Of a DNA stretch of 64,000 nt, positions 1 to 64,000 are shown one piece after another. The translations under genes were made by a program, and so were the position numbers. Positions within the stretch are counted from its first letter, which is position 1. Each line of letters opens with the position of its first letter. Source of the stretch: Octopus vulgaris (Eukaryota). The DNA lies in assembly GCA_951406725.2 (NCBI GenBank), contig OX597834.1, forward strand, positions 33,170,001 to 33,234,000, in the 5' to 3' direction. Below the pieces are notes generated by a model. The model saw only the letters and a program-made list of their open reading frames with translations. It did no database searches and had not been told where the DNA came from.

Positions 1-422
1 CAGACAGACAGATAGACAGACCGATCTCGGGAAAGAAGAGGAAGATGAAGAGGAGGTGGAGGGACGGAGAGGAAGACCTTCCACCACGACCACAACCACG
101 ACCGCCACGGCGATTGTCATATCGGCAGCACGACATATCTCTCGCCCTCTTCGCTGACGTCTTTTGTTTTGCTTGGAAAATGTCAAGGATGGAATCACAC
201 CGTCATTCACCATTTTTGTTCCAAAGAGACAGACAGACAGACAAACGGACAGAACAGAGCGACAGAGAGATTGAGAGAATGGTTTTATAGAGAGTTTGCA
301 GGAACGATGACAGGGAAGCTTCAATTTGATGGAGAGGAAAAATATTCTCTCTGTAATTAGCACCAGTCGCGTAGATTATTCCTTATTGTCGTAATTCCAG
401 ACCTGAAGGGTTTCTCTCATTG

Positions 423-860
<438 letters not shown>

Positions 861-1439
861 CTTGTCTTCCTTTCCACCTTACCTGTCAATCCATGGGAAA
901 GACGATGGAATTTCAGGAAAAATAGAAACAAAAATGACTTTTTTCTTTGCTTTTTTTCTCTTTGCTATTTTGTTTTATTTTTCTTTTGTTTTTGCCCTTT
1001 TGCTGGTGTCTTTGTTGTTTTTACTCAATTATTTCTGTTCGTCTTTGTTTTTTCTTCTTCTTTCTGTCTATATTTCGTTTCATTCCTGATAGTGTCTTCG
1101 CTCTTAAACTGTCTCAAGTTGTCTGTCTGTGAGTCTATCTATCCATCCATCCATCCATCCACCTATCTGTCCATCTATCTATCTGTCTGTATATCTGTCT
1201 GTCCATCTACCTATCTATTTGTTTGTCTGTCTCTAAAGCAATCTATCTTTCTAACAATCTGTCTGTCTGTCTGTTTGCCTGGTTATGTATCTATCTATCT
1301 ATCTATCTGTATGCATGTCTGTCTGTCTGTCTTTCTAGCTATTTATCAATCCATCTATGAGACACACTCGCAAAAGTGGAAGAGCATATAAAAAAAGTAT
1401 CTTTTAATGTACTTTAATCAGTTTATCTCTCTCTATCTC

Positions 1440-1498
<59 letters not shown>

Positions 1499-2354
1499 AC
1501 ATATATATATATATATATATATAAATCCTTAAAAGTGTTTTAGCCCGAAGGCCGCGGCCTTTTATATATATATGATATAAATATATACACCTCCCCCCAA
1601 AATTGCTGGCCTTGTGCCAAAATTTGAAACCAGTGCTACAGAAGTAAAGCATCGAGCTGGCAGAATCGTTACCGCACCGGAAAAAATGCTTTGCGTCATT
1701 TCATTCGTCTGCGTTCTGTGTTCAAATTACGCGGAAGTCGACTCTACCTTTCATCATTTCGAGGCCGATATAATAAGTACCAGTTGAGCACTGAGGTAGA
1801 TATTATCGACTTACCCCCTCCCCCGAAATTGCTAGCCTTGTGCCAAAATTTGAAATCGATATACTTTAGGGAAATCAGCAACGGCCGTTCGAAATTTTAG
1901 GCCCGTTAAGATATGCACAAAACCGGCAAGACCTTCATCACACTATAGATATGGTTGTGAGACAAACCGGGGGAAGATCTCTCTCCATAATTGCCGCAAA
2001 CTCGGGAACATTGCAGTATCATATAAGATCTTCAAAAGACCATTCCCCGAGCAACGGGTTAATATCGGAGTAACCTTCTCTCAGACACGTTCTTAGAGGC
2101 ACCATAATCCTAGTGAGGTAATAGCGTGCCAGTTACTGACCCAGTATCTATATATCGTCTGCCACAGACTTGTGAATGTAGCAGAGTCAGAAGACAATTA
2201 AAATGACGAAGACCACAGCGTGAACAGCGGGTTTATATCAGAATAACTTTCTGAATGAAATAAACTCTTTAAAGACAAGGGCCCACATTGTGTGCCAGGC
2301 ACCAACCCAGTGATTCTATATCTCCATGTTATCGCTTCGTAGTTCTTGACCCTA

Positions 2355-2741
2355 GTAGGAGCACTCCGTCGGTTGCGACGATGAGGGTCCCAGCTGATAC
2401 GATCAACGGAACAGCTTGCTCGTGATATTAACGTGCAAGTGGCTGAGCACTCCACAGACACGTGTACTTTTAACGTAGTTCTCGAGGAGATTCAGCGTGA
2501 CACAGAGTGTGACAAGGCTGGCCCTTTGAAATACAGGTACAAGAGAAACAGGAAGAAAGAGCGAGAGAAAGTTGTGGTGAAAGAGTACAGCAGGGTTCAC
2601 CACCACCCCCTACCGGAGCCTCGTGGAGCTTTAGGTGTTTTCGCTCAATAAACACTCACAATGCCCGGTCTGGGAATCGAAACCGCGATCCTCCGACCGC
2701 AAGTCCGCCAGCCCTAACCACTGAGCCATTGCGCCTCCACT
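2355..2741 (-). mobile_element. Full-length tRNA-derived SINE, family B
   Basis: A-box TGGCTCAGTGG and B-box GGTTTCGATTCC on the minus strand. 15-bp TSD TAGTTCTTGACCCTA at 2340-2354 and 2742-2756. Homologous to the copies at 19225 and 35499. Confidence 0.9.
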
Positions 2742-2917
2742 TAGTTCTTGACCCTACAATGGGTTCAGTCTCTCTCTTCCCAAATATTTCTTATCTGTCC
2801 GGTTAATATTGTTGCGTGATGGAGACGGCGGTTCAGACGCTGGCGACTCGGCCAGGCAACAGATTGCGATGGATTTACAGTACAATGGGAGGCCTAACTA
2901 GGCTATCGATGTGTGTA

Positions 2918-2994
<77 letters not shown>

Positions 2995-3084
2995 GGGTGT
3001 GTGCGTGTTTGTGTGTGTGTGTAGGGGTGTATGCACGCTCGCGAGCGTGTATTTAACAAATGAGTAAATGGAGAAACAACAGGA

Positions 3085-3374
3085 TAAGAGTGGCAAAAGG
3101 TTTTATCGGATGTTGTCTGGAAAATAAAAAATTCTGAAATGGTCTTTTGCAGGACATGTGTTTAGCCGAAAGGACAATAGATGAAATAGCAAATTGAGAG
3201 AATGGACACCACGTCCAGAAAAAAGGAAGGGAAGACCATGCAAAAGTTGGAATGAATATTTTGTTTCATTCCTCTGCCCTCAAACATGGGTGAGGAAAAC
3301 ATCAGGACATGGTCGGTGGAGAGAACAATGTTGAGGCCTTCGTCCAGCAGTGGAGTGAACGTGAGCAAGGATGA
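3085..3374 (+). mobile_element. Degenerate 3' end of an RTE-clade LINE
   Basis: Translates to KWSFAGHV...EWTP...GRP...W...EAFVQQW with stops, followed by (CATA)n. Confidence 0.75.
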
Positions 3375-3570
3375 CATACATACATACATACATACATACA
3401 TACATACATACATACATACATACACACACACGCACGTATACATACATACATACACACACACACACATACATACATACATACATACATACATACATACATA
3501 CATACATACATACATACATACATACATACATACATACATACATACGTATGTACATACGTATGTACGTACG

Positions 3571-3604
<34 letters not shown>

Positions 3605-3690
3605 CATATATGTATATACATACATACATACATACATACATACATACATACATACATACATACATACATACATGCATGCATGCATGCATA
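3375..3690 (+). repeat. (CATA)n microsatellite
   Basis: Read directly from the sequence. Confidence 0.97.
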
Positions 3691-3977
3691 TGATTACAAG
3701 TTCAGGTGTATACCTGTAATTATTGGGGCCCTGGGATATGTAACACACTGTCTAAATACCAATCTTGAGAAATTAGGCTTCTCAAAATCAGAGAGGAGAA
3801 AGCTGATTCGAAGACTACAGATCCAATTCATCACTGGAACTGTAAAAATCTGTAAAACTTTTCAGAAGTTCATCATTTAAGTATGTATGAGAATGTCTAG
3901 ATATGCAGCTGTATGCACGAGAATACAATGAAACAAAACATTCAAATCTGCACATATATATACACATACATACATAC

Positions 3978-4033
<56 letters not shown>

Positions 4034-4100
4034 TAATTTGAAAAAATCAGACACTGATGGGTGAAACCAGTTATATAATACAACCTGCACAGAAACCTCT
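3690..4100 (+). mobile_element. 3' end of an R4/Dong-like RLE non-LTR retrotransposon
   Basis: YKFRCIPVIIGALGYV...LEKLGF...GTVKICKTF* is typical of an RLE C-terminus and matches the copy at 7838-8040(-). Confidence 0.75.
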
Positions 4101-4124
4101 AACTATTTATTCCGTGTGTGTGTA

Positions 4125-4205
<81 letters not shown>

Positions 4206-4243
4206 TTATATATAGATAGAGAGAGAGAGAGAGGTAGGTAGAC

Positions 4244-4319
<76 letters not shown>

Positions 4320-4644
4320 GGATGGATGGATGGATGGATGAACGGACGGATGGACGGATAGATAGATAAATGAAATAACGAAGGCTGCCATACGCAATAT
4401 AAAACCAAGAAGGAAAAATTCAATTGTCACTAATTATGACTGGCAGTGCAGGGTAGCACCTACATTGCTAGAAATAAGAGCTAAAGTCCCTTAAGGCCGC
4501 AAAAAACACATGTCTATGCACTGACAGGGAAGGTAACCGCCCCAGAGCGAGCGAGACCATCATACTAGTCCTGTTTCGCTTTAGATTAAAAGCTCACCAG
4601 CGATGACTATTCCATCGCTGGATAGTTGCCTAAATCCCAACTGA

Positions 4645-4701
<57 letters not shown>

Positions 4702-4897
4702 CACCGTGAACACACCGTGACCAACCAGGCTATCAGATGTTGCTACACATCGCTGGTCACAATGCGCTTCACATTGTTTTAGCCTTTAAATGACACCACC
4801 CCGATGGCTAAGCGAGCATCCCAATATATATATAGATATGTGTGTGTGAGAGAGTGTGTGGGTGTGTATGGGTGGGTGGGTGGGTGGGTGTATATGC

Positions 4898-4943
<46 letters not shown>

Positions 4944-6115
4944 CGCGTGGCTTAGTGGTTAGGGCATTACGCTCATGATCGTAAGGTCGTGAGTTCGATT
5001 CCCGGCTAGGCGTTGTGTCCTTAAGCAAGACACTTTATTTCACGTTGCTCCAGTCCACTCAACTGCCAAAAATGAGTACTACCTATATTTCAAAGGGCCA
5101 GCCTTATCACGCTCTGTGTCACGCTGAGAACTATGTTAAGGGTACACGTGTCTGTGGAGTGCTCAGCCACTTGTAAGAGCTGGGACCCTCGTCGTCGCAA
5201 CCGACGGAGTGCTCCTTTTCTAAATGTGTGTGTATATATACATATATATATATTCATGTAACGTAGCGGTTCAGCAAAAGGGATTGATGGAATAAACAAG
5301 TAGTGAAGTCAGACTATGCTACTAAAACCCTTTGTAACAGTGCCCCAGCATGGCCGTAACCCAATGACTGTAACAGGTTAAAAGTAAAGAATTAAAGAAA
5401 ATTTTGATGTCGTCGCCGCTTCATAGCCCCACGTGTGATCTAGTCAAGCAAACCTTATCAATAGGGACGTCCCAGTTATGACCACCTCGTCTTACTGTAT
5501 ATTGAGAACATTGTAGAAAGCACAATTCCGTTTTAAAGACATTTAATGACAGGCGGTGTGATGACAATCATATATTTTAGTTGGAAGATGGGCAAAGAAT
5601 TCAAGGGAGATAAACATGACTTTTCACTTGTTAATTGCAGGTAGAGTAAATTCCCTTGAAATAGTAGGAGTTACTTCCCTTGTAAGATTAGTATTTTAAA
5701 AAATAAATTTCTGTACCAATTCTCAAGATTGTTCTGCATTTCGTCCGGATTTTCTCTCTTTTTTATATTTATATAAATTTTTTTTTCTATTATTCTAGTT
5801 GATCAAAGGTGAACAGAGAAGACAAAGGATCTAGCAAGATCGTTAGAGCTTTGAACAAAATGCTTTGTGGCGTGTGTCCTTTTTTACGTTGTGAATTCAA
5901 ATTTCGTCGAGGTCAATTTTTGTCTTCATCTTCCTGGGATTCACAAAATAAAATAACAGCTAAGAAATGGGATCGGCAGCATCGACTAATCTCTTCCGCC
6001 ATTGCTGGCCTGATTCCTAAATTAGAGACCATTATATTCCTTCTAATATGCATTCATATAGTTTACATATGGCGTAATGGTTAAGAGCCCTGGTTCGATT
6101 TCAGGCAGTGACCTG

Positions 6116-6148
6116 AATAATAATAACAACAATAACAACAACAACAAC

Positions 6149-6210
<62 letters not shown>

Positions 6211-6263
6211 TAATAATAATAATAATAACAATAATAATAATAATAAAAACAATAATAATAATG

Positions 6264-6327
<64 letters not shown>

Positions 6328-6335
6328 TAATAATA

Positions 6336-6366
<31 letters not shown>
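6116..6366 (+). repeat. (AAT)n microsatellite, about 250 bp
   Basis: Read directly from the sequence. Confidence 0.97.
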
Positions 6367-6370
<4 letters not shown>

Positions 6371-6517
6371 CACATACAAATACAGGATATGCTCTTTTAC
6401 ACGTTTCAGTCATTTGACTGCGGCCATGTTGCAGCACCGCCTTTTAGTCGATCAAATCGACCCCAAGACTTATTCTTTGTAAGCCTGGTACTTATTCTAT
6501 CGTCTCCTTTGAACCGC

Positions 6518-6560
<43 letters not shown>

Positions 6561-6575
6561 TGAGCCGCTTATATT

Positions 6576-6642
<67 letters not shown>

Positions 6643-7219
6643 TATATAATGGGAAGCTTTATGAAAATAGACAAAAGACGAAGGCAGGTGGGAAACAAAC
6701 AAACAATTGTATTAGTATGGCGCTCAGGAAATATAAATAAAACAAGTCTTTAACGTTTCGAGCCTACGCTCTTCAATAGAAAGATACACAGAGAGAAAAA
6801 AAACACAGAAAGAAGGAGAGAAAAAAAATGCGATGGGCTTCTTTCAGTTTCCGTCTACCAAATCCACTCACAAGACTTTGCTCGATCCGAGGCTATAGTA
6901 GAAGACACTGGCCCAAGTTGCCATGCAGTGGGATGAACCCGGAGACATTTGGCTGTTTAGGAAGCTTCTTACGACACACCCACGCCTGCGCCTATCTTAA
7001 ACATTCTGATATTAAGTATGCGAGGTGGGGGAACCGGATGTGTCTTTTCTGAGGAATAATTTTTTAAAATGTGAAACGGAAACCCCACCCCCACCCCCCG
7101 CCTTTCCTCTTTTTCCTGCACATCGAAAGCAGAGGAAGGAATGCATTTCCATTTTCATATTTCTCTCACAGCTAGGCTTTCTAATATTTGTAATTATTCC
7201 AGTCCCGATTCACGCTGTG

Positions 7220-7494
<275 letters not shown>

Positions 7495-7749
7495 GGGAAG
7501 TGATTTAGTTCTTGGAGGTATCCGGCTTAGGATCGTAAGGTCGTGCGTCCGATTCCCAGCAGCGTGTCGTGTCCTTGATCGAGGCATTTTATTTCACCTT
7601 GCTCCAGTCTCACTCATCTGCCAAAAATGTGTTTTACTCCTAACTGAAAGAACCAGCCTTGTCACATTCTGTCTGCCTGTCTGTCTATCTGTCTGTCTGT
7701 CTGTCTGTCTGTATGTATGTATATATGTATGTCTCTTCAATTTTTTTTA

Positions 7750-8608
7750 ATTATTATAAATCTTCCACTGAAGAGGGAACCGGTTTGCAACAAAGATACA
7801 AAGCTCCATCCTTGAGATGTAGTTAACACAGACAAATTCACATTTGGAACTTGAGAAAAGTCTTGCATATTTTTACTGTTCCACTCACAAATTGCACTTG
7901 TTATGAACGAATCAGCCGGTCGATTTCTCTTTTTGAAAATCCCAGTTTATCCAGATTCTCCTTTAAGCATTTACTAACAAAGCCCAGTGCTCCAATTATT
8001 CATTATTGGTATGAATATGAATTCTTAGTCTGGAAATAGAAGCTGGAGGTTTCGTAGCAGTTGTCTATAGAAATCCTCTTTTTCATTGATTTTCAAAGAG
8101 ATATTTATATCTGCAGGGCAGCTGACCTCTATGAAGGTACATCCCTTTGTTCCTCTATATCCGGCCCGTTATGCTTACATTTGACAGTAGTTTTGAGGAG
8201 AATATTTCACCAGTATTCCTTGAGTTGGTGTTTATGATTGTATTCCATAACAGAGCGATTTTCTAAGTTTATTTCAGGACAGTCTTTTTTGCGGATAGCA
8301 TTGTAAATTGTTTTAGCAACAACATCGTGCCGCATAGGGAGGAAGTACTGTGACAACATTTTAGGACAGCTGTTAATCACATGCGTGATATCTTTCACAG
8401 AAACATGACATAGCCTTCACATGTGGTTGCACCTTGGGATTACATGAGCGTCACTGTCTCTCTTGTTCACCAGGTACTTTATGGCAATCTCCTGTTCCTG
8501 AATTGCAAACACATAGCCTTCAAAGTGTGATGTGATGTAGTGGTCTAGTGTCCAGGAGAGGCTGCGAGTCGGGTCAATTCTACTGTTTTCTTCAAGCTTC
8601 CGGACAAC
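7750..8608 (-). mobile_element. R4/Dong-like RLE non-LTR retrotransposon fragment (pseudogenised)
   Basis: EGYVFAIQEQEI, zinc-knuckle remnant (RLC...ITHVINSC), RHD motif, HNGPDI (NRPD-like), IGALG region, stop at 7838-7840, short (TAA) tail. Confidence 0.8.
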
Positions 8609-9135
8609 ATGTGTGAGGGATGATCTTTTTAACTGGTTGAAATCCTTCATTCTCAGCCGAAAGGAGGTAGTCACAGTTCTAGGACAGTATTCTACACCAT
8701 ATGAGATGTCATCGGGTGTACCACAGGGATCTGTTCTTGGTCCCCTCTTGTTTGTGGCATATATTAATGACATAGATGCTAATTTAAAGAATGCCACATT
8801 ATTGAAATATGCAGACGACATCAAGCTGTACCTTGAAATCAAGAGGACAGATCCTGATGTCCACAACTCTTTCCGGCAATCAGACCTGGACACAATGCAG
8901 CAATGGATCACAGACTGGCAACTGAAACTGGCTGTGGACAAGTGTACCATCATGCATTTTGGGAGGAAAAAACCCTGCGTCCACATACTCCCTCCACAAC
9001 ACTGATATCAAGAAATCCTCTTGCGAGCATGACCTAGGCATCACTGTCAGCAGTGATTTGCGTTGGACAAAGCATATCTCTAAAATTGTCAAGAAGGCCG
9101 AGGGTGTCTTGGCATCACTCAGCAAGACTTTTGAA
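8609..9135 (+). mobile_element. CR1/L2-group LINE reverse-transcriptase fragment
   Basis: SGVPQGSVLGPLLF..YINDI, YADDIKLY, W...WQL.L...KC, frameshifted into CEHDLGITVSSDLRWTKHI. Confidence 0.9.
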
Positions 9136-9207
9136 TATTAGAGGTATGCCAAACTTTTCCGTCATTGTTCATATATACATATATAAGTCTGTGTGTCTGT
9201 CTGTATA

Positions 9208-9264
<57 letters not shown>

Positions 9265-9566
9265 GTATAAGGATGAAAAGGAACACACGAGTTGATATAT
9301 ATGAAAAAATATGGCAAAATAGAAAATGCTAAAATAATTTTATAAAGAACATTTCAGTACCGGTTTCAGTCATTTTGAGACCTTTTTCAACTGTAACGAT
9401 TAAATAATTAAATTTAGAAAAATTAAAAGAAATGTTTTTTTAAAGGAATATTTGTATAGTGTTCAAATATAAGTGGCATTTTCCTTCTTTCTGCCTTGCT
9501 CTGTCTCTCTTGTTCACACTTGTGGGTTCAAGGTCGTTGTGAATTCTTGGTAGGGAAGAAAAAGAA

Positions 9567-9618
<52 letters not shown>

Positions 9619-9993
9619 GAATGCCATCAAATCAATTAACACTATTTTGTTCGGCCTACAGAATATTCTAATATTTGACAGACGAATAATTTTAAAAATA
9701 AATGAAAATGTAATTCAGATTGTCCAGACATTTGTTTTTTGTTGTTTTTTTTTAAATATTATCATTAAAAAAATACTTTCTGCCAAACAAACATCATAGA
9801 TATGTAAAACATGGTAAATATAGAGTTGTCATTTCCAAAAATGGTGTCGTTCAGAAATATTGCGAATATTTTGAAACGATATGCGTATATAGTGTCTTTT
9901 ATCTCTTACCGGCTTCAGTCATTGGACTGCGACCATGCTGGGGCATCACCTTGAAGAATTTGTAAATATATATATAGAGAGAGAGAGGGGGAG

Positions 9994-10058
<65 letters not shown>

Positions 10059-10583
10059 TTATTCTTTTACTTGTTTCAGTCACATGACTGCGGCCATGCT
10101 GGAGCACCACATTGAAGGGTTTTAGTCGAACAAATCACCCCGGGACTTATTTTCTAAAAGCCTAGTATTTATTTTATTCTATCGGCTTCTTTTGCTGACT
10201 GCTAAGTTACGGGGATGTAAACACACCAACACCGGCTGTCAAGCGGTGACGGGAATGGACAAACACAAACACAAAGGCACACACATAGATATATGCATAT
10301 ACACAAATACATACATACATACATACATACATACATACATACATACATACATACATACATACGTGATCTCTTGAGCACTACCAGCTCAAATATTGTCTCC
10401 TCTGTCTTCCCTCCTTGGGATCTTTCCTTCTCCTTGTTTCCGACGAAGAGCTCCGCTCAAAACGTTAAACCCTCCTTCCCTTCTTTCCTGAGCGTCAATA
10501 ATACTTTAATTGTTCCACGTCCTGCGTTGCTGTGTTTTTTTCTCATTTTTTCTCTTTTTTTTTCTGTGTTTTCTTGTTTGGAT

Positions 10584-10656
<73 letters not shown>

Positions 10657-10716
10657 ATATAATATAATATAATATAATATAATATAATATAATATATATA
10701 CTGAAAGAAGCCCGTC

Positions 10717-10754
<38 letters not shown>

Positions 10755-10827
10755 GACGGGCTTCTTTCAGTTTCAGGCTATAGTAGAACACACTTGCCCA
10801 TATGAATAATATACATATATGTGTGTA

Positions 10828-10891
<64 letters not shown>

Positions 10892-11136
10892 CGTGTGTGT
10901 GTGTGTGTGTATTAGAAAAAATGAGATACTCAGAAATTTGGATGGTTTTATATTTACAGATATTTATTAATATGTCACATGCTTGCGTCCACTCCAGTGG
11001 AGTCATCAGATTGAACTTTTTCAGGAATTTTGTCTTTTTTTATAGTATTATTGAGTATGTAGGGGTGGAGAGAGATATAAGATAGTACGAAAGGGTGAGG
11101 AATGGGAAGAAAGTGAGAGATAGTGCGTGTGTGTGT

Positions 11137-11175
<39 letters not shown>

Positions 11176-11262
11176 ATCCATTAGGAACATCGCATGTGAA
11201 CGACTTCTATGTTGGTCTTTCGAAAAATAAACATTTCTTAATGAATAAATTTGGTTTTCATG

Positions 11263-11429
11263 CAGGAGTGGCTGTGTGGTAAGTAGCTTGCTTACCAACC
11301 ACATGGTTCCAGGTTCTGTTCCACTGCGTGACACCATGGGCAGGTATCTCCTACTATAGCCTCAAGCCGACCAAAGCATTGTGAGTGGATTTGGTAGACG
11401 GAAACTGAAAGAAGCCCATCGTATATATA

Positions 11430-11472
<43 letters not shown>

Positions 11473-11680
11473 TTGTGTCAGTGTTTGTTCCCCAGCATCG
11501 CTAGACAACCGATACTGGTGTGTTTACGTCCCCGTCACCTAGGGGTTCGGCAAAAGACACCGATAGAATAAGTACTAGGCTTACAAAAATAAGTCCTGGG
11601 ATCGATTTCTTCAACTAAAGGCGGTGCTCCAGCTTGGCCGCAGTCAAATGACTGAAACAAGTAAAAGAGTAAAAGAATAT
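11263..11680 (+). mobile_element. SINE family A copy upstream of GRASP
   Basis: Collinear with the copy at 34061. Confidence 0.88.
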
Positions 11681-12189
11681 CGAAAATACACGCACGCATA
11701 CACACATACACACACACGCATACACACACACACACACACACACACACATATGAGTGTATGTGCGTTTGTTAAAATCAACGTCCTTGAAGACATTTTATTA
11801 CGTTTCGGTCTGGAAAAGGGAGATAAATCTTTGAAGGGACGTAACTCTGATAAATGGTATCGCATTCATAAAGATCGCTAAAAGAAGTTATACTAAATCA
11901 ACGTATTTTAGTAAAAACCTCTGAATATTTTGCAGCAGTATGGCTGTAAGCAAATGACTGACACTAATAAAGACTAACACACTCACACACACTCATACAC
12001 ACACACATAAATATACGCACACATACATGCATCTTCTCGCATTTGTGTCTGCGTGTGTCTATGTGTGTGTGTGTGTCTATATTAGTAGCTTCGACGGAGA
12101 AACGGATTTATATTGCATAATATAAATCCGATATATTTTATAACAGTTTTATGCTTCCATAGGATATGGATGGCGTGTGTTAACGCGAT

Positions 12190-12375
12190 ATCGCTCACGT
12201 CTTACCCCGTGTCCCCGGAACCGGAAACTCCATGTATGTTACTTCCTGCCACGTTGGCGGCCATATTGGTTGTCTTGGTTTGTCAGTTTGCGGTGTTGGA
12301 ACCAACACCCCCGTCTTCGTCGAGCTCTATTGTTTCTTGCTCTTCTTCCTCTTCTCCGGGGCTTCTCTTCTTACC
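12190..12375 (+). promoter_or_regulatory. Putative TATA-less housekeeping promoter and 5' UTR of GRASP
   Basis: Repeat-free, CpG-richer stretch. Tandem ETS-type CCGGAA at 12215-12226, ACTTCCTG at 12241, YY1-type GCGGCCATATT at about 12257-12267. The TSS cannot be determined. Confidence 0.5.
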
Positions 12376-12438
12376 ATGGGAGGCTCTTTCAGCACCGAAG
12401 TACCTGGTGGTGGAACCGAAGGTTATCATGTACTTAGG
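12376..12438 (+). CDS. GORASP2: GRASP coding exon 1 (MGGSFSTEVPGGGTEGYHVLR), N-myristoylation motif G2...S6
   Basis: Start context ACCATGG, GTAAGA donor at 12439, phase 0. Confidence 0.96.
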
Positions 12439-15400
12439 GTAAGATATATTTTTCATCATCATCCTTCGCTGCCGCTTATTATTATTGTTGTTGTTGTTAA
12501 GGGTTCTGTCTTTCGTTGCGTATCAAATCCATCCTCCCCCTTTTTTTCTCGTCTGCTGTCATCGTTTAACTGCAGGTCCGCCCTGTTTGAGTAATATCTA
12601 TGACCAAACGTATTCCATTCGTGACCTTCCAGCCGTTATTATAAAAAACATATCTGGCATTACATTATCTAAGGTATCCTTCTAATTTTTAATTCTATAA
12701 AGGCCTGAATTAAAACAAGACGTGACTGCTATTTCTAGCCGCTCGACCTACCACGTAGGCGATTGACTTGCCGTTAATATCTTTTTATTCCCACTTCGTT
12801 ATATGTCTGTCCCCTAACAGATTTATTTTCACCTCTTTTACTCCCCTTATATGTCATTTACTTCCAAGTTTACTAAAAAGAACGACATACTAAATAGCTT
12901 TTATTCTTTCTGTTGTAGTAGTATTAGTAGTAGTAGTTCAAATCCCAATGGTGTCAATTTTGCTTTACACTCTTCCGGGGGTCTGACATAACCATAAAGC
13001 TCCCGTCAGGTACTTGTGGCCTTGCATCGAACCGACTTTTCAGCCTCCCTCGTGTCTCCCCGCCCCCACAAAAAATTTCTGGATTTTGGGACTCTCTGCT
13101 ACAAATCGTCGTCGTCATCATAAATCGTTCCCTTCGTTTCCTCGACATTTGCTGCCTGATTGACAAATATAGAACCAATTATTATTATCATTATTATTAT
13201 TAGTCGGCAAGAACCAGACCAGATGGTTCTTTTGACGTATTAGATTTAACATCCTAACTTTCGTTCCGCTTCAAACCATCCGCCGTATGTATACGTGGAT
13301 ATATATTTTAGGATTTAGATATACACACATACACACACGCGCGCGTAGTACCTACCATTCTACCCAGAGTATTTTATACATTCGCTCCAGCCCGTAATGT
13401 TAATACTATATTATCGATAGTGGTGATTAAAATTCGGTCAGAGATACCCACGTCTGGTATCTATATTCGGTCTCCTTGCCTCCTAATTTCATCACACTAT
13501 CAGCTTCCGAACACCTTACAATATACACACCGTCGCTGATTACGTATAACATGTTATACAGAAACATACGTATGATACTATGTGTTTATATATATATATA
13601 CACACACACATACATACATATACACGCCGCACGCATGTTTCTGCACACCTGGACATTCTCATTGTCAGCCGTGTCCTTGTCTTGTTTGAGACTGTGATTT
13701 GAATGTGATTTGGTTGCTATTTCTAGCAAGTCTGGTCACCGAGTTGAAGGAACAATCTCGGAGATTCTGTACACATTCGGTTTTGTCAACGAGGGTGCCT
13801 CAACGTGGTCGTTTAGGCTACTAGAAATAGCAGCTAAATTTCCCTCGGATTATACCCTGATGTCTCGGGAAACTAAATGGCGCATCGAATAGTGTGGTCT
13901 CCTAGGATATGCAATGTCCGACAGAAGGGTGAGGATGGTCATGGTTGTAACGTCTTTGAGCATAGCTCTGCTTATTCAGGGTTGGCCTCCTCCGTGTGTC
14001 TGGACACACACACACAAACAGTAGAAAAAGGTACCCGATACGAATGAAAGAAGCGATGCGGTGTGACGGAATACTTCAAATTGAAACTTCGCAATTAGTA
14101 CTCTTTCAGTTTGACCTTTTCGTATAAGAAAGGTGAAACTCGGAGTATCGATTGAGACAGTTCAATAGTTAGAAATTGTGTGTGTGTGGCGGGGTTTAAC
14201 ATGCTACAGTTTAATACCGGTTACCTGGGAAATAATCGTGTAGCCTCTTCTACAAACAGCAACGAACGACAATGAAACAAGACAAGCAAATAGCAACGAA
14301 ATCATTAATTGGTATTTGAACTGTGTATGATTACATATGAGCGTGTGGTTGGCTAGGTAGGTAGGTAGATAGATATAAGGGTTACGTTTGAAGTCCTTTG
14401 TGTATCATCTGTAAAGAGAAAAAATAAGGGTGGTCGTGGTGGTAGAAATTCGTAATCAGGGATATGGTAGGTTAGAAGAAGCTTGATTAACGTCTTAAAT
14501 TCATTGTCTTTCTCATATATATTCTTTTGAATATACATTAACGTATGAATTACATTATATTTTATATTGTGTGAAAGCTGGTCAGTAACGTCTCTGTTGT
14601 CGCTACTAAGGGCATCTTAGCTGCGTTATAAGACCCCACCCCGGGCAAATAAATGCACTGGTCCCTTATAGTATTTCTTTAATGGTAATAAGTCCCACAG
14701 CATACATAGATCAGAACTGGACCCCTAATCCCATGGGTTTTCAGGGCACTTGCCCAATGTGTCCGTGTCTTAAGACGGCTTTTGTCGCTACATGTTTTCT
14801 CTCTACGTACGATCTTACAGACGACAATATATATATGCATGTACACACAGAATTATGTATGTATATTATGCGTGCGTGTGTACAAATGTTGTTTTTCTTA
14901 TGTCGAATTATGTATGAAAACAGTTTAACATTAACCTGAAAGGTACATATTTATTGTACTTTTTACAAGAAGGGCAAAAGTGACTTCGAAGTCTCGGTCT
15001 TGGGTTAGCCGTTAAGGGGAGTAAAGACAACATTGAATCTAGATACACGAAGTATACATACACAGTATGGACAAGTTTCATGAAAATAGCGAAGCATGTA
15101 TGTATGTATGTATGTGTTTAGTATACTGGTGAGGTTTATGTAAAAGCATAGATTTTAAGAAAAAGAAAAGAAAAACTAGCCAGCCACATCCCACAAACTC
15201 CCGTACTGTGAGAGGCTCTTTGATGAGAGAATCAACTTGTGCTGAAGGGCGGTGGAAGCATGTTGATGCGATCCTTTGACCAGTTGCCTTCCAGACTCTG
15301 TCTTCCCACCACCACCACCTTTACAACTACTGTTGCTGCTAGTTTTTAATCTATTATTTATATAGAGTATTCTTCTTCTTATTATTATTATTATTAATGT

Positions 15401-18400
15401 GTTGTTGCCATTACAAATGCCGGCGACGTGGAAGTCCTGATTTGCGCTGTGTACGTAGATGGGTGCGGACAAGCGCGTGCGTGTGTGTATACATGTTTAT
15501 AAGTTAGTTCCACAACTTGCAACTAGGTCGTCGTATGTTAGTGACAGAATTGCTGGGTAAGGGTCGATTCAATATCTGCAGCTGTCGACCAAATACTGTT
15601 TGTGTGGTTTTGTTTTTGTTTTATCTGTAGTCGGCGATGTTTATTCGTGGCTGTGTGGGAAAAAAAATGCTTGCTTCCCAACCACATGGTTCCGGGTTCG
15701 GTCCCACTGTGTGACACCTTGGGCAAGTGTCTTGTACTATAGCCTCGGGCCAACAAAATCCATGTGAGTGGCTTTGATAGACGGAAACTGAAAGAAGCTT
15801 GTTGTGGGTGTGTGGTAAGTAGCTTGCTAACCAACCACCTGGTTCCAGGTTCAGTCCCACTGCATGGCACCTTGGGCAATCCACACATAAGGCTTTGGTC
15901 GGCCCGAGGCTATAGTAGAAAACACTTCTACTATAGCCTCGGGCCGACCAAAGCCTTATGTGTGGATTTGGTAGACGGAAACTGAAAGGAGCCCGTCATA
16001 TATATGTATGTGTATTAGTGTATATATGTTTGTGTGTCTGTTTGTCCCCCCCTCCCCAACATCGCTTGACAACCGATGCTGGTGTGTTTACGTCCCCGTA
16101 ACTTAGCGGTTCGGCAAACAGGACCGATAGAATAAGTACTAGGCTTACAACGAATAAGTCCTGGGGTCTATTTGCTCGACTAAAGGCAGTGCTCCAGCAT
16201 TGCCACAGTCAAATGACTGAAACAAGTAAAAGGTAAAAGATATTTGTATTTATACACAATGTAAGTATTTCATACATATTGAAAGGTTGTTTTTTAGGGG
16301 TGTTGGTCGACTCTGGACCTTTGAGAGAAATATTAATCTCATCTTGGATGTGACACCTGTTACTCACAGGTAAATATTTCCCAGATGACTTGGTGGCTGC
16401 TGTTCACAGCTGTGAGTCAATTAAGGTAACGTGGGCTATAGTGAGCCACTGTGATGTGAGACATCCCCTGGATATCACACCAGTTTATTACAGTAGAGAT
16501 TTGGCTGCTATTTCTAGTAGGTCAAAAGAGCATGTAGAGGTAAAGCATCTCTGCTGACACACCAATAATTCTACTCAAGAATACAACACATCACCTGGTC
16601 TGGGAATCAATTCCACAGTCTAGTAATCATGAGTGCAGCAACCCAACCTTGGCCATGCCCCTTCACAAACACACACATATGTGACACACCCTCACACATT
16701 CCTTGTTGGCATTATGACTGATCACTCTGCTCTTTCAAAGACCTCTGGAATAAAAAAAAAAAAAAGCCTTATTTGAAAAACAGGTAACAATTGGTGATAG
16801 AAAGAGCACCTGGCCATAAAATTCTTCTACCAATGTTTATCCATTTAACCCATGGAAGAATTAACTAGATCTATGTATAAGGTGCAGGTGTGGCTGTGTG
16901 GTAAGAAGCTTGCTTCCCAACCACATGGTTCTAGTTTCAATCCTGCTGTGTTGTACCTTGGTCAAGTCTCTTCCACTATAGCCTCTGGCTATAGTACCAG
17001 TTACGCACTAGGGTCGATGTAATTGACTTAATCCCTTTGTCTGTCCTTGTTTGTCCCCTCTATGTTTAGCCCCTTGTGGGCAATAAAGTTATAAATAAGA
17101 AACTATAGCCTCTGGCTGACCAAAGCCTTGTGAGTGGATTTGGTAGACAGGAACTGAAAGAAGCCTGTTGTGTGTGTATATATGTATATATATTGTGGCC
17201 AATGCCAGTATCACCCTCATGCTGTTAGCATGTATAAGCACCCACTACACTCTCATAGTGGTTGGCATTAGGAAGGGCATCCAGCTGTAGAAACTTTATC
17301 AGATAGATCAAATTGGAGACTGATGCAGCCTTCTGGCTCGCCAGCCCTCAGTCAAACTGTCCAACCCATGTCAGCATGGAAAGTGGACATTAAACGATGA
17401 TGATATATATATATATATATAAATTTAACATGGGCGATTCTTTCTTGTCTTGGGATTCATGGTCAAATGGCTGGGTGGAATTGCATGAAAAACAACACAT
17501 GTAGAATGATCCGGTGGTGTTCTTTGTTTGCTTAGTATTTGGGCTTATTTTCTGATTTGGTTGAATCTTAGTTGGGTTATTTTTTTTTTTTTTTTGGTTG
17601 GGCAGTTATTTTTAGCATTTTGACAGAAAAAAGTCCTTCTAAAATTGTTTTTTAACATAAGCATGCCCAAACAAGTTGAATGCTTACAAAAAGCAGGTTT
17701 TACAGCCATATCATCCAAACTGACCGGGTGAAACTGGGCTTAGCTACTAGTATATATAGTGTGTGTGTGTATATGTATCTATGTGTCTGTGTTTGCTCCC
17801 ACCCCCATCACTTGACAACCAATGTTGGTGTGTTTACATCCCCCGTAACTTAGTAGTTCAACAAAAGAGAATGATAGAATAAATACCAAGCTTACAAAGT
17901 ATAAGTTCTGGAATCGATTTCTTCAACTAAAATCTTTCAAGGTGGTACCCCAGCATGGCCACAGTCAAATGACTGAAACCTATCAAAGAATATATATATA
18001 TGCATGCACACACACACATATTTATTTGGTACTGCCACTCCTATTTCCTTCACCACCCACCCCCAACCGATATTCACCATTGACAATGCCCTCTCCCCTG
18101 TTTGCAAACCATTCTCTATATATCCTCCATATTTCCTACCTCAAACTACCTTTTGCTCATATCACATTCTTGTGAACTTAATTGATCCTTTGCCCCTACC
18201 ACCCACACTTGTTTCTCTATCCCCATCCTCCTCATATTCACCTATATATACCTTAAAGGTACATCCTGACACCTTATTATCACCATCTTCTCCCCTTTTC
18301 CAGGTAGAGTTAGCCAAGTATCCCTTCTACTGCTAAACACATGTTCCTGTCCCTTTATTCATACTCTTGCCTCTCAACAACTGACATAAGCCACCTCCCT

Positions 18401-18689
18401 CAATAAACCCCACCCTTAATCAATGGGTCCTGTCTTGCCACTTGGCAACCTCACTAGTACCAGTGAAACCAAAAGCACCCAGCACACTCTGTGACTTGGT
18501 TGGCATTAAAGAGGGCATCCAGCTGTAGAAATCCTGTCTAAACAGAAATTGGGGTTTGGTACAGACCTTTGACCTCTCAGATCCTGTCTAAGCATCCAAT
18601 CTATTTCAATGTGGAATACAGATATTAGATGATGATGATATGTAATATGCACACACACATACAACATGATTATATCAGATGGCTCCAAC

Positions 18690-19060
18690 CAAAATTTACG
18701 CCAGTATAATGGTAAATAATATACTTCATATAATCAGGCCCTATCCTTTTCAAAATAATCTCCTTGAGAACATACACAGCAACCCCAAGGTGTCTTCTGT
18801 ACCTTAAAGTTACTGTGAACACCCTCTTCCTGAAGGCCATCCAGTTCTGCATTGTGACTGTGTCCGAAACTCATCTCTCATCTCAAAGTGGTGTGTGTCC
18901 CTTTCAGCTTCATTTTTGTCTTGGGGAAAATCCTGAAGTCAAGGCACCACTGCTTTTCTTTGAGTGTCAAAGAGCTGAGAGACAAAACTCCACAGTGCAA
19001 CAATGTATGTTCAAGTTTACTATGAGAATCTCCTGGTTGTTGGGTGTCTAGATGTCCTAC
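18690..19060 (-). mobile_element. Mariner transposase C-terminal relic
   Basis: Minus-strand DFRIFPKTKMKLKG...CVCSQGDYFE motifs with stops. Confidence 0.65.
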
Positions 19061-19126
19061 TTTTTAAATAATAATCTTTGTGCGTTAAAAGAATGCTTTG
19101 GGATAGTCATTTGTCCTGCTTTTTAA

Positions 19127-19852
19127 CCTTTTCATTTCCATATTTATATTGACGGCTTTGTTTAATTAATTTTGAAACTAATGAAGAATTTAGTAAAATA
19201 ACTCTGCCATTAAGTTGGTGTTTGTGGAGGGGCAATGGCCCAGTGGTTAGGGCAGCGGACTCGCGGTTTCGATTCCCAGACCGGGCATTGTAAGTGTTTA
19301 TTGAGCAAAAACACCTAAAGCTCCACGATGCTCCGGCAGGGGATGGTGGTGAACCCTGCTGTACTCTTTCATCACAACTTTCTCTCACTCTTTCTTCCTG
19401 TTTCTGTTGTACCTGTATTTCAAAGGGCCAGCCTTGTCACACTCTGTGTCATGCTGAATCTCCCCGAGAACTACGTTAAGGGTACATGTGTCTGTGGAGT
19501 GCTCAGCCACTTGCACGTTAATAAATGAGCTGTGACGTCACTGGTGCCAAGCTGTATCAGCCCCTTTGCCTTTCCCTTGGATAACATTGGTCGCGTGGAG
19601 AGGGGAGGCTGGTATGCGTTGGCAACTGCTGGTCTTCCATAAACAACCTTGCCCAGACTTGTGCCTCGGAGGGTAACTTTCTAGGTGCAACCCCATGGTC
19701 ATTCATGACTGAAGGAGGGTAACTAAGTTGGTGTTTGAAATATAAATCAACATGAAATTTTGGTGGAAGGTTTTGACTTCGATCACTTTCAAATGGAGAA
19801 CTTTCATCATATTGAACCAAGGCTGGTTTCAGATAGATTTGTATCAAAATGG
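19127..19852. mobile_element. piggyBac-type MITE family 1, old copy, interrupted by a SINE
   Basis: TTAA|CC...GG|TTAA ends, internal homology to 44359-44580. Confidence 0.7.
19225..19723 (+). mobile_element. Family B SINE with a foreign 3' tail, inserted in a piggyBac-type MITE
   Basis: Matches family B up to about 19521, then unrelated sequence. 14-bp TSD TAAGTTGGTGTTTG at 19211-19224 and 19724-19737. Confidence 0.85.
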
Positions 19853-21133
19853 TTAAATTTTGTTTTAATCTCAATTTTTTAATTACTTTCAACAAATCTC
19901 TTTCCCCACAGTTTTTAAGTTTGTTTATTTAACTTTCACTAATCCTTTAGCATTCAACCAGCTATATAGTAGGCTCGAATATTCTACCTGTTTTATGTTG
20001 AAACTGGCTGGATCTGACCTTTCACACCGACCCTACAATGCCATTCTAAAAATAAACTATCTCATCATCAAAATTTCAAAATTACAAGATAAAGCATGAT
20101 TAATTCAAAAGAAGGTGAATAAAGAAGCATTGGATTTGACAGAATAATCTGATTGCTAGAAGATTAAAGTATAAACCTACAGCTCACTACATAAGTTTAC
20201 TAAGCAAATACCAGTGATTAGTTGAGGGAGTTAAATTTTTAAACATTGTGATTTTTAACTTTTTTTTTTTCCAATAAATGACTGAACCCTTTTGATACCA
20301 ACGTACCCAAGACCACTCTTGGTTTTATGCAAACACCCTGATTTAAAGTTATCTAAATTTAAAACCTCCCATCAAAATTTCATGTAATGTTCCAAACACT
20401 GGATTAATATTAAAAGTTATTTGACTAAATTCTCCTTTATTTTCAAAATAAATTTTAGCAAATGCTGTATGTTCCAACATAAATAGGGTAACGAAAGGGT
20501 TGATAAAGTACACCTGATAATTCTTATCATCATGCATTAAATGCATACAAATGTACATATATGTTTGGGTGTATATGTATTTGTGTGTGCACAAGAGGTG
20601 TTACTAGAGAGCTTTCAGACTGCAGTAATTGTACAGGTGATTAAATAACAAATAATCCCAGGTATCCAGCTTATTGAGTCAGTCTAGTAAATGGTGTCAC
20701 ACTGTCTACCTCCAGTCAATAATTTACACAAGGTTTTCTTACATTATGTTAGAACAGCTTTGGGATGTTTACGATGGATGACAGATGCATACAACATACC
20801 TGCACAAGTCAGGAGCTCAGCAACTCTGCAATGGGGGGTTAGGGTTAGGGTTTGTTCAGCTTTTGGTGAAAACAAAGATTCTTTCTCAATCCTGTTGCAT
20901 ATTAAATAAGTCTACCTTGGGAAACTGCATAACTGTTTCTAGACATGCGAGCAGGTTCAGTGGATTGTTCGGTGTTGATCCTCTTCCATAAGATCACATT
21001 TTTTCAATTCTTCCTCAAGATTGGTCCTTCTCAATGCTCATAGATTTGAGCTAACCCTCAACCCACCTTGAAACACACGTGCCACCCGTTCAATTGAAAG
21101 ACCATTCACCCAAAGCTGAACAAAGCCTTTTAA

Positions 21134-21568
21134 CCTTTTCATTACCGTATTTATTTTGAGATGTTCTGTGTTTTTTTTCAATTTAAAATAAAACAAAGAA
21201 TTTAGTAAAATAACTTAGTTATCATTAAAATCCCTGGAGAAGGACATCATGCTCGGAATGGTCAGTGGCAAGAGAGGAAGAGGCCGACCAAGAACCCGCT
21301 GGCTTGACACCATCAAGAGGGATACCGGAATGGACATAGCCAATCTGAAAGAAGCGGCCCAGGATAGAACTGACTGGAGGACACTGATCCATCGAGTAAC
21401 CAAGAGTCGACTTCGACTGAGTGGATAGATAGATAGATCATTAAGCTAGTATTAGGAACATTAATTGTGGCTAAGGTTTGGTGGAAGATTTTAATTCAAA
21501 ACTTATGAGAACAAGACATTTGTACTACAGAGCCAGAGCTGGTTTCAGCCGAGTTGGTAACGAAAGGG
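21134..21568. mobile_element. piggyBac-type MITE family 1 carrying an RTE insertion
   Basis: TTAA on both sides, CC(C)TTTC.TTACC and GGTAACGAAAGGG TIRs. An empty copy lies at 44359-44580. Confidence 0.85.
21229..21436 (+). mobile_element. RTE/BovB-like LINE 3' fragment
   Basis: SLEKDIMLGMVSGKRGRGRPRTRWLDTIK...AAQDRTDWRTLIHRVTKSRLRLSG*, (TAGA)n tail, 8-bp TSD ATCATTAA. Confidence 0.9.
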
Positions 21569-21952
21569 TTAAATATCTCCATTGCAGATTTGTTGAGCTT
21601 CTTGTAAAACCCAACTTGTTGAGGCATGTTGTAAGCATTTGTCATCCATTGTAGACATTCCCAAAGCTGTTCTAACATCGTATTGGGAAAACTTGTTGAA
21701 ATTATTGACCAGGAGTTGACAGCATGACACCAGTTGGTAGTCTCAGTAAACTGGATGCCTGGGATTATTTGTTGTTAATGCAGTCTGAAAGCTTTCTGAT
21801 AACACCTCTTATAGACACACACACACACACACACACATGCATGTCTATATGTATATCAATAGGAATGTGTGTGTGGAGGATGTGTTATGCATGAACATTT
21901 ACGAATATTTAAATATATGTACATACACAAAGGAATATGTTTTAATAAACGC

Positions 21953-22393
<441 letters not shown>

Positions 22394-25300
22394 GTCTATG
22401 TCTAAGTACAATATATAATGTATTCTGTGTTTATTAGCAGAAATCTGTGAATGTATATATGATGATGATGATGACAGCAGCATCTTTACAGATGATTGTT
22501 GTCTCTCCTTGTTCCTAGCTTGTCATCCTCTCCTCATCCACAACCTTCTAAATGACTATTTAGTCCAGCTGCAGATCTGAACAGTTTATGGAACAAGGGA
22601 CAGAGGGAAGTTGTGCTTCCCACAGGATTGATAGGATCACTTTGTGGAACACAAACTCTAAGCTCCACCATATGTCTCTATGAATCTTGGAACTAGCTAC
22701 ACAAGCTTTGCTGCATATCGTACAGGTTGTGACACGAGGTCTTCGAGGAACGATGTTACGGGTGGTTATTCTTCTGTGCAACTTCAGGGGATTGAGATAA
22801 CCAGTCTCCAAGAGCAGCACAGAATTGACAGAATTTGATGTTTTTTTATCAAGATTGTGAACACACATTTATATAAACATAAATGCACTTCATTCAAAAT
22901 GTGACCGCGTGTGTACCGTTGGCGATTTTTTTCCCTCTGTCTTCCCTTCTCTGGATCTTTCCTTCTCCTATGTTTCCGATGAAGAGCTCCGCTCGAAATG
23001 TTAAACCCTCCTTCTTTCCTGAGCATCCCGTAATACTATATTTGTTCCACATCCTCGCGTTGTTTTTTTGTGCTTTCTTGTTTGGATTAACTTTAAAAAG
23101 CACCATCCGATCGTGGCCATTGCCAGCCTCGCCTGGCCCCCGTGCCAGTGGCACATAAAAGCACCATCCGATTGTGGCCGTTTGCCAGACTCGTCTGGCA
23201 CGTAAAACTCACCCACTACACTCATGGAGTGGTTGGCATTAGGAAGGGCATTCAGCTGTAGAAACACTGCCAGATCAGACTGGGCCTGGTGCAGCCTTCT
23301 GGCTTCCCAGACCCCAGGTGAACCGTCCAACCCATGCTAGCATGGGAAGCGGACGCTAAACGATGATGATGATATATATATATATACACACTCACACACA
23401 TGTTAATGTCTCTGTGTATATAAAGTGTGAAATTATCAGGTGTTTCTCTTGTTTCTATTACCTGAAAACCCACCACCCTGAACACCTACCCTGCTGGCAG
23501 AATCTTCATTGCATCTGACAAATTCTCAGGGGTATTTCTTCCGGCTTTGCTTCTGATTTCAAACTTTGTTGCGGTTGACATTGCCTTTCATCCTTTCCAG
23601 TTCAAAGCCATAAATTCCTATTAAGTCCTGGGGTATGTAAGCAACTGGTCCCTCCACACAAAATTTCAGACCTTATGTCTATAGCAGAAAGGATCATCAT
23701 CATCTCGTCAAAGCCAACAAGCTGGCAAAATGATTAGAACATGTCCTGGATTCAAAAGCTGCTGAGGATAACTTTGGCTTTCATTCTATCAGAGTCTATA
23801 AAAGTACCAGTCAAGTGCTGGGGTCGATTACATCCCCTTTGTCAAAATTTTTGTCCAGATGCCTAAGTTAGAAATTATTATTATTATTATTAGCATAATT
23901 TTTTACATCTTTACATTCTGATGTCAACTTTGCCTTTCAAGAGAAACCAAGTTGAGGAAATTAGTACCAGTTGTGCATGGTAGAGGGGGTGGGGCGATGT
24001 AACTAATTCAGCCTGTCCCCTAGAATTTCAGACTTTTGGGGGAGGTAGGATAGTCAATTACAATGACCCCCAGCACTTGTATTTTATTTTACTGACATTG
24101 AAATGATGAAGGAAAAGTCAAATTCAGCAGTTTTAATCTAGAACATGAGGTCAATAGGTCTTGAGAAGACCTGTTGAGTCAGGTAAAATTGCTGTCATGA
24201 CTGATGCCAGTGCCACCTGACTATCACCCATGCTGGTGGTGGCACATAAAAAGCACCATTCGAGCATGGCTGATGCCAGTGCCACCAGATTGGCTCTGAT
24301 GCCAATGGCACATAAAAAGCACCATTCAAGCATGGCTGATGCCCGTGCTGCCTGACTGGCCCCCGTGTTGGTGGCATGTAAAAAACACCCACCATACTCT
24401 CGGAGTGGTTGGCATTAGGAAGGGAATCCAGCTGTAGAAACCTTGCCAGATCAGACTGGATCCTGGTGCAATCTCCTGGCTTGCCAGTCCCCAGTCAAAC
24501 CGTCCAACCCATGCCAGCATGGAAAACAGACGTTAAACAATGATAAGGATGATGATGAGAGAGAAGAAATACCGCTAATCATTTCATCCAGCTAACGATT
24601 CTGCCAGTCGGCCATCTTGAGAATAATAATAATACTCTCAGGTTTTGGCACAAGGCCAGCAATTTCAAGGGGGGATTAGGTCAATAAGATTGGCCCCAGT
24701 GCCAAAAGACCTCAAAAGAATGAAAGGCAAAGTCAACCTTAGTGGGATTTGAACTTAGAATGTAAAGATAGACAACATGCTACTACACATTTTCCCCAAC
24801 ATTCTAAGAATAATAATAATAATTCTTTCTGATTATTATTAAGCTGTGATACCAGTGCCGATGGCATGTAAGAGAACCATCCGAACGTGGCCGTTGCCAG
24901 TGCCGCCCCGACTGGCCTCCGTGCCGGTGGCACGTAAAATGCACCATCCAATTGTGGCCGTTACCAGCCTCGTCTGGCCCCATGCCGGTGGCACGTAAAA
25001 AGCACCTGCTACACTCACGGAGTGGTTGGCGTTAGGAAAGGCATCCAGCTGTGGAAACACTGCTAGATCAGACTGGGCCTGGTGCAGCCTTCTGGCTTCC
25101 CAGACCCCAGTTGCACCGTCCAACCCATGCTAGCATGGAAAACGGACGTTAAACGATGATGATGATTAAGGTGTTTGATCAGCAAAATTGTTAATACACT
25201 GGACAAAATGCTTAGCAGCAGTTCTTCAGGCTCTTTATGTTCTGAATTCAAATTCTGTCAAGGTGGACTTTGCCTTCATTATTGTTTCAGTGTCAATATG

Positions 25301-25923
25301 ATAAAAAGTACAAGCCAAGTACTGGAGTTGCTGTAATTGACTAAGAGCCCTTCCCACAAAATTCTAGGTCTTGTATCTGTAGTAGAAACAATTATTGTTA
25401 TTATTATTATTATTATTATTATCACATTGTTTTTGTTTGTCTTTGATTAACCCACACCCACCCCACCACTGCTACCACCATCGACTTATCACACCTGTGT
25501 GACACCTGTTAAAGTTCCACGTAGCATTGGCAGTAAAGATGAGGCATGATGATGGTGGTGGTGGGTGAGGAGACGTAAGAAGAGGAGAAAGACAAGCCTC
25601 AACACCCCCAACGTGTTTCTATTGTATCTGTGTGTGTGTCTACCTGTGTCTGCTTTCTCTTTCTCACATCCAGGATCAATCTTCTTGAAACACCTGTATC
25701 CTTCCCTGCCAGCTCTCTGCCTTAATAATAGTAATAATAATAATAATAATCCTTTCTATTTTAAGCTCAAGGCCTGAAATTTGGGGTGGGGTGGGGGTGG
25801 ATAAGTTGATCACATCGACCCTAATTTATCGACCCTGAAAGGATGAAAGGCAGAGTCTACCTCGGCGGAATTTGAACTGAGAATGTAACAGCAGACAAAA
25901 TACCGCTAAGCATTTCGCCCGGC

Positions 25924-25956
<33 letters not shown>

Positions 25957-27022
25957 TTCAAATTTTTGCCACAAGGGCAACTTGGAGGAGGGGATTAAGT
26001 CGATTACATTGGCCCCAGTTTGTAAGTGGTACTTACTTAATTGACCCCAAAAGGATGAAAGGCAAAGTCAACCTTGGAGGAATTTGAACTCAGAATGTAG
26101 TGGCAGACAAAATACTGCTAAGCCTTTCACCCAGCGATAATAATTATATTATAATAATAATAATGATGATGATGATGATTGTCTCTACTATAGGCACAAG
26201 ACCCAAAATTTTAGGTGAGGGGCCTGGTTGGTTACACCAACCCAAATGCTAAACTGGTACTTTTTCATTGACCCCAAAAGGATGAAGGGCAAACCTCTCC
26301 AAACTAATGACCTTCACTGAGTAATTTAATTCAACATTAACTACCACCAGTTTTCATTTTTTTCTTGTGCATTTTTTTTTCTTTAGATCTCTTGAAGACT
26401 GCTTCCTTTATAAAGTCTTGTTGAACCTGTATGAACCCATATCCACATGGCAAAAAGGGATGAAGGGCAAAGAACCTAAAACTAAAGATCTTTTGCCCCT
26501 CACACCAATCAAATGTATATTGATCTTGTCAATCATGAGCCCCATGCCTAACCTGACCATCTCTAATGCTGTAGAGCTCAGGAAAACAATTATAAGCTGA
26601 ATGAGTAATTAATAGTGTGTGTGCATGTGTATATATATGTGTGTACATGTGTATATATATGTGTATATACACAAGCTGTCATGACCCTACTGAGGTACAG
26701 CAATCACAGTTTCATCACATTAACATGTTTTTCCATGCTTGCATGGGTCGGATGGAATTTGTTAAGGCAGATTATCTTTGATCAGATGCCCTCTCTGTCA
26801 CCAGCCGTCACCTTTTTTCCAAATAACGGAATATTCCTCCCTCCCCACCTCACCCCTGGCCAGACATGATTTTTGCAGAACATTGGGAATGAATGGCTTT
26901 GATTTACAAGTCATGCAATGTCGAGACAACGGAAGACAAACATACACACACATGCACACACTTACATACACATGCTCACACACACACACGTGTGTGTGTG
27001 TGTACACATGTGTGTGTGTATA

Positions 27023-27059
<37 letters not shown>

Positions 27060-27529
27060 CATACATACATACATACATACACACACTCACTCACATATAT
27101 GCACACATACACAGATGCATATATATGACCAGCTTCTTTCACTTTTCCTCTACCAAATTCTCAAGGCTTTGGTCAGCTTGGTGCTACACTAGAAGACATT
27201 TGTCTAAAGTGCCACGCAGTGGGACTGAACCGGAGACCATGTAGTTCAAAAGTGTTAGTGAGAATCTTCCGGAAAGGAATAAATAGTCTGATCTCTCTTG
27301 GTCTGACTGACCTATGTCCACTGTGGTGTTTAAGAAAATTGGTTGGCTTAAGCTAACTTGTATTAGCTGGTCACGTTCTCTCCCCCCACACTCTCTCATT
27401 AACAACTAATTACACATAATTATGAAGCTAAAATGCTGTATTATTGTCTAGACTGCACTCTGTCACTATCTCTCGCTCTCCTTTCTTCTCTAGCTTATTT
27501 TTTTAATCTCTGTTTTTCTTCCCTTTATT

Positions 27530-27630
27530 TCTCCCATCTCTCTCTCTCCCATCTCTCTCTCTCCCATCTCTCTCTCTCCCATCTCTCTCTCTCCCATCTC
27601 TCTCTCTCCCATCTCTCTCTCTCTCTCCCT
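27530..27630 (+). repeat. 15-bp minisatellite (CCCATCTCTCTCTCT) x6
   Basis: Read directly from the sequence. Confidence 0.9.
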
Positions 27631-27746
27631 ACTTTTCCTCTTTCCTTCCTCCCTATATTTGTCTATCTCTCCTCTCCTCTCGCTTCATTTGTCCCTAATT
27701 TTCCTCCTTTTCTCTCTCCTTTCTGCCTCCCTACTTTTCTCCTTCT

Positions 27747-27777
<31 letters not shown>

Positions 27778-27779
27778 CC

Positions 27780-28148
27780 CGGCACATAAAAAGCACCATT
27801 CGAACGTGGCCGATGCCAGCACCACCTCGACTGGCTTCTGTGCCGGTGACACATAAAAAGCACCATCCGAACGTGGCCGATGCCAGTGCCGCCTTGACTG
27901 GCTTCCGTGCCGGCACGTTAAAAGCACTAACCGATCGTGGCCGATGCCAGACCCCCCCTGGCACCTGTGCTGGTGGCACGTAAAAAACACCCACTACACT
28001 CGCGGAGTGGTTGGCGTTAGGAAGGGCATCCAGCTGTAGACACACTGCCAGATCAGACTGGAGCCTGGTGCAGCCCCTGGCTTCCCAGACCCCGGTCGAA
28101 CCATCCAACCCATGCTAGCGCGGAAAACGGACATTAAACGATGATGAT
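27780..28148 (+). mobile_element. 5'-truncated RTE 3'-UTR copy with internal ~65-bp tandem units
   Basis: Repeated GGCAC.TAAAAAGCACC...GTGGCCGATGCCAG units and a (GAT)n tail. Confidence 0.8.
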
Positions 28149-31100
28149 ATATATATAAAGTGGTCAGTTCTTACACTCATGCTATTCCCTCTTGTGTCCC
28201 CATATCATATTTTTCCAATCTGCAGAGAAACAACTAAATTGATACTGTGTTGACTAAGATCCCCTTTGACTGGACCCTGATGTTTGTAATACAAAGTGTT
28301 AACACGCTATGCAAATTAGTAGCCCCACTTTTCTACAGCTATTATAATCATTGAATATTTAAACAGATTGTCTGCTTGTTTCTCCGGAATTGGTCAAATT
28401 CTCTGATGAGAATCCAATATGATTTGAAAATTGATTGATGTTGTTTATTATTTTTCTTAATCTGTGGAGAGACAGCTAAATTAGTCTTGTTTATAAAGCT
28501 GCAATGTAGGTTATGTATTATATTAAGGGACAAATCAGTTCAGAGAAGATAATGAAATCTATTCACGAGGCTATCGTTGGCTCGGAACTATGTCCTTTGC
28601 CCAAAGTGCTGCACTGTGGGACTGAACCTGAAGCCACATGGTTTGGAAACAAATTTCTTAACCGTACAGCCACACCTGTGCCAATGACACTATGATGAAG
28701 AATGGTGACCTGTGGTACCCAGCAAATATGATAGCAAAGACAGGATGGTTACAGTTGAATTTCCTTTGCCCATGGGTCTGTTCAATAATGGTTGACTTGG
28801 GATTAAACAACAACCACAATTACAGGTGCCACTATGTGGTTGTTCAACCTGCTAGAAATAGCAGCCAGATCTCTCCCACAAATTATGCCCTATCATCTCG
28901 GAGAAATGCTATGATACATTGAATAATGTAATCCTAGATACACTCTGCCTGAATAAAAGACAAGATAGTTGTGGCTCTGGGATACAATAGGTCATAATCT
29001 TGCTGGATCAGGTCTGGCCTTAACAACCATCTGCTTCCACCACCACCACCAGAAACAAGCTGTTGCTATAAAATCAATAAGCCAACTAAATGATACACAC
29101 ACCATACACACACATATAAACTCACACCTCATGTACAGGTGATTTATGAGAGACAATAGAGCTACCTGTTACAGATATCTAAAAATGTCATTTTATCTTC
29201 TGGCTTTTTCTTTGTGGTGGTCGTGGTGGAAGGGGAGTTGTTGGTGGTGAGAGTAGTGGTGTTTGTACTGCAGGTCAGGTGTTGTCGATATTGTAGGTAG
29301 ATTAGCCCTCAATAAACTGACCACTTCTGAAAGGCATTCCAGCCCTTAGATTATCTCAGAGATTGAGTATAGCCCCACCCCCACCCAGTAACATTAGTTG
29401 TGTGTCTTATGAACTTATATATATATATATATGTATAGCTGCAGGGGTGGCTATGTGGTAAGTAGCTTGCTTACCAATCACATGGTTCTAGGTTCAGTCC
29501 CACTGCGTGGCACCTTTGGCAAGTGTCTTCCACTATAGCTTTGGGCCGACCAAAGCCTTGTAAGTAGATTTGGTGAATGGAAACTGAAAGAAGCCCATCA
29601 TATATATATATAATCATCATCATCATCATTGTTTAACATCCACTTTCCATGCTAGCATGGGTTGGACGATTTTGACTGAGGGCTGGTGAACCAGATGGCT
29701 GCACCAGGCTCAAAAGGCACCATTCGAGTGTGATCATTACCAGCGTCACCTTACTGGCACTTGTGCCCGTGCTAATAGGGTGCCAAGAGCACCATCCGAG
29801 CGTGATTGTTACCAACGTCGCCTTACTGGCACCTGTGCCGGTGGCATGTGTAAAAAGATTCGAGCAAGGTCATTGCCAGTACCGCCTGACTGGCCCCCAT
29901 GCCGGTGGCACGTAAAAAGCACCCACTACACTCTCGGAGTGGTTGGCATTAGGAAGGGCATCCAGCCTTAGAAACACTGCCAGATCAAGATTGGATATAT
30001 GTATGTGTGTGTTTGTGTTTGTCCCCCTACCATTGCTTATGTGCAGAGTTGGTGTCGTGGTTGCTATTGTTTAGTCCCAGGTCAATCTTTATTGAGCAGA
30101 CCTCTGATCAAATGCATTCCAGCTATGACCATCATATCTTTTCCCTGTGTGCAATGTGCACTGGCCTCATAATCCAAGGGGACATTAAGATGTGATTTGC
30201 AGAAAATTTAGCTACTGTTTCCAGCATAGGTGACCCAAAAATAGAGTGGTTATTTAGTATGCCAGGCTTCATGCCTCGTTGCACAGGCTTTGATGTTGTG
30301 AAATACCTGCTATACCTGTCTGTTTTATTCAGACTTGTTTACCACTGAGAGCACCAGCACCACTGTCATTCCTACCTTACAGACACACCTTCACTTACCT
30401 GAGCCAGCGAGGAGATAGCTAGGCTGTCACTCACCCTGTCTGAGATGGCAGCCGAATCTGCCTCAAATCTCATCCCTTCAAAAAATGGCAACACACATTA
30501 GATAATGTAGAAGAAAAGTGAACAGAAAACTGATTGTGACAGGATTACACCTGATCATAGGTCCACTGGATCAAGGCTAACCTGGGGTTAAACAATTACA
30601 ATCTTTGACCCTGACTTTGGATAATGTAACCCTAGATGCATAATGCCTGGGAAAAGAACAGGCTGGTTGACAAGGTCTGCTGGATCTAAGCTGACCTGGG
30701 GTTTAACAATAAATATCTTTGAAGCTCACTTTCAATAATGTAGTCCTAGATACACAATGCCTGCAGAAAGAACAGGTTGGTTATTGTTGGATTGATATTA
30801 ATCACATGTCAACTGGATTAGGCTGACAACAGCCTTGGAAGGACACTATTGATAATATAGTCCTAGATACACAATGCCTGATGTCTATTGTATCAGAGCT
30901 AAGCAACAACATTCACCCTCAACAACTTAAGACCATTATGCAATAAAATATTCAAAGCATAGCTAATTATTTTAGTATTCAATATATTTATATATCATAC
31001 ATGTCACATTGTCATAATTTATATATAAATAGATAGGGAGATAGATAGATAGATATGTCATACATAGATCTTCATCATTTTTTAGCAGACATAAAAAAAT

Positions 31101-31455
31101 TTTATTTACTTCTTTCTCTCTCTCTCTTGTATGTGTATGTATCTTTCTGTGTTCTAAATCTAAAATGAAGACAAACACCAGTTTCTCTGTGTGATCAGCT
31201 TGAAAGATATTTTCTTAACATGAAACCAATGGTAACCTTTATCCACCAACGCAGTATTGAGTGTCATTGTTTGACATTTACATATATGTGTATATATGCG
31301 TGTGTGTCTAACCCATGCTAGCATAGAAAACGGACGTAAAACAATGATGATGATGATATATAATCCAAGTCATGCCCAGTGAAGCACATCTGCATGTTTA
31401 CATTAATAAAATCCATGGCTTTTAAAAATGTATCAAATTTTCCACTCTTCAGTTT

Positions 31456-31510
<55 letters not shown>

Positions 31511-31514
31511 TAAA

Positions 31515-31720
31515 GTTAATCCAAACATGAAAACACAAAGAGAAAACACAACAACGCGAGGACGTGGAACAAATATACCATTATTGGAAGCTCAGGAAGG
31601 AAGGGAAGAAGGAGGGTTTTACGTTTCGAGCAGAGCTCTTCGTCAGAAACATAGGAAAAGGAAAGATCCAGAGAAGGGAAGACGGAGGGGAAAAAATCGC
31701 CAACGGTACACATGAGGTCA
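31515..31720 (-). mobile_element. Penelope-like terminal-repeat remnant carrying a hammerhead. Same family at 10375-10590(+) and 22900-23092(+).
   Basis: Three diverged ~200-bp copies ending in TGTTTGGATTAAC. Two abut (TA)n, and each carries the hammerhead motif. Confidence 0.65.
31616..31650 (-). ncRNA. Minimal hammerhead motif with intact core
   Basis: GTTT-CTGACGA-A-GAGC(tct)GCTC-GAAA-CG-TA-AAAC. Confidence 0.7.
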
Positions 31721-31906
31721 CATACACACTCACATACATAATGGTTCCAATTATTTTGTGAATTAGAGGATGAACTGGTTCTTTGCATTCTAAGGTCAGT
31801 GTTGCTACAGTCAATGACCCTGTGCCTCTCTGGTGCTTTGCTTTATAAACCCCTGTGGGACGAAAGGTAAAGCAGAGCTTGAGTACATTTCAAGTCAGAG
31901 CATGAC

Positions 31907-32195
31907 ATGCTGGTCGCAAACACTCTACAGAGCACTTTATCTGATGCTCAGTTCCACCAGCTCATGTGTAGGTTATATATACACAGATACAGAGATGTCC
32001 ATTTAGCCTTCCAGGAGGCCTTTTCCCATCTCTTGGATGCCACTCAGCAACTGCACATGTCCACCTGGTGTCTGTGTACCTTTCTGCAATCATGCCCTTC
32101 ACTCTGCTCCATTCTTGAACAACCTCATTCCAGATATGTTCTTGCAATGATATTCCTAGCCTGGACCTTTCCCATGGTGCTTTGCATCAAACCTA
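31907..32195 (-). mobile_element. Degenerate RTE 3' fragment
   Basis: DTRWTCAVAEWHPRDGKRPPGR motif. Confidence 0.65.
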
Positions 32196-33235
32196 ATCAT
32201 GGGGGGAGGGGGATGTAGCTTTTAACTTTTGTTTGTTTCAGTCATAGACTGTGGCCATGCTGGGGCACCACCTTGAAGATTTTTTTTTAGTCGAATATAT
32301 CAATCCCCGTATTTATTCTTTCCTTAAGCCGGATATTTATTCTATCAGTTTCTTTTACTGAACTACTAAGTTACAGGATGTAAACACACCAACACCGGTT
32401 GCCAAGCAGTGGTGGGGGACAAACACAGGCACAAAGACACACACACACACATATATATACATACAATGGGCTTCTTTCAGTTTCCATCTGCCAAATCCAC
32501 TCACAAGGCTTCAGTCAGCCCAAGGTGCCATGCAGTGGGACTGAACCCAGGACCATATGACTGGGAAGCAAGCTTCTTACTACACAGCCATACTTGTGCC
32601 CCCCCCCCCATACACACACACACACACACAAACCCATACACCCACACACACGCAAACCCAACTTCTCACCCACCTGTAAATACATTACTTATTTAGGTCT
32701 GTGAGTGAAAGTTGTTGTTGTTTAGCTCTTAATCCAACAGACCTCAGGCATTATGTATCTTGGACTACATTATCAAAGGTGCCCTTGCCCTTCTGGGGTT
32801 GTTGTTTAACCCCTAAGTTCTCGGCCTTGTTTAACTGTTAACAGGTTCCACTTTAACCTAATCAGACCTCCTGACACAACCACCACCACCATCCACATTT
32901 TGCCAATAAACTGCAACTTGGGATTACATGAAAAATGCTATTATACCACCACCACCACCACCACCACCACCACTGGCTTATTCTGCACTGAGTCTGCTTT
33001 AAACAATTTATATATAAATAGCACAGTGATTGTTTTATTGCTTTTTTTAGTGTGTGTGTGTGAATGAGTATTTATGTGTCTGTCAGCGTTTGTGTATTTT
33101 GGTCCCTAGAGATGGTGGCTTTATCCATTGCCTTTACAGACTTTCCAAGACCAGGAAGATGTCTGTGTGTCTGCGTGTGTGTGTGTGTGTAGTTAATTGT
33201 TCTCGTGACATCTGGATATTCTTTCTCTCCTCCAG

Positions 33236-33316
33236 GTTCAAGACGGTTCTCCTGGCCATAAAGCTGGACTAGAAGCATTCTTTGATTTCATTGTCGCCAT
33301 TGACAACACAAGACTG
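33236..33316 (+). CDS. GORASP2: GRASP exon 2 ([27 protein letters not shown]), PDZ1
   Basis: Polypyrimidine tract plus CAG acceptor, GTAAGT donor, 81 nt, phase 0-0. Confidence 0.96.
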
Positions 33317-33463
33317 GTAAGTCGCCTCTACTCGTCCTTTTCTCTCTCTCTCTCTCTCTTATCAATGTTTGCTTATTATTTCCTATAATGTACGAGCCAA
33401 ACATCTCAACTAGCTGCATCTCTCTGTCTATACAACAGAGCCAGCCTCTGTCTCTCTCTTCTT

Positions 33464-33494
<31 letters not shown>

Positions 33495-34060
33495 CTCTCT
33501 CTCTCTTTCTCTCTTCTCTCTCTCTCCACTTTGAATGCTTTCTCTTACCTCTTTTTTTCTTTAAATTATGCAAATTACCTAAGTGATTACATTTTCCTAT
33601 TCATGCCTTGTACAAGTCTGGAGAACTGATGATGGCTACTGATCCAGAAACACCTGTCCACACCTGTCCTTCTTATCTCCTGACACTCAGCCTGTCCTCT
33701 TCCTCAATGGCATATCTGTTCTGGAGAATTCTTAACTCTCGAGATTATCTCCCCTTTCTCAAGTGGATTTGGTTTTAATTGCCTTTTGGTAATTACTACC
33801 TCCATCCTCTAGAGACACAAGTAATTTTCAATTTATCAGAAATTTTTATTGTATGGTATTTAACATACCAATATTTGTCTATTTTATTCAAACGCATGCC
33901 ATTGGTCACTTTCATTTGTCGTAGCTCATTTTTCCTTAGCCCTTGCACAAGTCCTTTCATTTATTTCTTATGATAACCACATACACACAATCCTTTTCCA
34001 ACCCTTGGGTCATTCACATTCCTCTTCACTGACTATTTTTTTTAAACTACCACTATTAGT

Positions 34061-34465
34061 AGGCGTAGGGGTGGCTGTGTGGTAAGTAGCTTGCTTACGA
34101 ACCACATGGTTCCGGGTTCAGTCCCACTGTGTGGCACCTTGGGCAAGTGTCTTCTACTATAGCCTCGGGCCGACCAAAGCCTTGTGAGTGGATTTAGTAG
34201 ACGGAAACTGAAAGAAGCCTGTTGTGTATATATATATATGTATGTATATGTTTGTGTGTCTGTGTTTGTCCCCCCCAACATCGCTTGACAACTGATGCTG
34301 GTGTGTTTACGTCCCCGTAACTTAGCGGTTCGGCAAAAGAGACCGATAGAATAAGTACTAGGCTTACAAAGAATAAGTCCTGGGGTCGATTTGCTCGACT
34401 AAAGGCGGTGCTCCAGCATGGCCACAGTCAAATGACTGAAACAAATAAAAGAGAGAGTAAAGAGT
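34061..34465 (+). mobile_element. tRNA-derived SINE family A (CORE-like segment, internal TA/TG microsatellite, GAGTAAA-type tail), representative copy
   Basis: TGGCTGTGTGG A-box, GGTTCAGTCCC B-box, ACCTTGGGCAAGT. Further copies near 6390-6990(-), 10060-10290(-), 11263-11680, 15650-16240, 16881-17170, 29440-29600, 32225-32600(-), 51010-51355, 54860-55060(-) and 60285-60505. Confidence 0.9.
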
Positions 34466-35210
34466 ATTATAGTGAGGGCACATTGCCTGATGGTTAAAGT
34501 GTTGTCCTCGCAAGCATAAGGTCATGGTTTCAAATCCTGTTCTGGGTGGCATGTTGTTTTCTTGAACAAGACACTTCATTTCACATTGCCCCAGTCCACT
34601 CAGCTGTAAATGAATTCCAACAATAGGTGGGGAAGTTAACTCTGCGACAGACCAGCATCCCTTCCAGGTGGTGTAGGATGTTGGGATTTAGTTACTTATA
34701 CATCACGGAAACAGAGCCAAGCTCCAACCTGTTGACTCGTAGAACTCCTGACCGGCCTAAATCCTAAGCCTGTTATAATGGCCTCTGCTCCACTGAGTTA
34801 TGCCAACCCTGTTATTTCTACAAACAGAACAAAACATTAAAAATAACACTCAAGACTATCTTTGCACTTTCCAAGACATATTTTTTGTTCTTCTTTTACT
34901 TATTTCAATCATCGAACTGCAGATCTTCTCAGATATTGCCTTGAATGACCCCAGCTCCCCCACTTTTTTTTTCTTTTGTCAGTTTATCAAATCTGATACT
35001 TATTCTCTCAGACTCTTTTGCCAAAATTCGAAATTATGGGAAGCACAAAGAAACCAAAACCATTTGACAAGCAACGGTGGGAAACAAACAAACACACACA
35101 CACACACACATTTATATTGAGGTTTGCATTTATGTCAAGTTATGATAAAAGTAATTTGACATGAAACCGAAGAATTATTCAATACTTCTTAGCAGAGTGC
35201 ATATATTTAA

Positions 35211-35424
35211 CCCTTTAGAATTCAAAATCAGCCATATCAGACCCAAATATTCTACCTTTTTTAACTGGCCAGATCCTGCCCCTCACATCAACCTTACAAT
35301 GCCATTCTGAAAATAAGCAACCACGTCATCGATCTCTCAAAGCTGTGAGGTAATGCATGATTAATTCCAAGCAATGGGAAAAAATAAGCATCAAATTTGA
35401 CAGAGTAATCTGAATGCTAAAGGG
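35211..35424. mobile_element. piggyBac-type MITE family 2
   Basis: TTAA|CCCTTTAG.ATTCA...TGAATGCTAAAGGG|TTAA. Relatives at 19940-20167, 50395-50573, 57055-57217 and 58171-58282. Confidence 0.85.
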
Positions 35425-35498
35425 TTAATAAACTTTTACAAGAAGATGGACTGTTTTTTGAAGTTCCAGCCTGTTAGCCTCCTCATATACAGCAGGCT

Positions 35499-35887
35499 GT
35501 GGAGGCGCAATGGCGTAGTGGTTTGGGCAGCGGACTCGCGGTCGTAGGATCGCGGTTTCGATTCCCAGACCGGGCGTTGTGAGTGTTTATTGAGCGAAAA
35601 CACCTAAAGCTCCACAAGACTCCGGCAGGGGATGGCGGTGATCCCTGCTGTACTCTTTCACCACAACTTTCTCTCACTCTTACTTCCTGTTTCTGTTGTA
35701 CCTGTATTTCAAAGGGCCGGCCTTGTCACTCTCTGTCACGCTGAATATCCCCGAGAACTACGTTAAGGGTACACGTGTTTGTGGAGTGCTCAGCCACTTA
35801 CATGTTAATTTCATGAGCAGGCTGTTCCGTTGATCGGATCAACCGGAACCCTCGTCGTCGAGACCGACGGAGTGCTTCCATCCATCC
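35499..35887 (+). mobile_element. Full-length tRNA-derived SINE, family B
   Basis: Pol III A/B boxes, (TCCA)n tail, 12-bp TSD ATACAGCAGGCT at 35487-35498 and 35888-35899. Confidence 0.9.
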
Positions 35888-38800
35888 ATACAGCAGGCTT
35901 CTGCACAGTTTCCATAGACCAAGTTCACTCACAAAGCATTGGTTGGTCTGGAGCTATAACTGATAACACTTTCCAAAGGTGTCACACAGTAGGACTGAAC
36001 CCAAAGCCACATGGTTACAAGGTGGACTTTTTAACCACACAGCCATGTCGGTGCCTTTATGATAGGAATTTTTATTAGATTCTCATCGTTAAGAGTAGAA
36101 ATTATTATTTATTTAATTATACTTTTTGTTTTTACATCATCAACTTAAATGTATTTGGGGCAGAGAGAAGGGTCCTCTCTGCTAAATGGAGCTGAATATG
36201 GACTTTAGGATCCAATGTTATTCAAAAGATGATTATTCCTTAACCCTAGGTTAGCCCTCAAGTGGAATTAATCAAAGAAACTGCAGCTGTGACGGTCTTG
36301 TTGTTTTGTACAATAAGGATTACATTTTCTCTTACATCTTTGTGTAAGGCAGTAAGGTGTGATCTGAAAGGGATTTGGCTGCTATTTTTAGCAGGCTGAG
36401 TAATGACTGGGGTTCCTTCTTTGATCCATGTTCACTTGCTCATTCAACAAGTTTTTTTAAAATTCAAGTCAACAAGGAAGGCCTCTCTACATTGTCTCTC
36501 AATCTGCAAAAAATAGCAGCTAAATCTCCCTCAAAATCATACCCTACTATACAATAAAATGGTCCTCATTTAATGTCTGTTTTCCATTTAAGCCAGAGGA
36601 CTGCACTGATGTCTTTTTGGCATGGTTTGAACAGCTGGATGCCTTTCCTAATGCCAACCACTTCAGAGAGTGTAGGGGGTGCTTTTTACATGGCAATCGG
36701 CGCTAGTGATGCCACCAAGTAACTTGTGAGACAAACCCTCCTCCTCAACTGAGGGTGGAGTAAAGAGAGAAATATTGAGGGAAGTGGCTTTATGCCAGGT
36801 GATATGAGGTTAAGATATGATAGGGAGGAGGGACCGGAACAGGTGTCATAGTGTAGGGGAGGTGCATGGTTACCTCAGTTTGAAAAGAAAGGTGTTGGTG
36901 ATGTAGATGCATCAGTTAAAAGAAGATGAAAAAGAAAGGAAGGATACTTTAAATAATGTAGTCCTAGGTACACCGTACGTCGGTGGGGGGAAATAACATC
37001 TACAGCAAAACAGGTTGAAGGGGTCAGTTGTTATGAAAGGACTTCAACAATAGAAAGCAATTAACAAATTAACGTAACGTAACGAGAGAAGTCATAGGTT
37101 TGTGATTAATTAATTAAAATGACCCCAGTCATTATCTTAATGACTTCATCTAATCAGAAGCGAGACACTGGCTCTCCAAACCACAAATAAATACTATCGT
37201 TAGGTGTAACGATTTTAATGACATCAATTTACTAATTATGAAGAGTTGATTTGTTGCCAGTGTTAGAAATGTAACAAGGCAAGCGGACAGAATCAATAGC
37301 ACACCAGGTAGAATGCTTAGTGGCATTTTGTTCATCTTGACATTGTGGGTTCAAATTTTGCCACAGGCAACATTGATTTTCTTTTTTTTTTGTGGGTGGG
37401 TGGGGGCAATCAAATGAGTCCTGGTTGAGCTCTAGGGGTCAATGTAATTGACTAAGCCCTCTATGGAAATTGCTGGCCTTGCGTCAAAATTTGAAATCAA
37501 TATTAGAAATGGTCTTATCATCATAATCATCATCATTGTTATTCAAACGTCAACTTCTCCATGCTTGCATGGTGTATAAGTGACTGAGGTCATACCATTC
37601 CTTCTCAATGGGGTGCAAGTCTGTCGCCTGTTTACTCATTTACAGCTGAGTGGACTGGGACAACCTGAAGTATATACGTATATCATCAATTCAGCATCTC
37701 CTTGATTGCATGGGTCAGATGAGATTTGTTGAGGTAGAATTTTCAACAGCTGGATGCTCTTCCTGTCACCAACTCTCACCTGTTTTCAAGGGAGGTAATA
37801 TGTGTCCCTAGTGCAGGCATGCTTTCACTGAAGACTGCAAACAAAAGTCACCGCTTTGTATGATCCAGATCCTTATCTACAATTAACAAGCACAATATCA
37901 ACACAAACACACACAAACAAGCACATCATCATCCTCATCCTTATCATCATCATTGAAAATATCTGTGGAATGGTCTCCTCAGTCATTAATAAATATCAAT
38001 TATATTGTGTTCTGCCTCTATCTATCTCTCTTGATAATTTGTCCACCACAGAGTCCAGGAGCTAGCCAACATGGTGAAAAGGTTCTTGTATGTACTTTCT
38101 ATTTTCTACCCGCCGGCCTCCCTTTTTGCTTCACGATTCTCCTGTTCAAGGCAGATCAATCAGTTTGGCCCAAGGGTTTCTTTCTATTTATTCTCCTTGC
38201 ATGTCTCTTGACCTGTTTTCCTTTTTATCTTCAACTTTTTTTAATACTTCGTAAAAGGATTGCACTGTGTGTGTGTGTGTTTATATTTGTATCTATATAT
38301 GCATGTATACATCTATGTGTAAGCAAATATATAAATATAGAAACACATACATATAAACATATATAAAGAAGATAAAAATAGAAAAGCAAAACAAGGAAAG
38401 TTATATGGAGGAGACAGGCATATATAGCTAGTAAAATGTGTGATGGAAAAGTGTAGAAATATATAGCAAAACAACTATCACCAAAGAAGTGTACATATAT
38501 TCTGAAGGAAGGCATCTAGCCATAGAAACCATGCCAAAGCAGACAATAGAACTTGATGCAGTCCTCTGGTCTACCAGCTCTTGTCAAACCATCCCACACA
38601 TGCCAGCATGGAAGACAGATATTAAATGATGTTGCTATTCTTGGTGTGTGTGTGTGTGTGTATAATGTAAAGAATTTATTGAAAGCCAGATTCTTGCACA
38701 TCATCACTCTGAGTTTCTTGTTCCTGATTTTTAGATGTTAGTGAAAAACAAAACAAAGTATTTTATAATAAAATAGTGAGCATTGGTTTTGCTTGTAGAA

Positions 38801-38890
38801 TGCAACAGATATACAGATGTAACAAATATTGTCTGGAAGTTGTAAATATACTTTTCTTCTAGCATTGTTATTATAAAAATTATTTGACAA

Positions 38891-39272
38891 AGGCGCAGGA
38901 GTGGCTGTGTGGTAAGTAGCTTGCTAACCAACCACATGGTTCCGGGTTCAGTCCCACTGCGTGGCATCTTGGGCAAGTGTCTTCTGCTATAGCCCCGGGC
39001 CGACGTAAACTGAAAGAAGCCTGTCGTATATATGTATATATATATATATATGTATATGTATGTATGTGTCTGTGTGTCTGTGTTTGTCCCCCTAGCATTG
39101 CTTGACAACTGATGCTGGTGTGTTTACATCCCCGTAACTTAGCAGTTCGGCAAAAGAGACCGATAGAATAAGTACTGGGCTTACAAAGAATAAGTCCCGG
39201 GGTCGATTTGCTCGACTAAAGGCGGTGCTCCAGCATGGCCACAGTCAAATGACTGAAACAAGTAAAGAGTAA
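38891..39272 (+). mobile_element. SINE family A copy
   Basis: Near-identical to the copy at 34061, with an internal deletion. Confidence 0.88.
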
Positions 39273-39553
39273 ACAAAACAAAGAGATGACTCATCAAAAA
39301 GAGTAAAATGTTAACATTTCAAAAGCCATAAGTTAGAAATTAAATGCTTCCAATATGTGTGAATTTGTTCATGAAATGTCTGAAAAAGTTAAATTCTTAT
39401 CAATTATTTAGTCCATTCTAAGACAAAACAGCCATGTTTTCATTGATTGAGTGAGCGGGGCAATTTAAGTTTAGAATGAAAATGTCCACATGTTATAATA
39501 TATGAAATGATGCAAGGCCTAGAATCAAAAAGTATATTCTGAAGGTGCTAGAC

Positions 39554-39588
<35 letters not shown>

Positions 39589-39653
39589 TAGTTTTATTGA
39601 AGCATTGTGTGGAATAACTTTAAAGAAAACAGAACAAAGATGCAGTTTCATCT

Positions 39654-39779
39654 TGTATTTCTATATTTTGGGGTGCAGACCCCTTCTTCAGGACATTTGG
39701 TAAAAATGGTTGTTCAAAAAAGTCAATTTTTTCCAAATGTCCTGAAGAAGGGGTCTGCACCCCAAAATATAGAAATACA
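39654..39779. repeat. Perfect 47-bp inverted repeat with hammerhead-like cores
   Basis: 39654-39700 is the exact reverse complement of 39733-39779. Confidence 0.9.
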
Positions 39780-39872
39780 TGGTAAACCTGCCACTTTTTG
39801 TTTTGTTTTCTTTGTGTAGTTTACTTTGTACCTTCTTGCATTGTTCCAGCCTCAAACAACCACCTTCTTTAA

Positions 39873-39921
<49 letters not shown>

Positions 39922-41845
39922 GATTTTTCCTTCCTTTTCTCTTCCTTTGTTATGTATGAGTTGTGTTTAGTTTCTTTTTGGTGGGTGGGGGAGTGGCCTG
40001 TAAATTTGAAGCTCATTGTCAATGGGGTAGTCACATAACAGAGTTATGTACCTTGATTCAAGGGCACATAATACATTACCCATAATGCAAAATCTGGATG
40101 AATGAACACCTTCCTGTGACCAACCACTTGACTGAGTGGTTAGATTGCTGCGAACCTCCTTCCAGTGAGGTTAATCTAATTATGTACTTTGCCTGCAGAA
40201 ACCCCAGAAAGGGGAAGAGGGTCTGTCTGTGGTGTTGCCCTTTAAACTACACGGCCATCAATTTGGTCTGGCATTTAAGAGAAATAGTGTCCTGATTATA
40301 GTTCCAGAAAGTTCGGCCAGTCTGTAAAACCATCAGCCACTGATTGAGAAACGTAGATTAACCACGAAGATCTCTTGAGATTTTTTTTCAAGACAATTTT
40401 CATCAAGAATGAAGTTGATGGTAAACCAAGTCCCAAATCAGGAACTCCATTTGGAATTTGTTTCCTCATTAATGGAACTCTCTGCAGTTTTAGCTGAGTA
40501 TTTCAGTTGCTTGATCAATGGCTCTTACTCATCGTATTATCGTATGTAAGTGGCTGAGTATTCCTCAGATATTTCCTTCCTCTTTCCCCTGATCTTCTGG
40601 CAAACTCACCATGGTACTGTTTGTATAAATGCAGGCATGGTCTTCTGGTTAAGAATTTCACTTCCCAACCACATGGTTTTTGGTTCAGTCCCACTGCAAG
40701 GCACTTGTAGCCAGTGGCTTCTAATATAGCTGTTGGCTGACCAAAGTCTTAAGTATAGGTTTTGATAGACAGAAACTAAAAGAAGCCTACCTTGCATGGG
40801 TCTGTGTTTGTGTCTCCTTATCTTGGCATCATGTGATAGTTGTAAGCAAGAGTCACTGTCATACAAGCAGTGTTGTTTTCAGTCTGCCATGAAAACATGT
40901 CTGGCTACAGGTAAATATTAACTTAGCCTACAAACCGGTGAGGATTGGTGACAAGAAGAGCATCTGGCCATAGAAAATCTGCTTCAATAAACTGCATTTG
41001 GCCCATTTGGGTAGAGGTGCATGGCTTGGTGGTTAGGGATGTTGGATTCATGACTGTAAAATTGTGGTTTCGATTCCTGAACTGAGTGACGCATTGTGTT
41101 CTTGAGCAAAACACTTCACTTCACACTGCTCCAGTCCACTCAGCTGGCAAAAATGAGTCGTCCTGCGACAGACCAGTGTCCCATGCAGGTGGGCTTTACG
41201 CCATGGAGACCAGGAAAACCAGCCCTTAAGAGTCAGTAGGGCCCAAGAAGGTAACTATATCTTACCTATCTGGCACATGCAAACATAGAAAAGTGAGCAT
41301 TAAAAATGATGATGACCAGGAGGTCTGGTCTGTCTAACAGGCTTCCATACAGTTTCCATCAGCCCAGTTTCACTCCTATCATTCCTTGGCTCAGCTCAAG
41401 ACTACAGTAGTACAGACCTTCGTCCCACAATATGCTGAGTAATGGGATTGAACCAAAGACATCATGGTTGCAAACCAAACTTTTCAACCGTTCAGTGATT
41501 CATCCTCTCCCACCCTCACATCCACTCATACTACTCCTTTCCCCCCTCCTGCTGCCCTCTGAAATATATTATTTAAAAAACCAAACACAACTTGTCAATC
41601 TAAGTTTGCCACCTCCCTTTATATTCAGCTGTTGTCTTGGTGACGGGAATCAAACGCTAAGGTCCAGGAGCTTGCTTAAATTTTTATACACATATAATAT
41701 ATATATATATACATTTTTAAGGTATTTATATGGTAATACTAAGTTTTTTTTCTAATCTTTATAAAACAGTTTTGCAGTGTATTTTGAATCAATATTTATT
41801 GTAATATATTTGTAAATGACGTATATTGAAGTATGGTTGCTGTAA

Positions 41846-42070
41846 AGCGAGCTGGCAGAATCGTTAGCACGCCGGGCGAAATGCTTAGCGGTATTGAGTC
41901 TGTCATTGCGTTCTGAGTTCAGATTCCGCCGAGGTCGACTTTGCCTTTCATCCTTTCGGGGTCGATAAATTAAGTACCAGTTACGCACTGGGGTCGATGT
42001 AATCGACTTAATCCGTTTGTCTGTCCTTGTTTGTCCCCTCTGTGTTTAGCCCCTTGTGGGCAATAAAGAA
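41846..42070 (+). mobile_element. SINE family C (GAGCTGGCAGAATCG head, GAGTTCA.ATTCC B-box), representative copy
   Basis: Many related copies: 1650-1860, 24600-24800(-), 25800-26130(-), 46410-46615, and clusters at 53180-53700 and 55500-55860. Confidence 0.85.
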
Positions 42071-42507
42071 ACAGATATTGTTTGGTGAAAAGCAGTTGAA
42101 GATAAATGCAGCATTCGTATCTGATGAAGTGTAACAATGCAGAAATGCATGCCTCCTACAATCCAAAGATGTGCTTTAAGAGATTTTATCTATGAGGAGA
42201 ATTTTCTCCCAAAACTATATTTCTGCAGCAAGTGACATTCTCATACTTTAACAGGTTAAATATGATTGTGTGCACACACCTTTATTTTTAGTATCGTTAT
42301 AGAAAGAGACAGGTTAGGACTGTTGGTCCATTTGCACCTGTAAGAAAGACATATGTGCTTCCGATATTCTTATCTCACAATGCATTGTTATATTTCTATT
42401 TCAAATTACAAAAGAAAACTAGATATCCTGTTTAATGTTGTTTAATATATATATATATATATATATACATACATGCATTTATCTCTCTCTTTTGCTTTCT
42501 GTATATA

Positions 42508-42564
<57 letters not shown>

Positions 42565-43053
42565 TTATTCATTCATTCATCATGTTGAACTGTTAACCTC
42601 TAAACATTTTTTTAAAAAATTTTCTCCCTTTTTTTCCTCTTAACCCTTTCTGTTAAAGAGCGTAGGCTCGAAACATCAAAGACTTTTCCATTGCTCCTGA
42701 GCATCAAACTAATACACCTGCTTGTTGTTCCCTCACCTGTCTTTGCCTCTTGTTTTCTGTAAATTTCAACTATATAAATATATATATATATATATATATG
42801 TCATGCTTAAGAAGAAGACCCATCAAAGCCAAGTAAAATCACAATCATAACAGATACTGGTGTCACACAAATGGCACCTGTGCCGGTGGCATGTAAAAGC
42901 ACCCGTTACACACTTGGAGCGGTTGGCATTAAGAAGGGCATCCAGTCATAGAAACCATGCCAAATCAGACTGGAGTCTGGTGCAGCCTTTCAGCTTGCCA
43001 GCCCTGGTCAGACTGTCCAACTCATGCCAACATGGACAACAAATGTTAAATGA

Positions 43054-43111
<58 letters not shown>

Positions 43112-43745
43112 TCATTTAACATTTAACATGTGTGTGTATGTATGTATGTGTATCTATTAACCCTTTTGACACCAATACCATGTTTTGAACTGATCTCAAA
43201 ATCCTTCCATCAGAATTTCCCATTAATTTGTTCCAAACATCAGCTTAATGATGATAAAGTCAACCAAATTCTTAATTTTCAAAATTAATTGAAACAAAAG
43301 CAGGGGGTTTCAACAGACATGGTAACTAAAGGATTAGACATACCGAAATGTGTCGATTAAATATTGTGTGTGTGTATATGTATGTGTGTGTGTTATGATC
43401 ATCATCATTTAATGTCCGTTTTCCATGCTGGCATGGGTTGGATGGTTTGATTGAGGTCTGGAGGGCCAGAGTCTGCACCAGGCTCCAATCTGATCTGGCA
43501 TGGTTTCTACAGCTGGATGCCCTTCCTAACGCCAACCACTCCGAGAGTGTAGTGGGTGCTTTTAACGTGCCACCGGCACAGGGGCCAATCAAGCAGGCCT
43601 GGCATCAATCACGTCCGGATGGTGCTTTTTACTGTATATATGTATGTATGAACTTCTTGGTGCATAGATATCTGACCCGTGCCTCCATATATGTGACAAG
43701 AGAAACTGTAAGATAACTGTTTGTCATCTTTTCTCTGTTTTCCAG

Positions 43746-43903
43746 AACCAAGACAATGACACACTGAAGGAATTGTTGAAGTGCAATGTGGACAAGTCTG
43801 TGAAGATGACCGTTTACAGCAGCAAGAGTCAGTCAGTACGTGAGGTGACGATCACTCCGAGCCATAAATGGGGGGGACAAGGATTGCTGGGGGTCAGTAT
43901 TCG
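43746..43903 (+). CDS. GORASP2: GRASP exon 3 ([53 protein letters not shown])
   Basis: TTTTCCAG acceptor, GTGAGT donor, 158 nt, phase 0-2. Confidence 0.96.
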
Positions 43904-43927
43904 GTGAGTATTTTTCTTTCACTGCAC

Positions 43928-43979
<52 letters not shown>

Positions 43980-43980
43980 C

Positions 43981-44015
<35 letters not shown>

Positions 44016-44281
44016 TATACATATATATATATATCTGTATCTATCTATCTATGTCTATCTATCTATCTATGTATCAATCTCCATATGTATATATCTGTCT
44101 ATGTCTATCCATCTGTCTGTTTGTCTCTCTTGTTCCCTCGTCTGGTTTCGACTGTTTCCTATTGGCTGTAGTTGTTATGCAGTGGAAATATGATAAACAA
44201 AAAGAAAAAAACGACAACACAAGGACGAGTTTGAACAAATGTTGTGTTCCGTCATTTAATGCTTAAATGAAGGAAGGGAAA

Positions 44282-44810
44282 TACATGGTGCATTCCAGCC
44301 ATTCTTCAGACTTTCTCAGGAGAGGCATTTATTAAACTCTAATCTCCTCTGACTTTAACCCTTTTGTTATCATATTTCTGTTGAGATGCTCTGTATTTCT
44401 TTCAATTAATTTTAAATAAAACAAAGAATTTAGTAAAATAACTTCGTTATCATTAAGCTTGTGTTAGGAGCATAAATTGTGACTAAGGTTTGGTGGAAGA
44501 TTTTAATTCAAAACTTATGAAAACAAGACATTTGTACTACAGAGTCAGTGGCGATTTCAGCCGGGTTGGTAACGAAAGGGTTAATGCACCTGTTGTATCA
44601 CACCAGCCACTTTGTGAAGGCCCCATGGGAGCCCTCCAGAGTGATGGTGTCTAGGACCCATCTCACAGCGTCCTTCATTGTCAAAACGACTGCCCCTGAG
44701 GTTCTCTTTCAACTTGGGAAACAACCAGAAGTCTGAACTGTAGGGAGAGAGAGAGAGAGAGGGACAGTTTTGATGTTCATCTCTGTCTAGGAGTTGGTTA
44801 TCAAGATCCC
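44282..44810 (-). mobile_element. Mariner transposase relic
   Basis: Minus-strand PYSSDFWLFPKLKENLRGSRF is a collapsed YSPDLAP.DF.LFP.LK motif. TIR-like end near 44282. Confidence 0.75.
44359..44580. mobile_element. piggyBac-type MITE family 1, intact, inside a mariner relic
   Basis: TTAA TSD at 44355-44358 and 44581-44584, with TIRs. Reverse-oriented relatives near 20286-20500 and 43157-43335. Confidence 0.88.
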
Positions 44811-45089
44811 AGGAACAAGCTTTGAGCATGTTCAGATCTTCGAGAATAATTCCATGTACAGATGCCCCACCAACCGCAAACTGTATGTTTATTGCCTTTA
44901 TAGACACATAATGGTCTTCATCCAGAAAATTGAGAAATACGTATATTTATTTACGAAGTTTGTTTAGCAAGATTCCTGATGTGAAGTCAGGTGTTGAAAC
45001 AGATATTATTGTATTTCGGGATGGTCATTTTCTTTTCTTTTTTTTTGCCAAATAAACACTCGCAATATATATTTTACCTTATTTTATTA

Positions 45090-45335
45090 TTTTAACTCAT
45101 GTCCATTGTCCAGGAATCTTTCGTCACACATCTGTGACCTCTTCAGCGACACTTTTCGTTTTCGTGTGTGTTCTTGCTCCACTTGCTCCATTCTGTTCTT
45201 GCAGATATTTGTCCCATCACTTTACATTCTGAATGGAATAAGTGGAGCAAGAGCACACACGATGATGGAAAGTGTCACTGAAGAGGTCACAGATGTGTGG
45301 TGAAAGATTTCCAGACAGTGGACATGAGTTAGAAT
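45090..45335. repeat. Inverted repeat with paired hammerhead-like cores upstream of exon 4
   Basis: Arms at about 45090-45197 and 45233-45335. Confidence 0.85.
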
Positions 45336-45505
45336 AAGAACAGAAATAAACAAGTGTAGAACAAAATATATAGTGTGCGTGTTTATTTGGCAAAGAGAAA
45401 ACAGACAAAAAAAACAAATGATTATCCCAAAATACAGCAGTATTTTATATATGTATATATATATATATATGTATATGTGATGTTTTCTCTCTTTCTCTCC
45501 TCCAG

Positions 45506-45551
45506 ATTCTGCTCTTTTGAAGGTGCTAACGAAAATGTCTGGCACATTTTG
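45506..45551 (+). CDS. GORASP2: GRASP exon 4 (FCSFEGANENVWHIL)
   Basis: CTCCTCCAG acceptor, GTGAGT donor, 46 nt, phase 2-0. Confidence 0.95.
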
Positions 45552-45854
45552 GTGAGTCTTCAACTTTCCCTTGCTTCTGTTTTTCATTTACAAATATTGT
45601 TCTGTTCTCTCTTTTCTTCTCCCACCCCCTCCTTTACTTGCTGGCAGAATTGCTAAAGCATCAGAAGAAATGCCTTGCAGGTATCTGTTGCATTACTTTA
45701 TGTTCTGAGTTCAAATCCTGCTGAGGCCAACTGGTGCCAATGGAATCCTTTCCAAGTTGCTGGCTTTCTGCCCTAAATTAGAAACAATTATTATTATAAA
45801 GGTGGTGCCCCAGCATGGCCGCAGTTAAATGACTGAAACAAGTAAAAGAGTATT

Positions 45855-46410
45855 ACTACGGCGTAGGTATGGTCATGTGTTGCATTTGGATGAGGACAGC
45901 TGTGTGAAGAAGTGTCACACCCTAATAGTGGAGGGAACCTGTGGAAGAGGTAGACCCAGGAACACCTGGGACGAGGTGGTGGAGCACGACCATCGAATGT
46001 TGGGCCTCACGGAGGCAATGACAAGTGACTGAGACGTTTGGAGATATGCTGTGCTTGAGAAGACCCAACAAGTCAAGTGAGATCGCAGCCATGGCCGATG
46101 CCAGTGTCACATATCTGGCCTGTTTAAAAGTGCCCTTCAGTCATCAGGCTGTGCTTGAGAAGACCTGTTGAGTCAAGTGAAATCGTAGTTATGGCTGATG
46201 CCAGTGCTGCCTGACTGGCACCTGTGCCGGGGGCACATAAAAAGCACCCACTACACTCTTGGAGTGGTTGGCGTTAGGAAGAGCATCCCGCTGTAGAAAC
46301 ACTGCCAGATCAGATTGGAGCCTGGTGAAGCCTCTTGACTTGACAGTCCACAGTCAATCCGTCCAACACATGCCTGCACAGAAAGCAGATGTTAAACGAT
46401 GATGATGATG
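45855..46410 (+). mobile_element. RTE LINE 3' end: ORF C-terminus plus 3' UTR ending in (GAT)n
   Basis: YGHVLHLDEDSCVKKC...EGTCGRGRPRNTWDEVV runs into the abundant GGCACGTAAAAAGCACC...ACGTTAAACGATGATGAT module. UTR-only copies at 17195, 23095, 24150, 24850, 27780, 42810, 43400(-), 60170 and 62610(-). Confidence 0.85.
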
Positions 46411-46614
46411 TGGCAAGCTCTCAGAATCACTAACACGATGGATAAACTGCTTAGCAGCATTTTGTTTGTCTTAGCGTTCCAAGTTCAAATTCCACTGAGC
46501 TCGATTTTGCCTTTCGTCCTTTCAGGGTCGACAAGTACCAGTTGCATATCGGGATCAATGTAGTTAATTTATCCCCTTCCTCGAAATTGCTGGCCTTGTG
46601 CCAAAATTTGAAAT

Positions 46615-46945
46615 TATTACCTCTGCCTTAGCAAAGGTGGAGGTATTGTTTTTAGTTGTGTTTGCTTGCTTGTTTGTTTGTCCGTGGACAAAAATATCTC
46701 AAGAACTGCTGAATGGATTCGAATGAAACTTTCAGGGATGTTTGGCCTCATGACTGGCACAAACTGATTAGATTTTGGGACCAATCTGGTACCAGACAAG
46801 GATTCTGGATTATCTTACCTTGTTTTTTACTTAGTTTTTGAGAGTGGTCAGGTTCATTTTTAGTATTCTCTTATGTGAGAGCAGTTGAGTTTATTTCAGA
46901 TGTTCTCATTTTAAAAATAATCTCTGGCTAATTGTTGAGAGGACT
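46615..46945 (+). mobile_element. Helentron-associated / DINE-1-like non-autonomous element
   Basis: TTACCTCTGCC...GGAGGTATTG, a (TGTT) microsatellite, then GGATT..GATGAAACTTTCAGG...GATTAGATTTTGG, which is the layout typical of HINE/DINE elements. Family assignment is from recall. Confidence 0.6.
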
Positions 46946-46966
46946 TTTATTGTTGTTATTTAACAG

Positions 46967-47053
46967 GAGGTTCACCCTAACTCACCTGCTGACTTGGCCA
47001 GTCTACGATCCAACACAGATTACATTATTGGGGCAGATTCTGTATTACATGAG
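46967..47053 (+). CDS. GORASP2: GRASP exon 5 (EVHPNSPADLASLRSNTDYIIGADSVLHE), PDZ2
   Basis: TTTAACAG acceptor, GTAAGT donor, 87 nt, phase 0-0. Confidence 0.95.
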
Positions 47054-47059
47054 GTAAGT

Positions 47060-47097
<38 letters not shown>

Positions 47098-47907
47098 CTC
47101 CTTCTTCTGTTGCATGTCTTCTTGCTTCACAGTTTCATCTCATTTCTTCAGCTGTGACCATCTGTGTGTGTGTGTGTGTGTGTGAGATTACATATTTGTC
47201 TGTGTAGTAGGATGTTTGCCTGTGTGTGTGTGTGAGTGAGAGAGAGAGAGAGAGGCAGAGAGAGAGAGAGAGGGAGGCAGAGATTAAATGTTGGTCTGTA
47301 TGGTGTGTGTATGACTACAAGTCTCTATGTTGTGTGTGTGTGGTTGTGATTTTGTTTCTGCATACTTGTGTGTGTGTCTCTTTTCCCCTTCAGCCACTCA
47401 CACAATCATCATCATCATCACTTCTTACTCTGCATTACTAATTCTACCTCTACCTATACACTACTGCTACATACCACCACCACCACAATACCAGTCACAC
47501 TATTACCATACAGCACACCACCACCACCACGCACATCCCAGCCACCACCACACACTTCCCAGCCACCACCACACACATCCCAGCCATCACCACACACATA
47601 CGGACGAGACGGTGAAGATGCTGACGACCGCTCAGTTCAAAGTCTCCCTTGACCACAAGTGGCCTGAACTCTTTACATGAACACCACCCTGTACATAACT
47701 CCATGTCCCCCTACATGGCCTTGCTTTTTTGCTTTTTGAGCCAAAAAATTAACTAACATACCACCACCACGACACACATCCCAGCCACCACCCCCACTAA
47801 TACCCCTGCTGCCACCTATCATGTACCCCCCCTCTGCTGTGTTAATCACCAATCTATATATACAAACGTGTTTGTGTGTCTGTATATGTTTTTTGTTTTC
47901 GTTGCAG

Positions 47908-48038
47908 TCTGAAGATCTGTTCACATTAATAGAGTCTTACGAAGGCAAACCTCTCAAGTTGTATGTCTATAATACTGACTCAGACAGCTGTCGTGAGGTG
48001 ACCATCACCCCAAATAACCAGTGGGGTGGCGAAGGAAG
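47908..48038 (+). CDS. GORASP2: GRASP exon 6 ([44 protein letters not shown])
   Basis: GTTGCAG acceptor, GTAACT donor, 131 nt, phase 0-2. Confidence 0.96.
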
Positions 48039-48181
48039 GTAACTATCTGAACATCTTCTCAAACCTTTTTGTTCTTGATTTTTAAATTGCTGTTTTTCTT
48101 TCTGGATTAGAATCAACACAGTTAGGGACCTAAATTCAAGGAAGCTGGATCATGTCTTTAAACAGGGTTTTGATATACACC

Positions 48182-48215
<34 letters not shown>

Positions 48216-48221
<6 letters not shown>

Positions 48222-48337
48222 TTTATAGAAGGAGCTTCTACAGGACTAGAACTGTTTCATTCAAAATCATCAGGAAGCATGATTTCATTGGAATGAAACC
48301 GTTCTAGTCCTGTAGAAGCTCCTTCTATAAAATAAAT
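48216..48337. repeat. Inverted repeat A (about 47-bp arms)
   Basis: 48216-48262 is the reverse complement of 48291-48337 with one mismatch. Confidence 0.9.
48234..48278 (-). ncRNA. Type I hammerhead ribozyme motif with a true stem III
   Basis: GCTTC-CTGATGA-(shortened stem II)-GAAA-CAG(ttctagtc)CTG-TA-GAAGC, with a GUA cleavage triplet. Confidence 0.7.
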
Positions 48338-48460
48338 TAATTTACTCTGCTATGTATTGAGTACCTTATTTACTGTGGTTAACCCCGACTCAACTCAGGA
48401 CCTACATATATATATATATATATATATATACGGGTGTGTGTGATTGTGTATAGAAGAATA

Positions 48461-48880
48461 TATTTATAAAAGGAATTCCAACCTTGTCTGATTTTCACGT
48501 TTTATTTACAATCTTATAATGATATAACGTAAGATAATATAATATATTAAAATAAAATAGTAGAATGTTAAATGTTCATTCTGATTGAACTAGTACTTTC
48601 ATGCATTAAATTCTGCAATCTTCAGGTTCATTCAGTGATGTTTGGCCTCATGACTGGCACGAACTGATTAGATTTTGGGATTGATCTGATACCGGACAAT
48701 CTTCATGAACCTGAAGATTGCAGAATTTAATGCATGAAAGTACTAGTTCAATCAGAATGAACATTTAACATTCTACTATTTTATTTTATTCTATTATATT
48801 ATATTATCTTATATTATATCATTATAAGATTGTAAATAAAACGTGAAAATCAGACAAGGTTGGAATTCCTTTTATTAATA
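48461..48880. repeat. Inverted repeat B (about 170-bp arms, about 73-bp spacer)
   Basis: 48461-48631 versus 48705-48880, near-perfect. Confidence 0.92.
48706..48750 (+). ncRNA. Minimal type I hammerhead ribozyme motif (Penelope-like)
   Basis: TGAAC-CTGAAGA-T-TGCA(gaatttaa)TGCA-T-GAAA-GTAC-TA-GTTCA: 5-bp stem I, intact core, palindromic stem III (AGTACT). Predicted cut after 48745. Identical copy on the minus strand at 48586-48630. Confidence 0.75.
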
Positions 48881-48897
48881 TATATATACATATACAC

Positions 48898-49292
48898 AAT
48901 TTTTTTAAGAATGAGATAAAAAACCAAGGAGGTGAAGATTTTAGAACATTTATAAATAGGTCTTACATCTGTTTCCAGGATATTTATTATGTCCCTTCAT
49001 CGGAGACAGTGTGAGAGAATGGTTAAGCAATAGTTAATTTAGATAAGATACGAAATAGAGAGTGAAGTGGGGGAATGAAAATAGACGTGAGATATGCAGG
49101 GATATTGCATTCCACTTCACTCTCTCTTTCGTATCTTATCTAAATTAACTATTGCTCAACCACTTTTTCACACCGTCTCTGTTGAAGGGATATAATAAAT
49201 ATCCTGGAAACAGCTGTAAGACCTTCCATTTATAAATGTTCTAAAAGCTACACAGCCTTGATTTTTTTATCTCATTCTGAAAAAAAAATTTT
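48898..49292. repeat. Inverted repeat C (about 175-bp arms, about 40-bp spacer)
   Basis: 48898-49070 versus 49112-49292, moderately diverged. Confidence 0.9.
49175..49222 (+). ncRNA. Minimal hammerhead motif with variant core CTGTTGA
   Basis: GTCT-CTGTTGA-AGGGATAT(aataa)ATATCCTG-GAAA-CAGCTG-TA-AGAC. The partner on the minus strand at 48960-49007 has CCGATGA. Confidence 0.65.
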
Positions 49293-49429
49293 ATATATAC
49301 ACACTGATATCTGACCTACGTTGGACTCCTTGTTCGCATAATCACCGAACCTGGAGCTTAACTATGGTCTATCCATAGCACTTACTCAGCATTACCTGAC
49401 ACTTTGTGGTCTTACTGACACCATTACCT

Positions 49430-49476
<47 letters not shown>

Positions 49477-49499
49477 GATGGCTGTAATGTCCTTACTGA

Positions 49500-49750
49500 A
49501 GCCCTTCTTTCCCTATGGGGTGTAGACCATCAATGACTCTTTTTTTCCTCATTCTGTTCAACTCTGAGCTGTCTTTTTTACTTCTCTCCTGTTAGATCCC
49601 TGCTTTTTCATTTCTGCCCCATTGACCCTCCTCTTGCTACTTTCAGCCCCTTCCACCTCCCTTGTGTATCCCAGGTAACAGCCTGGTGTGTAATGCAGGA
49701 TGTTGGGTTTTCATTCTTCCTTTATATGTTACCCTGGGGGAAGGCCTTCC
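49500..49750 (-). mobile_element. Old RTE 3' fragment
   Basis: Minus-strand CITHQAVTWDTQG resembles the RTE ITRQALTWNPQG motif. Confidence 0.5.
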
Positions 49751-50215
49751 TCTCCCAAGTTTTGTTGGTTTTGAATACTCATTGGTGCTTCTGTAACTTA
49801 GCCCCTTTTTGTTTCTAAGTAGGGGTGTTGGTCCTACAAAATCTCATTGTTACCTCTGGGAAGATGTGGTCCATATTAATTTGGCCTCTATTCTTTGACC
49901 TGTACAGTACTTTTTTTTATGTGACACCATCACTGGTAAAGTCCCCAAGTAGCTCACAACACACGACCCCTCAACTGAGTGGAGTATATATATATATATA
50001 TATATATATACTTTAGAACTTTTTGCTACATTCTGCATTATTAAATGTTGCTGCTAATTTATCCTACATTATCAAATGCCATTGCTACATTATTAAATGT
50101 TGTTGCTAATTTATCCTGCATTATCAAATGCCATTGCTACATTATTCAAATCCTAAATTTACTGAATGCCAATGTTTTCTTCTGTTTCATTTCCTTCGCT
50201 CCGCATCGCACACAG

Positions 50216-50345
50216 TCTCGGTTGTGGTATTGGTTTTGGCTACCTGCACAGAATTCCTAAACGTCAGTTCCCATCAAGTATAAACGCCACTACATCGGTA
50301 ACAGCACCTGAACTACCCACTAAGACTGTTGATGGATTTTCTGAG
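50216..50345 (+). CDS. GORASP2: GRASP exon 7 (LGCGIGFGYLHRIPKRQFPSS...DGFSE)
   Basis: CACAG acceptor after a pyrimidine tract, GTTTGT donor, 130 nt, phase 2-0. DGFSE resembles the vertebrate DGFTE exon end as I recall it. Confidence 0.93.
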
Positions 50346-50394
50346 GTTTGTAGATCACATCTATCATTAACTCTTTCATTGATTTTTACATTAA

Positions 50395-50573
50395 CCTGTT
50401 AGCATTTAAACTGGCTGCATCTGGCCTCTCACACTTACCCTACAATGTCATTCTAAAAACATGCCCTTTGCATCATTGAAATCTTGAAGCTGTGAGACAA
50501 TGCATGATTAATTTTTTAAAAATCAATGTAAATGAAAAGAATGACATTTGACAAGAATCTGAATGCTAAAGGG
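50395..50573. mobile_element. piggyBac-type MITE family 2, 50 nt downstream of exon 7
   Basis: TTAA at 50391-50394 and 50574-50577, homologous to 35211-35424. Confidence 0.82.
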
Positions 50574-51741
50574 TTAATAAATAACTGGAATGGTTTTATG
50601 AGATTCCAAAAATGTGAAGGTGTGTCAGTGGAAAATTTGCTGCAAGGACAAAAAAAGATTCTATTTCAAATCTCAGATTTGTAGAAGAAAAGTATGTGTG
50701 TTGTTTTATTAACATTTTAATAGCTACTTTTCCCAGCTTGCATGCGTAGATGAGATTTCATTGAGATAGAATTTTCTATGGCTGAACGCCCTGTCTGCTG
50801 CCCTTTCTATGGCTGAACGCCCTGTCTGTTTCCAAGCAAGATAATAATCCTCACCATTTATCAAAAAATGGTAACTCAAATTTTTGTAGAACCACCACAC
50901 ACACAAAATGGGCAGAGGGCGTGGGTGTATGGAGTTCGCTTTACAAGGCCTTGTGAGTGGATTTAGTTGGCAGAAAATAAAATAAACTCATATATAAAAG
51001 AAACTATATAGGCATAGGTGTGGCTGTCTTAAGAAGCTTACTTCCCTACCACATGGTTCCAGGTTCAATCCTACTGTATGGCACCTTGGGCAAGTGTCTT
51101 CTACTGTAGCCTTGTGAGTGGATTTAGTAGACAGAAACTGAAAGAAGCCTGTCGTATGTATATATATTTATATCTCTGTTGGTGTGTTTATGTCCCTGTA
51201 ACTCCGTGGTTCAGCAAAGGAGTGATAGATTGACTACCAGGTTTAACAAAAAAATAGGTACTGGGGATGATTTATTTGACAGAAAAGAAAAATTGTTCAA
51301 GGCAGTGCCCCAGCATGGCCACAGTCTAATGACTGGAACAAGAAGATAAAAGATGTGTGTGTGTACATGTGGTGACTATAAATGAGCCTCACTGTGATAC
51401 AATCCATGTTAATTTCTAGTCTTCCATGAGGAAATAATGTCTTGCATTGGAAACCAGAAGGACAACCTACCATAGAAACTCTGCCTCAACAAATTCCATT
51501 TGACACATGGAAGCATGGGCAAGTGGACATTGAAATCTCCAACATGTTATACTTTCGCTACATAGTGTCTGGTAATGTGGTTCTGTATCATTTCATTGCA
51601 TGTGCTGAACTGGTAAAGCTGTACAGGAGGATAGTCACGTGTAGGATACTGTAACAAGGAGTGGCTGTATGGAGTGTAGTCACATGTCTAAGGTTGTACG
51701 TGTAGCCACAAATTATCTCTACCGTTTTTTTTTTCCTGTAG

Positions 51742-51811
51742 GTGTCGCTATCATCAACACCTCAGCCTGCTGGACTGGTACAAGGCATGGCTAATATGTC
51801 ACTGAATACAG
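51742..51811 (+). CDS. GORASP2: GRASP exon 8 (VSLSSTPQPAGLVQGMANMSLNT-G)
   Basis: T-run plus CCTGTAG acceptor, GTATGT donor, 70 nt, phase 0-1, frame continuous. Confidence 0.85.
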
Positions 51812-53967
51812 GTATGTATGGCTTCTCTAATAACCACCATCTCTTCCACTGCCCCATGTCTCCATGTCACAACAACATGGAGACAGGTCTTGTGTGAGTT
51901 CAATCTCAAAGCTACCAATTACCAAAACAAATACACCATGGGTTTTCATCTTTCTCTTTTTCTCTGGCCACAGCTTTGAATCCAAAACTGGCATTGATTT
52001 TTTTTTAAAACCTTTTGTTCATAATGTATCTAGGACTACATTATGTAATGCAGTGGTTCCCAAAGTGGGAAGTACTGCCCTTGTAGGAGCGGAGGGGAAA
52101 GAACCAGGGGGGGGGTCACTGAAGGAAAGTGGGAGTGATAATGGAGTGGCCAAAATAACGGGTTAAGTTTTAATTAGGGAATACAGTTGTTTTGAATTTG
52201 TTGCAGAAAGTGATCCATGTTTGAGGTGGTGAGCCGGAGGGGGGGGGGGGGGATGTGACCCAAATGCCAAAGGAGCAGCTGCCGGAAGAATGTAAGGGAC
52301 CACTAATCCAATGCATAGTATAGTAATTAGTATTTACACCTATAATTATTGCTGTCCAGCCCCTGGCCAGTTCTGACCCTGTGAGCCTTTCATCGAATAT
52401 GTTCCAGCTGTGTCCATCCCATTTTTAAAATTCAGTCATAGTTTATCTGGGACTACACTTTCTGATGTATACCAGTCGGTTATATTAAGGTAGCAAATTG
52501 ACTGAATTGTTAATGCATTGGGCAAAAGGCTCTGCAGCATTTTGTCCATCTTTGTGTTCTGAGTTCAATTTCTGCCAAGGTCGTCTTTGCTTTATATCTG
52601 TTTCTGGGTCACTAAAATAAGTACCAGTTAACAACTAGGGTCAATACAATCGACAAGCTGCCTCCCCCGAAGTTGCTGGGTTTGTGCTAAATATGGAAAT
52701 CGATATACTATTTAGTAATTATTGACTGGAGTTACAGACCTGTTTAGCCCAGGTCAGTCCTGCTCCAGCAGACCATTAACCAAAAATGTTCCCACAGGAA
52801 TCATCTCCTTTTTTAACCAGACACATTGTATGTTGGACTTACATTATCTCGTATAGAGTAAAGCTTGGCCGCCTTATTTAATTGGGTGGGAGGCGAGAAA
52901 AATCTTTAAGCTCTGTAGCAGAGTTACCTCCCCTGAAAGAATTTGTCAAGTGGATATGAGTAGCCTCCCTTTACATTGACGTGGCACTGGTAGATTTTTG
53001 CATGTATACTTAATACATTAACTCTACATTTGTATACATATGGATGTGTGTGTGTGTGTGTGTGTGTGTCCCACTCGTTTATGCATAACATGTAGCAGAA
53101 TTTAACCCGGGATTATGTTTGTATCAGCATTGTCTCCTACTACTTATTTTTATTAATTCTTTTCAGGATCATAATTAAGATAAACCACCAGCCGAGGTTG
53201 ACTTTGCCTTTCGTCCTTTTGGGATCGATAAATTAAATACCAGTTGAACACTGGGGTCGATGTAATCGACTCATCCCCCACCTCCACTTGTGGCAAAAAT
53301 TTGAAATAATAATAATAATTATCATTATTATTATTTAGATGGTGAGCTGTCAGAATTGTAAACATGCCAGCAGAAATTTCGTCTGCGTTACGTTGAGAGT
53401 TCAAATTCCGCCAAGGTCGACTTTGCCTTTCATCCTTTCGGGGTCGATAAATTAAGTACCAGTTACGCACTGGGGTCGATGTAATCGACTTAATACCTAT
53501 GTCTGTCCTTGTTTGTCCCCTCTGTGGGTAATAAAGAAATAGGTATTTCATCCATTCTTATGTCCTGAGTTCAAATTCCGACTTTGCCTTTCATCTTTTT
53601 GGGGTCGATCAATAAAGTACCAGTGAAACACTGGGGGGTCGATGTAATTGACTAGACCCTTCCTCCAAAAACTTTCAGGCTTTGTGCCTTTTAGTAGAAA
53701 GGATTATTATTATTATTAATGACTCAAATTTTTAACACAAGGCCGACAATTTTGTGGGGAAGAAAAAAGTACTCTACTGGAATTGATTTTCTTAACCCCT
53801 GGAAGGATGCAAAGTTCACCTCGGCAGGATTAATGCTGTCTCTTGGAAGTTCTCAATATAAATAATATATTTTCATTTGATTTTGTAATAAAAGCCACAA
53901 AAAAAAAAAACTGCCATTGTATCCCTTTTTTGTTCTTCTGTTGAGTGTTTCCTTTCTGTATTTGCAG

Positions 53968-54084
53968 GTGTCCCAACTATCCCTGTCTTAAACAATCCAG
54001 TTGATGCAATGTCTGGGGCCAGTGGGGTTCCAGGCCAGATGCCTTTCTCCGCACCCTTAACATTTCCACCAGGTTCAGCATCAA
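53968..54084 (+). CDS. GORASP2: GRASP exon 9 (VPTIPVLNNPVDAMSGASGVPGQMPFSAPLTFPPGSAS)
   Basis: TTTGCAG acceptor, GTAGGT donor, 117 nt, phase 1-1, Pro-rich open frame. Confidence 0.82.
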
Positions 54085-54662
54085 GTAGGTCCTTACTTTT
54101 CTTCTCGTTGTTAAAGTTGTTGTTTAATCCCAGTGACTCAGTTTACCTTATGATTAAAAGTAGTCCAGCCATGACTACCCTTCATTGAATAAATATTGAA
54201 AAAAATTTTCAAAAAGCGCATTTGGCCAAATTTGAACATACGACAGTTTAACATAATAGCAAAGATATGTATGTGTGTATGATGAGCTTCTTTCAGTTTT
54301 GTGAGGCTTCGGTTAGCCCAGGGCTATACTAGAAAACACTTGCCCAAAGTGCCGTGCAGTGGGACTGAACCTGGAACCATGTGGTTTAGAAGCAAACTTC
54401 TTAACCACACACCCATATATATATATTGAACGCAAAAACACTATCCACAGAACAGTTTTTTTCTTAATAATAATAATAATAATAATTCTAGGCAATTCGA
54501 CCACCACAATAAATGGGTAAAACCAGTCATTTCGACTAATAGTATAAGTCATTAATCAGTTGGGGTGGGGGTTGGAATGTGATCAAAGTTACCTCTAAAT
54601 ACCTGAGCCCCTTCTGATCCTCCAGTCGTTTTATTGTCTGTCTGTCTGTCTCTCTTTTCCAG

Positions 54663-54842
54663 CTCTGCCACCCCCGACAGCCATGCTAAACTTACCAAAC
54701 TTTGCATCACTTCCTCCACTGACCACTCCAATATCTATACCTGGATTCCCAACCATACCCCCCACGTTCTCTACATCAGCAATCAACCCTGGAGTTGTCG
54801 GAGGGGCAGCTGCAGCTGGGGCAGGAACAATTGCAGCAGGAG
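54663..54842 (+). CDS. GORASP2: GRASP exon 10 (LPPPTAMLNLPNFASLPPLTTP...GTIAAG)
   Basis: TTTTCCAG acceptor, GTAAGT donor, 180 nt, phase 1-1, same frame as track ORF 54683. Confidence 0.87.
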
Positions 54843-55964
54843 GTAAGTCTCAATACCTTTATCTTTTACTTGTTTCAGTTACTTGACCACGGCCATGCTG
54901 GAGCATCGCCTTGGAGAATTTCAGTCAAAAAATCAACCCCACAACTTATTCTTTAAAGCTTTGTACTTATTTTGTCAGTCGCTTTAGCTGAACTGCTAAG
55001 TGACAGGGATGTAAACACACCAACACTGGTTGACAAGCACAAGGACACACACACACACACATGACAAGCTAAAATTACATTGATCCCCAAATAATTACTG
55101 GGGTAATTGATGTAATTGATTAGTCCCCTTCTCAAAACTTTCAGACCTTGTGCATATAAGAGAAAGCATTATTATTAAGTACCAGTTGTATACTGGGGTC
55201 AATTTAATCACTTCTCTCAAAAACTGATAGTGCTGTGTCTTCGCTTTACATCCACAGCCCCATCTGCAGCAGTTCTGTATCTGTTTGTGTTGTGATTGAT
55301 ATAAATATCTGCTATCACTCACGGAATTTACTGTTGCATCCAGCCATGCCAGTTTCATTGAATTTATTGTCCTCGTAGTGATGACAATTTACATAAACAG
55401 TGCATGCTTCTTGTATATAATTGCTGATCTCAGCTAGGATGATTACTGTCGGTGCAACCTAATTGCCCGATAAAAAGCCATTGTCACGGGGTTAAAAGAT
55501 TGGTGAGCTGGCAGAATCTTTACATTCTGAGTTCAAATACTGATGGGACCGTCTTTGCCTTTCATCCTCTTGGGGTCGGTAACATAAGTACTGGTAGAAC
55601 ACTGAGACCAATTTAACTTGGCCCCTCCCCAAAGCTGCAGGTCTTTGTGCCAAAATTTGTAATGATTATGATTAAGGCAGTGAACTGGCAAAATTGTTTC
55701 TGCATTAAACAGCATTTTCTGAGTTCAAATACCACCGAGGTAGACTTTGCCTTTCATTCTTTCAGAGTCAATAAAATCAGTACCAGTTATGTATTCGGGT
55801 CAATGTAATCAACCTGCCCCCTTCCCCATAATCGCTGGCCTTGTGCCAAAATTTGAAATCTTTATTATTAAAATCGTTATTATTATGATTAGGTTTTAAG
55901 AAAGTAGATGTCTTATTTTTAATTACCATTTGATTTTATTTTGTTACAATATTTAATATTTCAG

Positions 55965-56332
55965 CTACTGTGCCTCCTCTCACCACAGGAATGGTACCAC
56001 CACCCATGACTACTGGAATGATGGCACCTCCTGCTTTCAGCACAGGAATGGTTCCACCCCTAATTAGTTTACCAAATCTGTCAGCATCCATGATGCCTGC
56101 CAGCACAGTGCCAGCCAGCAGTATCTCCACAGCGCCCGGTATGACGTATTCCTCCATACCCGCGACACTGCCACCAGCCACAGCGGCAGCAACTACAGTG
56201 GCAAGCGAGGGAGCTAGTGAAGGTGTGTCGCTTCCACAAAGCAATGTATCTGTGCAGCCCCAAGCGGCAGAGCTGACTGCAGCACAGAGCAATGAACTGG
56301 AGGAGAAAAAGGGGGTGATGGCAGCTTCTTAA
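55965..56332 (+). CDS. GORASP2: GRASP terminal coding exon 11 (TVPPLTTGMVPP...EEKKGVMAAS*)
   Basis: TTTCAG acceptor, phase 1, open to TAA at 56330-56332, same frame as track ORF 55970. Confidence 0.88.
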
Positions 56333-57960
56333 CACCTGATCAAACGCGGCTAAAGTTTTTGAACCAAACAGTGGAAGGATGTAAAAATAAACAAAAAACA
56401 CACCTATATATATACACATATATATATATATATAAATAAATAGCAATTTGAAGAAAAAAAAAAAACTTGATCTTTTTATGGGCAAAACAAAAACACTTCA
56501 GTTGTTTGTTCAAAACTTTCAACTGTTTTATTGTTTTTTTTCTTTCTCTCCTGTTTTTATTTTTTTTCTCTTCTGTTATGTAAAAAAAGAGGAAAATTGT
56601 CTTTCAGAGAGAACAGCAATGAATTATTATTATTATTATTATTTTTTACTGCTGCTCTGACAGGAATTACACTACTTTTGCTCCTGTTTGTTGTCTTTAA
56701 TCTAAAATATTATTGTTTATCTTCAGTACACGTTTGCAATCCATCTTCTGTGGTGCTGATGGTTGCTGATGAGAGAAACTTTTATTCAGCTCTTTTTCTG
56801 TTTTTGAACAATTTTCCACTAAAAAAATTAATATTAATATTATCAGGGTGTAGAGAGGAGGGGGTGGGGGAGAAGCAGATATGGGGGTAGTTTGGACTTA
56901 CTGGATCCAATGATTATTTCAGAAAAATCTCCATGTGTAAATTCAATTTTAAAACTGATTTCAAGTCAAACAAACTAAAGCTGTTGGGTGGTTAATTTCC
57001 CAATCAACCCGAAATGTTTGTTTGATAGATATGAAGTTACTGCCGTGTTTCTTTAGCCAGCCATAACCAGTACAAATATTCTGGCCCTTAAAACTTTACA
57101 ACATTCTAAAAATAAACCATTGCATCAAAATCTCAAGGCTACGAGATATTGCATGATTGATTCAAATCAATGCAAATAAAATACGCAGTGACAGTGATCT
57201 GAATGCAAAATGGGTCAATATTATGCTTTTTTTAATGGGTGGGGGTTTGGGGGGGTGCAAGGATGCCACGAGAAAGCATTGAGATGTCTTTCTCAGTTTG
57301 TGTAGACATTTCCCATTTTTAGTCTGTTGCTCTGTAGATCTTTTTTTCAACTTGTAGAAGAAAAAAAAAACAATTGAAATATATTTCTAAAGGCGGTGCT
57401 CCAGCATGGCCGCAGTCAAATGACTGAAACAAGTATAGGAGTATATTTATATGAAACCTTTTAGTTCAAGATCGGGGGTGGGTGCTAGATTAAACTTTTA
57501 AAATGTTTTATATTACACAAACACAAGTGTGATCTGCCCATTTTTGCTGACCCCTGAACTGTTGGCCCTCCCTACCCCCTAGTGAGGGGCGAAGGCAACA
57601 CTTTTCATCATAGCAGCAAGTAATATGGTTCTGTTTTGTTTAAGAGGCAGGTTGTGTTTCCTAAACGGGATTTATTTTCTTCAAGCTGGGTTTGTTGTGA
57701 AATTCACTCAAAACAACGTGTACTACAGATGTGTATAGAAGATAAAACGGGAGCATAAATACATTCCTGCTTTAAAAATTTTTTGTTTTGGCTTCAGGAT
57801 ACATTTCAAATTTTCATGTAAAAAGGAAAAAAAGAGAGAAATCTTTAATAAATTCATTTTGTCATTCGCAAGTTTGTTTTCAAATTGTTTCAACCAAACA
57901 GGGAAAAAGTTGAAAGGAATATAAATAAATAAAACAAGAATTTAAAAAAACATACAATAG
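56333..57960 (+). other. Probable GRASP 3' UTR with candidate AATAAA signals (56386, 57847, about 57923)
   Basis: AT-rich and relatively transposon-poor after the stop codon. The true 3' end is unknown. Confidence 0.4.
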
Positions 57961-58699
57961 ATTTATTTCTGGTTTCATGTTATTCATAAATTATTATTTC
58001 ACATTGTGTCAAAATCATCTCTCTGCAAAAGAAAAAGGAGATAAAACAAAAAAAATTAAATAACTTTTCATATATCCAAGAATACATTGAAATTTTTGTT
58101 TAAAAAGATTGTTTTTTTTTTTTTCTTTTTCCAAGGTAACACCGAGTTTGACAAGATTTACTGCAGAATCTTTAACATTTTAGCATTTAAACTAAGCAGG
58201 TCCTACCTTTCACACCAACCCTACAATGTCATTCTAAAAATAAACAACCACATTATTGAAATCCCAAAGCTACGAGATAATGCAGGTGCCAGGTGTTGAG
58301 GGGCCAAAAGTATGACAGGGGGACAAGCATAGTTGTCTTGCTATACAGAAGATAACCTGGCTACCCAACATTATGCAAAAATGGGTGGGAGTAATTAAAA
58401 AGAAGACAACAATGATTGTGACAAGGTGACAGCATGTCATCTTAATATACTAGAAGGTGAGCATAAGATAGAATACAAGCAAAGAACTGAGAAGGGAGGG
58501 TGGATAAGATCATTAAAAGTGTGGGGCTAAAACCCAGGAAAGACATCAGACGCCGATCTCAAAAGGCTGAGCCTTACAAAAGGGGACAACATGAGTACAG
58601 CAATACACCATATAAGAACATGTGCCCACCACAACAGAACTGATGTCCTAAAACCAAGCTTTGGCATGGGTGCTGGTGCCATGTAAAAAAGCAACGCAG

Positions 58700-59070
58700 T
58701 AGTGGCTATGTGGTAAGTAGCTTGTTTACCAACCACATGGTTCCGGGTTCAGTCCCACTGCGTAGAACCTTGGGCCAGTGTCTTCTATAGCCTCTGGCCG
58801 ACCAAAGCCTTGTGAGTGGATTTGGTAGACGGAAACTGAAAGAAGCCCGTCATGTGTGTGCGTGTATGTTTGTGTTTGTCCCCCAAGCATTGCTTGACAA
58901 CTCATGCTAGTGTGTTTATGTCCCTGTCACTTAGCGGTTCAGCAAAAGAGTCCGATAGAATAAGTACTGGGCTTACAAAGAATAAGTCCCGTGGTCAAGT
59001 TGCTCGACTAAAGGCAGTGCTCCAGCATGGCCGCAGTCAAAATGACTGAAACAAGTAAAAAGAGAAAGAG
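58700..59070 (+). mobile_element. SINE family A copy
   Basis: Collinear with the copy at 34061. Confidence 0.87.
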
Positions 59071-62000
59071 TACCCTCTGTAAAGTGGTTGGCATTAAGAA
59101 GGGCATCCAGCTGTTGAAACCAAGCCAAATGGACATGAGATGATGATCAGAGCCTACTTAACACAGATGTATTGTTAGAACACCGTAATACTGCAGTATT
59201 CATCTTGAGAGAACACCTTATGTGCACAGAAATGTCAGAAGTAGATGAAATTTGTTCACAATTATGGTATTCTTACAAAACATCCATGTTAAATAGGATA
59301 TTAAGATTGTTATTTGGTGCTAAGATTGCTTCCACTGCTAATTATTAATTTTTACCCAGCCCACCAGTGCCTAATTAGTCAAGATATTTCTATATATTAT
59401 TAGCTGAAGCCAGGTTTGACCATCATACCTGCTGCTGACGAAGTACAAATATGCAGAAATCATGACAACGTTCACTGACTCCTGATGTTTCTGTACTTTT
59501 GAGTAGAAAACATTTGTATGAGATGCTCTCTCAGGATGGAGAATGCAGTTTCACAACATTCTTACAACACATCCACAATAAGTAAAATAATTTTTTAAAA
59601 AACTGACCTATATATATATATATCAATGTAAGATGCGGGGTTTTTTATGGCACTATGTATACTGAAAAGTTGTAAGTTTATTTTTCAAAGCATCAACATC
59701 ACAGAATCTCGCACAGACATTTTGAAAGAAGAAAAAATAATCTCTGTCGCTGTGACGGTGAAGATATTAACTTTTTTTAACAAGCAGTTTTATGAAGAGA
59801 GGAAGAGTTGCGTCCCTTAGATCAGCAAGCTAACACGCACACGCACACATTTGTCTATATCAAAGACGGGCTGTGTATAACGATATTGACCAGATTATTG
59901 GATGCTGTTACATATTGCTTGGCATTGTTTTAGCTTTCGAATGATGCCACACCACTGGCTGGACGAGCAGGCCATTGATTCCCTCTGATCGGAAAGCGAT
60001 TCTGTCGCAGGGTGACACGATTACAGCTGAGTGGACTGGAGTAATGTGTTGTTGAGCAAAAACACTTCATTTCACAAGGTGCTGCTTGATCTAGGAATTG
60101 AACCCACAATCTAGTGATCGTGAGTGCAACACCTTAACCACTAAGCTATGCGCCTTCACACACACACAAAACTCTGCCAGATCAGATTGGAGCCTGGCGC
60201 AGCCATCTGGTTCGCCAGTCCTCGGTCAAATTGTCAAACCCATGCTAGCATGGAAAGCGGACATTAAGTGATGATGATGATGAAAGACGGAAACTGAAAG
60301 AAGCCCATATATGTGTGTGTGATTGTCTCCCCAACATCGCTTGACAACAGATGCTGGTGTGTTTACATTCCCATAACTTAGTGGTTCGGCAAAAGAGACC
60401 AATAGAATAAGTACTAGGCTTACAAAGAATAAGTCCTGGGGTCGATCTACTCAACTAAAGACAGTGATCCAGCATGGCCATTCAAATGACAAACAAATAA
60501 AAGAATATATATATATATATCATTGTCATCATCATTTAATGTGTTTTCCATGCTGGCATGGGTGGAACAGTGGGACAAAATCAGACAAGCCAGAGGCTCC
60601 GACAGATTCTATCTCTGCTTTGATATGGTTTCTACAGCTGGGTGCCCTTCCTCACGCCAACCACTCAACAGGGTGGACCGAGTACACATTTGCATGGCAC
60701 CAGCACTGGTAAGGTCACCAGGAACCCGTAAGATAAGATCCCTCAACTGAGCAGGGTAACAGATTGGAGAAATGAGAAACTATGATGGAGGGAAAGGACC
60801 AAGTGTCTTGCTCAAGAGGTGAATACGTGGTTGGTAAGCAAGCTTCTGACCACACAGCCACATCTTGATGGCGTGCTCCTTACAGCAGTAAGAGTCTTTA
60901 ACCCTTATTTCTTGCAACCAGGGTGCTTAAGCAGACCCAGTCACAATTAGTGACAACAAACTTTTCTCTTTATTGCGCCTTAACTGTTTAAATTAAATTT
61001 GTGTGTGTGTGTGCATAATTCATTTTCTTATCACACACGACCAATTGTAATATGTCATAGATCAAAGCGACAAATCCTCTTAAACCTATTAAACACAATA
61101 GATGCCAGAAACGAGCATACTTTGGCCATATTTGCTGCCAGCTATTATTTAACATTATCAAATGTACAATTATGGCCCTTATGGACCCTAAGTATCTGAT
61201 GTATATGTCAGCATGAGAAAAAGAGAGAGTGTGTTTAGACAAAGAGCTGACAACATATGACAGTGAATGGCCCTTACCCAACCCCTACACCGTCTGCTGA
61301 CAATGGTGATGACAGTGACAAGTGTTTGTCAAGGAGGTCACCAGGGATTGTTGAAGTTGGGGGGGGGGGCCTCAAGTAGGAGGATATAACATCTGTCTTT
61401 AAGAAAGCTATGCAAGTTAACATTTTATTTTTTTGCATTATAATTCAAAGAACTCCGACCACCACAATATCAACCTACCCCTTCACTACACTATCCCCCC
61501 CCCCCGTCACATTACCATGACCCTGCAATGTATCTTTACTACACTAACCCTTTCGTTCTGCCCACCTCACTAGCTATATTAACCCCATGCTCTTAACCCC
61601 AAGATTCCAAGTTCGATTCCAGGCAGTGACCTGAATATCATCATCATCACCACCATCATCGTCATCGTGGAAAAATACCTTAGGAATGAGAACCCAGGTT
61701 TGAAATTTCCCCAAGACACCTGATGAAGGCTGTGGAGGATATATCAGCTGGAAAGTTGTCTTAACAATAAACAAGATGAGGACAAATATCCATCAAATGT
61801 AAATAATGTACATAGTTCCTCCTCTCTTAAATATGGAACTACAAAATATTTTGATAATTATTTGGGGGTTTTTTATGCCATTCCTAATAATATTTAATTA
61901 TAAAAGTACAATAGGACATCTTAAATATCTAATAGCTGTGAGGGTCCACCTGAATAAAATAGGTATCGAAGGGGTCCTTAGGCAAAAGAGAAAAATGATT

Positions 62001-62299
62001 GAGAATCACTGACTATACCCTATACTCATCTTTAGGCACCATGGTTAATGTCCATTTTTGCATGTTTAAATGGGTCTTTGCAATTTGTTAAGGAATATTA
62101 TTTATTACAGCCGGATGTCTTTCTTGTTTCCAAGGAAGGTAATAATGGGAAGACACAGAGGATTGGAAACAAACAACACCACTTGTATGACGGTGCAACT
62201 CATTTACAACTATCTCCTGACGTCAAGGCAAAGAGACACTAACACACACACACACACTTCATAATCTATGAACGTAAAGTGAAGAAGAAATTGACTGAC

Positions 62300-62372
62300 C
62301 AAATTGTTATACTCCAGTACTTGTTTTCTTATTTTCGATGTGTCTGTCCACGTGAGAAAATCTTCCATGTTT
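62300..62372 (-). CDS. Probable internal exon of an unidentified convergent gene (NMEDFLTWTDTSKIRKQVLEYNNL)
   Basis: On the minus strand: CTAAT branch-like motif, TTTTTTCATTTTGTTTCAG acceptor, 73-nt open non-repetitive frame (phase 2-0), GTCAGT donor. Confidence 0.55.
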
Positions 62373-64000
62373 CTGAAACAAAATGAAAAAATTAATTAGT
62401 TAATTAATTACTGACTGTTGCAGAAAAGAAAGTAGGGGAGAGAGAGAGAGAAAGGAAATAGGATGGCTTATGTCCTTTCAATGTTAGGGGGCTGCCAACC
62501 ATTGTAAACTTAATTCCATGTAGCTATAATATCTCAAGACCATTTATATTTGAGACAATCCGTCCTACATGATGACATATCATCACCATATGAGTGTGTA
62601 TGTGTATATCATGATCATTTAACGTCCGTTTTCCATGCTAGCATGGGTTGGACAGTTCAACCAGGGTCTGGGAAGCCAGGAGGCTGCACCAGGCTCCAGT
62701 CTGATCTGGCAGTGTTTCTACAGCTGGATGCCAACCACTCCAACAGTGTAGTGGGTGCTTTTGCGTGCCACCAGCAGAGGGGCCAGAGGAGGCTGGCAAT
62801 GGCCATGACCGGTTGGTGCTTTTTATATGCCACTGGCACGGAAGCCAGCCAAGGCAGTGCTGGCATCGGCCGCGTTCAGATGGTGCTTTTTACGTGCCAC
62901 CATCACAGGTGTCACAACTACAATTTCCATTTGATATATATATACACACACACAAATAAATATATACATATATATAAATATCATCATCATTTAACGTCCA
63001 CTTTTCCATGCTTGCATGGGTCAGAGGAGATTCACTGAGGCAGGTTTTTCCACTGCTGGACGCCCCTGCTGTCACCAACCCTCACTTACCTCCAAGCAAA
63101 CTAAATATTTCCCCATTGCTAGACATGTTCTTTCAGGGAAAGTCTCAAAATAAACAATAACAGTGTTTGTATGACGGTGATGCTTGGTTACAACCAAGAT
63201 GCAACGTCAAGACAAAGAGACATGCACACACACGCACACACACACGATGAACTCCATAATAAAAGCAAAACACTCGTCAGTTCTACAGTACTGCCTCTGC
63301 TTGCAGCAGTGGCTTGTTCCTTCGGTGCCAATTTAAGTCTAGCTGGACTGACCTTACACTACAATTCTGTTGACACCAACGATCTCTGGGTAAGTTCCTT
63401 AGCAAACATACCTCTCACCTACTCTCTCTCTCTCTCTCTCCCTGGAGGGTATGAAGGATGGATATACATAAGTAATTCTTACCTTGTTAACAGAAAAGCA
63501 GGGTCTTTGATCACTTCAGGACCAACTCTTATATCTAAGAAAAAAAATTAAGTCAAGGAACCAACTAATTCGAAAAAGATAAGGCAGCGCTTTGACGGAC
63601 ACCACAAATGTTACAATTCCAGTAGAACCTGTTACTTGGCAGTCAGCTGTTTCAATTGAAACCAAGACCAGCAACAATTTCAAGTTAACTTTACACTGAA
63701 GCAGCCACTTGTTGCATTAAACTCACTTCAGAACAAACAGGGATCAGGTTAAAGCTAGCAAACATACATACATGCTGCCCGTGTTAAATTGAGCAGTGCT
63801 CAATTAATCCAATCTACCCAACAAACAATGTTCAAATTAACCATATGTTGAATGCAACGTTCAAGTTAACCATAGCTATCCTACTTCAAGCAGTGCTCCA
63901 GTTAAATCTATCTCACTTCAACATGTGCTCAAGTTAAACCTACAAGTTGTGCTCAAGTTAAGCTTATCCCACCACAAGCAATGCTCAAAGTTAAACCTAT

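Follow-up and report, generated by a model that had tools for sequence, protein, structure and literature searches.

We show, by comparing copies across the genome, that an element at position 61575 of a 64,000-nt stretch of Octopus vulgaris DNA (hereafter the window) is a decayed, 5'-inverted stub of the pseudo-LTR (pLTR) of an autonomous-type Penelope/Poseidon retrotransposon, an already known kind of element. One unit comprises, in order, a tRNA-like head, an (AAT)n tract, a start codon at family position +125, and a hammerhead and tail lying within the first 51 codons; after the tail come the rest of an 825-codon frame for a reverse transcriptase (RT) and a GIY-YIG endonuclease, a stop codon, about 35 nt, and the next head. 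We lean towards the view that the family was an autonomous element transcribed by RNA polymerase III (Pol III), whose internally primed cDNAs would have left SINE-like stubs.

An earlier note on this DNA, made from the letters alone, had taken the element for a Pol III SINE or retrozyme mobilised by a Penelope-type element (PLE). The motifs it named are all present: the B box (61611-61620, or 61611-61619 when the parts are delimited), a 16-mer common to two heads in the window (61621-61636), an inverted 10-mer (61589-61598) and the hammerhead (61715-61760 as first delimited, core 61720-61726). Set against the family, the copy has a short inverted piece (61584-61598, minus strand), the reverse complement of the head from about +17 to +31 (13/15 nt agree), with a 5-nt microhomology where it meets the forward copy. 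The A box was lost to this inversion, and many of the best genome matches have the same junction. On the plus strand lie the 3' half of the head with the B box inside (61594-61634; family +36 to about +76), a triplet tract (61635-61667) whose family equivalent is an (AAT/AAC)n spacer in the predicted 5' UTR, and the opening ~51 codons of the PLE's frame (61686-61840), where codon 6 has become a stop and a 2-nt insertion shifts the reading. The minimal type I hammerhead within this coding sequence (61715-61763, plus strand) agrees with the description of such motifs in PMC4209133 and is damaged: stem III is degraded, as had been claimed, the GAAA box is also changed and stem II carries a 2-nt insertion. 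A 3' hairpin and a tail of about 30 nt (61770-61840, plus strand) lie between two putative reverse-transcription start sites, and the element ends at 61840 without poly(A). Rfam and ARAGORN searches called neither a tRNA nor a hammerhead in it, and the copy is dead. The second head reported in the window is likewise there, as a head-only fragment of the same family (6066-6119, plus strand) with an A box (6070-6080), a 22-nt internal deletion, a B box (6093-6101) and the common 16-mer (6103-6118). It runs into an expanded (AAT)n tract (6116-6367, plus strand), after which no hammerhead follows. The two heads agree at 26/27 nt (E 1e-6, search within the window), and no target duplication was found for either copy.

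Other repeats in the window recall parts of this element. An inverted pair of a hammerhead-like motif at 48586-48760 is a pseudo-LTR stub of another family (a Neptune-type PLE family, L064 and L077, has this motif at its 3' end too), and an inverted pair at 45110-45310, with hammerhead core boxes on both strands, is probably another PLE stub. At 39650-39780 a short inverted repeat has a CUGAAGA core on each arm. Three further hammerhead-like cores lie at 31615-31650 (minus strand), 42121 and 59435 (both plus strand); the first recurs in locus L073 and the other two are alike. Two tRNA-headed SINE-like families with A and B boxes, at 4942-5100 and 35505-35700, are unrelated to the 61575 element beyond the head.

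A search of the 2.8-Gb genome with the 276-nt window element yielded 2,944 first-look candidates; the window is one of the 40 best places, and the rest of these share 83-87% identity with the query across the head, the triplet tract and the hammerhead. Exact patterns for the hammerhead and the B box (27-mer and 25-mer) matched 5,735 and 4,441 times genome-wide, while the reversed-pattern controls for both matched nowhere in the genome: the head-plus-hammerhead family is not chance. From hammerhead and B box the counts fall to 678 for the 5' leader and 552 for the ORF end, with patterns that differ in length and degeneracy. The hammerhead is present at 36/40 head-anchored loci, 35 times downstream on the same strand, so head and tail are linked across the genome, and the scenario that the note had named as fatal to its reading, a head unlinked to the tail in other copies, does not apply. 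Non-CpG divergence from the family majority averages 4-6%, and none of the 92 best-scored copies has an uninterrupted frame of more than 600 codons; for this reason we regard the family as apparently inactive in the assembly. Some loci of contig C1 that lie apart from one another have identical junctions (L240/L241, and L143-L147 with L224 and L225), apparently through segmental duplication.

The majority sequence computed over 92 loci has a single 825-codon frame that starts at +125 and runs through hammerhead and tail. Most of 30 leader-bearing loci run on into the GIY-YIG C-terminus, with the stop about 35 nt before the head. Among loci chosen by their RT sequence, 24/28 have a head or a head-plus-hammerhead unit downstream; conversely, at 16/30 loci chosen by the coding sequence of the N-terminus, a unit of like orientation immediately precedes that sequence, a partial tandem pLTR-ORF-pLTR arrangement, and four long copies have a 2.1-2.5-kb RT-plus-endonuclease region upstream of the unit. 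Contigs of four organisms bridge the junction between ORF end and head. Since the end of the frame adjoins the head, the unit lies upstream of the N-terminus and the frame starts inside it, the unit is the pseudo-LTR of the PLE. The tail had been seen as the borrowed end of a separate element. It does lie in the terminal repeat of an autonomous-type RT/GIY-YIG element, the match that the note had proposed looking for, but it is the first ~51 codons of that element's own frame. Length variants occur between family positions +205 and +270 (+9 in 36 segments, +18 in 5, unchanged in 77); the +9 and +18 variants keep the frame, yet they also equal the unit of a local tandem duplication.

The majority frame carries the DKG and YVDD motifs of a PLE-type reverse transcriptase in a single ORF. 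On a real fragment, RVT_1 scored E 1e-4, below the cut-off; the frame has 349 homologues, and those listed mostly carry PF00078 and/or PF26215. By alignment, the C-terminus is a GIY-YIG domain of the CCHH kind, with a CxC and two invariant histidines between and after degenerate GIY/YIG strands. A Pfam PF01541 search of the real fragment gave no match, and homologues 41-43% identical are labelled GIY-YIG. A protein homologue with 74% identity is named from Octopus sinensis, and a PDB search returned no match. Assignment to the Penelope/Poseidon clade is inferred from the layout, from the 27-39% identity to the Neptune-type families of this genome, and from linker motifs. Neptune-type loci were rejected as the partner: the 50 loci examined after searching the genome with Pfam GIY-YIG consisted of Neptune-type families plus a single host gene, and not one of the 50 has the 61575-type tail as its own end. 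The partner was located by following the 5' leader, not by the GIY-YIG search. The genome also holds a young Neptune-type PLE family (L061, L071, L073, L080) with copies about 98% identical, pseudo-LTRs and, in many copies, an open 781-codon frame; no standard hammerhead was found in it by pattern.

The family hammerhead has a 5-bp stem I, the core CUGANGA, a bulged base, a stem II of 5-6 bp and a palindromic stem III; the majority sequence folds with stems I and II. The consensus of the pLTR retains the core of a minimal type I hammerhead, and the one non-CpG core variant sits at the free N7 position. In segments of ORF-linked loci, 17/96 hammerheads are fully intact and 47/96 have both core boxes. 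Cleavage is predicted only for a dimer, with the cut falling after +194; when two majority hammerheads were folded freely, one run returned the dimer form and a second another intermolecular duplex.

What the note had proposed, a non-autonomous SINE or retrozyme moved by a PLE, survives in one part: a Penelope-like enzyme moves the unit. The other part fails, as head and tail are the PLE's own pseudo-LTR. The tRNA-derived head with A and B boxes is as in a SINE, but the unit is not a non-coding sequence distinct from the 5' parts of its partner (the head is in the PLE and the 3' half is coding), and its 3' ends are fixed, non-repetitive and at two sites, not an A-rich or simple-repeat tail. 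Nor is there any sign of a separate lineage of short copies with source genes of its own. In a comparison of 65 short with 107 ORF-linked segments, the non-CpG variants at +64, +163, +175, +232, +234 and +248 are about equally frequent in both, and no site separates the two sets among 26 tested (4 with P <0.04, two of these CpG); the sample is modest and limits the power of this comparison, and the short set includes best matches biased toward the window copy. One could envision that solo pseudo-LTR stubs with intact boxes were transcribed by Pol III and re-mobilised in trans, making up a self-propagating PLE-dependent SINE beside the autonomous element. Stubs do outnumber ORF-bearing insertions (9/82 reach the ORF), and they retain A and B boxes and have no T4 runs. 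We consider this improbable in view of the missing separating site and of the template requirement of Anolis Poseidon, whose template RNA needs about 55-60 nt past the RT start (PMC11167929), a stretch that the stubs lack. Far less probable still is a tandem circular-RNA retrozyme like Schistosoma SM-alpha, with rolling-circle copying of a 280-nt monomer. The Pol III-type head plus hammerhead and a few direct partial tandems (L014, L215) recall such an element, but the unit is PLE coding sequence, and 122 sampled insertions are dispersed singles, inverted (head-to-head) pairs or partial tandems, with no arrays of whole head-to-tail hammerhead monomers. The stub may carry an older name in SINE catalogues.

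Insertions of the pseudo-LTR bear the marks of PLE-style integration. Our sample, taken in order of position beginning at the start of contig C1, comprised 82 insertions. Left out of the analysis were L082, L084 and L091 (the same insertions as their neighbours), L241 (a duplicate of L240) and L171-172 (the query and its duplicate). An inverted piece, which had been likened to PLE 5' inversions in the window copy, is present in 61/82. Where two 3' ends are visible, the last 30 nt (the tail) are on one end in 48 insertions and on both in 3; an inverted 5'-truncated copy with a 30-40-bp tail on one end is a Penelope feature (PMC8557442). The 3' ends peak at +244 to +253 and at +278 to +289, about 30 nt apart, and two such peaks, together with two-strand priming from two internal starts, are also reported in PMC11167929. 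Target-site duplications, which the note had listed as worth counting, appear as 11-13-nt direct repeats around the whole pair in 20/82 insertions; a first test for direct repeats found runs of at least 8 nt in 26/83, against 1/83 mismatched pairs.

The case for Pol III begins with the head. Numbered from its first G, it has the conserved tRNA base at 14/14 tested positions, including T8, A14, G15, G18, T33 and the B box 53-61, and scores 63.5 against nine tRNA genes of the same genome, compared with a mean of 22.3 and a maximum of 37.5 for 834 other windows of the element. The best matches are Arg-TCG and Arg-TCT (49/73 nt) and Ala-TGC, with 47-49/73 over the arginine/alanine range; the parent tRNA is not fixed among the 9 distinct genes compared, which include no Arg-ACG. 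An ORF-linked copy at L201 (majority-strand 6660-6690) has a D-arm nearer to arginine tRNA than the majority has, and at L116 (138-2854) seven tRNA-Cys-like genes lie inside 3 kb. The A and B boxes that had been read from two damaged copies are present in the family majority, about 120 nt upstream of the start codon, and studied PLEs have their start site and an internal promoter in the pLTR. On balance we judge it more likely than not that the tRNA-derived boxes were the element's working promoter.

The distribution of 5' ends is consistent with such a promoter. In the position-ordered sample, 34/49 head-reaching insertions end 5' at -12 to +9, where the rate of truncation on the ORF side predicts 5%. 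A separate head-anchored sample gave 22/33, with five more ends in palindrome-extended alignments, so that in the two samples pooled 56/82 head-reaching insertions stop at the 5' end of the head. The ends are spread over -7 to +1, not on one base. Were the G at -6 the start, the A box would fall at nucleotide 14, the position that it has in rodent B2 and ID.

The sense strand of the element, 2,615 nt long, contains 13 runs of three Ts and no T4 run; combined with the tRNA-type promoter, this makes transcription by Pol III likely. Codon shuffles gave 2.9 T4 runs on average and none in 2.9% of cases (P 0.029). T4 runs per kb amount to 0.52 in 84 family loci, as against 2.66 in 78 related metagenome loci (2 of 80, with <500 nt covered, were dropped) and 4.71 in 28 Neptune-type loci of the same genome, an approximately five-fold depletion with respect to relatives. 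None of the 14 related loci with at least 1,500 nt covered has zero T4 runs; the 9/78 without any all have <1,200 nt covered, and one locus has 1 in 2,361 nt. In the family itself, T4 is present at one site in 10/85 copies. The test addresses one ancestral sequence, that is, one evolutionary event, with P from ~0.001 to 0.03 depending on the null. No A/B-box pattern was found near the 78 related metagenome loci, many of which are on short contigs. A sister Poseidon family without the head was not found either, all 50 loci from a distant-protein query being of the same family, so the genome offers no control.

Part of these observations would also be explained by a conventional Poseidon element under Pol II into whose pseudo-LTR a tRNA or SINE head had been captured, with the 5' pile-up due to a hairpin or to a coincident Pol II start and the absence of T4 due to chance. 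Leader and head form a hairpin of -14.5 kcal/mol, stronger than any other local structure within the scanned 1.4 kb, and it is located at the 5'-end step; as modelled, it could stall RT, join two cDNAs or bias 5' ends, and is a real confound. Perfect fold-back junctions at its loop (7 segments), the pLTR promoters of studied PLEs and a codon-shuffle P no lower than 0.029 also fit a Pol II element. Yet most head-stopping insertions are asymmetric, the partner arm ending elsewhere or being absent, so joining at the palindrome does not explain them, and the ends fall at the loop and 5' arm rather than at the 3' foot, where a stall would be expected. An ORF hairpin of -12.6, a single control, shows no comparable pile-up. 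A captured head would also have to reconcile A and B boxes that are intact, with exact tRNA spacing, with an acceptor stem that has decayed, and chance would have to cover the five-fold T4 depletion. We therefore regard Pol II transcription as the less likely, but by no means negligible, reading.

Two further results bear on the Pol III reading. Of 16 upstream pseudo-LTRs of near-full-length copies, not one has its first base at the predicted start: most are shorter, beginning downstream of it, and at least 2 extend past it (-60, -179). The simple start-site model does not predict this absence of a pile-up at -6, which tandem or circular templates could explain. Three RNA-seq runs from one study of a related organism (fragmented, unstranded) gave equal depth on both strands; 73-79% of the reads continue into unlike sequence, and there is no spot where many molecules start or end. 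This pattern fits passive read-through and is silent on Pol III and on cleavage.

We see somewhat less than an even chance that Pol III made the full coding transcript of this element, from a 2.6-kb coding strand purged of T4, and that the 5' end of its own RNA gave rise to thousands of SINE-like copies. We offer this fuller scheme, which would be new, with less assurance than the promoter itself. On the favoured reading, transcription by Pol III would begin in the upstream pseudo-LTR, some 6 nt ahead of the head; with no T4 run to stop it, the polymerase would cross the whole 2.6-kb unit and enter the following pseudo-LTR. The analogy of Anolis Poseidon suggests that the protein would nick both target strands 11-13 bp apart and that reverse transcription would be primed internally, near +250 and +280. 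If primed in the upstream repeat, it would copy only the 250-285 nt to the RNA 5' end and leave thousands of SINE-like stubs, while priming in the downstream repeat would give ORF-bearing copies; two cDNAs joined head to head would account for the inversions and the one-sided tail. An uncapped RNA would need an unusual route to translation. Kojima (PMC10886601) holds Pol III to be too weakly processive for autonomous elements.

The closest known system is Poseidon PAc of Anolis carolinensis (PMC11167929). It shares with the octopus element the pLTR-ORF-pLTR layout, an ORF that starts in the pLTR beside a hammerhead whose cut site is inside the ORF, two internal RT starts that define the tail (111-118 nt into the ORF), and cutting and extension of both target strands. 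It differs in that the parts of PMC11167929 drawn on here describe no tRNA-derived A/B boxes; in the octopus element the start codon is 34 nt before the hammerhead core, and the tRNA head and (AAT)n occupy the promoter position. The minimal type I hammerheads of metazoan PLEs, mostly single motifs from truncated elements, likewise have a short stem I, a bulged base before stem II, a palindromic stem III and a predicted dimer (PMC4209133); the octopus hammerhead is set apart from those described there by its link to a tRNA-type promoter. Small-RNA-derived Pol III promoters in terminal repeats characterise the TRIMp3 elements (Helenus, Ajax, Cassandra; PMC10886601), but these are short non-autonomous LTR elements, and the octopus element is a protein-coding PLE that, according to the same source, would be expected to need Pol II. 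Schistosoma SM-alpha and Sj-alpha (PMC6765202) also have a Pol III-type promoter followed by a hammerhead, SM-alpha being a short tandem SINE-like repeat, whereas the octopus unit forms the terminal repeat of an autonomous-type element together with the beginning of its ORF. A tRNA-like head is shared with the octopus SINEs OK, OR1 and OR2; OR2 is a CORE SINE, and the middle of the present unit is a triplet tract plus coding sequence. These tRNA-derived SINEs were reportedly described by Ohshima and Okada in 1994.

Our literature search, which covered few subscription journals and not Repbase, found no description of a PLE with a tRNA-derived promoter or of an autonomous retrotransposon transcribed by Pol III. 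By current understanding, the retroelements that Pol III drives are all short and non-autonomous, such as SINEs and TRIMp3. Even if Pol II drives the family, its insertions lend genome-wide support to the two-site internal priming, two-strand insertion model of Penelope elements, including the 11-13-bp duplications around head-to-head pairs, and warn annotators that some annotated "SINEs" are PLE pseudo-LTR stubs. If the Pol III reading is true, a 2.6-kb coding element under a tRNA promoter breaks the rule that Pol III serves short elements and raises the question of how an uncapped RNA is translated. A retroelement would then generate its own SINE-like family, and the end of a PLE would become a possible source of repeats that, like SM-alpha, combine a promoter with a hammerhead.
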